Source: Girardia tigrina (lineage: Eukaryota). From it: DNA of 64,000 nt. Under the pieces are notes generated by a model, which was not told where the DNA came from, did no database searches, and was given only the letters and a program-made list of their open reading frames with translations. Numbering within the stretch: the first letter of the stretch is position 1; each line of letters opens with the position of its first letter. Positions 1 through 64,000 of the stretch are shown here, piece by piece. Position numbers and translations under genes: made by a program. The stretch lies in NCBI GenBank assembly GCA_001938485.1, contig MQRK01210222.1, positions 1 through 64,000 of the forward strand, read 5' to 3'.

Positions 1-547
1 TTTTTAATTTTTAAAATATTTAGTAAGCAAATTAACATAAAAATATTTTACCCTTTAAATCAAAAAAAATAATAAATTATTCAGGTGAGATAAAAATTTA
101 AAATTAACCCCTCATAACATTGAAATTAGATTATTTTACTGCATCGCTTTATAGAAATTACTATTTATTAAAGTTTTGAAAAGCCAGATTTTGAATCTCG
201 AAAATAAAAGTATCTCACGGTCAAGCAATTTACTTATCCGACATAAGATTATTTAATAATTGATCAATTTCCTAGCTGGAACGTATCTTTTTTAAGCTCA
301 ACCTACTATCTAATGGAATCATATACTCCTGCAATATTACAAATAAAATAACTTATTTATTACAGCTCCTTCTTATGAAATTTTTTTCTGTGATAAATTT
401 TTTACATTTTCGTTTTATTCTTTTCTTTGTTTGTTGTTACAAATAATACATTTATTTATATTTGGATTTTACTCAGATAATTGATTATATTGAGAATCCT
501 TTTTTTAAAACAATTTATACTAAACTGGGTTTCGAAATTAATATATA

Positions 548-1141
548 CTCTAAAACTTCCAATAATCCCTCTGGGCGATTATTCTATTTAAAAGTTAGAA
601 AAACAAGAACATGGTGAATTATTAGAAATTTTTAAAAATCAAAAATAAATTTTAGAAAATCCAATTTTATCATCAATTTCTGAGTAGCTTGATTTCGTAA
701 AGTCTCACCATCAAGAACTTGATGATTTATACTAGCACAATTTCTTGTTCTAAATTCGATACTAAATTATGCATCTTTGGCAATAAGCAAGCTCATTCTT
801 TCATCTAAGAAACATGAATTAAAACTTTTCATAATCAGTTCTTTTGAAAGAGTTTTCCAAGCAATATTAACCTTTTTTGAAATAAGCTCGCATGGCGGAG
901 GTTTTATTCTACCAAATTTGGCACACTCACAAGTATCAGATTAAAACCATTGAGCAGTGTCGTCCCGTAGGTAGTCTTTTAATTATTTAAACCAAAAAAA
1001 CCATCCGCTGGTTAAAGAGGACTGGTCAAACAGCCTATGATTATACAAACGAAAATCTTTATTAGAAGTGGGGGATTGTTCTCCAAAAAAAATTTGATCA
1101 GAAAAAAATAGCTGTATTGGGGGATTATTAGAAGTTTTAGA

Positions 1142-1142
<1 letters not shown>
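548..1142 (-). mobile_element. Non-autonomous pogo/Tc2-like element (deletion derivative)
   Basis: 22-bp TIRs CTCTAAAACTTCYAATAATCCC (1 mismatch) flanked by TA; minus strand 800-950 reads KFGRIKPPPCELISKKVNIAWKTLSKELIMKSFNSCF, like a pogo DDE C-terminus. Confidence 0.75.
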
Positions 1143-1177
<35 letters not shown>

Positions 1178-1266
1178 NNNNNNNNNNNNNNNNNNNNNNN
1201 NNNNNNNNNNNNNNNNNNNNNNNNNNNNNNNNNNNNNNNNNNNNNNNNNNNNNNNNNNNNNNNNNN

Positions 1267-2470
1267 AGTTCCCGCCGTTTTTTGAAAAATTAAAATTTTA
1301 TTTTTTAACAAAATTGTTACTACAAATAAATCACAAATATAATCTCCGCCATTGTTCACAACTTCTTCCCAACGTTCAACGAGTTCTTCAATGCCTCTTT
1401 GGTAGAAATCGCCCGGTCTTGATTCGAAAAATTCAGCCAACCAAACTTTAAGTTCTCCATCATTGTTGAACGAAACACCACGCAAAGCGTTAGAAAGCGA
1501 ATGGAAAAGATGAAAATCAGATGGAGCCAAGTCAGATGAATATGGAGGGTGCGGTAACACTTCCCAACCAAGCGTTTGAATGGGTTCTTTTGTTGTTCTG
1601 GCAATATGATGACGTGCATTGTCGTGTTGCAAAATAACGCCATGTTGTCGATCCGGATGTTTTTGTCTTATAGCGGCGTTGAGTTTATGCAGCTGTTGAA
1701 CATAAAGTTCTGCGTTCACTGTTTGGTTTCGAGGAAGCAATTCATAATGAAAAATCCCTCCCTAACCCCACCAAACGCATAGCATTGTCTTTCATAGATG
1801 AAGATCCTGTTTTGCTCGCGGTGTCGATTGTTCTTCTCGGCTACGCCATTCTTTGCGCTGTTTCATGTTGACGTACAGGCACCATTTTTCATCACCCGTT
1901 ACAATTCGATAAAGAAATTGTTGTTTATGACCATGAGTTGAGCGATGACGGGCAAGCAAACTCGCCGAAATTGTGGATCGCTGGTTTTTGTTGTTTTCGG
2001 TCAAAAGATGTGGGACCCAAGCTCCCATTTTTTGAACTTTTCCCATTGATTTCAGGTGGTTCANNNNNNNNNNNNNNNNNNNNNNNNNNNNNNNNNNNNN
2101 NNNNNNNNNNNNNNNNNNNNNGCGTCTTCATGCAAAAGTTTGTTCAAACGCTCTTCATCGAATTCATTTGGTCGTCCTGAACGAGGTGCATCCTTGAGGT
2201 CAAAATTGCCAATTTTAAATTTTGCGAACCAATCACGAGTAGTTCTATCAGCTATAGCACCTTCTCCGTATACAGTACAAAGCTCTCGGGCAGCGTCTGC
2301 AGCTTTGGCGCCTAGATTATACGCAAACAATAGATGGTGTCGGAAATGCTCATTTTTGTCGACTTGACACTCCATTTAAATGGTCTAAAAATCGACAAAA
2401 ATTAATCTGAATAAAAAAACAAAATACAACATTTTTTTGAGCAAAACAATAGCTTTCAAATAACGTATAA
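1267..2470 (-). mobile_element. Mariner DD34D element, defective; same family as 27714-29065
   Basis: ORF pieces 2375->1330: HTH (DAPRSGRP), WVPHLL, TGDEKW, HDNA, PYSSDLAPSD; internal stops; partial TIR AGTTCCCGCCGTT abutting the gap; other TIR not seen. Confidence 0.93.
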
Positions 2471-3399
2471 CATTTAATTTAATTTAATAAATTTAATTTA
2501 AATTTAATTAAATGCTTTCTTTTTAAATCAGCTGATTTAGGCAAGCAGTGATTATGTAATCAATGGATTATTATGTCATCTAAACAAGCTCAATTGGGTT
2601 TTTGAGAGATCCATTTGTACATTAATCTTAGGATCTAAAGATCTGATATAAAGTGCTTTTCTTTTTGTTAAAAAAATTAAACTTAATGCTTCGATATGTA
2701 ATATCATGGAAACCTGTTTTTTCATTCATGGAAAAAAACGGTCGTTGCTAATGCAAATGATGCTAAACACTTCGGCTGCTGTACAACCAAGTTTGAATTC
2801 GTGGAAAATCTAGTTACGGATTTCTGAACCTTTTTTGATATTTTAACTTCCTAAAATCAATAACTTTTTATAGAAAAGACTACGAAATTTAATATATGAA
2901 ATCAATAATACAGGGTGAGTCAGAAGTCACCAGGCAGTCATTATATTAGTGATCCAAGTGTACTGAAATGAGTTTACATCGATCAGTCGGTTGATTTCTT
3001 GGTGTAAACTCAGTAAGAAGATCATGCGAACACATCTTACAAATAGTTCATTTAAGTCGATAATTTCATCATTTAACAAACCTTAAAAATGGCAGAGTCA
3101 AATAATTCCCAAACTAATAACTGATAATATATAATAACTGATCCGGATATAAAATCCATATAAGACAAAATTAAATTTAAAAATGTACTTAAATTTTTTA
3201 AATTACTGACAAATATTTAAATAGTATGTTAGAATTTTCTTTAAATGATTTTTGCTCTTAATTTATCCACTAACAATATGGATTACACATTATCATTTAA
3301 TTATTTCGTTCTTTTGATTTTATATATAAATAATAATAAGTAACTAAATCTAGTAAATATACCTTACACATTTTTAAGTATCTGTTGAGATTTCATGCA

Positions 3400-3660
3400 G
3401 TAATAGAAAAGTAATTACTGTACCTCCAAAGGCATGGAGAAACTACTCAAAATCTGTGTAAAAGAATCCAAAAGTAAGAAGTCATAGTACAAGGGATATA
3501 AATATTTTCAGGAGATATAATTTCTTTGATTCTTAAAGAAACTATGCACTTAATTAATGAAACTTTGAGAGAGAGTGTCATACAAAGCGTTATACTTAGG
3601 ATATTTCGACTCTAAATTAACATGAAAGCAGCAATCTAAACTACATTATTGGGGATTCGT
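3400..3660 (+). mobile_element. Possible decayed LINE RT fragment
   Basis: PPKAWRN / KGMEKLLKIC-like and YLG-like remnants; heavily decayed. Confidence 0.25.
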
Positions 3661-4005
3661 ACATGATATACTGTACGACGTATTAAATAAAAAATGAAGC
3701 TTCTTCTGATGATGCAGAAATTCATTAAACATTATATTCTTTGTTGATAAATTTTATTTGAAGTCATTCTTTTTAAATCATGAATTTCTAACGAATATTA
3801 AGAAACAGATCAAAAAAATGATTATTATTTTTATATTGTTATTGTTAAGTTCGAAATCAAAGATTGAATTCATAAGAACGCAAAACTTTATTTCTATAAT
3901 AATTAAAAATTACTCAAACAATTTTTTGCTGAGGAACTTTTCTTTTGTTTTCTTTTTGAGAAAATTGAATTTACCGAAAAATACTGAATTATAAATACTA
4001 TTTTA

Positions 4006-5290
4006 TTGGGTTGGCGAAAAAGTCAAAAGCGTTTTTGAGTACGTCTTAATAAAAAGCTTGAAAATATAAAACAATGTGATAAAATTTAAATTCAATTATA
4101 TATTCTGAAGCCTTAATTTTCAGACTATGTTTTTAAAAAATATTAATTGATTTTCTTTTAATTTATTACTTTACCGTCAATTCGAAATGGAAAATCAAAA
4201 TGAGCATATTCGTCATGTTTTGTTGCATTATTTTCGCAAAGAGAAAACCGCTGTGCAAGCTCATAAGAAGATATGTTTTGTATATGGTAGTGACTCCTTA
4301 AAACTTCGACAGTGTCAATACTGGTTTTCTAAATTTCGTTCTGAAAAATTTCATCTGAAAGATGCACCACGCTCCGGTCGACCAGTTGAAGCTGATGGCG
4401 ACAAAATAACAGCACTGATGAAATCTAATCCACATATGACGACAAGAGAAGTTGCACAGATTCTGGAAATATCAAAATCAAGTGCTGGAAGTCATTTAAA
4501 GAAACTTGGATTCGTCAGTAAACTCGATATGTGGTTACCACATGAACTGAAAGAAATTCATTTGGTGAAACGTATAGACATTGGTGATTCCCTTTGAAGC
4601 GAGAACAAAGTGATCCGTTTTTGAAGCGCTTGATTACGGGTGACGAAAAATTGATTGTTTACAACAATGTGGAAGGCCGACGATCATGGACAAAACGTGG
4701 TGAGCCTACCAAAACGATCCCAAAAGCAGAAATTCACCAAAAAAAAGGTTATGTTTTCCGTCTGCCTGGATTTTAAAGGAATTGTGTGTTTTTGAACTCC
4801 TTCCGAGAAATGAAACCATCAATTCAGACAGATATTGTGGTCAGCTGGAGAAATTCACTCATTCAATTCAACAGGAACGTTCTGAATTGGCAAATCGAAA
4901 AGGACTTGTAATTCAGCATGATAACACAAGACCACATACAAGTTTGACCACTCGCCAGAAACTCTTATCACTGGGTTGGGAGGTTTTGCCGCACCCACCG
5001 TATTCTCAAGACTTGGCCTCATCGGATTTTCACTTATTTAGATCACTGCAGAATTCCTTAAACAGAAAAACGTTCGCCAGTGATGATGACATCAAATCGT
5101 TCCTAGACGGCGTTTTTGCTGACAAAGGCAAAGGTTTTTAAGAATCAGGAATAATGAAGCTACCGGAAAGGTAGAAGAAAGTGATTGAAAATAAAGGACA
5201 GTATATCGTGTAAAAATATTTGTGCATCCATGTCATTTTTTGATAATAAATATTTTATTAAAAAACGCAATGACTTTTTGGCCAACCCAA
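4006..5290 (+). mobile_element. Full-length mariner (mellifera-like), transposase pseudogene
   Basis: TIRs TTGGGTTGGCGAAAAAGTCA / TGACTTTTTGGCCAACCCAA, TA TSD, 1285 bp; frameshifted ORFs 4187-5141 with WLPHEL, TGDEK, HDN, PYSQDLASSD. Confidence 0.96.
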
Positions 5291-5945
5291 TAGTTATTAA
5301 ACTTTTTATTTTTACGAATTGAATAAATTACTTTTTTAAATTACAATAATTTTACAGAATTACATTTCACTATTTAATCTAATTTAAATACAATTTTTAA
5401 CATCTATAAAATATATCTACAAATAATTACTTTACAATGTTTAAATTTATATTATTTTACTACAAATTTATAATTCGCAATACCTCAAATTAATTCACAT
5501 ACCATTTTTACCTTATTTTTAAAATCATTTTAAATTTAATTTTAAAACTTAGAAATATGTATAATTAAATTTAAAAATAATATTTAGTTTTCAAATAATT
5601 TTGTGTCACATCAAATTATTTAATTGTACTTTTTTTATATTCGGTTAATTTTAATTTTTATATTCAATCGTAAAAAAAGCTTGAAATAAAATGTGTTTTG
5701 TATACGATTATTTATTTATATGATTAAATCTAGATTTTAAATATTGGTAACTTTCTGAAATGTTAAAAAATATTTTAAAATTTTTATACATAATATGTAA
5801 AATATTTTACAGTTTAATTTTTTAAAAATTCCACAAATTTATGAGTTTTTCCGAAAAATCCTCACAATTATTATTATTTTTCTTATTATTATTATATTAA
5901 TCTAATGTTAAACTCCGAAATTTGTTATTAGAATTATAATTGCAG

Positions 5946-6001
5946 AACGAAAGCCGAACTCTAATGTCCATAGCTGCAACACTTATTCCTCGAATAATCA
6001 G
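5946..6001 (+). CDS. Putative internal exon of a host gene (RKPNSNVHSCNTYSSNNQ)
   Basis: TTGCAG acceptor, CAG|GT donor, 43-nt intron, frame stays open into the next exon. Confidence 0.5.
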
Positions 6002-6044
6002 GTTTTATTTTCTTTCTAAATTTCTCTGAATAATTTAATTTTAG

Positions 6045-6123
6045 TATTTCGAATCAATTCCTTTCGAAAATAATGGTCCGAATGAAATTTGTGGTTATCC
6101 AGCAACAATGGATTCTCATGCGA
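6045..6123 (+). CDS. Putative internal exon (YFESIPFENNGPNEICGYPATMDSHA)
   Basis: TTTTAG acceptor; GTAAAC phase-1 donor compatible with the acceptor at 17192. Confidence 0.5.
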
Positions 6124-6656
6124 GTAAACATTTTTTTAATTATATTTTTGATTTATAATTTAAAGACTCTGAATATTTGTACAAGAATTTATTACAACAG
6201 GAAAATGGTGTGATATAGATAATTATCATAGTTAATTGTTAATAAAGGTTTAAAAAAGTTCAAATTAATGCTTGTCACAATTTATATTTAGCCATGAGAT
6301 TGTGGATTCTTTTTCAGAGCTCTTATTTCATGACCATACTAAAAATTATGTTTATTACTTTCTTAAGTTTTAAATCTCTTTTAGTACTCCTACGTATCCA
6401 AAGGTATAATCAATCTATTCAACATAGCCATTATAACAGTAAACCTCTTCAACCATCTCTCGGAAAATCATAAACTGGTATAACAGAATTAAAGAACTTT
6501 CTGAAACGAAATTTTTGTGTAAATATAATGTCCCCTTGTTTAATTTTCTCATTATGGAAAAACCTTTTATGGATTTTCGTTTAATAAGTAATTTTATGTA
6601 ATGGTTTTCCAAAGTCTTTTATTACAAAATATTTTGAAACTTGAAAAATATAATAA

Positions 6657-7512
6657 ACAAGAAAAGGACCCGACATATATGACGTAGAGCTGAATTTTCG
6701 TCTTTAATAGTTTCTTCTTTTATTTCTAAATCGTAATTTTAATAATTTATTATTTATTGACTCAAATTTGGTGTTGATTTAACAGTCGATTGGTTTAATC
6801 GACTTCCCAGCGTCTTTTGTGGAAGGCGCTGAATTGAGAGAAGCGTCGCAATGCGGGCTATCCAGATTGACCACGTACTTACGCGGATTCACTCTGGATC
6901 CTCCGCCATTTTCCATTTTATTCATGATATGCATTGGGTGTTACGAACATATATATCTATATAGTAATTTCTTTAAAATTTTTTTTATTTTTTTATTAAA
7001 TTTATCAATAGAACTTTCATTATTTAAGTTTTCATCGTTAAAATTTTTAGATTTACATTATTAATAAAAAACGTATAAATGAAATGTTGATATTATTTAT
7101 TAATAACTAAAATTTATAATTTATACTAAATTAATTTTTATCAATATAATTAGTAAATAAGTGATAGAAATCGTCATTTTTCAAATAAATTAGTATTTTA
7201 TTAGTATTTCTAAAAAATTCTCACGAAATTCCTTGTAGGAATCATCCAAATCGTCATTATTCAAAATCAATTTTAATTAAACAATTTCAATACTTGCACG
7301 GTTTTCAGTCGATTTCGTAGGCTTCCCGGTGTCTTTCCCCAAAGGCCTGCACCGACATAATCGTCTTGAGGCGGGCCTTTTAGATTAATCACGTATTTAG
7401 ATGGATTTGCTCCGGTTCATCCGCAACTTTAAATTTTGATCATAGCGTGACAGACAAACCGACAAACTAGCTAACTAACTAATTAATATTTTGGACAAAA
7501 ATATTATATATT
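6657..7512 (-). mobile_element. Non-autonomous Helitron-like repeat, copy 1
   Basis: Minus-strand 3' end GTCATATATGTC hairpin followed by CTTG/T; internal duplicated GC-rich subrepeat; homologous to 35327-36090 and 38200-39285. Confidence 0.7.
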
Positions 7513-8754
7513 AGTAGAGTATCGGTAACGTATTTCCGTATAAACATTATACTTTATTAACATCAATCTCCGAAGAATTAAAAAAATAAAGATCAGTGTC
7601 TTGACTTTTAAATGAGTAAAGAAAGTAGAAAATTTGTTTGAATTTGCTTAAAATAAAAATTATTATGTTGTGCCTTTATGAATTCTCATATTCAAATAAC
7701 TAACTAGGACGAAATGTTATTCATTCATCTGGCAATCTTTTCACATCCAGGGTAATGAAACTTGTTCCACAACGTCCTGATAAGAAATTACAAATTAATT
7801 GTGTCTGTAAAAAAACTAATTGAACTAATTAAAGTTCAATGAGCTCTTTTAACGAAAATAAATAAAAATATAAAAAATAATAAATTTTAAATTAACGGTA
7901 AACACAATTAACTAATTACAATCGTAATCACAATAAATAATGAAAGTAAAATAGGCTGAAACCTCAGGTCGGTTGAGGTGAAGAGGAGAAACAAGAATTG
8001 GTCTAACTGGAATGGATTCTGACAACTGATTATAAAAAAATTGATCTAGTTCGGTTTTATAATGTTTTAGTTTCGGTGTTGAATGTTCTCAGGATACAAG
8101 ATATTTAGTTTAGGGTATTTCTAAACTGGAAAAATTGAGAGTCGGAAACTGATGAACAAAGGATAGGATAATGACATAGGATATTGGATATTTGAGATCG
8201 GATAATATTTCGTAGTTTCTTACTGATTGATCACGAAATTCAATTTTATGGCAAAAAACCCTTTTGAAACTGGTAAAATTGTGTAAATTTAAAAATCCGA
8301 GGAAAAGAAATGCGAATAAAATATTTTTTGTTACAGATTTCATTAATCGCTTTTTTTTAATCTTATAAGTGACAGTTGGTCACTACAGTGTCATATATGG
8401 TTGGAATGAAAAAAGATTCCAAAACTTTTTGTATCCTATTGCGTTAAATATTTTGTCAAAAGAATAAGAAAGAATAGAGCCAATAGCGCGTATTGCGCGC
8501 CACACCTCTTCTACGTACAGAAGGTTATCAATAATAACATTGATGTGGTCAATGCCACCGATCGATCGCATGCTAAAATGCGACAACGCAATATTTGTTC
8601 GTCGATCAATAAATCTTACTATATTTCGGTGGCGTTCATATTTTCGAAGGGTCGCCACCATACCCGCGCGCACCGTGATCCAGACGATGAGGGATCGGGG
8701 ATCGGTCACTCGTGACANATCGGAAGCGGCGCAATTGATCGAGGAAGAGACGAC

Positions 8755-8921
8755 CGATGTCGACGATTTACAGTCGATAAACGTGACAATCGCTCCGAGG
8801 GAGTTGTTGTTCTGATGGATTCGGATTGTTTGGATTTTGCCATGGCTTTGAAACGTTTGTCTAGTGTCGGTTTCTTCGCAATTTTTCGGTAAATTATTAA
8901 TCGTCTCGTTTCTGTCTTCAT
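8755..8921 (-). pseudogene. Spen/SHARP-like N-terminal RRM fragment, frameshifted
   Basis: MKTETRRLII then (shifted frame) NLPKNCEETDTRQTFQSHGKIQTIRIHQNNNSLGAIVTFIDCKSS aligns by eye to SPEN N-terminus MVRETRHLWVGNLPEN...FKRYGRVESVKIL...AAFVDFVDIKSA. Confidence 0.65.
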
Positions 8922-10519
8922 TCAAATCGTCCGATCTTCCTAATTCCAATTCAGTCTCTTCCAAATTCATCGATAATCTCGAAATTAGTCGGAACAGAAA
9001 CACTTCCACAATCGTAAATCAGAGAACAATTTATTCTCTCGTTGTTGTTGACTTGGATTTGCAAATCGATTTAAATCTCTCAGAGAGAATCCGATTTGTG
9101 TTGTAACGAAATAACAACAAACGTGAATAAATTAGAGAATCGTAAAAAGTAAATCAAAATTCGTTTTTCAAAAAGATTTATTATTTACCAAAGCAAGAAT
9201 GATAAGTTTTAAATTGGTGGTTAATGAAATCAGTTGTTTGGTGCGGTAAAACAAATTCTGCTAATTATAATCATCGTCGAAAATATTTCGTTAGATTCTT
9301 AAAATAAAGACCGAATGTTTTTTTTAAAATGCGCATCTGAATTTTTCAGTTTTAAAAATTTCAGGGGTCGCAAATCCAATTAAGAAATTTTTTCAAAATT
9401 AAAAAATTAAATTAAATATCACATTAAAAAAACTCTTAATTGGTTGCTACTGCTGATGCGATTTAATGAACACTACAAACATGATAATACTCTGTGCCCT
9501 AGTGTCGCCAATCTACTTTATTTACGTAACCACACAAATTGAAACATAACCATATATCCCTCTTAGACATAATGTAGAAATAATGAATTCAGCAATTAAA
9601 TGAACCCACTATTTCTACTAAATTAACTAGAATAACTCACCTATTAGGTTAATAGTGATAAAAGGTGAATTATTCTTTATACTTTAAGAATTGTTAAGAT
9701 AATTTAACCAATTCGTTAAATGAACCTAACAACCCAAAGATGAACAAAATGATAAAAATCAACGAACGATTTAAAATTATATTGTTTACCAACAATAACT
9801 GAATGATATTTAACGTAATAATAATAACTAACAGTTACTTCACGGGTAGTAAACGCAATAATCGAGGTTTCAAAAAAAATCAGTCTTTTCTTTTCTTGTT
9901 TATTAGGATAAAAATCGTTCAGTATATTCGTTCAGTAAGAATGACTGTAGACCGCGGACAATATAGCAATATATACGGTGATATTTGGAAGAGTTGGATA
10001 ATCAAATTAATAGCTGGCTGCCAAATTAACGCATAATAAACAGTAACTAATAATTCTGTTTAATAATTTTTTTATCGATCGCAATTTAAACTTTAATTTT
10101 CTATGGCAAATGAAATTTGAATTGCCTTATTTACTTGGAAGACTAAAGACTATTTATTTGGAAGAATAAATTAATTTGCTCTAATTCTTCAACTTTGTTT
10201 TGAAAATTGATTCGTTTTTATTTCGAGATCATTGATGATTTTTTTTTGTAAATTACTTTGATTGAGAATTAGTTTCGCTGACTCATCTTCTTTTTTTTCT
10301 CATTTTGTTTTTCGTACAAAAAATAAAAAGAATGTAAAAATAAAAATTAAATACAAAAAAATCAAAACACAAAGGCTGAATACAATAACCCTAGATATGT
10401 AAAATAAATAAAAATAAATATATAATTACAGAGACCAAAGAATCGATCCCCGCGTTGTACAACATTAGAGGTGGAGAAACATACAAAAGAAAATTCAAAT
10501 GTTCAAAGTAAATAGGTAC

Positions 10520-11010
10520 ATTCAAAAGAAATGAAGGAAAAGAAATACATGTAAAAGTATCAAACACCATCCGTTTACAAAAATGAGGTATCACACATAA
10601 AGTCATTATTGATTCAGCCAAAGTTCATTTTCAAACTCTAAATATCAAATATGAACTTTCTCCTTAAGGCGTTTTAGGATTTTAATTTTTACCACTTCAA
10701 CCTTAAATCTTTCTTTGTAATTTTTTGTCAGGTAGTGTATGGACTACTGAGTTCTTGAGATACTTTTCTTGCTGAAGTTGATAGCACCCTGAAAAAAGTT
10801 TGTAAACTTTTTTTGTTGTTTTCACGTGTTTTGACTTTTTCTCTTCTTTATTTCCTTCAATCATATTTACAGGTTTCCAGAAAACTTAACGTTTCCTTCT
10901 GAGGATTAACAATTTAAGAAATATTTTCGTCATTTTTCTCTGTCTTCAGCAGCTGCAAATTGCCAGTTTTCATAGTAAAAAATGAATAATTTCTTCGCGT
11001 CAATTGATGA
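10520..11010 (-). mobile_element. Fossil Tc1/mariner-superfamily transposase N-terminal fragment (rosa/maT-like)
   Basis: FYYEN, SARKVSQELSSPYTT*QKITKKDLRLK remnants. Confidence 0.4.
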
Positions 11011-11269
11011 TGATGGTAGAAAATTTTATTTTTTAATTTCAATTTCTAATAAAAAGCTAAATCCTAAGGTGAATCCTTAAAATGTATATATTTATAATTT
11101 CAATCTCTGTTTATCAATAAAATAATAGATTTGATGGGCATCCAGTATGGAAATGTAAAAACAATTGTGTAATTTAATATTTTTTAAAAAAATAATTAGA
11201 TCATCAAGTATGAAATTAGAAGACCTAAAGTCTAAATTTATTCACCAATACAAATATTTATGTCATTCA

Positions 11270-12193
11270 TAAATATATGCACTCATAATTATGACATATT
11301 TTGCTATTTGAGCGGCAGCTTGTTGAGGCCATTTGAATAAAAATTTGGTGGACGAGAATCTATAATTTCCTGGAAGGCCATTTTTACTTCATTTTCGGAA
11401 TTTATTTTGTTTCCTATCAATAAGTTGTTTAAATTGAGGGAGCAATCATAGTCTTCTTGCTAAACATTTAGGGCAAGGTCTCTTGAGTATGGAGTATGAT
11501 GCAGAAGTTACAACGCAAGTTCATGTAGTTTTATTACGGTCTTCAATGTAGTATATAGTATTGCATTATCGTGGAGAAAGGTAGAAGTTGATCTGTTTAT
11601 CAAACGCGGCTGTTTTTTTTAGTTTCCGCACCATTTGTTCCAATTGGTTGCAGTAAACATCTGCTATGATAGACGAACCGGGTTTAATGAAATCATAATC
11701 AATTACACCTGCTACAGAATACTAAAAACTTATCATCAACTTCTTTTAATGAATTTTGTGCTCTTGACTATGTTTCGGTGCTTTATTCGTGTCTAAGCAG
11801 CTTGTTGAACTTTTGTAATTGTAATAATTGATCAACATTTCATAACAAGTGACGATTAACTTAAACTAGTAAATCAAAAAATTAAATTTTTTATATCCGT
11901 TCTTGATGCAAACAGAACTCTACTTTGCCAAAAAAGTTTTAAATTTCAAAAATTTGAATTAAAAAAACATTAAAAATTAATATAAACTACTTATAATTTA
12001 TAAGTAGATATCTTGCAATTAATATTGTTTGGGAACTCCGAATTTTCTGAATTTTAATTTACTTAAAAGTTTTTTTGATCAAATTTTCACATAATCATTC
12101 ATTGTTATCGAGAATGAGTAAGACTGCAAATTTTGAAGAAAATAGATTGAGTAAAAAGCCTTCAAAAACAGGTTTCTAAATTCCATGGATATG

Positions 12194-12238
<45 letters not shown>

Positions 12239-13170
12239 TGAAGTGGATTAAATAGGAGATGAACCTAATTTTTAATCAACCTACGAATATAAATAAAAAA
12301 ATAAAGTCAATAAGTTAAGTTAAAAAGATTATAATAATAACGATATAACAGAAAGTTATAATATCACCAAACAAAAGGAAAATCAGTTAGAGCGGATTCA
12401 ACGAGTAAAATGTTACTTTATTTCTGTCCCAATTGGTCGTCAACAAAACAAATAGTTGTATAGAGCTGGTCAAGAATTTTCAAGAATGTAATAAAGATCC
12501 GAAATTTGAAGAGGATTTTGATTTTTAGAATTCGGATTAGTTATATGGCTTCTCAAATTCGATATATACAATAAAATGAATAAAAAATCCCTTGTAATTC
12601 GCGAGAGAATTTATTAAATTTGGATTTCGTTGCTTGATAATTGTATTGATTCATTGATTTTTTTATTTTATTCATGCTAATATATAATTTTTTTATTATT
12701 TACATAAAAAAGCAGTCAAACCCCTTTAAAATACAAAATGATTTCGTTTATAACACCATACACAAAATAGATATTCCTATGTATATTTTGTTATAAATAA
12801 AAAGATATGCAGGCACTACAATACCTATATAAAAAGTAAGCTAATAAAAAGAATGGAAAAGGAATTACATTTATCACGTGAAAGCATCATCAAGCAAGCA
12901 TTCAAACGATTTTGTTTCTGCTTTTCATTCAATTCATGCTGAATCAACTTATCCAACTTTTTAACTTTACTAATGTCAGCAAAGTGATTCAATATTGCTT
13001 GGTTTGTAACAGCAAATGTTAGCGACAAATCATGCGATGGGTCCGATTACACAGTTACCTTCAGTTCGGCATTGTCTACCTGCAAACCTGAACGACCGAG
13101 ACTCATTAGTGAGGTAAAAATGACTTTCCCGAATTTCCTGAACCTATTTGAGGCTGTCTGCTGTTCAGAT
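11270..13170 (-). mobile_element. Old cecropia-like mariner split in two by an insertion at 11861-12860
   Basis: N-half KVKKLDKLIQHELNEKQKQNRL (12861-13150); C-half IVTCYEM..APKH..LHDNA..HTPYSRDLA (11300-11860). Confidence 0.75.
11861..12860. mobile_element. Helentron-associated (HINE-like) repeat, copy 1, with (TA)n and a secondary insert
   Basis: 11861-12196 plus 12826-12860 match 25320-25742; subterminal inverted repeat TCCRTTCTT / AAGAATGGA; no TSD evident. Confidence 0.5.
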
Positions 13171-14705
13171 TTCATGATCAAATTCTAACTATTTGAATTT
13201 ATTGTAATTATGCCTTCAAATTTTCTACTAGCAAACCTTATATAAAAATATTGATTTTAAAATTATTTATTCCTGATATTTTGAGTTTTATTAATTATTT
13301 TTAAGTAAAGTATTTTTAAATGATCCTGCATTGAATAAAAATCTGAAAATTAATTTTAAATTTTATTTAATTTTTAATACTTAAACATAGATGTTCTTTT
13401 CTACATTATGAGTAATACATTAAAATATTTTAATTACCAAAAGTAAAGTTTTAATTATTTTTTAAAAAACTTTTTTATATCATAAAACAAAATGAATATG
13501 TAACATTGTTGCGGCATCGGAATGACGTTTCCCCGGGTCCTTGGTACATCCCCATTTATATTCATTAAAGTAATTAGCATAATTCAAAAATTCGTTAATT
13601 CCAAATTTTCCAGTCGTCGGTTCTTCAGAATTCGTTATTAAAATTTCAATTAAATTTATTTAATTAGAATTGGGTAAAAATCGTCATGAATAATAAATAA
13701 ACAGTAAAAACAAACATTATGGAATTTTCAGAAAAAAATTATTTTATTAAAATCAAAAACAGAAAACAAATGCCTAATCCATTTATTATATGATTTTCAT
13801 TTCATGTTTATTTAATTATTTATTTAAAATTATTAAAATTATTTTATTATTTTATTTTATTAAATTATTGTAATTTATTAATTATTTTAGTCTATTAAAA
13901 TTGTTTCACTACATTACGATCACAAAAAAAACATGTTGTATTAATGATGATAATGTTGATGTTTTGTTAAAAAAATTTTCTGGGCAAATGTTTTTAAAAA
14001 AAAGGTTTATATGTCAGTGTAAAGTCTTGCTATGTTTCTTCTACCTATGTTAGGAATGACTAACGTAAAACGTGGCCCTCAAGTTTGTAACTGTTTGATA
14101 AAAACGAAAATCTATTTTTCGGTTTTACATTAAATGAAATAATTAATATTAGTGAAAAAGTAGTCAATGCGACAGAAAATAAGTAAAACATTGCGCAAAC
14201 ATATCTTTTTCCTCGTTTTTATAAATTACAAATTTCCATCACTGTATTTACTGTTGATAATTTGTACTCGGCATAAAATGATGACTAAGAGATGTTTAGA
14301 AATGTTTCCTGTTATACCTTTTATTAACTCTTCCAACCTCTAAACGAAATTTTCCCTTCTTTCTATATACTTGCTTTCTAGTCATCTTGTCACGTGTCCA
14401 GCCTCCTTTTGCAATTTTAACCCACTTCACATGATGTCATGTTGCTGAAATTACTTTACTTTACTTTTTTTCAGGTTAGTTGCATTTTGCTATAACGTAT
14501 CGATTGAATGATCATTCCAAATCCTCTGTCATCACTCGATCAAACAAAAATTAACAAAACAAATTATATCACACCTTTCGATAAAAGTCGACAAATGAAA
14601 ATACGTTTTTAGTGCACTTAATAGAAAGAAGGGTTTTCAAATTTTTTTTTAAATTTGTTATTAGTTTTATTTAATATATTACTGCCCTTCAAATGATTCC
14701 ATCTA

Positions 14706-15973
14706 TTGGGTTGTTCGGAAAGTCATTTCGTTTTTTTAATACTTGTTTTGAATGTATTTTTTTATATTAATATTCATTAATAATCATTGACTATATTATT
14801 TATTTTAGCAGTTGGTAATTAAGGTTAGATTTGGAAAATTTTGGAATAATTAAAAACATTTATATTTGATTTTTGACCTATCAAAGATGGAAAGCAAGAA
14901 TCAGCATTTACGGCATGTATTACTTTTTTACTTCCGAAAAGGTAAAAATGCTGTACAAGCAAGAAGAAAATTATGCGAAGTGTATGGAGAAGATGTGTTG
15001 ACAGAACGACAATGCCAAAACTGGTTTAAAAAATTTAGATCCGGAAATTTTGATGTTGAAGATTCTTCACGTTCCGGAAGGCCCATTGAGGCCGACGAAG
15101 ACATAATAAAGGCAATAATTGATTCAAACCGGCGAGTAACAACTCGCAAAATTGCCCAGACATTACATTTATCTAATTAGACCGTCCATGATCATTTGAA
15201 GCGCCAAAGTTTTACATCAACACTCGACACATGAATTCATCATTTTTTTACCGAACGAAATTTATGCTATTGTTTAGACATCTGCGATATGCTTCTCAAA
15301 CGTCAAGAAAATGATCAATTTTTGAAGCGCATCGTCACTGGAGATGAGAAATGGCTAGTCTACAATAATGTAAAACGCAAGAGATCTTGGAGTAAAAAAG
15401 ATCAACCTGCTCAAAGCACTTCGAAAGCTGACATTCATCAAAAAAGAGTGATGCTTTCGGTATGGTAGGATTTCAAAGGAATCGTATTTTATGAGCTTCT
15501 TCCGGACAAAACTAACATCGGTTCAAACATCTACTGTCATCAGCTGGACAAATTAAATGAATCCCTTAAACACAAAAGGCCAGAATTGATCAATAGAAAA
15601 GGTGTAGTGTTTCACCAAGACAATGCCAGACCTCATATAAGTTTGGTAACTCACCAAAAGCTTTTACAGCTTGGATGGAACATGATGCTTCACTCACCAT
15701 AACCTTCTGATTATCATTTGTTCCGGTCTATACAAAATTATTTAGATGGTAACACTTTTGGATAGAATGAAGATGTTAAAAATCATCTGGAAAAGTTTTT
15801 TAGCAACAAAGAACAAATATTTTATGAACGTGAAATCATGTCACTGCCAGGAAGATAGAAGAAGGTATTGGACTACTATTGTCAATATGTATTTTAATAA
15901 AGTATTTATTGGTCATAAAAATTTGTCTTTTACTTTAATACAAAAAAACGAAATGAATTTCCGAACAAACCAA
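14706..15973 (+). mobile_element. Full-length mariner (mellifera-like), pseudogenised
   Basis: TIRs TTGGGTTGTTCGGAAAGTCATTTCG, TA TSD; transposase from 14887 with many stops; TGDEKW, HQDNARPH. Confidence 0.95.
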
Positions 15974-16544
15974 TATATGTATTTAATGTATATTGAAGCA
16001 TGGGTTACTATTCCAATAAAATACTATAATTTCAAAGTTTTGGTTTCTTAAGAACTTTAAAAAAGAATTTTCTTTTAAGGTGGACTCTTTCACCAATAGC
16101 TACATAGGGCTAAGCTTAAGTGGCTAGGAAATCTATTGTTGAAGAGATTGATAAGTTCTATAATCACTAAGAATTTATTGTTTCTCTTCTTGCTTCTTTT
16201 GTTTCGTTTTCTTCGAATTTAAGATGTTCCGATTTAGCGAAAATCGATTTTTTACATCAAGCATTTCCCTTTTCTTATTTCATAAATCAAAGTAAAGCAA
16301 GTAGATCACATTCAACAATCTTCGATCTTTCATATTTGCATTCTTGGATTGCAGAAAAATGGAAATATTTTCTTTTGTAATAGATGTTTCAATACATTTA
16401 ATAATTTTTTACAGCTTTTCAATCTTCATTCAAACTGTTTTTTCCTAATTATATTTCGTTGGTAATATCCTTTGCAACATTATGATTTTAAAAAATACCA
16501 AACCTTGTGAGCTTATTACTTTTAGAATATCGTCATCGTCGTCA

Positions 16545-16545
16545 A

Positions 16546-16592
<47 letters not shown>
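16545..16592. repeat. (ATT)n microsatellite
   Basis: Direct observation. Confidence 0.95.
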
Positions 16593-16594
<2 letters not shown>

Positions 16595-17192
16595 GTCTTT
16601 GTAATCTATTTCGTTTTCGGTGCCATAATCGACTTCTTCTATAGCGCGTTCTTCTACCGTAATTTTTTTTGGTAGGCAAATTTTATTTATTTCTCTCAAA
16701 TAAATCCATAAAAAACATTACCTGAATTTTTATTCATTATAAAATAATAAAATAACCAGTGAAAACTGTTTTCATTCTTCATATTCATAGTTTTTAAAAT
16801 TTATATAATTTAATTTAATTTATTTTCAGTCGATTTATTATTTAAATATAAGAAAATCCTTAAATTTATTAAAGATTATTTATATCTTTCTAAAACTAAT
16901 TTCTAATTAATTATTTTTTCTTTCAATATATTTTCTTTATTATTTTAAAAAAAATGATTAATGAAACTTAATACCGATAAATAACAAAATAATTCATATT
17001 TTATTATATAAAATAATAATAATGACAATTATTTTTAATTGACATTTTTTTGTTTAAAATGAATAAAGTTTCCTGTTTTAATGATTTAAGTTTCTCGTGA
17101 TAAAAAGAATAAATCGTTAATTATTAATAGACATTTAAAAATAAATGTTTAAATATTATATTTATTTTCATGTGTCTATCTTTCAATTTTAG

Positions 17193-17668
17193 TATACCGG
17201 CTCCAGAATCACGACAACAATTATATGCAACTTATGACCAACACCGCTACAAGTCGTTGTCAAACCTATACTCCTATAAATTTATACTCATCGAACACGA
17301 GTAAATTACCCTCGAATTCCTCTAATTTTCTCAATCTTCATCAACCGAATAATTTCGAACAAACCATGTTCAACTATGATTTAAATTCTCCCAACACGAC
17401 GACATCCAATTCTGTTTTACCTTTTGGAAAAGAAGAGAAAACTGATAGTTTAGTTAAATCAAAAAACAAGTCAAAAACTATTTCATCTATTCTCAAGACT
17501 AATACGAAGTCCTCTTATCTTAAATCCCATAGTTTGTCTTCAATAGATTCAAACAGTCTCGACCGAGCATCGAAACCCCTCGTTGACAATAAATATCAGC
17601 TTTCAAAAGACATATCTCAAAATCAGTCGAAACTTAATGAAAAGTACATCAGTTCGAGTTTCGTTTAA
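17193..17668 (+). CDS. Putative terminal exon of host gene; Ser/Asn-rich tail ending ISSSFV*
   Basis: TTTTAG acceptor, about 158 open codons, higher GC than flanks, AATAAA downstream (about 17709 and 17871), class I PDZ-binding motif. Confidence 0.65.
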
Positions 17669-18299
17669 ACAGTTCAAAACTGATTTCTCCTCTTCTGTTT
17701 TTTTGTGAAAATAAAGTTTGTACGTGATAAATAATTTATCTAAATGAAAAAAAGAATTTATTTTCCAATTTATAAAACTAGTAATTGTTTAGAAATTACA
17801 ACAAGCATTTATTATTTGTTGTGACAATGGCAAAAAGACTTTTGTATTTTTAAAAAAAAACTTCAAATTTAATAAAAATATTGTAAAGAAAAAACGTTTT
17901 TTTATCTTCTTCTTCACTTCAATAAATTGTTTCACCGATTTTTGTAATGATTTTGTTAAGTGTTGCACAGATTTTTCTGCTCATTTTCTTGATTTTCATT
18001 TTCATTTATTTGTAATTACAAATACATTTATTCGTTTTAATATTTTTTTATACGAAATTTATTCTTAAAATAAAAATTTTTGACTACTAATGTTGAATAA
18101 TAACCAGAAATTAATTTTCAATAAACCCTAAAACCAAGACCATATCCTTGTTGATAAATAAAATATTATGATCATTTATTAAATTTTACTTTGTGTTTTA
18201 CGTATATTAAGCCTCCCCCAACTTAACGGATAACTATGAATTGGCGTACAGGGTAGTGAGTCATATACTCTGTATCGGATAGAAACCAAAACTAGACAA

Positions 18300-18920
18300 T
18301 ACAGAGCCTAGTGACTTTCTCGGGCGGCTTTAGATGCAATAAGTATATTAAATCTTTTATTCAATTCTGCCTCTATATTATTCTTGAAGAAACAATTGAA
18401 AGTGATGTGAATTGGGTGCACAAAATTTTAAGGACTGATCTGTCTAAGTACCCATGTCATTAATAAACCATTTAAAGTATGGATTGACCAGAATCCTCGC
18501 CTATTTCATCCATCATTCTTATATTCTCTTAGAATTACTGTTAAATGTTGTTCCACAAGCACTTAATTTTTATTTTCGATGGCTAAATAAATTAATCGGA
18601 CTAAAATCCTTATGAATTGTGACTTTGGGGATTCTGATCAATCTATGCACCTCATGCTACGACACATTATGAACTCAAAGTTATTTATTAGTGACTGAAT
18701 TGCTCAGAAAATCATTGATATTCTTCGAAACGGTACAGCTAATTTTGCTGATAGAATAATATTATGTGAAGCTCATATTGGTTCACATATTGAAACTTAT
18801 ATGTAACGTTTTTAATTAAAACTGAATGTATTTCGTGGTACCTATCAATATTTTTTATTAATTAATTGTCTAACATTCACAGATATTTTATAAAATCTTC
18901 CCAACATGATGAGTGAGTTA
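18300..18920 (-). mobile_element. Decayed CR1/L2-like LINE RT C-terminal fragment
   Basis: ACGTTFNSNSKRI and HIILSAKLA-like remnants. Confidence 0.3.
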
Positions 18921-19319
18921 AATGCATCTATGTTTATACACAATTTAGCATTTATATTTTTTTTGATCTCAATGAGGATTGTAAAACGAACAATGGGCGC
19001 ATGGTCAAATATTTTATCTATTAGTCAATTGTTGTTTTTAAAAAAAAGGAAAAAGAGCTAAATGGTAATTTAGTTTAGAAAATTATAATTATTCAATAAA
19101 ATAACAAATAAACGGAGGGATGAAAAAAATATGGAAACACAGGAAAAATGTCCCTTGAGATTTTTAGAATAAAATCAATTGTGGTAACATATTCAATTCG
19201 TATGATAAATTCATGAAGATAAAATTATTTATAATACTTTGATTCCAAAGTCCTTAGAGAAAATTGGTAAACATAGTTTTTTTTGTTGTTAAAAGTTGTT
19301 TAATGAATAGTTTTGGTGA

Positions 19320-21050
19320 TATGGTATTGTTTCGGAATCTTCTTTCTTTTTGACCATAGCCATTAGGTCCTGGGTGCACCTAATTATAAACAAGCATTCA
19401 CCACATCTCTCTATTTGAAGCTTCGTTCCTCAGAAATTCCATACTCAATCCACTCCATTCTTTTTAATCGTCTATCCATTGCCTCTTTGGTCTTTCTCCT
19501 TCCACTCTTCTCTCAATCATAACCTTTGCTAGTGCTTGTTTTCTTATGTGATGTCCGTAGAATTTCAGCTTATTTTTCTTGATGGTCTCTTCTATTGATT
19601 CCGGTTTTTTACCTAGTATTTTTATCACTCTCCTATAGACAAAGTCGTTTGTCTTCTTTTCTTTCCACGTGATTATCATCATTCTCCTGTAGCACTTTAT
19701 TTTAGACGCTTTAAGTCTATTCATGATCTTCTGGTTTATTGTCCAACTCTCGCATCCTTAGAGGAGTGTTGCCCAGACAATAGCCTTATTGATCTTTATT
19801 TTGCTCTTGAGATAGATTTCTTTGAGGTTAAACACTGTGCTAAGTTTAATCATTGTGCTTGTAGCAATATCAATCCGGTTTCTAATTTCTTCTTCGCTTT
19901 CCCCGTTCTCTGTGATAGTAGAGCCTAAGTATTTGAAACTCTTACCTTGTTCCAGCTTCTCTCCTTCAATGTCAATCTCCAGTTTAACCTCGTTGTTATG
20001 GTTTCCTGAAACCATTATTTTGCTTTTTTGTCTGTTGATTTCCATTAAAATTTCTTTGACGCTTGTATAATCTATTCATAAGTTACTGAATTTCTGCCTC
20101 ATCTTAATCGATTAGATCTATGTCGTCAGCAAATTGTAGGTTGGTTATTCTTGTTCCTCCGCAACTTATTCTAACATCGTCTAGATCGTCTATTGCCTCA
20201 ATAACAATTCTCTCATGGAAAAGGTTGAACAGTGTTGGTGAAAGAATACAACCTTGTCTTACTCCTACTCATGATTGAAACCAGTCGCTAAATTGGTAAC
20301 TTATCAACACTTTTGTCTTTGCGTCTTCGTAAAGGCTCTTAATAATTTTCGTAATCCGTTTTCTATGTTGTGTTTATTCATAGTGTACCATAGTGCTTTG
20401 TGCCACACCCTGTCAAAAGTTCTTTTGAAATCTATAAAGTTATGACAAATTATTCTTTTGTGGTTTCTGGTTTTTTCAAAAATCAGTCTTAGGTTGATTA
20501 TCTGCTCCGTAGTGCTGCGGTCCCTTCTGAGGCCTGCCTGCAAATCGCTAAGAACTTGTTCCACTTTCAGTTGTGCTAAAATTACAAAAATGATCTTTGA
20601 TGCGTGACTGATCAAACTAATTGTTCTAAAGTCTCGGCACTTTTTACTATTTGCTTTCTTTGGTATAGGAATGAGGATAGGATTCAGTCCATTGTGAGGG
20701 CCAAACTCCACTACTTAAAATTTTGTTACATATTGCTTGAAGAATGGTCACTGTATTTTTACCTCCATTCTCAATTAGTTCCACGCTGAAGTTATCCATT
20801 CCTCGGTTTTTGTTCCTCTTCAAACCTTTTATGGCAGCCTCTACTTTTGATCTTAAAATTTCGCATTTGTGATTTTCGTCATCTCCCTTTGTTTCCACAT
20901 CTTCAGAGATAACGCTCCTGTTGACATATGCTTTAAATTTGTATAGTTCACTACAGTAATCTTTCCATCTTTGAGCAATCTCTGTACTTTTTGTAAGTAC
21001 GTTTCCATCTTGATATAGACACAAATGGCTTCTTTGAGAATTGCACTGGA
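19320..21050 (-). mobile_element. RTE-clade non-LTR retrotransposon, 5'-truncated and decayed
   Basis: IPIPKK..CRDFRTISLISHASKI, FIDFKRTFDRV, GVRQG, LQFADD, FKYLGS, C-terminal RPKRQWIDD. Confidence 0.92.
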
Positions 21051-21652
21051 CATTGCGGACACTCTGTACATAAGGACTAATGTAAAAATAAAATACTGAA
21101 AGAGAAATATAATAGTTAGTGTTAACTCGAGGTTCAAACATAATAGTTATTTAGCTTTGTACACTTTTCTTTGTGGATTCATTGCATTATATCATTTTAT
21201 GTACAATTTTCATTACATATATTTTATTTTATTTTACTCCCTCCAATCTTAAAAGAAAGATTAACTGTCAAATAATCAAAGAAAAAGAGACGGAAAGAAC
21301 AAGATCGAGACGCTAAAAATCCACCCTCCAGTCAACTATAATAAATACAACAGAAATAATAATAATTAAAAAAGTCCAATAAACGATCAATAAAAAATTG
21401 GGAATTATCGTCTGATAATTATCGCCTTAGCAATATCAAAAAAGAGGAATTTTGGTGTAAACGAAACATTCAGAACCACAATCAAAAGATCGATTCTTTA
21501 GCCTCTCATATCAATTTTAAATAACAAGTATCTGATTATTGCAAATCCCATTTATTTATTTCCTGCTAAAAAAACAGTTATTTGAAAATCCCGTCAAGTT
21601 TCACATATTGTGAATACAACAAACCTTTCTATACCAAACTGTCTATTAAACA

Positions 21653-22091
21653 TGTGAGGAATATTTTGAATGGTTGATGTTTTGTGTTTGAATGTGTATG
21701 CTGATTTGGAATTGTGTCTCTCCTACCCAGATGACTGATTAATATTTGAATTCTTATTATCTAAAAATATGCAATGTTTAAATTTATTTTTAATTTCAAA
21801 TAATTTTAAAATTTTAAATAAGTTTATTAATTTTTATAATATTTAATAAATAAATCAAATTAATATTTTTAAATAATTAATTATCATTTTAATTATTATC
21901 CAATAAGTTTTGAATGGATATTTTATTAAAATATTTATTTTTCATTTGTTAAAAAAATAATGAGAATTAATTCATTAATCAATTTCGCTTTCAATACAAA
22001 TGTACGAAAGTTTTGACAAAGATTGTCTTAAGGACAATCAAAATTGTTGTTTAAATAAAAATATAAAAAAGTCAAATTGGTGTTCTTAATA
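21653..22091 (+). mobile_element. Solo LTR-like repeat (TG...TA)
   Basis: Starts TGTGAGGAATATT, ends GTTCTTAATA; 5-bp TSD AAACA; homologous to 63114-63472. Confidence 0.75.
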
Positions 22092-23150
22092 AAACACATT
22101 TTTTGGAAGTAACTTTATTTTTCAAAACGATCTGTTATACGTTGCATCTCTTTGTTATATATCATTAAAAAACGGTTAGACACATTTTGTTTAACTATTT
22201 CACTTGTTTATAATTTTTCTTGGTTGAATCACTGTATAAGCTGTATAAGGTTGAATCACGTTCCAACAGTTAGAATAAAAGGTTACCATGAAATTTTAAT
22301 AAGCATTACATTTATGATACGACATATTTCCTTAATAATTTTCAAATTGTTTCTTAAAATAAATGATTTAATTATCAAAAGTCGTAAATATTTCTTACTT
22401 TTATCTAATTTCAACTTTCTTTCTATTCTATAATTGTCGTCGTTATTTGCCGCTGATCGATCTGAAAGGTTGAATAAGTCTAAAGAAACTTTAATGTTTC
22501 AATTCAGTTTTGTTTCCCATTGACAGAGAAACAAATAATTTGAATAAATTAATATATAATTCTTCTATATGCATTGGAAGGAAAATGTGTGATACATATT
22601 TAATGAATAATTGTTTCTAATTATTTTTGAATGTATAGTTTTTTATTCATAAAAGTTTCAATCATTTAACAAATGAACAATAAATAGTCTAATTCAAAAA
22701 GTAATTGTAAATAATATTTGATTTTCTAAAATAAAAAAAATCAAATAAATATAATTATGTAAATAATTACATTCCCGGGGTTAAAGATTGTGTCGTTAAT
22801 TCGGAAAGCAAATAGCCGTTTAGGTAAATCAGTATTATTTGGTACTAAGACCAAATGTGTAACCTTCTTCCTCAATTAACATTCATTGTAGAAATTGTTT
22901 CTCTCGTTCAATATCAATTATAAAAACTTTATCTTCAAAAAAATTTTGCTTTTGAAATCAAATAGATATATTAGACTTTTCAATTTGTGTTTTTACCTTT
23001 AAATTAATTAATAGATTATTGATTTGCCGAGTGATATGCCTACCACATCTAACCATTGCCATGTCTCATCTTAAGAATGAGGATTTTTATAAAGAGCAAA
23101 ATAAATGAATTTAAGTAATTAAAACATTTTACGTGTTTTTAAATTAATTG

Positions 23151-23850
23151 TATTAAGAACATTGAGTTAATTCTCCTTAGAATTTTTATTACAATCACAT
23201 TTAGAGTCATTATGACTCTCAGAAGATCTTTCATCGTTTGCCATCGTTCTAATTGGTTTTCTTATTTCTGTTTTTAATCATGATTATTCGAACATTTTTT
23301 CTAAGTCATTTTTTAAAATATTTAACTTCTGAAAAATATTAATTAAAAATAATAATTAATAAATTATTATTTGGGTTATTTTATGTTATATTTTTTAATT
23401 TATAAAAATAATCAGATAAAATATAATTGTAAATTATTTTTTTTACTTTATAAATTATATTAAATACTAATTAAATTCGAAATATAATATTCGAACATTT
23501 TTTCTAAGTCATTTTTTAAAATATTTAACTTCTTAAAAATATTAATTAAAATTAATAATTTTAACCATTTCTTAATAAAACCCAAAATAATAAAAATGTT
23601 ATCAAATTATTAAAAATGCATTTAATTTAAATTTTAATAAAAATATTAAATTAATTTTAATGGTAAAATTAAAAATATGAACTTATCAAATTATTATTTT
23701 AATTATGTTGGAATATTCAATCACTTTAAATTTTAAAAAAATGCCAATTTCCATCTGGGTGGGAGAATCACCATTCTAAATTCAGCATACTTAAATCAAC
23801 ATACAGCATCCATACATTTACACATTCAAACAATTTAAAATATTCCTACA
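23151..23850 (-). mobile_element. Solo LTR-like repeat with internal duplication/insertion
   Basis: Inverted homolog of 56838-57337; flanks AATTG/AATTT. Confidence 0.75.
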
Positions 23851-25319
23851 AATTTCAAATATTATTAATGTCTCTGTTTGTAAGTGTTATATATTAATTA
23901 TATAATAAAAATGAATTAAATTATTCTTCCAAAGTCTTGTCCATGGAGGAATTGAAATCAAGTGTGGTACAAGATGCAGAAAAATTTGTAAATTTATAAT
24001 TATCAGTTTATTAATTATAAGTTTATAATTATCATAAGTCAAATAAAATTTAAAAGAATTTTTGAAGTTTGTTAAATTTTTACATGAAAAATATTTTCAA
24101 ATAATTTTAAATTATAATGCACATTATTAGTTTTAATAATTAAGTCATTGAATAAGATATAAATTTTCATAAGGCCAAAGTAAATTTTTTTATGAAAAGT
24201 TACAATAAATATTTATTTCGCTCTTGAAAAAAATGAAAAGGCTTTTGAATATGAGCATCATTTACCGCTGCAGCCTCATTATTTGTTATTGAAGAGTATT
24301 TTAGACACTCTTTCCCGACAAATTTGAAATAAATAATGAAAATAATATATTTTATATAAAATTAATAAACTTTGGTCACGTTTACGACTTCATTTTTCAC
24401 AAAATATTAATTTAATAAAATATAATATATTATAATTTATTTCTGTTAATAAATTATTATTTGGGTTATTTTATGTTATATTTTTTAATTTATAAAAATA
24501 ATCAGATAAAATATAATTGTAAATTATTTTTTTTACTTTATAAATTATATTAAATACTAATTAAATATTCATAAGTCTCAGAGTCAGATAATTTGTAAAT
24601 TATTTATTTGTTCTATCAACTTCGCTAAAACGTTTTTCTTTGTATATATTCATTTCAACTTTTGTTTTAATCAATAAATAACAGTAAAACAAAATAAGTC
24701 TGATAAAAGACATTGAATTTTTGTAGGAAATTAACGTTGGTTTATTTGAAGTCATTGAAAATAACTATTGTAACACTGTCACTCCTTAGATTTAATTTTG
24801 TTATTTTTTTATAAATCTGAGAACAATCTTTTTTATCGAAGAGAATAAAATTTCATCTTTAAAAATATTTTTTATTTATTTCATATTGATGAAAAAGTTT
24901 CAAAGAATAAAAGGATTTAATAGTAAAATTTTGTTAGAAAGAAATATAATATTCAGAGGGAAAAATAAATATTCACTCCATTGTTGTCTAAAAGTGTATT
25001 ATGACATTCAGACAATCTCAAATTATTAAACTTTTATGTTTCTTCTAAATGGAGAGCAATGAAGCGAGATACCAATTCAATGTGACCTATTTTGGTCTAA
25101 TTTTCTCTTCAGTGTAATCTAAATCTATGTCCAATTGAGTCTAAATGTTATTTAAAACCGTCATGAAGGACAAATTGAGACAGAACCAGCTATACCAAAA
25201 TTATCTTTCTGTGAAAAATACTTGTTCATACCTAATTACAGGAAATTATGAAACAAAAAATGAAAGAAAACTTTAAATGTAACTTAAGTAAATCATTCAA
25301 AAATTATATGCTTTCATTT

Positions 25320-25742
25320 TTAAACTAGTAAATCAAAAAAAATATTTTACATCCATTCTTTATGCGGGCAGAGCTCTACTTGGTCAACAGAGTTTTTTGT
25401 TATCTTTTGTAGAAAGGAATAATTCATACAAAAAAAATTGGCAACTCCATTTTGCAATTAAATAGTTACTAATAACACAATAACTTTATTATGAAGAATG
25501 AAAGGAAAAAACCCAAAACATTTCTATTTAAAACATTTTTAATATTTGTGGATAATCGTAAAACGTTTATTGCCAAAAATTTATTTTGATTTAGTAGTAA
25601 GAACAAATTTGCATTTATTGTCATCGAGAATGAGTAAGTGTACAAAGTTTGCAGAAAATTGATTAAGTAAAAAACCATCAAAAATTTGTTTCTTAACTCC
25701 ATGGATGCATATAGATAGCAAGCTAATAAAAAGAATGAAAAA
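25320..25742. mobile_element. HINE-like repeat, copy 2
   Basis: Homologous to 11861-12860; subterminal inverted repeats CATTCTTT / AAAGAATG. Confidence 0.5.
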
Positions 25743-25950
25743 ATATGTTAATCCTTCATAATGAGCAATCATATAAATGACGGTAATCATAACTTTAAAC
25801 CACAGTTTTTATATAAACATAATTACTTACTCAACCGATGCAGCAAGTACTACTTTGATGATAACACAATTTAACAGATAAAAAATATTTTTGAAAAACT
25901 TTTAACATTTTTTTTATGAAAAGAAATGTACAAAAAATAAATTTCATGTT

Positions 25951-27124
25951 TGTGAGGGATAATTTGGAATGTTGTAAGTTTGTTGTTTGTATGCTGTTTA
26001 GATTTGTGACTCTCCTACTCAGATGGGATTGATATGTTATTTGATTAATTATTTGAATCTAATGAAATTAATTTAATGATATTAAATTAAAGTAATAATT
26101 AATTAAAGTTTGATAATTATGAATTTTAATAATATTTTCAGTAAACGATTTTAACTTATTAAATAAACTTATTTATTAACTTAAGTGGAATGTTGAATCA
26201 TAAGCATGGACTTATAGGTGTGTGAAGGACAGGCTCATTCTTAAAATTTTTGAAACAATTAATTTTTATAAAGAATTTCTAAAATAAGGAAATTTTTAAA
26301 ATTAAAAGTTTTCTAAGCAATTATCATTAAAAAATATATCTTAATTAATTTTAAAAAGTTATTTTCGGAAATAATCAAATTTTAGAGTAAAAACTTAAAA
26401 TGAAATTAATTTGGAAATAATAGATTTTTAAATAATTGATTTAAAAGAAATATATAAAGACAAGGATAATTACGTTTGTACTAATTTTAAACGTTATTCT
26501 AAAAAATAAAATAATGAACTTTGTTGCCAGAGATGTAAAGTAAAAAAACAGATAATTTTAAATTTTAAAGTCAGTTTGAAATTCTGCAAATTAAAGATTT
26601 GACAAATACTTAATTCTAAACAGTTTTCGTAAAAAAAATAAAAATTAAAACTTTTATCATAAATGTATCGTAATAATAATAAAAAATTGAATACTGTAAA
26701 TTATTTTTTTGTATTTAAATTGTATTTAAAATAATTGTAGGTAATAAAATGCTTTTAAACTGAAATATTGATAATAAATAAAACGTTAAAATCTTTTATT
26801 AATTAAAAACGTTTTTACAAATAAAAAAAATAACATTAAACTAATTCTAAAATAATAAAAATCATTTTTATAATTTAGTAAAAATATGATTTAAATTAAG
26901 TTGCATAAAATAGTGGAATGTAAATTTGCAAAATAAAGAGAATAAAAAATTTCAATTTTAAAATAGTTTATCAGTATTTATAATTCCATATTTTTATATA
27001 AAAATCTGGTCAAAAAGAAAACGAAGAAATGTTCCTTGACGAAAAATTGTTTGAATAATTGTTATTTGTGTTAGAAATAAAATTTGGTGTTAATGAATTA
27101 TAATTTCGATCAAGAACCCAACAA
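25951..27124 (+). mobile_element. Longer LTR-like repeat of the same motif family (right end uncertain)
   Basis: TGTGAGGG start, CTCCTACTCAGATGG motif, similar to 46098-47405; possible ...CCCAACA end; no TSD. Confidence 0.45.
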
Positions 27125-27713
27125 GGTGTATTACAGACACTTTATCACGCGAAATGTTAAAACTGTGTCACTTAATCAAGAAGGAAGCATACAAAGAGCA
27201 GAATGTCTTTAAGATTTAAGAGATGATGAAGAAAATTTTTTCTTCTGCAACTACGTTTATTATGAATTCAAGCAACTGACGTGTACAAATATTATATTCA
27301 ATGTCTTTTGAGTTTATTCCTGGTATTTATCCAGCTGCTATTTAGCATCTTGTTCAAAAGAAAATACATTCAGTTTATGATGACATTTCAGTTTTTGTAA
27401 AAAGATAATTAATGTTTCCAGATACAAAGCATTATATAATTATATAAATAATATACATTTAAATTAGTTTGAATCCGAGCAATAGAATTTTTATATGACC
27501 AATTATAGAATATTGTTTAATATTTACCGTGTTTCTCCAAAAATAAGACGTCCCCCATATAAGACGTAGTTCAAACTCGAAAGACTTTTTTGGGAAAATA
27601 AGGGGTTAGTTTAAATTTAAGTTTCACCAAAATAGTTTATTATTTTTTAATTTGAAAATTTCAAAGAAATAAATTAAAAAAACTAAAATGTAGAGTAAAA
27701 ATATGATAAAATA

Positions 27714-29065
27714 TGAGGGTTTTGCATAAGTTCCCGCCGTTTTTTAAACATTTATTTTCAAAGAAATCAAAGAATTTTAACAACCAAAATAATGACTCAG
27801 TTAATTATATATTTAATGAAATCATAAAATTTTAACAGCAAAAATAATAACACTTCAATCAATTATGTACTCTCCTTCATTGTTCACTAGTTATTCCCAT
27901 CTTTCCACCAGTTTGTTGATTCCATTTTGCCAGAAATCCTTAGGTCGTTTGTCGAAGAAGTTGTTGAGCCAATTCTCAAGATGGTCCTGATTTTCGAAGC
28001 TAATACCCCTCATTTCATTTGAAAGGCAGCGGAAGAGATGGTAATCCGTCGGGGCGAGGTCTGGAGAATATGGAGGATGTTGAAGGACCTCCCAACCGAG
28101 CTCTTGGAGTGCCATCTTGACAGTTTTTACGGTGTGTGGTCGAGCATTGTCATGGAGGAGGATCACCTGGCCTTGTCGATCCGGTCTTTTTTGTTGAATT
28201 GCCTCATTGACTCGATGCAATTGGGCTTTATAGAAATTCTTTTCTACTGTCATGTTCTTTCCAAGCATTTCCCAGTGGATTAGACCTTCCCAATCCCCCC
28301 ATACGCAAATCATTGTCTTCATCGGGTGAAAGTCTTTCTTGATCCTGGGCTTATGCTTCTCTCCAGGACTCACTCATTCTTTCTTTTGCTTCATTTTCAC
28401 ATAGAGACACTATTTCTCGTCTCCAGTGACAATTCTGTATAAGAAACGTTGCCTGTGGCCATGGGTTCCTTGGTGTGGAGCGAGATTTTGAGAAGCAATG
28501 GAAAGCCGCTTATCCTTCTGTTTTTGGGTGAGTTCGTGCGGGACCCAAGCTCCAAGCTTTTGAGTGAAACCCATCGACTGAAAGTGGCGTGAAATTGTCG
28601 CAAAATCGCAATTCATCTTTTCGGTCAATTCTCTGCATGTCTGGCGGCCATCTTCCTTCAAAATATCCCCGAGTTGGTCCTCGTCCATCTCGACTGGTCT
28701 TCCGGAACGAGGAGCGTCGTTGAGGTCGAATTATCGTGTTTGAACCTGGCAAATCAATCCCGAGTAGTTCTCTCAGCTATAGCGTCCTCTTGATACACGG
28801 CACAAATATCTCTGGTTGCTTCACTCGCTTTTTGACCTCGATTAAAGGCGAAAAGAAGGTGTCAAAAATGCGATTTTTTGTCGACTTGACAATCCATTTG
28901 ATGGTTCTAAAAAAGACAAAAAAATAATATAGGCAAAAATGATTACTTTAATCTTGTAGAGCATAGCACGGGCTTTCTAATGGTATATAACACTGCCAAA
29001 CATAAAAAAAGTCTTTCTAGAACAAACAGTTTCATGTAACGGCGGGAACTTATGCAACAACCCAA
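27714..29065 (-). mobile_element. Full-length mariner, pseudogenised
   Basis: TIR TTGGGTTGTTGCATAAGTTCCCGCCGTT, TA TSD; WVPHEL, TGDEK, HDNARPH, YSPDLAPTD. Confidence 0.96.
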
Positions 29066-29616
29066 TAAATACTTATTTAAAATATGCTTACAGTAATAAC
29101 AATTGATATATTTTAATAAAATTTATGAAATAAGTTTAAATAAATTTTAAAATAAATAATTAACGGATTAATATTTTAAGAAATAACTTATTTAATAAAA
29201 TGGTTTATTGTAAATTTAAATTAATTAGTTTTTATGATAAAATTTCGTAAAAATATTTGAATTAATTTAAAGTTTAAATTTCTTAAATTTTCAAAATTTA
29301 ATCGAAAATATTTAATGAATTAATTTTGGGCTAAATAATTGAATTATTAAGAAATTTGTTTAAATATGTGAATTGTTGATATTAATAAATTTTGTGGTGT
29401 TAAATTATGATTTCGGAATTTGATAATACTGAAAGTGGCATAAACGCTACTTACAGGGAATATTAATATAAGACATTCCTTTTTATAAGACATATGTAGT
29501 TTTTTAAAAAATTTTATTTGATAATTTGAAAAATAAAAAAATGTGTAAATTTTAAAAATTGTTATACAAAATTTGTTTTTAAAAGTAATTTTAAATTAAT
29601 CATTTCTCATCCCTTC

Positions 29617-30918
29617 ATGTACCAAAAAAGAAAAGATTACACAGTAAAATATAAAATGGATGTCCTTGAGGAGTCCCGTAACAGAAATTTAACGGAATAT
29701 TGTAAAGAAATGAAATGAAAGGATACCTGAGACTTGTGCGCAAATGGCGAGCAAAGTATGAAACAATTCTTCAGCAGAATTTACTGGGTCTTTATGATAG
29801 AAGAAAAATAGAATCAGAGAAAAAAGTCCGTTTTAATGATTTAGAAATGAATTATTCAATTGGATCTTGTTGAGAATAGAATCAAATTTTGTAGTCCAAA
29901 GATCAGATTTTCAAAAGTTGGCGATTAGTCTCGCAAATGAACATAACATTTCTTCTGATGAATTTAAAGCATCGCAACGTTGTTTAGATCGAATTTTGGA
30001 AACTTATAATCTTAGCATTATACGTTCAACAACATTATTTAAAATTGAAGACTCTGAAATAATTAAGCTTGCTCTTGAGTACATTAAATTTATTGATAAT
30101 ATTAATTTTAATAAATATCAGCTGTCGGAAATCGTTACAATGGATGAAAAGGCCGTTTACCTAGAACGAAATTCTCAAAGCACTATAAATTTAAAAGGTT
30201 CTTCATTCGCTTATATACCGGCCACTGGATATGAAAGTCCACGGGTTACGTGTATATTGGTAATAAGAATGGAATGCTCGAAAGTTGTTTCGTTCATTAT
30301 TATAAGGGAAAAAAGAGAAAATGGAAAAAGTTAATGGTATTTACATCTTGCCTTCACCAAAGACATGGTGTACTCAAGAAGTTATTACAAATGGATTGAT
30401 GTTGTTTTTCCTTTAGTCCTTAGATGTGCCAGAAAAGGCCTCATGGTTTAGGATTCAGCTAGTACTCATAGATCTGCAGCTATGGAGTTTTTAAAAGAGC
30501 ATCAAATCGATCGAATTATGATACCATCTGAAATGACAGCATATTTACAGTCACTTGATTTAGCTATCAACAAGCCATTTAAAGGTTTTTTAAAGGAAGA
30601 AATAAATGATTTTATTGAAAACCGACAGATACGAAACGATAATGGTAATTATGACTAACCAAATATTCAAGAAATATCAGGGTGGGTAAAGAAAGCATGT
30701 GAAAAAATATCACCCATACTGTTAAGAATTTCATACACTCTAGTTATTTATCCTTTGATAAACGATTCGAAGATACTTTTATCGCTAAACACGAAAGATT
30801 AGGTGATCAAGTATTATGAGCATTTAACTTGAATTCGATTGATGACGAGGAAGAAGCTTTAAACGGTTATGAAAACGAATATTCTATGGAAGAAGATAAG
30901 ATTTATGTCAAAGAATAA
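29617..30918 (+). pseudogene. pogo/Tc2 transposase pseudogene (Brinker-like DBD, CENP-B-like HTH, DDE)
   Basis: MYQKRKDYTVKYKMDVL, FKASQRCL, MDEKAVY, TGYE, DSASTH, LQSLDLAINKPFK; stops and frameshifts. Confidence 0.88.
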
Positions 30919-32432
30919 ATTTATTTGTGGTTTTTAGTCTTAATTTTTTCTATTTTTTGTTTCTAATTTCGAAAATATCCAAGTATAAGATGTACTGGTA
31001 ATTTTTCTATCGAACTTGAAAGAAGACAGTGTTTTATATTTCGAGAAACATGGTACCATCATAAATTGTTCAAATATTTATATTGTACTTTTTATCAAAA
31101 TTAATTAACCAAAAACTTATTTAGTCTGAGCAATGCGGATTATCATTTTCGTATTAGAAACTGAATTTATTTTGAGAAACATTATAAAAGTATTTTTTTT
31201 TTAATTTTTCTGCAATATTTATTATTTATGGTGATATTTAGTATTTTGAAAAGAGCATTTTTAATTATAAAATTTTTAATTATAAAATTTTTATGATAAT
31301 ATTTTAAATATATTTTAATATTTAAAGTGTTTGTATCAACAAATTAAATCGAAAAAAATGTTTAAACTCAGTAAAATCAGACGTTGATTAATACTTTGAA
31401 ACCGAAAAATATAAAAAAAAATCATTATCGTTTTTATAATATAAATTTAAATTGAAACACTAATTGTTTGTAAAAACAAAGAAATAAAATAGAAGATAAT
31501 TATAATCTAAAATAATAATATTCCAAATCTTTAGAAGTTTAAGTTCTTACAGAATTCACAAAAACTTAAAGACAAGGTCATCATATGTCATAGTCAGAGG
31601 GGTACTTATTGAATAAATCTACATGGTGTATCATATTTTCATTTAATTTCAACAACCTTTTCTTTCTATAATTTTTATTGTTCAGTGTTCATATTTTTTT
31701 GAAATAAAGAAATAATGAAACTATGATACCTAACAACGATATCAAAATATAATATCTAAATCAGAATAATAAAGAATTTGATGGCCTCGTGTCACACACT
31801 CAAGACAAATATTTATCAAATACTATTGTATTTCGAGGATTTATAAGAACAATATGAGCAGAAAAAAAGATGTCACAAAGTTGAACCATATAATTGAAAA
31901 TATAATATATTAGATCCCCAGCATGTATTTAAACAGATCAGTGTGATTTCCCCTTGTTTTTTATTGTCGGTTATTAAAAAATAATAAGAGATTAAAAAAT
32001 CAATAATAGATAAAGATCAAAAATTACATAAAATATTAAAATTAATTGACTAATGTCAATTAGTTTGTGCTAATTTTCTATCAATCTAATTTCTTTGCTC
32101 ATCTCACAAAAATATAATCGTTTGGTCAATCAACATTTTATCTATCTAGATGTAGATGTCAGAGTCACCACGACATCCTTTCTTCATTCAACATCAAAAT
32201 ATTCGTTCATTCAGCAGTCTCAATCACAAGGAATAAAACAATTGTAGTAGATTATCTACTCGTCACGGATTATTCTACCGACATTACTCTGAATCCTTCT
32301 GCAATACAACACGAACCCCGAAACATAATATTATTTATTTGTTTCGATACCAGTAAATACATTCAATAAACTTACATAAATAAACTCTATTCTTAACTCT
32401 AATTATCTGGAAATAAAAAATTCTTGTTAATA

Positions 32433-32977
32433 TTAGGTTGGTCGAAAAATAATGGCGGTTTTGGGACACAAACTTCAAAGACGTGCAAATTCACAGAAAC
32501 AAAAGTTTATTAATCAAAGTATGAACCGTTGGCATCAATACATTTTTGCCAANGAGAAACAAGTTGTTTTATTCCATCAGCATAAAATGCATCGGTTCTC
32601 GAAGCGACGAATTCTTGGAAGTCATTTTGAGCATCATTTTGGTTTTTGAAAATTTTTTCACGTAGGAAGTTGTATAAATACCTGAAAAAGTAGAAGTCCG
32701 TTGGCGAGAGGTCTGGTGAATATGGTGGATGAAGCAGGGTTTCATAGCCCAACTCATTATGCTTTTGAAGAGTCACTTTTGAAATATGAGGTCTAGCGTT
32801 ATCATGAAGAAGGATGGGACTTTTTCGATTGACCAATCCCGGACAAAAGGTTTTCAATTTTTTATGCATTTCATCAATTTCATGACAGTACCTCTCCTCT
32901 GTGATTGTTTCACCTGGATTCAAGAAACTATAGTGGATGATTCCAGCATCACACCACCAAACTGTCACCATAACCTT
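32433..32977 (-). mobile_element. Cecropia-subfamily (Hsmar1-like) mariner 3' half
   Basis: TIR TTAGGTTGGTCGAAAAATAATGGCGGTT; MVTVWW..IHYSFLNPGETIT..LLHDNARPH..YSPDLSPTD..NGSYFD. Confidence 0.95.
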
Positions 32978-33189
32978 ACGGGGTGTAATGCATACTATCA
33001 GGTCGAACTAGAGGAAGATTTAAAATAATAATAACTATTTTTTCAAAATATCGTGTTTATTTTAAATAAAAAATTGTTTAAATATTGTTGTTTTTTAAAA
33101 AGTAAAACCCAGTCCCGAGAAAAATTATACTATTGAATTTAAACTTAAATTCTAGAAGAACTTTATTCTTCTAATCAATTGATAGTAAC

Positions 33190-33540
33190 GTTTTGTCCTA
33201 TTAGCCATTCAAAGATTATTTAAGAGAAGAAATTAACAACTACATTGAATATAGAATGATAAGAAACGCCCGTGGAAATCTAACTAAACCTACATTCGAT
33301 GAAGTTACAAGATGAATTACTAAAGCATGGACCACGATCCCCCCGAAGATAATACAAAATGGTCTTCTTGCTTCATATTTAGTGCCTGCTCAATGCTTTT
33401 CAGAAATTTCAATTTATAAACATCAAAATTATGGTGAGAAAATTAAAAATACTTTAGAAAAAAACAACAGAATCAGCCCGTAAATCGAGAGATTTGGCGA
33501 GGATGTTGACTTGCATGATGAAACTGTTGTTTTTGAATAA
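33190..33540 (+). mobile_element. pogo/Tc2 transposase C-terminal fragment
   Basis: PFKDYLREEINNYIEYRMIRNARGNLTKP, homologous to 30570-30700. Confidence 0.7.
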
Positions 33541-33636
33541 ATTTTGTTATTTATCGTTAGACTTATTTGTTGAAGTTATAAGATATTATATCTTTAATGT
33601 GTATTGTTCGTGTGTTAAAGTGATTTATTATATATA

Positions 33637-34398
33637 GGGGGTTGGGGCAAATTCGTCAGTTTTTTTTACATTTTTTAAATGTAAAAATTTCCACATAGTT
33701 ATGATCTTCAATATTAATGGCTACTTTTGCCGACATAGACACACTTTACAAACACCTCTAATCATTCTTGGATTGAATTATTTTATGAACAATTAAATTG
33801 CAAAAATCTAACCACGACGAATTTGCCCCACCCTGGGGTAAATTCGACATATTCCATAACTGTAATTTAAAAAAAATATTCAAGACGCTTGCTTAGCTAA
33901 TATTTATTTTTCACAACAATTTTTATGTATCCACTGGAATTATTAGTACAAAACGTGATAAAAAATAATAACCAAGAATATTTATTAGCCAGATAAAAGA
34001 CTGCGAAATAATTATCTAAAATGAGAAGAGAATTCAGTCAAATCATCCGAGAAGTAATAAATTAAATGTACCATTTTAGGTGGAGTAGGAATACGGACAA
34101 TGTCATCGCTGCTATAAAATGATATGTCGACCCTTGGAGGGTAAACAAATTGGTTCATACTATTGCCATGTTTTCGCACGCATTGTATGTACAATCTTGT
34201 TCTGGTTTATTTACACATCGAACAACTGAACCAACATAATAAAGTGGATGTGAACTCTTACTCTGCTAACGAGAGGGAAATGAGGGAATGAATTTCACCA
34301 CAACAAAGTCATTAAGTTGTGGTTTCTGACGAGAGGAAGATGCTTGATCATTCTGAGATTGTTGTTTAGAATAACACAACGAATTTGCCCCACCCCCC
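33637..34398 (-). mobile_element. Non-autonomous TIR element (pogo-like)
   Basis: 20-bp TIRs GGGGG(T/G)TGGGGCAAATTCGT, TA flanks, internal copies of GGGGCAAATTCG; residual DFVVVKF..YYVG..FVYP..DDIV. Confidence 0.75.
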
Positions 34399-35167
34399 TA
34401 ATTCTAATATACGAAATTTTATTTGTCTCAATGCTCTTAACAATTATAGGTCAAACACAGTCAGTGATTAATAAAATAATCATATTAAAATTATAATTAA
34501 AAAGTGAACGTTGACAATACGATCTTCATACGGGAATGAGGCATATTTAAATAAATATCATAATTGACCGTAATTTAACCAACCCCCACAAACCAATGCC
34601 CGTATTATTTAAAAATCGCAAAACTTGAAACTACATTATAATTACAATATTTTGTTTACATATAAAAGATTGTTTCATAGTTATGTTAACTGGCGAACGG
34701 AAGATGAGAATCGAATAAATAATCCGTACTTAACATTAAAAAAAAATAATATACAAGTTTATAGACAGCAGAATTAAAACAATCTAAATTATAAAAAAAA
34801 CGTTATGTTGAATTTTTAATAAATTTCTTTTTCATCGATTTTTTGTTTGTTCAGGTTGAATTTAGATGAGTAAATTCATTCAGAATGTTTCCACAATTGA
34901 TCATGTAAAATGAGAGCAATAATGACACTCACAGACGTCTGTTTTGAGCTACTCGAAACTTTAATGAAACTTTCTAAAATAAAAATTTGATTAATTTTAA
35001 GGGATATTTGTGGCCAGAATTAAGTCATAAAGATAATATTTTACGATTGTGCTTTATGAATTAAATAAATAAAGTAATTATTGTAATTTTTTATGATAGA
35101 TTCCATTCCATTTTGAGCTCCAATTTGAAATCATAAGTTCTAAAATAATAGATTTAGCTAACTAAAA

Positions 35168-35215
<48 letters not shown>

Positions 35216-35265
35216 NNNNNNNNNNNNNNNNNNNNNNNNNNNNNNNNNNNNNNNNNNNNNNNNNN

Positions 35266-35326
<61 letters not shown>

Positions 35327-35327
<1 letters not shown>

Positions 35328-36090
35328 TAGGAAAGGACCTGTCATATATGACGGTTGAGCTGAATTTTCGTCTGTCAAAGTTTCTGTTTAATTTTTAAAT
35401 CGTAATTATTATATTGTTCCGAATTCTGTGTTTATTTGGCACTCGGTTCATTAAGTCGGCTCCCAGTGCCTTTCGGTAAAGGCACTGCGCATACAGAACC
35501 GTCTCTATGCGAGCTATGTAGATTGATCTCAACTTTACGTGGATTCCCTCCCTGTTTTTCTATCATTCTGCATTTAATCAGCATATATATGATGATATTA
35601 AATTTTGAGATTGAACGACAAGCCGTGAATCAGATGATAACGAAATTTTGTAAATTTATACTACCGTACTCATTGAGTTATTTGAACTCTGAGTTATTTA
35701 AACTCTCAGTTATTTGAAGAAAATAGTAAAATTTTGATTTAATAAAAAATGATTTAATGGCATTTTTGAAATTAGGACATAATTTTCATAATTGAGTTAT
35801 TTGAGTAATTGAGTTATATGAACTTTTTACAAATCCCCAAGGACTCAAATAAATCATCGGCTACTGTAAATTGATTTTTAGAAATATAATTAGTAAATAA
35901 AAGATGGAAATTGTCATCTATCAATTGAATACTTTCCCGGTAACCGTTGCAGTACTGAGAGAACCTTTTTGATGCGAGCTATCCAAATTGACCACGTCAT
36001 AATTGCTCCTGCAATTTCACATTTTGATCATAATATATTATTGTGTCTTGTTAAAGCTAATTTAATATTTTTGGAAAATAATTTTCTTAG
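35327..36090 (-). mobile_element. Non-autonomous Helitron-like repeat, copy 2
   Basis: Canonical minus-strand 3' end: CCGTCATATATGACAGG hairpin, then CTAG|T. Confidence 0.75.
35664..35866. mobile_element. 203-bp Tigger/pogo-type MITE nested in the Helitron
   Basis: CCGTA.../...TACTG ends, TA TSD, TGAGTTATTTG repeats; empty site in paralog at about 38950-38970. Confidence 0.8.
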
Positions 36091-36540
36091 TGCTGTTTTA
36101 AGAAATTGAATATTGTAGATATTTCGGAACTTCATTTTACATCATCATCAATTAAATAAAATAGAGTTACATTGTTATCTCAAAACTCGCATTAATGAGC
36201 CGTTACAATCAAGTCAATTACTCTATTATTTACTATATTATTTATTTTATCAAAATAAACCGTTGAATTCAAATAATATCGGCAATAATAACAATTGGAA
36301 AAGACGAAGAGAACATTTTCATAAAACCAGTGCATTTACGCCAGTGAACAGTCACCACAAAAACTCGTCCATCAATTCATCGAATTTCAACATCTATAAT
36401 TCGACAAGACGACAAGCGACCGTTTTGCCGAGAATCACACAATAATGATTTATTTTTACTAAATAAATCATTATTTTTAAAATTTACTGCACAATATTTT
36501 AAAATTAGTTGTTTAAAATATTGTGCAGTAATTTTAAAAA

Positions 36541-36730
36541 TTATTGGGAAAGAGTTACTTGTGAGGTATTGATTAAATCACTTAATCCGTCCATTAATGT
36601 ACAAACAAGTCTCTCTTCCAATTTGTTGAAAATATTTAATAAGGTATTACGCAAGATGTTTGCATAATCATCAATTTGCTCTATATAAGACAGCGAAATT
36701 GTTGTTAATTCAGCCTGAAGATGGTGAAAA
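36541..36730 (-). mobile_element. Possible retrotransposon gag-like remnant
   Basis: EQIDDYANILRNTL...TLMDGL resembles gag MHR-region pattern. Confidence 0.3.
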
Positions 36731-36924
36731 ATCCACCGAAATATATTGTGACAATAAAATTTGATTTTAATGGCGTTCTTAAAAATAAATAATAGCATCT
36801 ATGATTTATTTTAAAATTAACTAAACACTCGAAGAAGAACAGTGAGCTCCTTAGAGGTCATAACTTAATGTAAATATACTAAACATTTCATCATACAATA
36901 ATAAAAATAATGTTATACTAAAAT

Positions 36925-36956
<32 letters not shown>

Positions 36957-37941
36957 NNNNNNNNNNNNNNNNNNNNNNNNNNNNNNNNNNNNNNNNNNNN
37001 NNNNNNNNNNNNNNNNNNNNNNNNNNNNNNNNNNNNNNNNNNNNNNNNNNNNNNNNNNNNNNNNNNNNNNNNNNNNNNNNNNNNNNNNNNNNNNNNNNNN
37101 NNNNNNNNNNNNNNNNNNNNNNNNNNNNNNNNNNNNNNNNNNNNNNNNNNNNNNNNNNNNNNNNNNNNNNNNNNNNNNNNNNNNNNNNNNNNNNNNNNNN
37201 NNNNNNNNNNNNNNNNNNNNNNNNNNNNNNNNNNNNNNNNNNNNNNNNNNNNNNNNNNNNNNNNNNNNNNNNNNNNNNNNNNNNNNNNNNNNNNNNNNNN
37301 NNNNNNNNNNNNNNNNNNNNNNNNNNNNNNNNNNNNNNNNNNNNNNNNNNNNNNNNNNNNNNNNNNNNNNNNNNNNNNNNNNNNNNNNNNNNNNNNNNNN
37401 NNNNNNNNNNNNNNNNNNNNNNNNNNNNNNNNNNNNNNNNNNNNNNNNNNNNNNNNNNNNNNNNNNNNNNNNNNNNNNNNNNNNNNNNNNNNNNNNNNNN
37501 NNNNNNNNNNNNNNNNNNNNNNNNNNNNNNNNNNNNNNNNNNNNNNNNNNNNNNNNNNNNNNNNNNNNNNNNNNNNNNNNNNNNNNNNNNNNNNNNNNNN
37601 NNNNNNNNNNNNNNNNNNNNNNNNNNNNNNNNNNNNNNNNNNNNNNNNNNNNNNNNNNNNNNNNNNNNNNNNNNNNNNNNNNNNNNNNNNNNNNNNNNNN
37701 NNNNNNNNNNNNNNNNNNNNNNNNNNNNNNNNNNNNNNNNNNNNNNNNNNNNNNNNNNNNNNNNNNNNNNNNNNNNNNNNNNNNNNNNNNNNNNNNNNNN
37801 NNNNNNNNNNNNNNNNNNNNNNNNNNNNNNNNNNNNNNNNNNNNNNNNNNNNNNNNNNNNNNNNNNNNNNNNNNNNNNNNNNNNNNNNNNNNNNNNNNNN
37901 NNNNNNNNNNNNNNNNNNNNNNNNNNNNNNNNNNNNNNNNN

Positions 37942-38187
37942 ATTTGTACAACTTCCTACGTGAAAAAATTTTCAAAAACCAAAATGATGCTCAAAATGCC
38001 TTCCAAGAATTCGTTGCTTCGAGAACCGATGCATTTTATGCTGATGGAATAAAACAACTTATTTCTCGTTGACAAAAATATATTGATGCCAACGGTTCAT
38101 ACTTTGATTAATAAACTTTTGTTTCTGTGAATTTGCACGTCTTTGAAGTTTGTGTCCCAAACCGCCATTATTTTTCGACCAACCTAA
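37942..38187 (+). mobile_element. Cecropia mariner 3' end; remainder probably inside the gap 36958-37941
   Basis: Near-identical inverted copy of 32433-32680; TIR then (TA)n. Confidence 0.92.
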
Positions 38188-38199
38188 TATATATATATA

Positions 38200-39285
38200 T
38201 ATATAATATTTGTCTAAAAATGTTTTTTTTGTTTGCTTGTTTGTTTATCGCCTACGCTATAAGCAAAAAGTGAAATTTCGGGGAAGTGGAGCGAATCCAT
38301 GTAAGGACGTAGTTAATCTGGATTGCCTGCATCGAGATGGTTCCGTCGGTACAGCGATTTCTCCGAAAGACGCTGGGAAGTCGATGAAATCGACCGAAAT
38401 CCATGCGCATCGTTAAATTGTTAAATGAACATCAATTTCGAATAATGCCGATTTGGATGATTCCTACAAATAATTTCCTTAGAATTTTTATGAAAGCACT
38501 AATAAAATACTAATTTGTTAAATGACAATTTATATTACTTATTTACAAAATATATTGCTGAAAATCAATTTAGAATAAGTGTGCAAATTTTCGTTATTAA
38601 TAATAACATCAATATTTTATTTATATAGGGTTAGTGGGTTATGGTTTAGGGTTATATTTAGGAGTTAAGGTTAGGGTTTTAGTTGAGGTTAGGGTTATGC
38701 TTAGTGTTTAGGTTATTTTTTTATTAAATATGTTCAATCATTATCTTTCTTCCTTTGCCGAAAGCCGAAGAAATCGACCGAAAACCGTGTTGTTCGAAAG
38801 ATTGTTAAATCAACACCAAATTCGAATAATTCCAATTTGTATGATTCCTAAAAGGAATTTCTAGAGAACTTTTTTAATAATACTAATTTCATAATTATTC
38901 AATGGATAGATGACAATTTCTATCAGTTATTTACTAATTATATTTCTAAAAATCAATTTAGTATAAAATTGCAAAATTTCGTTATCATCTGATTCACGGT
39001 TTATCGGCCACGCTCAAATTTTACTATCATCATATATATGCTGATTAAAGATGAAATGATAGGAAAACAGAGAGTGAATCCACGTAAAGTTGAGGTCATA
39101 GAGACGGTTCTGTCTGTGCAGCGCCTTTGCCGAAAGGCGCCAGGAACCGATGTAATTGACTGAATGTTAAATAAACACAGAATTCGAACAAATAAATAAA
39201 AAATATAATAATTATGATTTAAAAATTAAAGCAGAAACTTTGAAAGATGAAAATTCAACTTACCCGTCATAATTTTTTTTCTTGT
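38200..39285 (+). mobile_element. Non-autonomous Helitron-like repeat, copy 3
   Basis: Inverted homolog of copies 1 and 2; 5' GTTTGCTTGTTTGTTT tract; 3' CCCGTCATA...CTTGT. Confidence 0.7.
38626..38715 (+). repeat. Degenerate telomere-like (TTAGGG) tract
   Basis: TAGGGTTAGTGGGTTATGGTTTAGGGTTA...GTTAGGGTT. Confidence 0.7.
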
Positions 39286-42200
39286 TAATAAATAATTATC
39301 AAATTTTTAGTTAATTTATTTAAATAAACTGATTAATAATCGGACAAAATGTTTCTGGTGATCTCAATTGAAACAATTTTTTAACATAATATTATTCATC
39401 ACAAATGATTCAACCGGTGGATTCTAAAGGCGTTTTGTTTTAATTGGAACGAACGTTATTAAATATTGTTTGAACTGATCGTTTTTTAATGAGAATTTGA
39501 GCAACAAAAATATTAATCATTATCATTTTATTTAAATGAAAAAAAATGAAATTAAAAGAAGATAAATTGTTCGAGTTAATCGAGTTTTTATTTATATTTT
39601 TATTAAATTATAAATTTAAAAATATCATTTAATAAAATTGATATTTTTGACAAAATTATTATTACGTTTTAAATAGATAAATAAAATATTTACTTTTTAA
39701 ATTGAATAGTTTATTTAACATTTAATTGTTATTTTTGTAAATTGTAATTTGTGAGAACTTTTATGAACCATACAATTTTAGGGGTATTTGTCAATTTAAC
39801 TACAACCATTTATGAAGACAATATGTAAGATTTTTTCATGTTAATTTAATGAAAAATAATTAAATTTAGGTTAAAATTCTTTAATAAACTTTAGATGAAG
39901 CCAATCATTGATACATTACCATGGTGAGAGGTATTAATTGGTTGTCTAAGACCATCCAAAGGATTCATTTTGCCAGGTATCATGATGCATCTTTCGTTAT
40001 TACTCCTTAGATCAAGAACCACAGCTTCTCTTTATCTTGAATGAATATCATAATTAATGTCATTTTAGCGATGCCGATGTTATATCGATGGTGAACATGC
40101 TATTTTGTTTTTTATGAGGCTCTTAAAATAGTCTACTAAACTTACGAGTCATTAATGCTTGTTCTACACATGGTGCAAAAACACCCTAATTCCTCTTCTG
40201 TTAAACCTCATGCAATGTTAGATGTGCTCAAGAGGATATAATATTACACTCATGTGAGCCCTGTGCAGTTCAGGAAATTATATGCATACCACATGTTCTA
40301 ATAATCTAGACACTTCATTTATTGATTATTTCACCATCACCGTGTTATACGTAAAATAATGTTCCAATACTTGAATTCACCATATTAATTGTTTGTCTTC
40401 CATGAAGACAAATTAAAAATCTAATATTATGATCCCATTTCAATGATTATTATCGTCATTTGCTTTGGGTATTTATAAAAATAAATTATATTATTCCTCA
40501 CCGATGTTGATTGATAATAATCATAATCTGTTTTAAATTTTTTTTCATTCTTTTTTCTTCTTTCACAATTGATTCTGGGTGTTTGATACAGACTAAAGAT
40601 TGTCCTAGAGACGGACCGGTATTAGTGGATTCATGATCGTTCTGGACCTATTTTATATTTTTCAATTATTTTTTAATATTTGTTCGGCTCATATTTTTTT
40701 AATAGTTGATATTTTTCAAAAACAATAAAAAACAAACAACAATTCACAACAATCAGTTTCAAATAATTAACATCATTCAGTTAAAAAAAATATGATTTGT
40801 AAAAAATTGTTTCTAAGATTCGTATATATAAAATTATTTTCAATGAAACAGAGTAAACTAAGTGACTCAATTACTCTAACACTCCCGACAAATCGTCGAA
40901 GTTAAACTAACAACAGCCACATTAGTACTTATACGGGTGAGTGATATAGAATTCGCAGGGTCATTGACTATTCAGGTCGGGTCAGACAAGAATACCTGCA
41001 AAAGTACCATGTAAACCTGTAAAAACAGAACCTGGCAAACGACGGATGAGCTCTTTGGAGCGAACGGCCATCCATATCGGGAGAGAAGATGGGCGACACC
41101 AGGTTACTTGCCACATTTATTATTAACACATTAACTTATTAACACACTTAAAAATATACAAAAACCAAGCCATAAAGACTTGCACATAATTGAATGCACA
41201 AAACAATCATCGATATTTACTTTCAACAATATAAAAAATTCAAGTTTTCAAAAGAATATGAACATGTCGTTAGGTAAGAGAGAAGGGGAATATCTGAAAT
41301 ATAAATAAATATATCAACACTTAAGTATAAATTTATATAGAATTCCGTAACATTATTGAAAATTTAATTTTTAAATTATGTAAGCTATTAAAAATATCTA
41401 TTATATGTTCTTTTCAATATCATTTTATCAATTTGTGTATCACTATACTAATTTAATTTGTTTGTAAAAAATGTTAAGGTTTGATGATGAATTATTAGAA
41501 TCTTTTAAGGGCATTTTATCTTTTATGTGCGATTTCTTAAAATAATTTTTTTCTTATAGTAAAAAATAAATAAAATAATTCAATCATTAAATATTATCTT
41601 ATGAAAAAAAGCATATTTAATATGCAATTCATAAAACAGGGGAATAGTGAAATCCATTGCTCAACATCCGTTAACAGAACAATACCGATATCAGCTTGAG
41701 TAAAGCCAAACAATGCGCCATTAGACCGTATAGCACGCATTTCTAAAGCCGAGATGCATTTGAAATTCGCTTCATTGGTTACTCGCAGCTCAAAAAAATT
41801 AATCTTTACGGATTATGGCTTTGAATATTTGGTTTTAGTAGGATTTCATCCCTGATTCGATGCCTTTCAATTATTTACTTACCAATATTAATTCCGGAAA
41901 TGAAACAAAAAAATACAATGTTTAACTTAATTTACTTTTCTATTCGTTTAACCTATTTAACTTGTGTTTTGCTTCATTTCAGTTGGCTTTATCAGTTTAG
42001 AAAATAAGATAATTAACAAGAGAAAAATATCTTTATAAATCAGATATTAAAATTAAAAGAACTGGAAGAAAATGTGATCAAAACTCTTAAGAAAATAATA
42101 TTTTCATATAAAACGTTTATTTAATGTATCATATAAAAAATTAAAAAGATTTTTTAAATAAATTACCTTTGTTGATTTAAGATAAACTTTTTTTAAGAGA

Positions 42201-42566
42201 TTTTACATGTTTATATTTAATATTTAAATTTGCTAATAAATAAAAATATAATGAGACTTACTTAGTAAATCATCTCTGAATGGGAATGTTTCTTAGTAAC
42301 ATAATTAATAATCCCTTTCTATTGTCTATCACAATAAAACTCAACGAACAGAACATTAAAGAAATATTATAAAAATATAAAAGAATACATTATTAGAAAT
42401 AAAAATGGATAATTTCTAAATATATTTTTTAACATTATATGAAAATAAAAACGATTTCTGAATCATTTTATAACAAAAAACATTATATATTGTAAGTACT
42501 TTATTATAAAAGCAATTAAATTTTCTTTTAGATGTGGTGATAAAATAAACGCAGACATATGGCATA

Positions 42567-43690
42567 CGTGGTGCGTTCAATAAGTATCAGACCTAAGGTA
42601 AAAAATGTAATAGTACATTTTAGTGTTTTGTGATTAAATAAATTCATATAAGTTAAAATTTCAGAAATTGTTTTAATTTATCAAAGGCATTAAAATTTCG
42701 TTTGAGATATTTTGAATTTTTGTAAGTGCAATAATTTCAGACGTCGAATATCGCACCGTTATATCGTTGTTTTGCAGTCAACTTACCTAAATGACTCCCA
42801 TCTTTGAAAAATATTCAATATTGGGTCTGAGAGTTTTAAAGTTGATCGGACCTCCCTTTTTTAATCAAAAAAATCAGGTCGACCATAAATGTTTTTTGAC
42901 ACAGTTGATAAAAAATTGGAGAAGGACAAAAAAGAGAGTCGAAGTACCATGAAAATGCTCTCCGCAAAGCTCAACATCAATGTTGTACAGTTCATGCAAA
43001 ACTAAAATCCACAGGTATCAGAAAACTGAGCACCAGATTCATACCCATCTTTTTGATTGGTAAAATGATGCGAAAACACTCAGAGTGCAGTTAGAACAAC
43101 TTGAAATTGTGAGAGCAGTGTGATGAGACTTACCTGCAAATTTAATTATGAGGGATGAAACCTCTCTCAGTTACAAACGGATAGTTCTCGCCTGAAACAA
43201 AGCATGATCCAGCAGAGAAAAAAACTATCTAGAGAGAAGTATTCTTTGAAAATTGGAACGAGGACAAGTCACGAACAAGGTATGATGTTTTCCATTTTTT
43301 GGGATAATAAAGGTGTTTTATTCAAGCACTTCTAGGATAAAAGCATCACCATCTAGGCTGCTTATTACAGCCAACTCAATGCAACAGAAAGAAAGAATAA
43401 AATCACTCCGCTATGCTATCTCCACGATGTGCCAGTGCACATTGTGGGCATTTCTCTGGTTACATTTAAAGATGCAGGACTAATGTTTGGGGATCATCCA
43501 CAGTACAGCTTAGATTCAGCAACGAGTGATTTTTCCTCTTCAGGCACCTAAGTTTGAATCCAAAGACGATTTGAAGGTTGCCGTAGATGATTTCTTTGAT
43601 GCATACTTCCTTGAATATTTTAACAATGTATTTTCTGAGTTTATTACTCTTTTTCGAAAGATTGTAGAGTGTAGTGGACATTATTTTAAA
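42567..43690 (+). mobile_element. Fossil mariner (irritans-like)
   Basis: TA|CGTGGTGCGTTCAATAAGT end; DET, FSIFWDNKGVL, LHD, HPQYSLDSATSDF remnants. Confidence 0.7.
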
Positions 43691-44199
43691 AATTGATACC
43701 TTCATACGCTAAGCTTGTTGTGTTATAAAAAAGTATTGTTGTTTTATAATCGAGAATATTGCCTTTCATTTTTTTTCGTAAGGTGTAGGAGATCATTCTC
43801 TATATAGAATAAATTTTACATTTATTTTACTAATTTTAAGACTTTAATCAATAAAAATTTTTACAAAACTTGACAATTAATAATATTTAAATAGTGTCTT
43901 GAAAAAAAACGAGATCTTTCAGAAACTTATTAAATCTCAACACGAAAATTTTAAGTACCTCCTTTTCAAAAATAATGTGAATAATACATGAAACTATTTT
44001 TTATAATTTTATTGATTATTAGAAATTTTATCCACAATTATTAATTTTTCCATTGATTTATGAATTACTCCAACAACAACATTCAAAGTTTAAAAAAAAC
44101 AAATTAATTAGTGAATAAAATCAAAAATTTCTTGTTTTATAATTAAAAATTAGTGACAAATTTGTAAGTAGTTAAACATAATTTTAAAAATATTTAATC

Positions 44200-44460
44200 A
44201 TTTTTTAGACAAGCTTACAATATTTTCTAAGGAGAATATTTAATTGGAGACTTTCATTATAATCTCTTTACAAAAACAAAACGATTTTCACGAAAATCCA
44301 AAATTTCTATATTTCTATGCAAGTCTTATCCTTGCATAAAAGTTTGTCATCTTCAACACCTATTCATTGACTTTACATCTTCCTTCTCCAATATCATGAT
44401 GGTTTTTGTAGAAGACTGATTCATGAAACCTGGTTGTATTTATTGCTTATGAAGAAACTT
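44200..44460 (+). mobile_element. Possible LINE APE endonuclease remnant
   Basis: LIGDFHYNL motif only. Confidence 0.25.
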
Positions 44461-46097
44461 TTTGTGGGTAATAAAAATGTGACAGAAAGAATAATAAAGA
44501 ATATATAAATATATAGAAAATAATGTAAAACATTTCGTTCTGGTGAAAAGAAATGTTATAAATCTAAATTTTTAATTTTAATGATTGACCCCTTGATAAC
44601 TTAAATATCGTCCTTATTTTGCTTGCTCCAAGTTTTTAATTTCAAAATCATAATATATAATAAACCAAAAAAATCCATAAATAATATTTTAAAAATACAT
44701 TTGCTATTTATTCTTTTTCTTAGATTTTTCATTGGCTGCACTAAAATCCGTGAAAAATAAATAATAAATACAAATAAATTGGCTAAAATATCATTATTTA
44801 ATCACACTAAAAAAATCATAATTTTATTTCTGAAAATATTATGTAAATAAGAGAAAATAAATTCGTTTATTCAATAAGCCCCCCCCAGTAAAAAAAGTTG
44901 TTAAGTTAAGATTGATATGGAAATTTCCAATTACTTAAGAGAGTCACTTTAGAAAATATTTGTTTAATTAAATAAACATCCGGTCAGTAATTTATAAATT
45001 AATTTAATTTCTTTTTTTCTACCTTGATGTGGAAATGATTTTCACAATCGATTTTGAGGAATCATTTATCCACAAGAAATTTGTTGCCAAAGTTACCTCA
45101 AACTTACCTCAAAGTTACCTCAAATTGAACAACAGAAGCATGAATAGAAATTAATTAACCATTTACAAAGAAACTGTAAAAATTATAACGACTTGTGGCA
45201 TTCGATAACTGCTTTTGAAAAGAAAAAGTTTTATTAGAAGTTTTGAGTTTCATTTTTTTTCGTCAGACAGTTGGAGTATTTTGATGGTAAAACAAATTCC
45301 TCGTATCTTAACAAACAAAATTTTTCCATTTTAAGGTGAAAATAGTTAATTAAGATAGGGATAAAATACGCTTGATTGAAAATTCGTTGATAAAACAATG
45401 GTATTTTTCGATAAATTGATTTATAATTTACGAAGTCTCGTCTTTTTTTGTTTTGCCTAACTTTCTTTTATAATAACAATAATAATAATATCTAAAGAAT
45501 GTTTCGTTGCGTTGCCTTATTAACTCTCAATTATAGTTGTAAACAAGTTCTTGTCTAATGACTACAAACAATTACTTTATTTATTTCTTTATTAATCACT
45601 TTTCTTTCTTTTCCTCTATCTCAAGAAATGGTGGATATTGTGTGTTGATTCATTAACAAAACGTTTTTTTGTTTTTTTTCATGATGTTTAATTAGCCTTC
45701 TATTTAGAGTTTCTATAAATTTGTGTATTTGAAGGTTACAGTACGCAATGTCAACAGTTTCAAAAATCTCAAAAAAAAGATTGGGAAAAAAGAATAAGAT
45801 TACTGGAGCTAATAGGATTTTTTGATATTTTTCATATTAAAAAAATTATCAGTGGAATTTTAAAATATTTAAAAATATTGCATACATTAAAATATAGCGG
45901 AAAAAAGTTAACGAGTAAAAAGTTTTTACTAAAAACATATGTTTTATAAAATAAAATATTATAAAATTTTAGGGTTGGAAATATTTTAAATTGAAATTTA
46001 AAATGATAATTTTATAATTTATACACTATTATAAAAATAAAAACTTTATAAGAATATAAAATGAGAAAGTATAGTTAAAGATTTTCTCAAAAAATAT

Positions 46098-47405
46098 TGT
46101 GAAGAAAATTCTAAAATGTTGTGAATTTGTTATTTGTATGGTGTTTAGATTGATGAATTACTTATTCCTACTCAGATGAGATTGATATGTTATTGATTAT
46201 CTATATGTTGGAAAACATACGGCCTCGTACCTGCAACAGTAGCGATCCAAGGCTTAACAACCGTGCGTAGCACCTCTGTGTAACCAACTGCATTCACCCT
46301 AGCACCTGCACTAAAGAAATGTGGNNNNNNNNNNNNNNNNNNNNNNNNNNNNNNNNNNNNNNNNNNNNNNNNNNNNNNNNNNNNNNNNNNNNNNNNNNNN
46401 NNNNNNNNNNNNNNNNNNNNNNNNNNNNNNNNNNNNNNNNNNNNNNNNNNNNNNNNNNNNNNNNNNNNNNNNNNNNNNNNNNNNNNNNNNNNNNNNNNNN
46501 NNNNNNNNNNNNNNNNNNNNNNNNNNNNNNNNNNNNNNNNNNNNNNNNNNNNNNNNNNNNNNNNNNNNNNNNNNNNNNNNNNNNNNNNNNNNNNNNNNNN
46601 NNNNNNNNNNNNNNNNNNNNNNNNNNNNNNNNNNNNNNNNNNNNNNNNNNNNNNNNNNNNNNNNNNNNNNNNNNNNNNNNNNNNNNNNNNNNNNNNNNNN
46701 NNNNNNNNNNNNNNNNNNNNNNNNNNNNNNNNNNNNNNNNNNNNNNNNNNNNNNNNNNNNNNNNNNNNNNNNNNNNNNNNNNNNNNNNNNNNNNNNNNNN
46801 NNNNNNNNNNNNNNNNNNNNNNNNCGTAAGAGTAGCTTCTGCCATGTCTACCAGCAAAAATAAAATTATGTAATTATAACACACAAAAAGATATGGTGTC
46901 TATATTACGTGTTCTCAAATAGCTGCCGCACCCTGTATAATGAGATTAATTTTATTAGATTAATGTTTTAAATACAAATTAATTAAAAGTGTTAAAATTT
47001 GAAATTTTAATAATACTTTGAGTAAATAATTTAACTTATTAAATTTATTATAATTTAAAAAGCTCATTTTTATTTTCAAATTTAGTTAATATATTTTTAC
47101 CCAATAAAATTTTGAGAAATTAAAAATTATCATTTTTATAATTTCATTTAAAATTTATCTGATATGAAAATATTTTAAAATGTATTAAAAGAAAAAAATT
47201 AACAAAATCTTTAAATTACAAAATTTTGATAAAATAAATTTTTTAAATTGAAAAAAAATAATAAATTAAGTATTTGTTTTTATTTTACATTATCTTTACA
47301 TACAAAAGGTTTGTATAGAAGAAAAATTGTTCGAAAAATATGCTATAGTGTGATTTTAATAAAATTTCGGTGTTATGGGTTAAACTTTCGATATCGAACC
47401 TATCA
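46098..47405 (+). mobile_element. LTR-like repeat of the motif family, interrupted by an insert and a gap
   Basis: TGTGAAG start, TCCTACTCAGATG motif, similarity to the 25951 copy; possible CCTATCA end. Confidence 0.4.
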
Positions 47406-47437
47406 GTTTTATTTCAAGAAAATGATTTATTTTATTA

Positions 47438-48940
47438 CCGTATTTCTTCTAATACAGCAACAATGCTTAATTAGAGCGACATGATGACAACCATTCGAAA
47501 CAATAGACCGACATTGATTATTTAGAGCGACATGTCGCTTTATTAGACAGGTCTGGTGACAACCATTTAAAAAATAAATCCTCATCCAAATCAAAATTTG
47601 TCTCTATCACAAACCACACTCGGTGGAAGGCGGGATAGTTATCCAATTTACAGTATCTTATATTTACTATGAAGTGAGGTAGTGCAGCAGCACGACTGTC
47701 ATGCGTGAGTAATAAAGTTTAGGTTTATACGTAACACATAGCCCGACACCTACCATAATCTCACTTTATACATATAAAGATTGGTGTTTTGAAGCTAAAA
47801 GCATGTACATTTCACTTTCTGGTATGACAGATTGTTGTGCTTTACAACATGGACATAGTCAACATTGCAGATAAAGATGAATGCCATAAATCTGAGGCAA
47901 ATCTCACTTCGAACAATCGTCGTAAAAGGACTATATATACACTTGAATTCAAGTAAAGTGTAATAGAGAATGCCAAGAAGACTTATAAAAGCTCATAAAT
48001 TTCAAATTTTCTCATAACTAGGCTGGAAAATCGTGGATTAATCACAACTTCAGAGAAGATTATCTCTGACGTGTAATCTTTTCCAAAAGCTACTTCTGGT
48101 ATGGGACACTTTTCGATGCTATAGCAGTGTGAATACAAAAGACGTGCTTTGTTCCCTGAAGCTGTATGTCGCAGTTTTTCCTGTAGACTGTACCACATTT
48201 ATTCAGTCGGCAGACGTGTCATGGAATAAACCTTTCAAGAACAAAATTTCTGAATTAAACACTCCCTGGATTAAAAAAACCGTCCACTGACATGTACTGA
48301 AAAGAACATTGCACCACATCACCGGATATATATCTCGAATGAATTATGCTGGGATGGAAGTTGGTTTCATCAGAAAATATCAAAAAAGTCATTTATTGAA
48401 TGCGTGATTAACCATTGCTTGCAATGGATCCCACGATGCCGACGTATATGTATTCAAACCCGGTGGTTCTATATCTTCTGATTTGATGGAGCTTCATAAA
48501 AAAGAAGATTGAACATGAAAATTGAATCATTGCTAGCAACGCTGGAATTTTATGATGAATCTTTGTATGATTCAAATCAAGATAGTGTGAGTCAATATGA
48601 CTCAGACTCCGACTGATGCTTGGCGGCATACTCTTATTTTATTTGTTGAAAATATAATTTTATAGATTTTGCGGCTTTTGTATTTCTACTCTATAAAGAA
48701 AACCACAAGCAGTGATTGTTTTCACGAGCAGTAAACACGTCTAATTTAATTTACCACGTTCTCACGACTTACTTTCCTACTTATTTTACCGGATTCTCAT
48801 GATCAATTTTAAGTGACTCAAAACTTGCTCTAATAGACTAATAATATTTAAAAAATTAGAGCGAAAGTGCTTAATTAGAATGATGTGACCACCATACAAA
48901 ACAAAAGACCGACGGTGTCGCACTATTAGGATAAATACGG
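47438..48940 (+). mobile_element. Tc2/pogo-like element, internally deleted
   Basis: TIRs CCGTATTT(C/A)T(T/C)CTAATA, TA TSD, subterminal TTAGAGCGAC repeats; FIQSADVSWNKPFK motif. Confidence 0.85.
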
Positions 48941-50182
48941 TATTTATTTATTTTTTGAAAATCAGAGAAAAAGATTGATTAAATTTTATTATATTAAATA
49001 TAGCAAATGAGGATGTAAAAATAAGAAAAATATTAACTAAAAAGATTAATTTTTGGTATTTTTTTCTGAATAAAAATCCAAAAAGAATTCGTGACCAACT
49101 GATTAGAAAAAACGATTTCAAGATTTACCAAAGATGCAAATCCAAAAATGAAAATGTATAAATCAAATGATGTTGGTTTTTAGAAATCCGATTAATAAGC
49201 ATTAAATTCGGTCAATGTTGGCTGGAGAATTAATTTTTTTATGAAAATTATTAATAAATTCATTTATAAACTGAATCTCTGAATACAATTATTGTAAATA
49301 ATTGTATAATTCATATAAAATAATTAACTAAATAATTTATCATATTTTTGATGAGAAAAATAAGAATGTATTTATTATCTAGTAAATTTTTTAAAAATAA
49401 AAATCTTTTAAATTGTAAATTAATTTTAATTATTATTTTTTTAAATAATAAAATAAAAAAATCTTTTAAAACAAATAAAGAAATTAAAAAAAATTGTCTA
49501 ATTAAAGTTAATTTTTTTTATTTTTCTTAGATTCAGATTTTCAATTGTTGTCGAATCTTGATAAAACTTTCTATTTATATAAAATTATTATTCATGAAAA
49601 AATTATTTAATTTAATTTAATTTAATTTAATTAAAAAATATAAAATATTTTGATTATGAAAATTTGGTCATTTAATTAGACATTTTATGTATCTTAAAAT
49701 TCGAAATTCGAGAAGAAAATAATTTTTCAGTAATAATTTGCTGAGGAAAATCGAATATATTTTCCCCTTAATAAATCTTGTTAAATCGAAATTGATATTT
49801 TTAACTACATAAAAAATAATTAAAACCTTTAAAATCTTAACATTTTCGTCTTAAAGAAAAGCCTTACTTCATTTAAATTTACCAAACAGAATTTTAAAAT
49901 GAGTTTTTCATGGCTTTTAAATACAAAAAAGGTATAAACTTTTTGCAAAAACAAATATTATGATATAAAAAGTGAAAAATAATTTAAATATAATAAAACA
50001 AACTTTACAGATTTTTACACATTATTTTCAAATGGTAAAATTAAATTAAGAAAATATTTCTTTGTATCAAACATATATTCTTAGAAAACGTTTCAAAAAT
50101 GACTTGTACCAAAATAAAAAATAGTGATAAAAATAAGGATACATAATCTTTTGTACAATTTTAATTGTCATGGGTGTCAAAA

Positions 50183-50229
<47 letters not shown>

Positions 50230-50306
50230 NNNNNNNNNNNNNNNNNNNNNNNNNNNNNNNNNNNNNNNNNNNNNNNNNNTTTGATTAAAGCTTTTTTTAT
50301 ATAATT

Positions 50307-50348
50307 ATTGGACATGTTTCGATGTTTACATACATCATCATCAGCAAT
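50307..50348 (-). ncRNA. Minimal type I hammerhead ribozyme (Penelope-type)
   Basis: AUUG CUGAUGA U GAUGU augUAA ACAUC GAAA CAUG UC CAAU: intact core, 4-bp stem I, 5-bp stem II, palindromic ACAUGU stem III. Confidence 0.8.
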
Positions 50349-50479
50349 TTTCGGATGTTTAGTAAATGAAAATTGAATTGTTTGAATAATACAATTTTAA
50401 TACAATTTTAATAAATATAATTTACTTTAAAAGGTGACGAAGAAATTAAACATTATCATATTACAATATTACAATATTT

Positions 50480-50680
50480 AACTTACAAGGCTAGCTTATA
50501 TACTGGATGTGAAGGCTTAAGAGCTTATCAACTATGCTCAAGTTTCAGAAAAGCTGTTTACTCACTTTTGATGGTAAGGCAACTTTCACTGATTTTTGAT
50601 GAATCAAGTAGGTTTCACATTGAAATGATGAATCTTGGAATCAGGAAGAGCAGTATTTTGATGAACTCCATTAATTTAAA
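50480..50680 (-). mobile_element. Possible Penelope GIY-YIG C-terminal remnant upstream of the ribozyme
   Basis: KIL...ETYLIHQK resembles the GIY-YIG C-terminal ExxxI helix; position relative to the HHR fits. Confidence 0.35.
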
Positions 50681-50690
50681 TCATTTAGAT

Positions 50691-50800
50691 CAGTGTAGCT
50701 TAAACTGTGGGTCGCGACCTCGAATGGGGTAGCAGCGCCTAATTTCCGGGTTGCGAAGATTTAATTTTTATTGCAACTTTTAATTTGTATTTTAAATATT
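50691..50800 (+). mobile_element. hAT-Charlie-like terminal fragment
   Basis: CAGTG..CTTAAACTGTGGGTCGCGACC...GGGTTGCGA. Confidence 0.5.
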
Positions 50801-50805
50801 CATAT

Positions 50806-51271
50806 TGTTAACAGAACTCACACATTTGACAGAACATTTATTACATTCACAATTTTTATTATCTTTATGATGATCAACAGTAATGCTTTCACTTAGATCC
50901 ATCAATCAATTTTCAATATCTCCCATTATAATCTTAACTATACTTGATAAGATTATTTTATTTAAAAATATTTAATTTAAATTTGATTGGCTGAAATAAA
51001 ATATTTTTATAGTTATTTTTAAACATTAATTTGATTTTAATTATTTAAAAATTTACAAAAATAAAATCATTAAAATTATTTAAAAGCTGCAATAATAAAA
51101 ACAAAAAATTTGAATATTAAATCTAAATTTAAATAAATTAGTTTCAGATTATAAAAAATTAAATATTGATAATCCATCTGGTTAGGAGAGGCACAATCCC
51201 AAATCAACATACAACATTTGAACATTCAAAAACTACACACAAAAACATACACACACCAAATATTCCTCACA
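50806..51271 (-). mobile_element. Solo LTR-like repeat (TG...CA)
   Basis: Highly similar to 62595-63052; no TSD. Confidence 0.75.
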
Positions 51272-53463
51272 TCCCCCTCGTTTTAAATGGCTTTAGCCAT
51301 TCCACATTTCTGATCAAAATTCTACCATCTTCTAGCTCCAATTCATAACTTCTTTCATGTCTTCTGCTTTTTATTGTGGTTGGACCCATATATCGGTCTT
51401 CTTCCTTTGTGTGGTAAGAAAAATAAAATACTTTGTCTTATTGGCTAAAATCAGAGCGAGTAACTAACTCGATCAAAATTACTTCAATTAAAAATATAAT
51501 GAATTTTTTTATCAATCGAGCGTTATTGTCTCGCAGGTTTTATGCATTTTCATTTTATCAAATGGATTTTAAAGAGATTCTGAAAATATTTGATTTTGCT
51601 CGATTTGGAAATCAACAACAAATCCTCGATTAGAGATTTTTGAAAAAAATAACTTTAAATGTTCATGGATGTATGCGAACTTTTTCATTTCGTTGAATTT
51701 TTAAAAATGAACTGAAATATGATTTATTTTGTTTGCTCGATTAAAAATTGCCACAGATATTTTTTGAATTTTTCATGTTGGTCATTTTCACGATATTTTT
51801 TAATGATTTGCTTAATTTCATTATGCTCAATATTCGAATATTATTTTATGATATGAATTTTGTGTCGGCTCTAGTGGTTAAATTTGAAAAAAAAGTATTA
51901 TATTTCTCTTTTAAGAGAATTGTGATTTCAATTTGTTATTTTATTGTAATATTTTTATCAATTTGTCAATATTAAAAATAAAAATGTATTTACTGATAAT
52001 GAATATATTTTCACTGATAATAATAACAACTATTTGAATTCTCTGATTAAAATAATCAACAAATGGATGACAGAGAATTTCAATGAAACTCTTTTAACAT
52101 TGTTTATTAATTTAAATTGTGTATTAATTTACTTTCCAACGATTCTATATTAAATTATAAATCATCTTTCGGGAATTTCATGATGTTATTAAACTCGACG
52201 AAAGTTACCACTCATTATTGTTTTTTCAACAGTCATTAATTTATTTTAAAATATGAGCCAAGCACAATTAGACTAAGCATTCAGATAATCTACTGCGAGC
52301 GTCAACTACAACCGTCCGATTTTTAGGGCAGCCTGAGGGTCGCGCGAAAAGATAAAGTTCATCAATTTTACAATTTTCCCATTCTTTATTTCTGTTTTTA
52401 GATCTATTTTCTTGAAATGAGATAGAAGAAAAATTAATGTACAAGAAAACTAATAATAATAATAGATAATAAAAGTATCGAAGAAAAAAAGTATAAACAT
52501 AGAGGTATTAATAGTTCAGTTTTATTAATATAATATAAAAGACTATTTAAACGCATAACCGAATGAGCCTTTAACCAACAATAATGACAGAGTATTCTTT
52601 TGTTTTATTTCTTTTTATTATCTGTTGACTAAATAATGAATACATGATAAATATTCTTTTTTACTTTATATTGTTATTTTTGTTTACTGAGCATATTTGT
52701 AAATGTCTTCTACAAATATTTTTTTCTTAAAATCTATTATTTATTTCATATGAAAAAATATTTTATTATACTCTGCCTTATAAAAATAAATAATTGTATT
52801 ATAAACATACTTCTTATTTATAATATTTTTTTACTATAACATACTAGATACAAAATTATTGAAAATAATGTTTCGATTTAATAATTATAAAATATATACA
52901 TTAATAACAAAAAATAACATTTATTTTAGATTAAATGAAACATTAGTTCTATATTCTATGAAAAGTTATTTATTTTTAGTTAGTTTCGTAGAAATTTACT
53001 GTCAACTTTAAATTTTTAAAAGGAAACGTTATGACTTGTTATATCATTTGACACAATAAAATGAAAAGTTAGTTCGAGAATCAACTAAATAATTTAGTTA
53101 CTTTATGAGGGTTACTTAATTAGATACTTATTTTAGTTACTTACTTAAGAAGCACGATACCTTGGAACGAGTTTTAACACCCGTGACAATTAAATTTATA
53201 AACCAGATTAGTTTCCAATCTTCAAATCGTTTTAGATTTATTTGAGAGGAATCTTTAAAGTTTAGAATGATACATATTCTTTCAAATTATCTTCTTAAAT
53301 ACTCAAAACCCTCCAGAATAATGTATCTTAATGATATTTAATGTTATTTTATCCGTGCGCTGGTGCTCATCTACAAATAATTAATTTTAATTAATTATAC
53401 AGCTAAAATATTTTATTTTTGCAGCTGTTCATACGCGTACATCAAGTTTCTACTCTTGATTAA

Positions 53464-53661
53464 CCGTTAGTGGTCAAATGACCACTAAAGGTTAATATCA
53501 ATATTTTATTTTTTTTACATCAAATAATGGTCAATAGACCATACCATAATGCATAAATTATATTTTTCTTATAAAAATTAGTTGATTGAATTACATTTAT
53601 ATTAAACAAAAATTATTCCGTCTCGATTGCACTTTTAAATTGCACTTTAAACCATTACGGG
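53464..53661. mobile_element. piggyBac-like MITE remnant
   Basis: TTAA-CCGTTAGTGGT ... ACCATTACGGG-TTAA. Confidence 0.45.
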
Positions 53662-53944
53662 TTAATTTCGTTATTTTATTAAAACAGACCTCATTCGTTT
53701 TGATTTCGTCAATAATATTTAATATTTCGGACCAACTTATTATTTGCCTTTATTGACAGTGAAAAACGTAATTTTCTGCTAAAATATATTTTAACTATTT
53801 TTATTCAAAAAATATATTCTACTTCTAAATATTAAATAATACAATCGTTTCGCCTTCTTTTCTTTTGCGATTCCATGACAATTTATTTCTGAGACTCCTG
53901 TTGTACCATTTATACTGTCATTAGATTTATAGTATTATAATACA

Positions 53945-55774
53945 TAAAAAAATTAACGCATACATTTTCCCATTATAACGCATGACCTGGTATTTCAACA
54001 ACTCTCGGGACACGTGCAACTGTAAATATGCGTACTTCAAATTGATAATGCAAAGATTTGTTCAAATTTGACGCCATTTCCTAACTTTCTCGTTATAAAT
54101 ATCACTGGTCGCTGAATGACTGGACACATACTTGTTCAACTCCCGGAAATCCATCACCGGTTTGACTCTGCCTTTACTGTGCTGGAAAACGGAAATTATC
54201 TGAACGACTCCTTCACATTTCTGTTTAAACTCCTATAGCCATCCTTCTCGAATCCATCGGTGAACCTCATCCTCAAACTCTTCCTGGATTTCTAGCTTGA
54301 CAGGATAGACAGGAACATTGTTTTTCAGTGAAAAATATCCACCTCTTTGAACAAATGGTAGTTTACGATCCATCTTTTGCCGTCAAAATAGGCTTCAAAA
54401 TCCTTGTCAACGATCTTTGGATCCGGTCCCATCCGGAGGAAACCATTTACCTCGGTACCATTCTCCCTGACATCACGCGTTACTATACTAACGTTGCATA
54501 TATTCCCCGTCTCAGACAGTCTCTGCTCAACACCAAACACTACGTCTCCATTTTTCTTGATCCAAACACCCCCAAATTTCCTGATTCCATAAAACCCATA
54601 ATTAACTCACACCCTGTCAACTTATCAACAATCAAACAACTCAAAGTTATTGTAGCCCCCCTAACGCTTAAGCTTACCGTGCACGCTTATGTACATTCAA
54701 CCGAGTTTCCGCTCATCAGCATAATACCTGCATTCACGTTGTCCAACTAACATAATCTGACAACATCACGAGCAATGATCGATCGGCTACAACATGAGTC
54801 TACGAACGCCCGCACAGCTACATTATTCACCTCGACAACTAAACACAGTAACTGCGCACTCCAAGACGGAAAACCAGCTGCACATATCTATTTTTCCACC
54901 ATTCGTTTTTTGTGGCCCCGTGCGTCTTTTTGGGCATTGGTCAGCCATATGTGTCTCCTCAACACAAACAAAACAGGCTTGTTTTGGCACCCCACAATGT
55001 CTTGCCACATGTCATAAGTTATTACACTTAATACATCTCCTCTCTACCGGGGAGAAGTCAGAGGTACCATCATCTGCGCCACACCACCAAAATTCGATCG
55101 TTGAGACAGAGCCTGAGGCCGGTTCGACCGAGTCCGCCTCCAACCGTGGTTTGATTACCCTTTATGCGCTGCTCTGACCATGTAGATGTCCGTCTTTATT
55201 ATCGACCGCGCAATAACGATTACCTCCGACAGCTGTAAGTGATCAATTGCGCAAGCCGGTTTTACATATTGTTTAATAGCATCCGGTAGTCCTCATATAA
55301 CAGCGCTTTTTACCTGCTCCTCGCTTGCATTACTGTCAATTAAACGGACTAACCTCTTAACATCGGCGACATAAACGTCCACCGGTTCCCCGTCACTCAT
55401 CCGTATGCAGCATAATTCTTGAAAAGCCGTAACCTTGTCGACGCTGAAGGCGTTCTCCATTGCGCGTTTCTGTTTTCCGTACTCTTGCTTCTCTGCGTCT
55501 GAGAATCCGTCATATACGACGAACACCCCTTTCGTCAAAAATAGCTTCCAACTCGGTCAGCTTCTGCAGTCGTGCCACCAGCTCGAATTTTGAAATCATT
55601 TCGGGAAAATCTCCCATGCCGTCATAATTCCCGATAACGTCGCTCAATTTCACTGACATAGTTTAACCGCGATAGCTTGTGGTTAAAACTGAAAATAACA
55701 ATACGAGAAAATTTTTATTTGCCAAATTACACTCGATTCACCACTCGCGCCAATAATAGTTTATTTAAACAACA
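53945..55774 (-). mobile_element. Gypsy-type LTR retrotransposon, 3'-truncated (gag-pro-RT N-terminus), decayed
   Basis: Gag from ATG 55659 (GEPVDVYVADVKRL), two knuckles CIKCNNL*HVARHC and CFVCVEETHMADQC, protease VDSCCS, RT VKPVMDFRELN and DLKYAYLQL. Confidence 0.88.
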
Positions 55775-56149
55775 ATGTTATTTATCATTAATTTCATCAT
55801 CACAGTCTTGATTGAATTGTCTTTTACAGAAGTAAATAGACAAATATTTAATTGGTCGAATTTGAATTTGGTAGGACGATGATGGACTATACATAATGAT
55901 AACAATTTTAATGATAATTGAATTTCACTCCTGAAATTCGTATTTTATTATTTTGATTTGTATCCTTATATTTATTGATTATTGTGTACAGTGTAACATT
56001 TGGTAGAGTTAATAATTTAATTGTGACGATTTTTTTTTGATATTTTATTTTCATGTATATATTTCCTGAGGTCTAACGAAAGATACTTAATTAGTTAAAA
56101 TTCTAAATGGTTAACTATTGAAAATAGCTGTAAGAGCTAGTCCCTCTCT

Positions 56150-56600
56150 TAGAACTTTCCGTGTAAGATCTTTCTCTCCATGTTTTATGAGGGTGTAAAA
56201 TCGATGGAATCATTGTTAAACAGTGTTCAATTAATGAAATAGATATGTTCTTAAGAAATTCTAGAAACTGTAAATGTTCGATTTCAAGACCCACCAGTAG
56301 ATATAAGACAGGATAAAATTTTATTGAAAGAGATAGTTATTTTAAACACAGAAACTGAACGCTATCACTTTGCCATTGTTGGACGGTGTTTTAAAGTAGA
56401 AGAGAGAGTTAGGCAATCAAAAAAATATATTTAGCCGTGACAATGAAAGATGCTGCAGCAGAGTCTATCAAAAAACTATTTAAAACTATAGTAGATACAA
56501 CTACACAACGATGTCTAAACGATTTCCGAGGACAAGATTATGCTGGCAAAGTTTGAGAGAAAATTCCACAAAAATAATAAATGTGGATTGTCGAACAACT
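56150..56600 (+). mobile_element. Fossil hAT (ZMYM-like) transposase fragment
   Basis: CLNDFRGQDYAG resembles the RGQGYDGA motif. Confidence 0.45.
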
Positions 56601-56837
56601 TTCATTAATTTAAATCATTTTGTATCATTTTAATAAATATATGAATATGGCAATTTTGTGATTTAAATAACTGACTAACTCGTTAGTTGTTCCTTGATGT
56701 GAATTAATGTTGGCCTATTTCCAAAATTTAAGTGAATTATGATAAATAATCAATTTATGAGTAATGTAAGCTCTAACGAATGTATATTAAATAAATCTTT
56801 GTCAATATTGTATTTAATCAATATTATTGATGATTAT

Positions 56838-57337
56838 TGTGAGGAATATTTTAAATTGTTTGAATGTGTAAATGTATTAATGCTATATGTTGATTTAAGT
56901 ATGTTGAACTTAGAATGGTGATTCTCCCACCCAGATGGAAATTGGTATTTTTTTATTAAATTTAAAAGATTGACTATTCGATTGACTATAATTAAGTAAT
57001 TTGATAAGTTCCTATTTTTAATTGCACAATTAAAATTAAGTTTAATAATTTTTAGTAAAATTTAAATTAAATGCATTTTTAATAATTTGATGACATTTTT
57101 ATTATTTTGTGATCTATTGATAAATGGTAAAATTATTATTTTTTAATTAATATTTTTAGAGGTTAAATATTTTAAAATATAACTTAGAAAAATTGTTCGA
57201 ATAATCATGATTAAAAACAGAAATAAGAAAACCAATTAGAACAATGACAAACGATGAAAGACCTTCTGAGAGTTGTAATGACTCTAAATGTAATTGTAAT
57301 AAAAAATCAAATGAGACTTGTCTAAATGTTCTTAATA
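56838..57337 (+). mobile_element. Solo LTR-like repeat (TG...TA)
   Basis: TGTGAGGAATATT...GTTCTTAATA with TSD ATTAT. Confidence 0.78.
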
Positions 57338-59164
57338 ATTATAATATCTCATTTGGATAAAATATTAATTAATACAGTAGGTATTGTCTATATACAATTA
57401 TTGCATATATTTAACTTTTCCTGAAGCATATAGACGAATTTCATATAGTCAATACCTACTATAAAGATATACCTACATGCAAGTTTTTTTGTGGCACCAA
57501 GCGACTTGCATTTAGACAATATCTACTGTATACTGAGAACGCCGAGTTGATTCACCGAATCTTATATCTGTTATTGGTTTTAACGCCCGAAGGCGCTCGA
57601 AAACCGCACTGCTTGCAGATGTAAAGGGTAGGAACACGTCTCATAATAACAATAATGATTTGTGGGATGGTCATGGGATTTAGACCTATAGAAAAGTGTC
57701 ATGAAAACGACTGTGGGTTCAAGCTAATTTAATGTATTTATTATAAATATGACATCAAATGTTGATAATACACCGGTGGCACTTTATCAATAGATTGTAA
57801 ATTATTGTCTATAAATATAGAAAATTACATCCTCATTGACTTAATGTCATTCAGGAATATGGAAAAGTTACAACGAGATCTATATGAATTCGATTCTTTT
57901 AACTACTCATGTTTATTTTCTCAACTTTAACTTTTTTTTCCTAAAATTTTTTATTCGCACAATTTGAAAGAGTTGGTTGACCATAAAATTAAATTTATTT
58001 CAGATAATTTTTGGAAGTTATAATAAATAATAATAAATATAAAACTATTGACAATAATAAACAGTAAAGTATTTTTAAATTCAATGTTATTAAATTTCAA
58101 AAAAATATTTATTAACTAATATATTTAACGTAATAAAATGAAAAAAATATAATTTTGTTTGAATTATTTTTTAAAAAAAGTTACTGAAGATTATTTACCA
58201 GGTAAATATTGGTTTAATTACTTCTTCATATTTAATCTCGTTGATAAAACTTTGATTCATTTTTTTGAGTCTAAAAGAGGAAAAGAATATAAGTAATTTA
58301 ATAAACAAAGTTACATTTATTTATTTTATTATTATTTAAAAAAAACACTTGATAATTTTCAAAAAATAAATTATTTCCAAACGAACAAACAAAAAATAAT
58401 AAAAAAAATAATAATTTTTATTTGAAAAAAATTATTTTAATAAAAATATTTCTCGATATTTATAAATCGATAATGAATTTTCAACAAAAAAATTATTTTC
58501 AGAATTTATATTTAAAATTATTTTATAAATATTTAAAATTTTGTTGAAGATTATTTTCAATAATTTAAACTATTTGTGTTTTAAACATTTCACTGAGAAT
58601 CAATTATTATCGGTTTATTGAAAATAAATATTAATTAATAATTTAATTACGGAATTTACTTTAAATTTAATATACAAAAACATTTTTAAATATAAAAATA
58701 AATATTTATGTATAAACATTTATAAACAGACTTGATTCGAGGCATTTTGAGTGATAAAGCTCAAGTTATACCCTCTCTGGAAGGGGTCCCACAACACCGA
58801 TAAAGTTAACAAAAAGTAATTTTTCAAAATATGAATTACTTTAAAATATAATTTATAGAACAAAAACATTGAAATAGGAAAATTAATATACATATTCAAT
58901 GGCGTAACTTTAAATTCCATAAAATGTAATTTTTCTATATTAGTTACATGCAATTTTTTTAATGCATGTAAAAAATCTCATGATCTATGACATTTGATTT
59001 TTATATAAATATGTAAAGTGAATAAATTTAAATAATACTTGCATTTTTTTTAAAAATATATTTTTAACGAAAATATTTTTGGACATTCATCTAATCTTAT
59101 TCTAAAAAATTTAAACACATAAAAGTTATAAATAATCTTTTAAATTTTAAAGTCATATGTTTTG

Positions 59165-59470
59165 AAAATAAGTTGAAAATATGTTTTGTAATAAATCACC
59201 TACTCCGTTGAGCTTGTGTTCAGACTTTGTTAATCAGTATACGTATAATGGTTGCAATGCCACATACATTAGAGAGACTGTCCGTCGTCTATACAAACCA
59301 TATAAAAACAGGTGATCCAAAGAAACTAATGAATCAACTATTTTTATTTACAATAAAGAACGAACAATATCTGATTAACCTAATCCAACGGATACGTCTT
59401 AGTTGGATTAAATTAATTATCTATCAACAACCAAAAATAAATAGGAATCAGCAAATAAAAAAATATAATA
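59165..59470 (+). mobile_element. Penelope-like GIY-YIG endonuclease fragment
   Basis: FCNKSPTPLSLCSDFVNQYTYNGCNATYIRETVRRLYK ... YQQPKINRNQ (YIGET motif mutated). Confidence 0.75.
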
Positions 59471-59639
59471 ACCTCTGTGGAAAAATAACTTTATTTAACA
59501 TCATAATAAATCTAATAATACAGAGACTCGGTAATTAGATAGATATAATTTAAGTCTGTAATGATTAATTTTTATATTGATTTACAGTCTTTATTCATTT
59601 GTAATAAGATACCTGAAACATTACAATTCCATGAAACTT

Positions 59640-59971
59640 TTAGTTTTTATATTTTAAATTCATCGGAGGTAGTTCCATTAAAATGTTTTAATTCACTACA
59701 ATATTCTCCATTGTTAAATGTTGTTTCGCAATCACACGTAATTTTTTTAATCATATTTTTCCACGCAGTTTCCTCCATTACAAGAAACAAGTTTGCATAT
59801 GTTGATACATTTTTTAAATGATCCCGGAGTTGTCGTACTTAGAGATTCACCATTATGAAAAAGTATCAGAAATGCAACTATTAGAAAAAAGTTTAGTTTG
59901 TGTTTTGGTACGTTTATAAGATTTATAAGCAGATTTATTGTTTTCACCAAAATTTGGAAAAGGATAATCGT

Positions 59972-60010
<39 letters not shown>

Positions 60011-60245
60011 AACATAAGGATATTTTTTGATTTTGTCACTATTACAACTGATTTCGATTTCTTCATTTATTTGAAATTGAAAATTTAATTTCTGATAGAG
60101 ACAATCGTCGTATTTGATATCACAAAAGTTTGTCAAATTTGCAGAGTGTTGTTGTCCTCGAAAATATATATTCATAACTGGATTTTCATCTTCTAATGTT
60201 ACAATGAATTGATTCAGGTTTTTATCGATACTGTAAAACAATAAA
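59640..60245 (-). pseudogene. LamG + EGF fragment, Caspr/neurexin-IV/axotactin-like, frameshifted
   Basis: SCISD..HNGESL..CINICKLVSCNGGNCVEKY / ITCDCETTFNNGEYCSE; interrupted by (TA)n and frameshifts. Confidence 0.65.
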
Positions 60246-62013
60246 CCAGCTAAACGAGTGATATATAGCTAAAGCTAAGATTCTTTGGAAATATATGATT
60301 ATTTGTATTTTCAAATCCATATTTCAAATATTTATGGTGGGAGTATTTATCAAATAAATATTGTGACGATACGATTGTCATATAAACTCTTATTAAAACT
60401 GCAAAATACATTTTTCGAACCCCTAAGTTTATAACTTTATCGATAAATTCACATCAACCTCTTTTGTGAAATAAGATTGATCTTTTTTGTTTAACTTTTG
60501 AAAGTCAGTTTTTTCTTTCTTTTCGTAACGAGATACTTTATTTCAGTTGGATCGTTACCATTGAGTCATAATTTAATAATACTAAACATCGCCTTTGTTT
60601 CTTTTTTTTAAACGTACGAAAAACTTTTTTTTTAAAAAAGTCAAAAACCAAAAAAAATATAATCACCAGCGTATCACACATCCAAACAGGAACAACTATT
60701 TACAAATAGCTCCTAATCAAATAAAGGCTTTGTACAGGCACAAAAGAAAGATAACGTCAAAGACGTTCTAGTCACACGGAATTTGGGTATCACAAACCAG
60801 TTCAAGAAGAGACTTATAGAGGGGGTAAAAATAACATTGCTGAGCATAGGAAAACTTGTTAATGTGATTTGAGTATAAATGATTTCAAAATTCTGTGGAA
60901 GCATTTTTAAAGTTATTGAGAGAGTGTCAAGGGTAGCTTTGTTTTATAAAGTCTTAGAATCCTAAAATCAATGTTCAAAGAAATATTTCATTGTCAACCA
61001 ATTTCTTAAGAGTTTTCGATTAAGTTTATATAAAATATTACATTTCACATATATAAGCAGTAAAAAAGCTAAAAATCAGTCATCTAAATATGACGGTAAA
61101 TCCGTCAAAATATACATTCACAAAAATATTTTTTGCAATGGCGTATCTTGTGTTTTGTATATATTTGCATTTTTTTTAAATATTCAATTTATAGAGAACC
61201 ATGCATTTATTGGCTCAGCGTTTAATTATAAATATATAAAAATTTAAATATTTTGTATTACTGAAAAAAATTTTTAAAATATCATTTAGAAAACATTTAT
61301 ATTATTGAAAAAATATTTTCTCGAATTTCATTTTGTATTTTAATACTTGAAAATAGAAATTTATTTAAAATTTTCCAAAAAAAATTTTAATTAATTTTGG
61401 TCTTGGTAAAGTTTTTTTTGATTTGAAAGTATTTTAGTTATTTAATATTTATCTTATTTAAGCCAAGTATCTCTTAAATGATTTTCAAATTTTATATTTC
61501 TTGTTATTGCGTTTCAATATGACATTGTAATTTCAATTCAGCAATTTTCTACTAAAGGAAATTTAGAAAATTCTAATTTAAATCAAATTCAATGAGCGTT
61601 TATTACTTTTTTGAAAATTAGTAAAACGCAAGAATCCTGGTTTTATGGGATTCAGAATAAATTTCTTCAATCATTTTTTGACTATCAGTAGGATATACAA
61701 ATTTCAAAATGTGTTAAATTATTAATAACCATGCTTGACGTAGCTTTGCGTTTTAAATTTATAAAATAGGGGTATTCAAAAAAATTTTCATATTAGAAAA
61801 TTCTTCATTACTAAAATTTCGTTACCATTTTTATGTATAACCAATAAAATTTTATTATTTATAAAAAATATTAAAATTATTCACATATTATATGCATTTA
61901 AAATATTTTTTATTTGTTTAATAAATGATCTTAAAGTGCATTTTTGAAGAAAAATAAAAACCTTTTTTTAAATAAAAATAAGACAAAAAAATAATAAAAG
62001 TTGTAAATTTCAA

Positions 62014-62250
62014 ATGGTACATAAACGTAAAGTCATAACCGATGAATTTAAATTTAGAGTAGTCAAAAATGCTGAAGACAATTGCAATGGAAGTACTTGT
62101 CGTGAATATTTAGTGAATGAAAGTATTTTCAGAGACCAGAGAAAGAATATCCTTGTTAAATTGAAATCCCACAATGATTTTTTATAAGATACATAATTTG
62201 GATCATTCTTTGTAAAATCGACAGTTGATCCTTTAATCGTTGACATCGAC
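62014..62250 (+). mobile_element. pogo/Tc2 transposase N-terminal Brinker-like DBD fragment
   Basis: MVHKRKVITDEFKFRVVKNAEDNCNGSTCREYLVNESIFRDQRK. Confidence 0.65.
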
Positions 62251-62594
62251 GAGAATAGATTAATAATTTTTATCCAAATATCAGCACCTATTCGACATAT
62301 AAAAGACATTTATAAAATATCAATCATTCATTTTTGTTGGTTAAAATTAAAATAAATTTTAATTATTTAAGAATATTAACTGTATTTAATTGTTAAACGT
62401 TTAAAATCCAATTAATCAAAATTTTAGAACGATTTAAAATTAAATATACACTTTAACACTCATTCTTAAATGAAATAAATTAGTCTTACATAAAAAGAAT
62501 TACAATATTAATCATCCATTTGGTAGGACAGGCAATTCTAAATCAACATACAACATTCAAACACAACGAACATTCAAATATTCAACATAATCTC

Positions 62595-63052
62595 TGTTAA
62601 GAGAACTCACACATTTGACAGAACATTTATTACATTCACATTTCTTATCATCTTTATGATGATTATTGCTTTCACTTAGATCCATCAATCAATTTTCAAT
62701 AGCTCCCATCATAATCTGAATTATACTTGAGAAGATTATTTTATTTAAAAATATTTAATTTAAATTTTATTGGCTGAAATGAAATATTTTTGTAGTCATT
62801 TTTAAACAATAATTTGATTTTAATTATTTAAAAAATTACAAAAATAAAATCAATAAACTTATTTAAAAGTTGCAATAATAAAAATTAAAAATTTGAATAT
62901 TAAATCTAAATTTAAATAAATTAGTTTCAGATTATAAGAAATTAAATATTGATAATCCATCTGGTTAGGAGAGGCACAATCCCAAATCAACACACACCAT
63001 TTAAACATGCAAACACTACACATAAACATCCACACACCAAATATTACTCACA
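62595..63052 (-). mobile_element. Solo LTR (TG...CA) with perfect TSD
   Basis: ATCTC on both sides; duplicate of 50806-51271. Confidence 0.85.
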
Positions 63053-63113
63053 ATCTCAATTGTGAATCAATGATAAAAACGTGTGCGGAAAATAAGTCTT
63101 CCAAATTGGCTAT

Positions 63114-63472
63114 TGTGAGGAATATTCGGAATGTTTAACGATTAATATTTTAATTCTGAAAATATATTTGTTTAAATTTATTTCTAATTAAAAATAATTG
63201 TAAAATTTTAAATACGTTTATAATTTTATTTATAATTTTTAAATAAATAAATTAAATTAATATTTTTCAAAAATTAATAATCATTTTAAGTTTTAACAAA
63301 TAAAATTTGGAATAATTATTTTAACAATTTATGTAATTCTCCATTTGCATTGATAATAAGATTATAGTCATTAAGTAATTAGAAGGATATAATCTTACGA
63401 ATGTTTTGAAAAGATTGTCCTGAGGACAATCAAACTTATAATATTAATAAAGTCAAATTGGTGTTCTTAATA
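63114..63472 (+). mobile_element. Solo LTR-like repeat, internally deleted
   Basis: TGTGAGGAATATT...AATAAAGTCAAATTGGTGTTCTTAATA; matches 21653-22091. Confidence 0.7.
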
Positions 63473-64000
63473 AGAATTAGAATCTTAATTAGAACCAGAA
63501 TTTAAACAGTGAATTATAACCACTCTTGAAAAGCGAAAAATGTTATTTCTGAAAGTCAAAATATACGATATAACATATTTATGTAATAAAATAAAATATT
63601 TGAAATCATATCGAATAAAATTTCGCAATGTTATGGCTAGGTTACTTTCAGACCATCAATGAAAAAAATAAATAAATCAACACTTTATTTCATGGATATT
63701 TTATTATACATATTAAAAAATATAAAATATAATTTCTTGGTTTGTTAAACAAAAAATATATTATTTATATTCATATCAAATATCATGTAATGTAATTTAT
63801 TTTAATTTTACAAATGTTTTCGTGTTACGTTGATAAATACGTTTGTTTACCAAAAATTACTTAAAATAATATGAATATAAACAACTGTTTTCAAAAAATA
63901 TTTACTCTTTTGTTTAAATAAACAGAAAATTAATTATTTCAATAAAGTTTCCTTTCTTTAAATATTTATACTAAAGAAATAAAAACAAGAAGATAATTTT

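Follow-up and report, generated by a model that had tools for sequence, protein, structure and literature searches.

The window analysed here comprises 64,000 nucleotides of a Girardia tigrina contig (MQRK01210222.1, assembly GCA_001938485.1) and carries, on the minus strand, a minimal type I hammerhead motif close to a (TA)n tract. The coordinates of the motif and of its surroundings are collected in Table 1. The motif fits the core CUGANGA...GAAA...UH in type I topology as well as the features listed for the minimal hammerheads of Penelope-like elements (PLEs), namely an extra nucleotide separating position 9 from position 10.1 and a G10.1-C11.1 pair (PMC4209133). Its stem III with loop 3 is palindromic, and other families carry other palindromes. 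A strict descriptor gave one match in the window and none in 150 Markov-1 windows. Hence, the motif is not a chance occurrence; it is real and correctly placed, and both the letters of the hammerhead and the cleavage site predicted in the first-pass annotation were borne out letter for letter. An Rfam scan of 48000–53000 returned no hammerhead match at E ≤ 10, and the minimum free energy (MFE) fold of the motif is unremarkable (z of -0.7 to -1.1 for two short folds).

Table 1. Coordinates of the hammerhead and its surroundings in the 64,000-nt window.
Feature	Position	Strand	Evidence or remark
Minimal type I hammerhead	50307..50348	-	sequence, chance test, genome count, covariation across 10 hammerheads of several families
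Stem I, 4 bp	50348-50345 / 50310-50307	-	
Core CUGAUGA	50344-50338	-	
Extra U (between 9 and 10.1)	50337	-	
Stem II, 5 bp, with 6-nt loop	50336-50332 / 50325-50321	-	G10.1-C11.1 = G 50336 / C 50321
GAAA	50320-50317	-	
Stem III palindrome ACAUGU	50317-50312	-	
C17	50311	-	predicted cut between 50311 and 50310
AUG within stem III palindrome	50313..50315	-	first in-frame AUG of the RT-EN ORF in full-length siblings
5'-truncated 3' end (pseudo-LTR piece and tail), Penelope/Poseidon-type family A	50280..50471	-	siblings 94-98% identical, behind GIY-YIG and RT
Tail 3' of the cut = first ORF codons; 12 codons, counted from the AUG, can be read up to the gap	50280..50310	-	sibling comparison
50-N assembly gap over the true 3' junction	50230..50279	.	
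(TA)22 tract, likely insertion target	50185..50229	.	inferred from siblings
Unrelated older low-copy repeat adjoining the 5' truncation point	50471..50685	+	

A genome search with 50281–50700 as the query yielded 1605 candidates, and the 40 best-scored ones match only query positions 230–420 (~190 nt), at 94–98% identity. The similarity of the window copy to this family, referred to as family A, ends at about 50460–50471. The adjoining 50471–50685 matches 12 other places in the genome at 66–78% identity, with neither a tblastn match to 120 related proteins with reverse transcriptase (RT) and endonuclease (EN) nor a match to family A DNA. It was therefore rejected as a decayed ORF of the family A element. 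This stretch is an older repeat unrelated to the element, and the truncation of the window copy therefore falls inside the pseudo-LTR. The first-pass annotation had described the upstream coding sequence as badly decayed and had set the intact core against it. This contrast does not stand: upstream there is no ORF of the element, and the 191-nt piece is young throughout, at 94–98% identity to its siblings. Its youth accounts for the intact core, and its 47-nt hammerhead region is the commonest form, shared with 31 of 85 other copies. The same annotation had the fragment ending at a (TA)n tract, which is not visible in the window because 50 Ns separate the tract from the copy, although TA runs do adjoin 46 of 54 sibling ends. 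The lone fragment is likely inert where it sits, with no partner, promoter context or ORF. From the other side, the (TA)n tract is met by a 40-nt scrap of PLE endonuclease (50145–50184, plus strand; 13 codons, 85% identical to P0001), just where the YIG motif would come next. More such endonuclease scraps, with no hammerhead detected, lie at 53159–53349 (minus strand) and 59172–59291 (plus strand).

The genome-wide search for copies that had been proposed on first reading gave a clear answer: the family A-type hammerhead pattern has 5,939 exact matches in the genome and the reversed control pattern has none. Other hammerhead families in the genome account for 6,979 matches against 7 for the control. 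In total, the genome holds at least 12,900 such motifs, with about 6,000 family A ends. Upstream of the shared piece, the siblings carry the C-terminus of a GIY-YIG endonuclease, with the RT further up. RT and endonuclease are joined in one frame in L071, L075 and L077, and this coding part is absent from the window copy itself. An RT search of the genome produced 25,263 candidates, of which 150 scored matches show 85–100% identity. PF00078 (RVT_1) was matched above its cut-off for L080, and the homolog P0005 has both RVT_1 and GIY-YIG. The family A protein has DKG and YVDD motifs and a CCHH-type GIY-YIG domain, with no CX2-5CxxC linker zinc finger in the stretches inspected.

One locus, L070, displays the whole layout: a (TA)n tract, a hammerhead, the ORF, a gap, a second hammerhead on the same strand, the tail and another (TA)n tract. 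Inverted 5' pieces occur in L011, L015 and L047. Pseudo-LTRs and the optional 30–40-bp tail, both characteristic of Penelope/Poseidon, were found in the L070 layout and in tails ending at +48–52 and about +80. With the CCHH endonuclease and the lack of a linker zinc finger, family A looks like Penelope/Poseidon by the criteria given in PMC8557442, a clade label that rests on motifs rather than on a tree with reference elements. The features of family A match those of the minimal hammerheads in the pseudo-LTRs of metazoan PLEs (Cervera and De la Pena 2014, PMC4209133). In the schistosome examples of that study helix II has 7–8 bp, whereas it has 5 bp in family A. With high confidence, the window motif can thus be assigned to a Penelope/Poseidon-type retroelement of high copy number, in whose pseudo-LTR it lies; what the window contains of this element is a single young end fragment, 5'-truncated. 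The early suggestion of a Penelope terminal repeat therefore stands, with siblings lying directly behind the GIY-YIG C-terminus and the RT and with the full layout of L070. The motif is an ordinary member of an already described hammerhead class. A second minimal hammerhead, from another PLE family, lies in the window at 36715–36747 (plus strand), with the palindrome ATATAT and a stem I of only about 2 bp. A GIY-YIG C-terminus (36512–36640) precedes it and a (TA)15 tract follows at 36927.

Next to their target, the copies end at discrete places. After five ends at gaps or contig ends had been dropped, 54 sibling 3' ends were informative, and 46 of these fall into clusters at +42 (4 ends), +48–52 (18) and about +80 (24), counted from the AUG. 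A TA run was present at the junction in 46 of the 54, compared with a background of 3.8%. The same TA loose ends were seen in contigs of four public runs, for which only contigs were used and the RNA status is a guess. A strong association with (TA)n has been reported for the Hydra, Neptune and Naiad clades of PLEs (Craig et al. 2021, PMC8557442), as found here for family A. That paper describes no linker for Penelope/Poseidon; family A has the CCHH endonuclease without a linker, yet 46 of 54 ends lie on TA runs. Its strong (TA)n bias in the absence of a linker zinc finger makes family A a small counter-example to the connection that has been proposed between these features.

The copies retain the sequence to either side of the cut, so their templates had either not been cut at that hammerhead or been re-ligated there. 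Cleaved RNA as the template was rejected on the 3' side, where, genome-wide, a single match stops at the cut next to a TA run. On the 5' side, 70 places fetched of 146 matches contained 13 true boundaries at the cut, compared with 0–5 at each of eight upstream positions and 8 at the ninth. Four of the 13 are otherwise explicable (three look like C17 changes and one is a stem-I inversion). In the downstream control, 209 matches were obtained, and 22 of the 29 inspected were true boundaries. By our estimates, this corresponds genome-wide to roughly 16–19 truncations per position in the control and roughly 20–29 at the cut. The apparent excess at the cut is gone against the next 11 downstream positions, and cleaved RNA was rejected as the template on this side as well: since the downstream control is about as frequent, there is no specific cut-site peak of 5' truncations. 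Neither the 3' nor the 5' insertion ends thus carry a genomic footprint of cleavage. In L231, an inverted junction falls exactly on the stem I complementarity, which suggests a template switch guided by stem I of the ribozyme.

The conservation of the hammerhead depends on how the copies were sampled. The first-pass annotation had looked to the core being better kept than its flanks, which stands for 16 copies picked by RT, where the hammerhead differs at 16 of 701 sites and the upstream pseudo-LTR at 83 of 1122, and does not stand for 29 copies picked by overall similarity (15 of 1276 against 56 of 2973 in the flank, p = 0.12, not significant); in both counts the copies are non-independent, and the motif overlaps coding sequence in part. 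Recurrent variants are found in none of 14 core columns and in 18 of 103 flank columns. Stem covariation, also raised on first reading, was detected over 10 hammerheads of several families, in which 8 of 10 stem pairs change on both sides. In the same set, 78% of stem cells are paired, compared with 62% after shuffling and 27–46% after sliding, with the structure drawn from the window copy, which favours that structure. Within family A, stem II changes from G-C to U-A in 36 of the first 100 matches listed (counted by hand). These form a subfamily, and the swap is one inherited event. Families that differ in their stems, and elements of different hosts, retain the catalytic core. Taken together, conservation and covariation support selection in the master elements and not in the window copy.

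The palindrome of stem III contains an AUG, and its place in the element was followed in 30 loci picked with a 5' junction, of which 26 have the AUG context intact. In 23 of these 26 junction copies, no in-frame Met occurs between the previous stop and the AUG, and in 17 the reading frame runs for at least 70 aa from the stem III AUG. The distance from the Met to the conserved FLxxC motif is 55 aa in family A, compared with 46–63 aa in 19 of 23 long homologs. The lack of an earlier in-frame Met, the open frame and the FLxxC distance together indicate that the family A ORF very likely begins at the AUG in the stem III palindrome, 5 nt ahead of the predicted cut. The AUGs of the CUGAUGAUGAUG run are not in this frame and begin a short overlapping one.

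The same layout was found in two intact metagenome elements, L306:4-2605 and L310:258-2937. Their ORFs, of 821 and 826 aa, respectively, begin at the stem III AUG and each lie between two hammerheads with different stem II sequences, and the RT-EN identity to family A is only 34% for L306 and 32% for L310. Family D of the present genome (L179 and L190, both minus strand) opens its ORF elsewhere, at the AUG formed by A9-U-G10.1, 27 nt before the cut, and the frame runs from there to the conserved N-terminal motif. Most listed hammerheads of the genome have U as their extra nucleotide, which makes an AUG at A9-U-G10.1 nearly general there. In family B, the frame of the stem II AUG is open through the tail, with no 5' junction copy among 20 fetched regions.

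A hammerhead was detected upstream of the RT match in five of 80 metagenome loci; two of these start in stem III and three downstream of the cut. A start codon inside the ribozyme was therefore rejected as a universal feature, and so was stem III as the universal start site, because family D and the Anolis element described below start at stem II. A second-residue test for stem III starts in the homologs gave S, F, L or Y in 12 of 20 cases against a background of 0.46 (p = 0.15, not significant). The stem III start is a recurrent layout but not a universal one.

Among the closest described systems is the Poseidon element of Anolis carolinensis, PAc (Frangieh et al. 2024, PMC11167929), which, like family A, combines a GIY-YIG endonuclease at the C-terminus with AT-rich targets. 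In both, the ORF start is overlapped by the hammerhead, whose cut lies downstream of the AUG, and the tails end at discrete sites inside the ORF; the family A ends match the tails that arise in PAc through internal initiation by the RT. The two elements differ in detail: in PAc the ORF opens where stem II begins, 26 nt before the cut, whereas that of family A begins inside stem III, 5 nt before it; the PAc RT starts near +111–118, whereas the family A tails end at +42, +48–52 and about +80 on TA runs. Family D has the PAc layout, with 27 nt from start to cut compared with 26 nt. As the PAc ORF start overlaps its hammerhead, a start codon overlapping a hammerhead is already in print. The main text of PMC4209133 has no mention of a start codon in the motif. 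The placement in stem III was found neither there nor in the literature consulted, and the supplements of that paper or Lunse et al. 2017 may show it.

These data can be arranged into a putative mechanism. Reverse transcription of the element RNA would begin internally, about 42, 50 or 80 nt into the ORF, and would be primed at a nicked (TA)n tract. For the window copy, synthesis would have stopped after about 230–270 nt, on a template presumably uncut or re-ligated at its hammerhead. Judging from PMC4209133, PMC11167929 and a closed form at +3.2 kcal/mol, compared with a predicted minimum of -6.4 kcal/mol, the monomer is probably unable to form stem III. In a full-length or tandem transcript, two hammerheads may instead pair their ACAUGU palindromes, probably helped by the protein of the element. 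The active dimer fold, with a shared 6-bp ACAUGU duplex, has a predicted energy of -10.2 kcal/mol, compared with -15.4 kcal/mol for the misfolded dimer. Cleavage in the dimer would fit both the literature and the anatomy of the element.

Cleavage 5 nt into the ORF is predicted to leave the cap and the start codon on one fragment and the coding body on the other, an arrangement suggestive of a translational off-switch. We therefore put forward, tentatively and as a model that is itself unlikely, that the hammerhead may serve as a translation switch in many Penelope/Poseidon elements: protein-assisted cleavage would cut the AUG off the ORF and silence the mRNA, and re-ligation or circularisation would restore it. 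The role of PLE hammerheads has been called unclear (PMC8557442), and hammerhead-dependent translation initiation has been reported in RNA viruses, although the reported cut lies upstream of the AUG there (PMC13725137). If the switch is true, the family A palindrome would have two jobs, as a pairing code and as an initiation site, and this dual use would hold in elements that are only a third identical in protein. The window locus alone matters little here, as one of about 6,000 family A ends. The start 5 nt before the cut in family A and the intact L306 and L310 would provide a clean system for asking whether cleavage controls translation rather than insertion.

The motif may also be kept as a protein-binding or translation-start structure, with cleavage negligible or irrelevant in vivo, a possibility of some weight that we nevertheless consider rather doubtful. 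It is compatible with the Penelope/Poseidon identity and differs on function only. In the Anolis element, mutating the hammerhead left insertion in vitro unaffected, and RNA-seq revealed no ends at the cut (PMC11167929), in line with the lack of a cut-site peak among insertion ends in the present genome and with an active fold that is not the MFE fold. However, the Anolis ribozyme does cleave in the presence of the protein (PMC11167929), and the conservation noted above, with no recurrent core variant and a catalytic core kept across families and hosts, argues against a structure in which cleavage is irrelevant.

A reading of the fragment as the monomer of a retrozyme (non-autonomous and non-LTR) or of a SINE-like derivative, moving via a small circular RNA, is highly improbable. 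The hammerhead-plus-tail is far deeper than the 5' body of the ORF in the four public contig sets (e.g., about 58,000–67,000 compared with about 350 in X13), and a 2026 preprint (10.64898/2026.07.22.740005) argues that retrozymes derive from PLE pseudo-LTRs. Animal non-LTR retrozymes (PMC7229834) also share with the window motif a type I hammerhead, a weak palindromic helix III and AT-richness. However, they are described with canonical hammerheads in tandem units of 150–450 bp, whereas the window shows no tandem array, and the 50-N gap, provided that its size is correct, leaves no room for another unit. Moreover, the siblings bear the PLE tail and reach variable lengths into EN and RT, like 5'-truncated copies. 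The description as retrozyme-like in the first-pass annotation thus has to be given up in favour of a single piece of an autonomous element. The idea that the host has co-opted the window copy as an active ribozyme in one of its transcripts is, despite the intact core and stems, extremely improbable, given that the copy is young and identical to the commonest family form, that no partner of the same family lies within the window and that such minimal hammerheads failed to cleave in monomeric form (PMC4209133).

Beyond the PLE pieces, the window contains further remnants of mobile elements. Fragments of mariner/Tc1-like transposases occur at 1012–2375, 4151–5141, 14854–15180, 27891–28730 and 32510–33007, the first with a Transposase_1 match at 1012–1758. 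An RT fragment of the LINE type lies near 19758–21150, and a Tc5-like piece with a weak HTH_Tnp_Tc5 match spans 29840–30334. An open frame with an RRM_1 match at 8383–9018 (minus strand) is possibly an exon of a host gene or a retrocopy.
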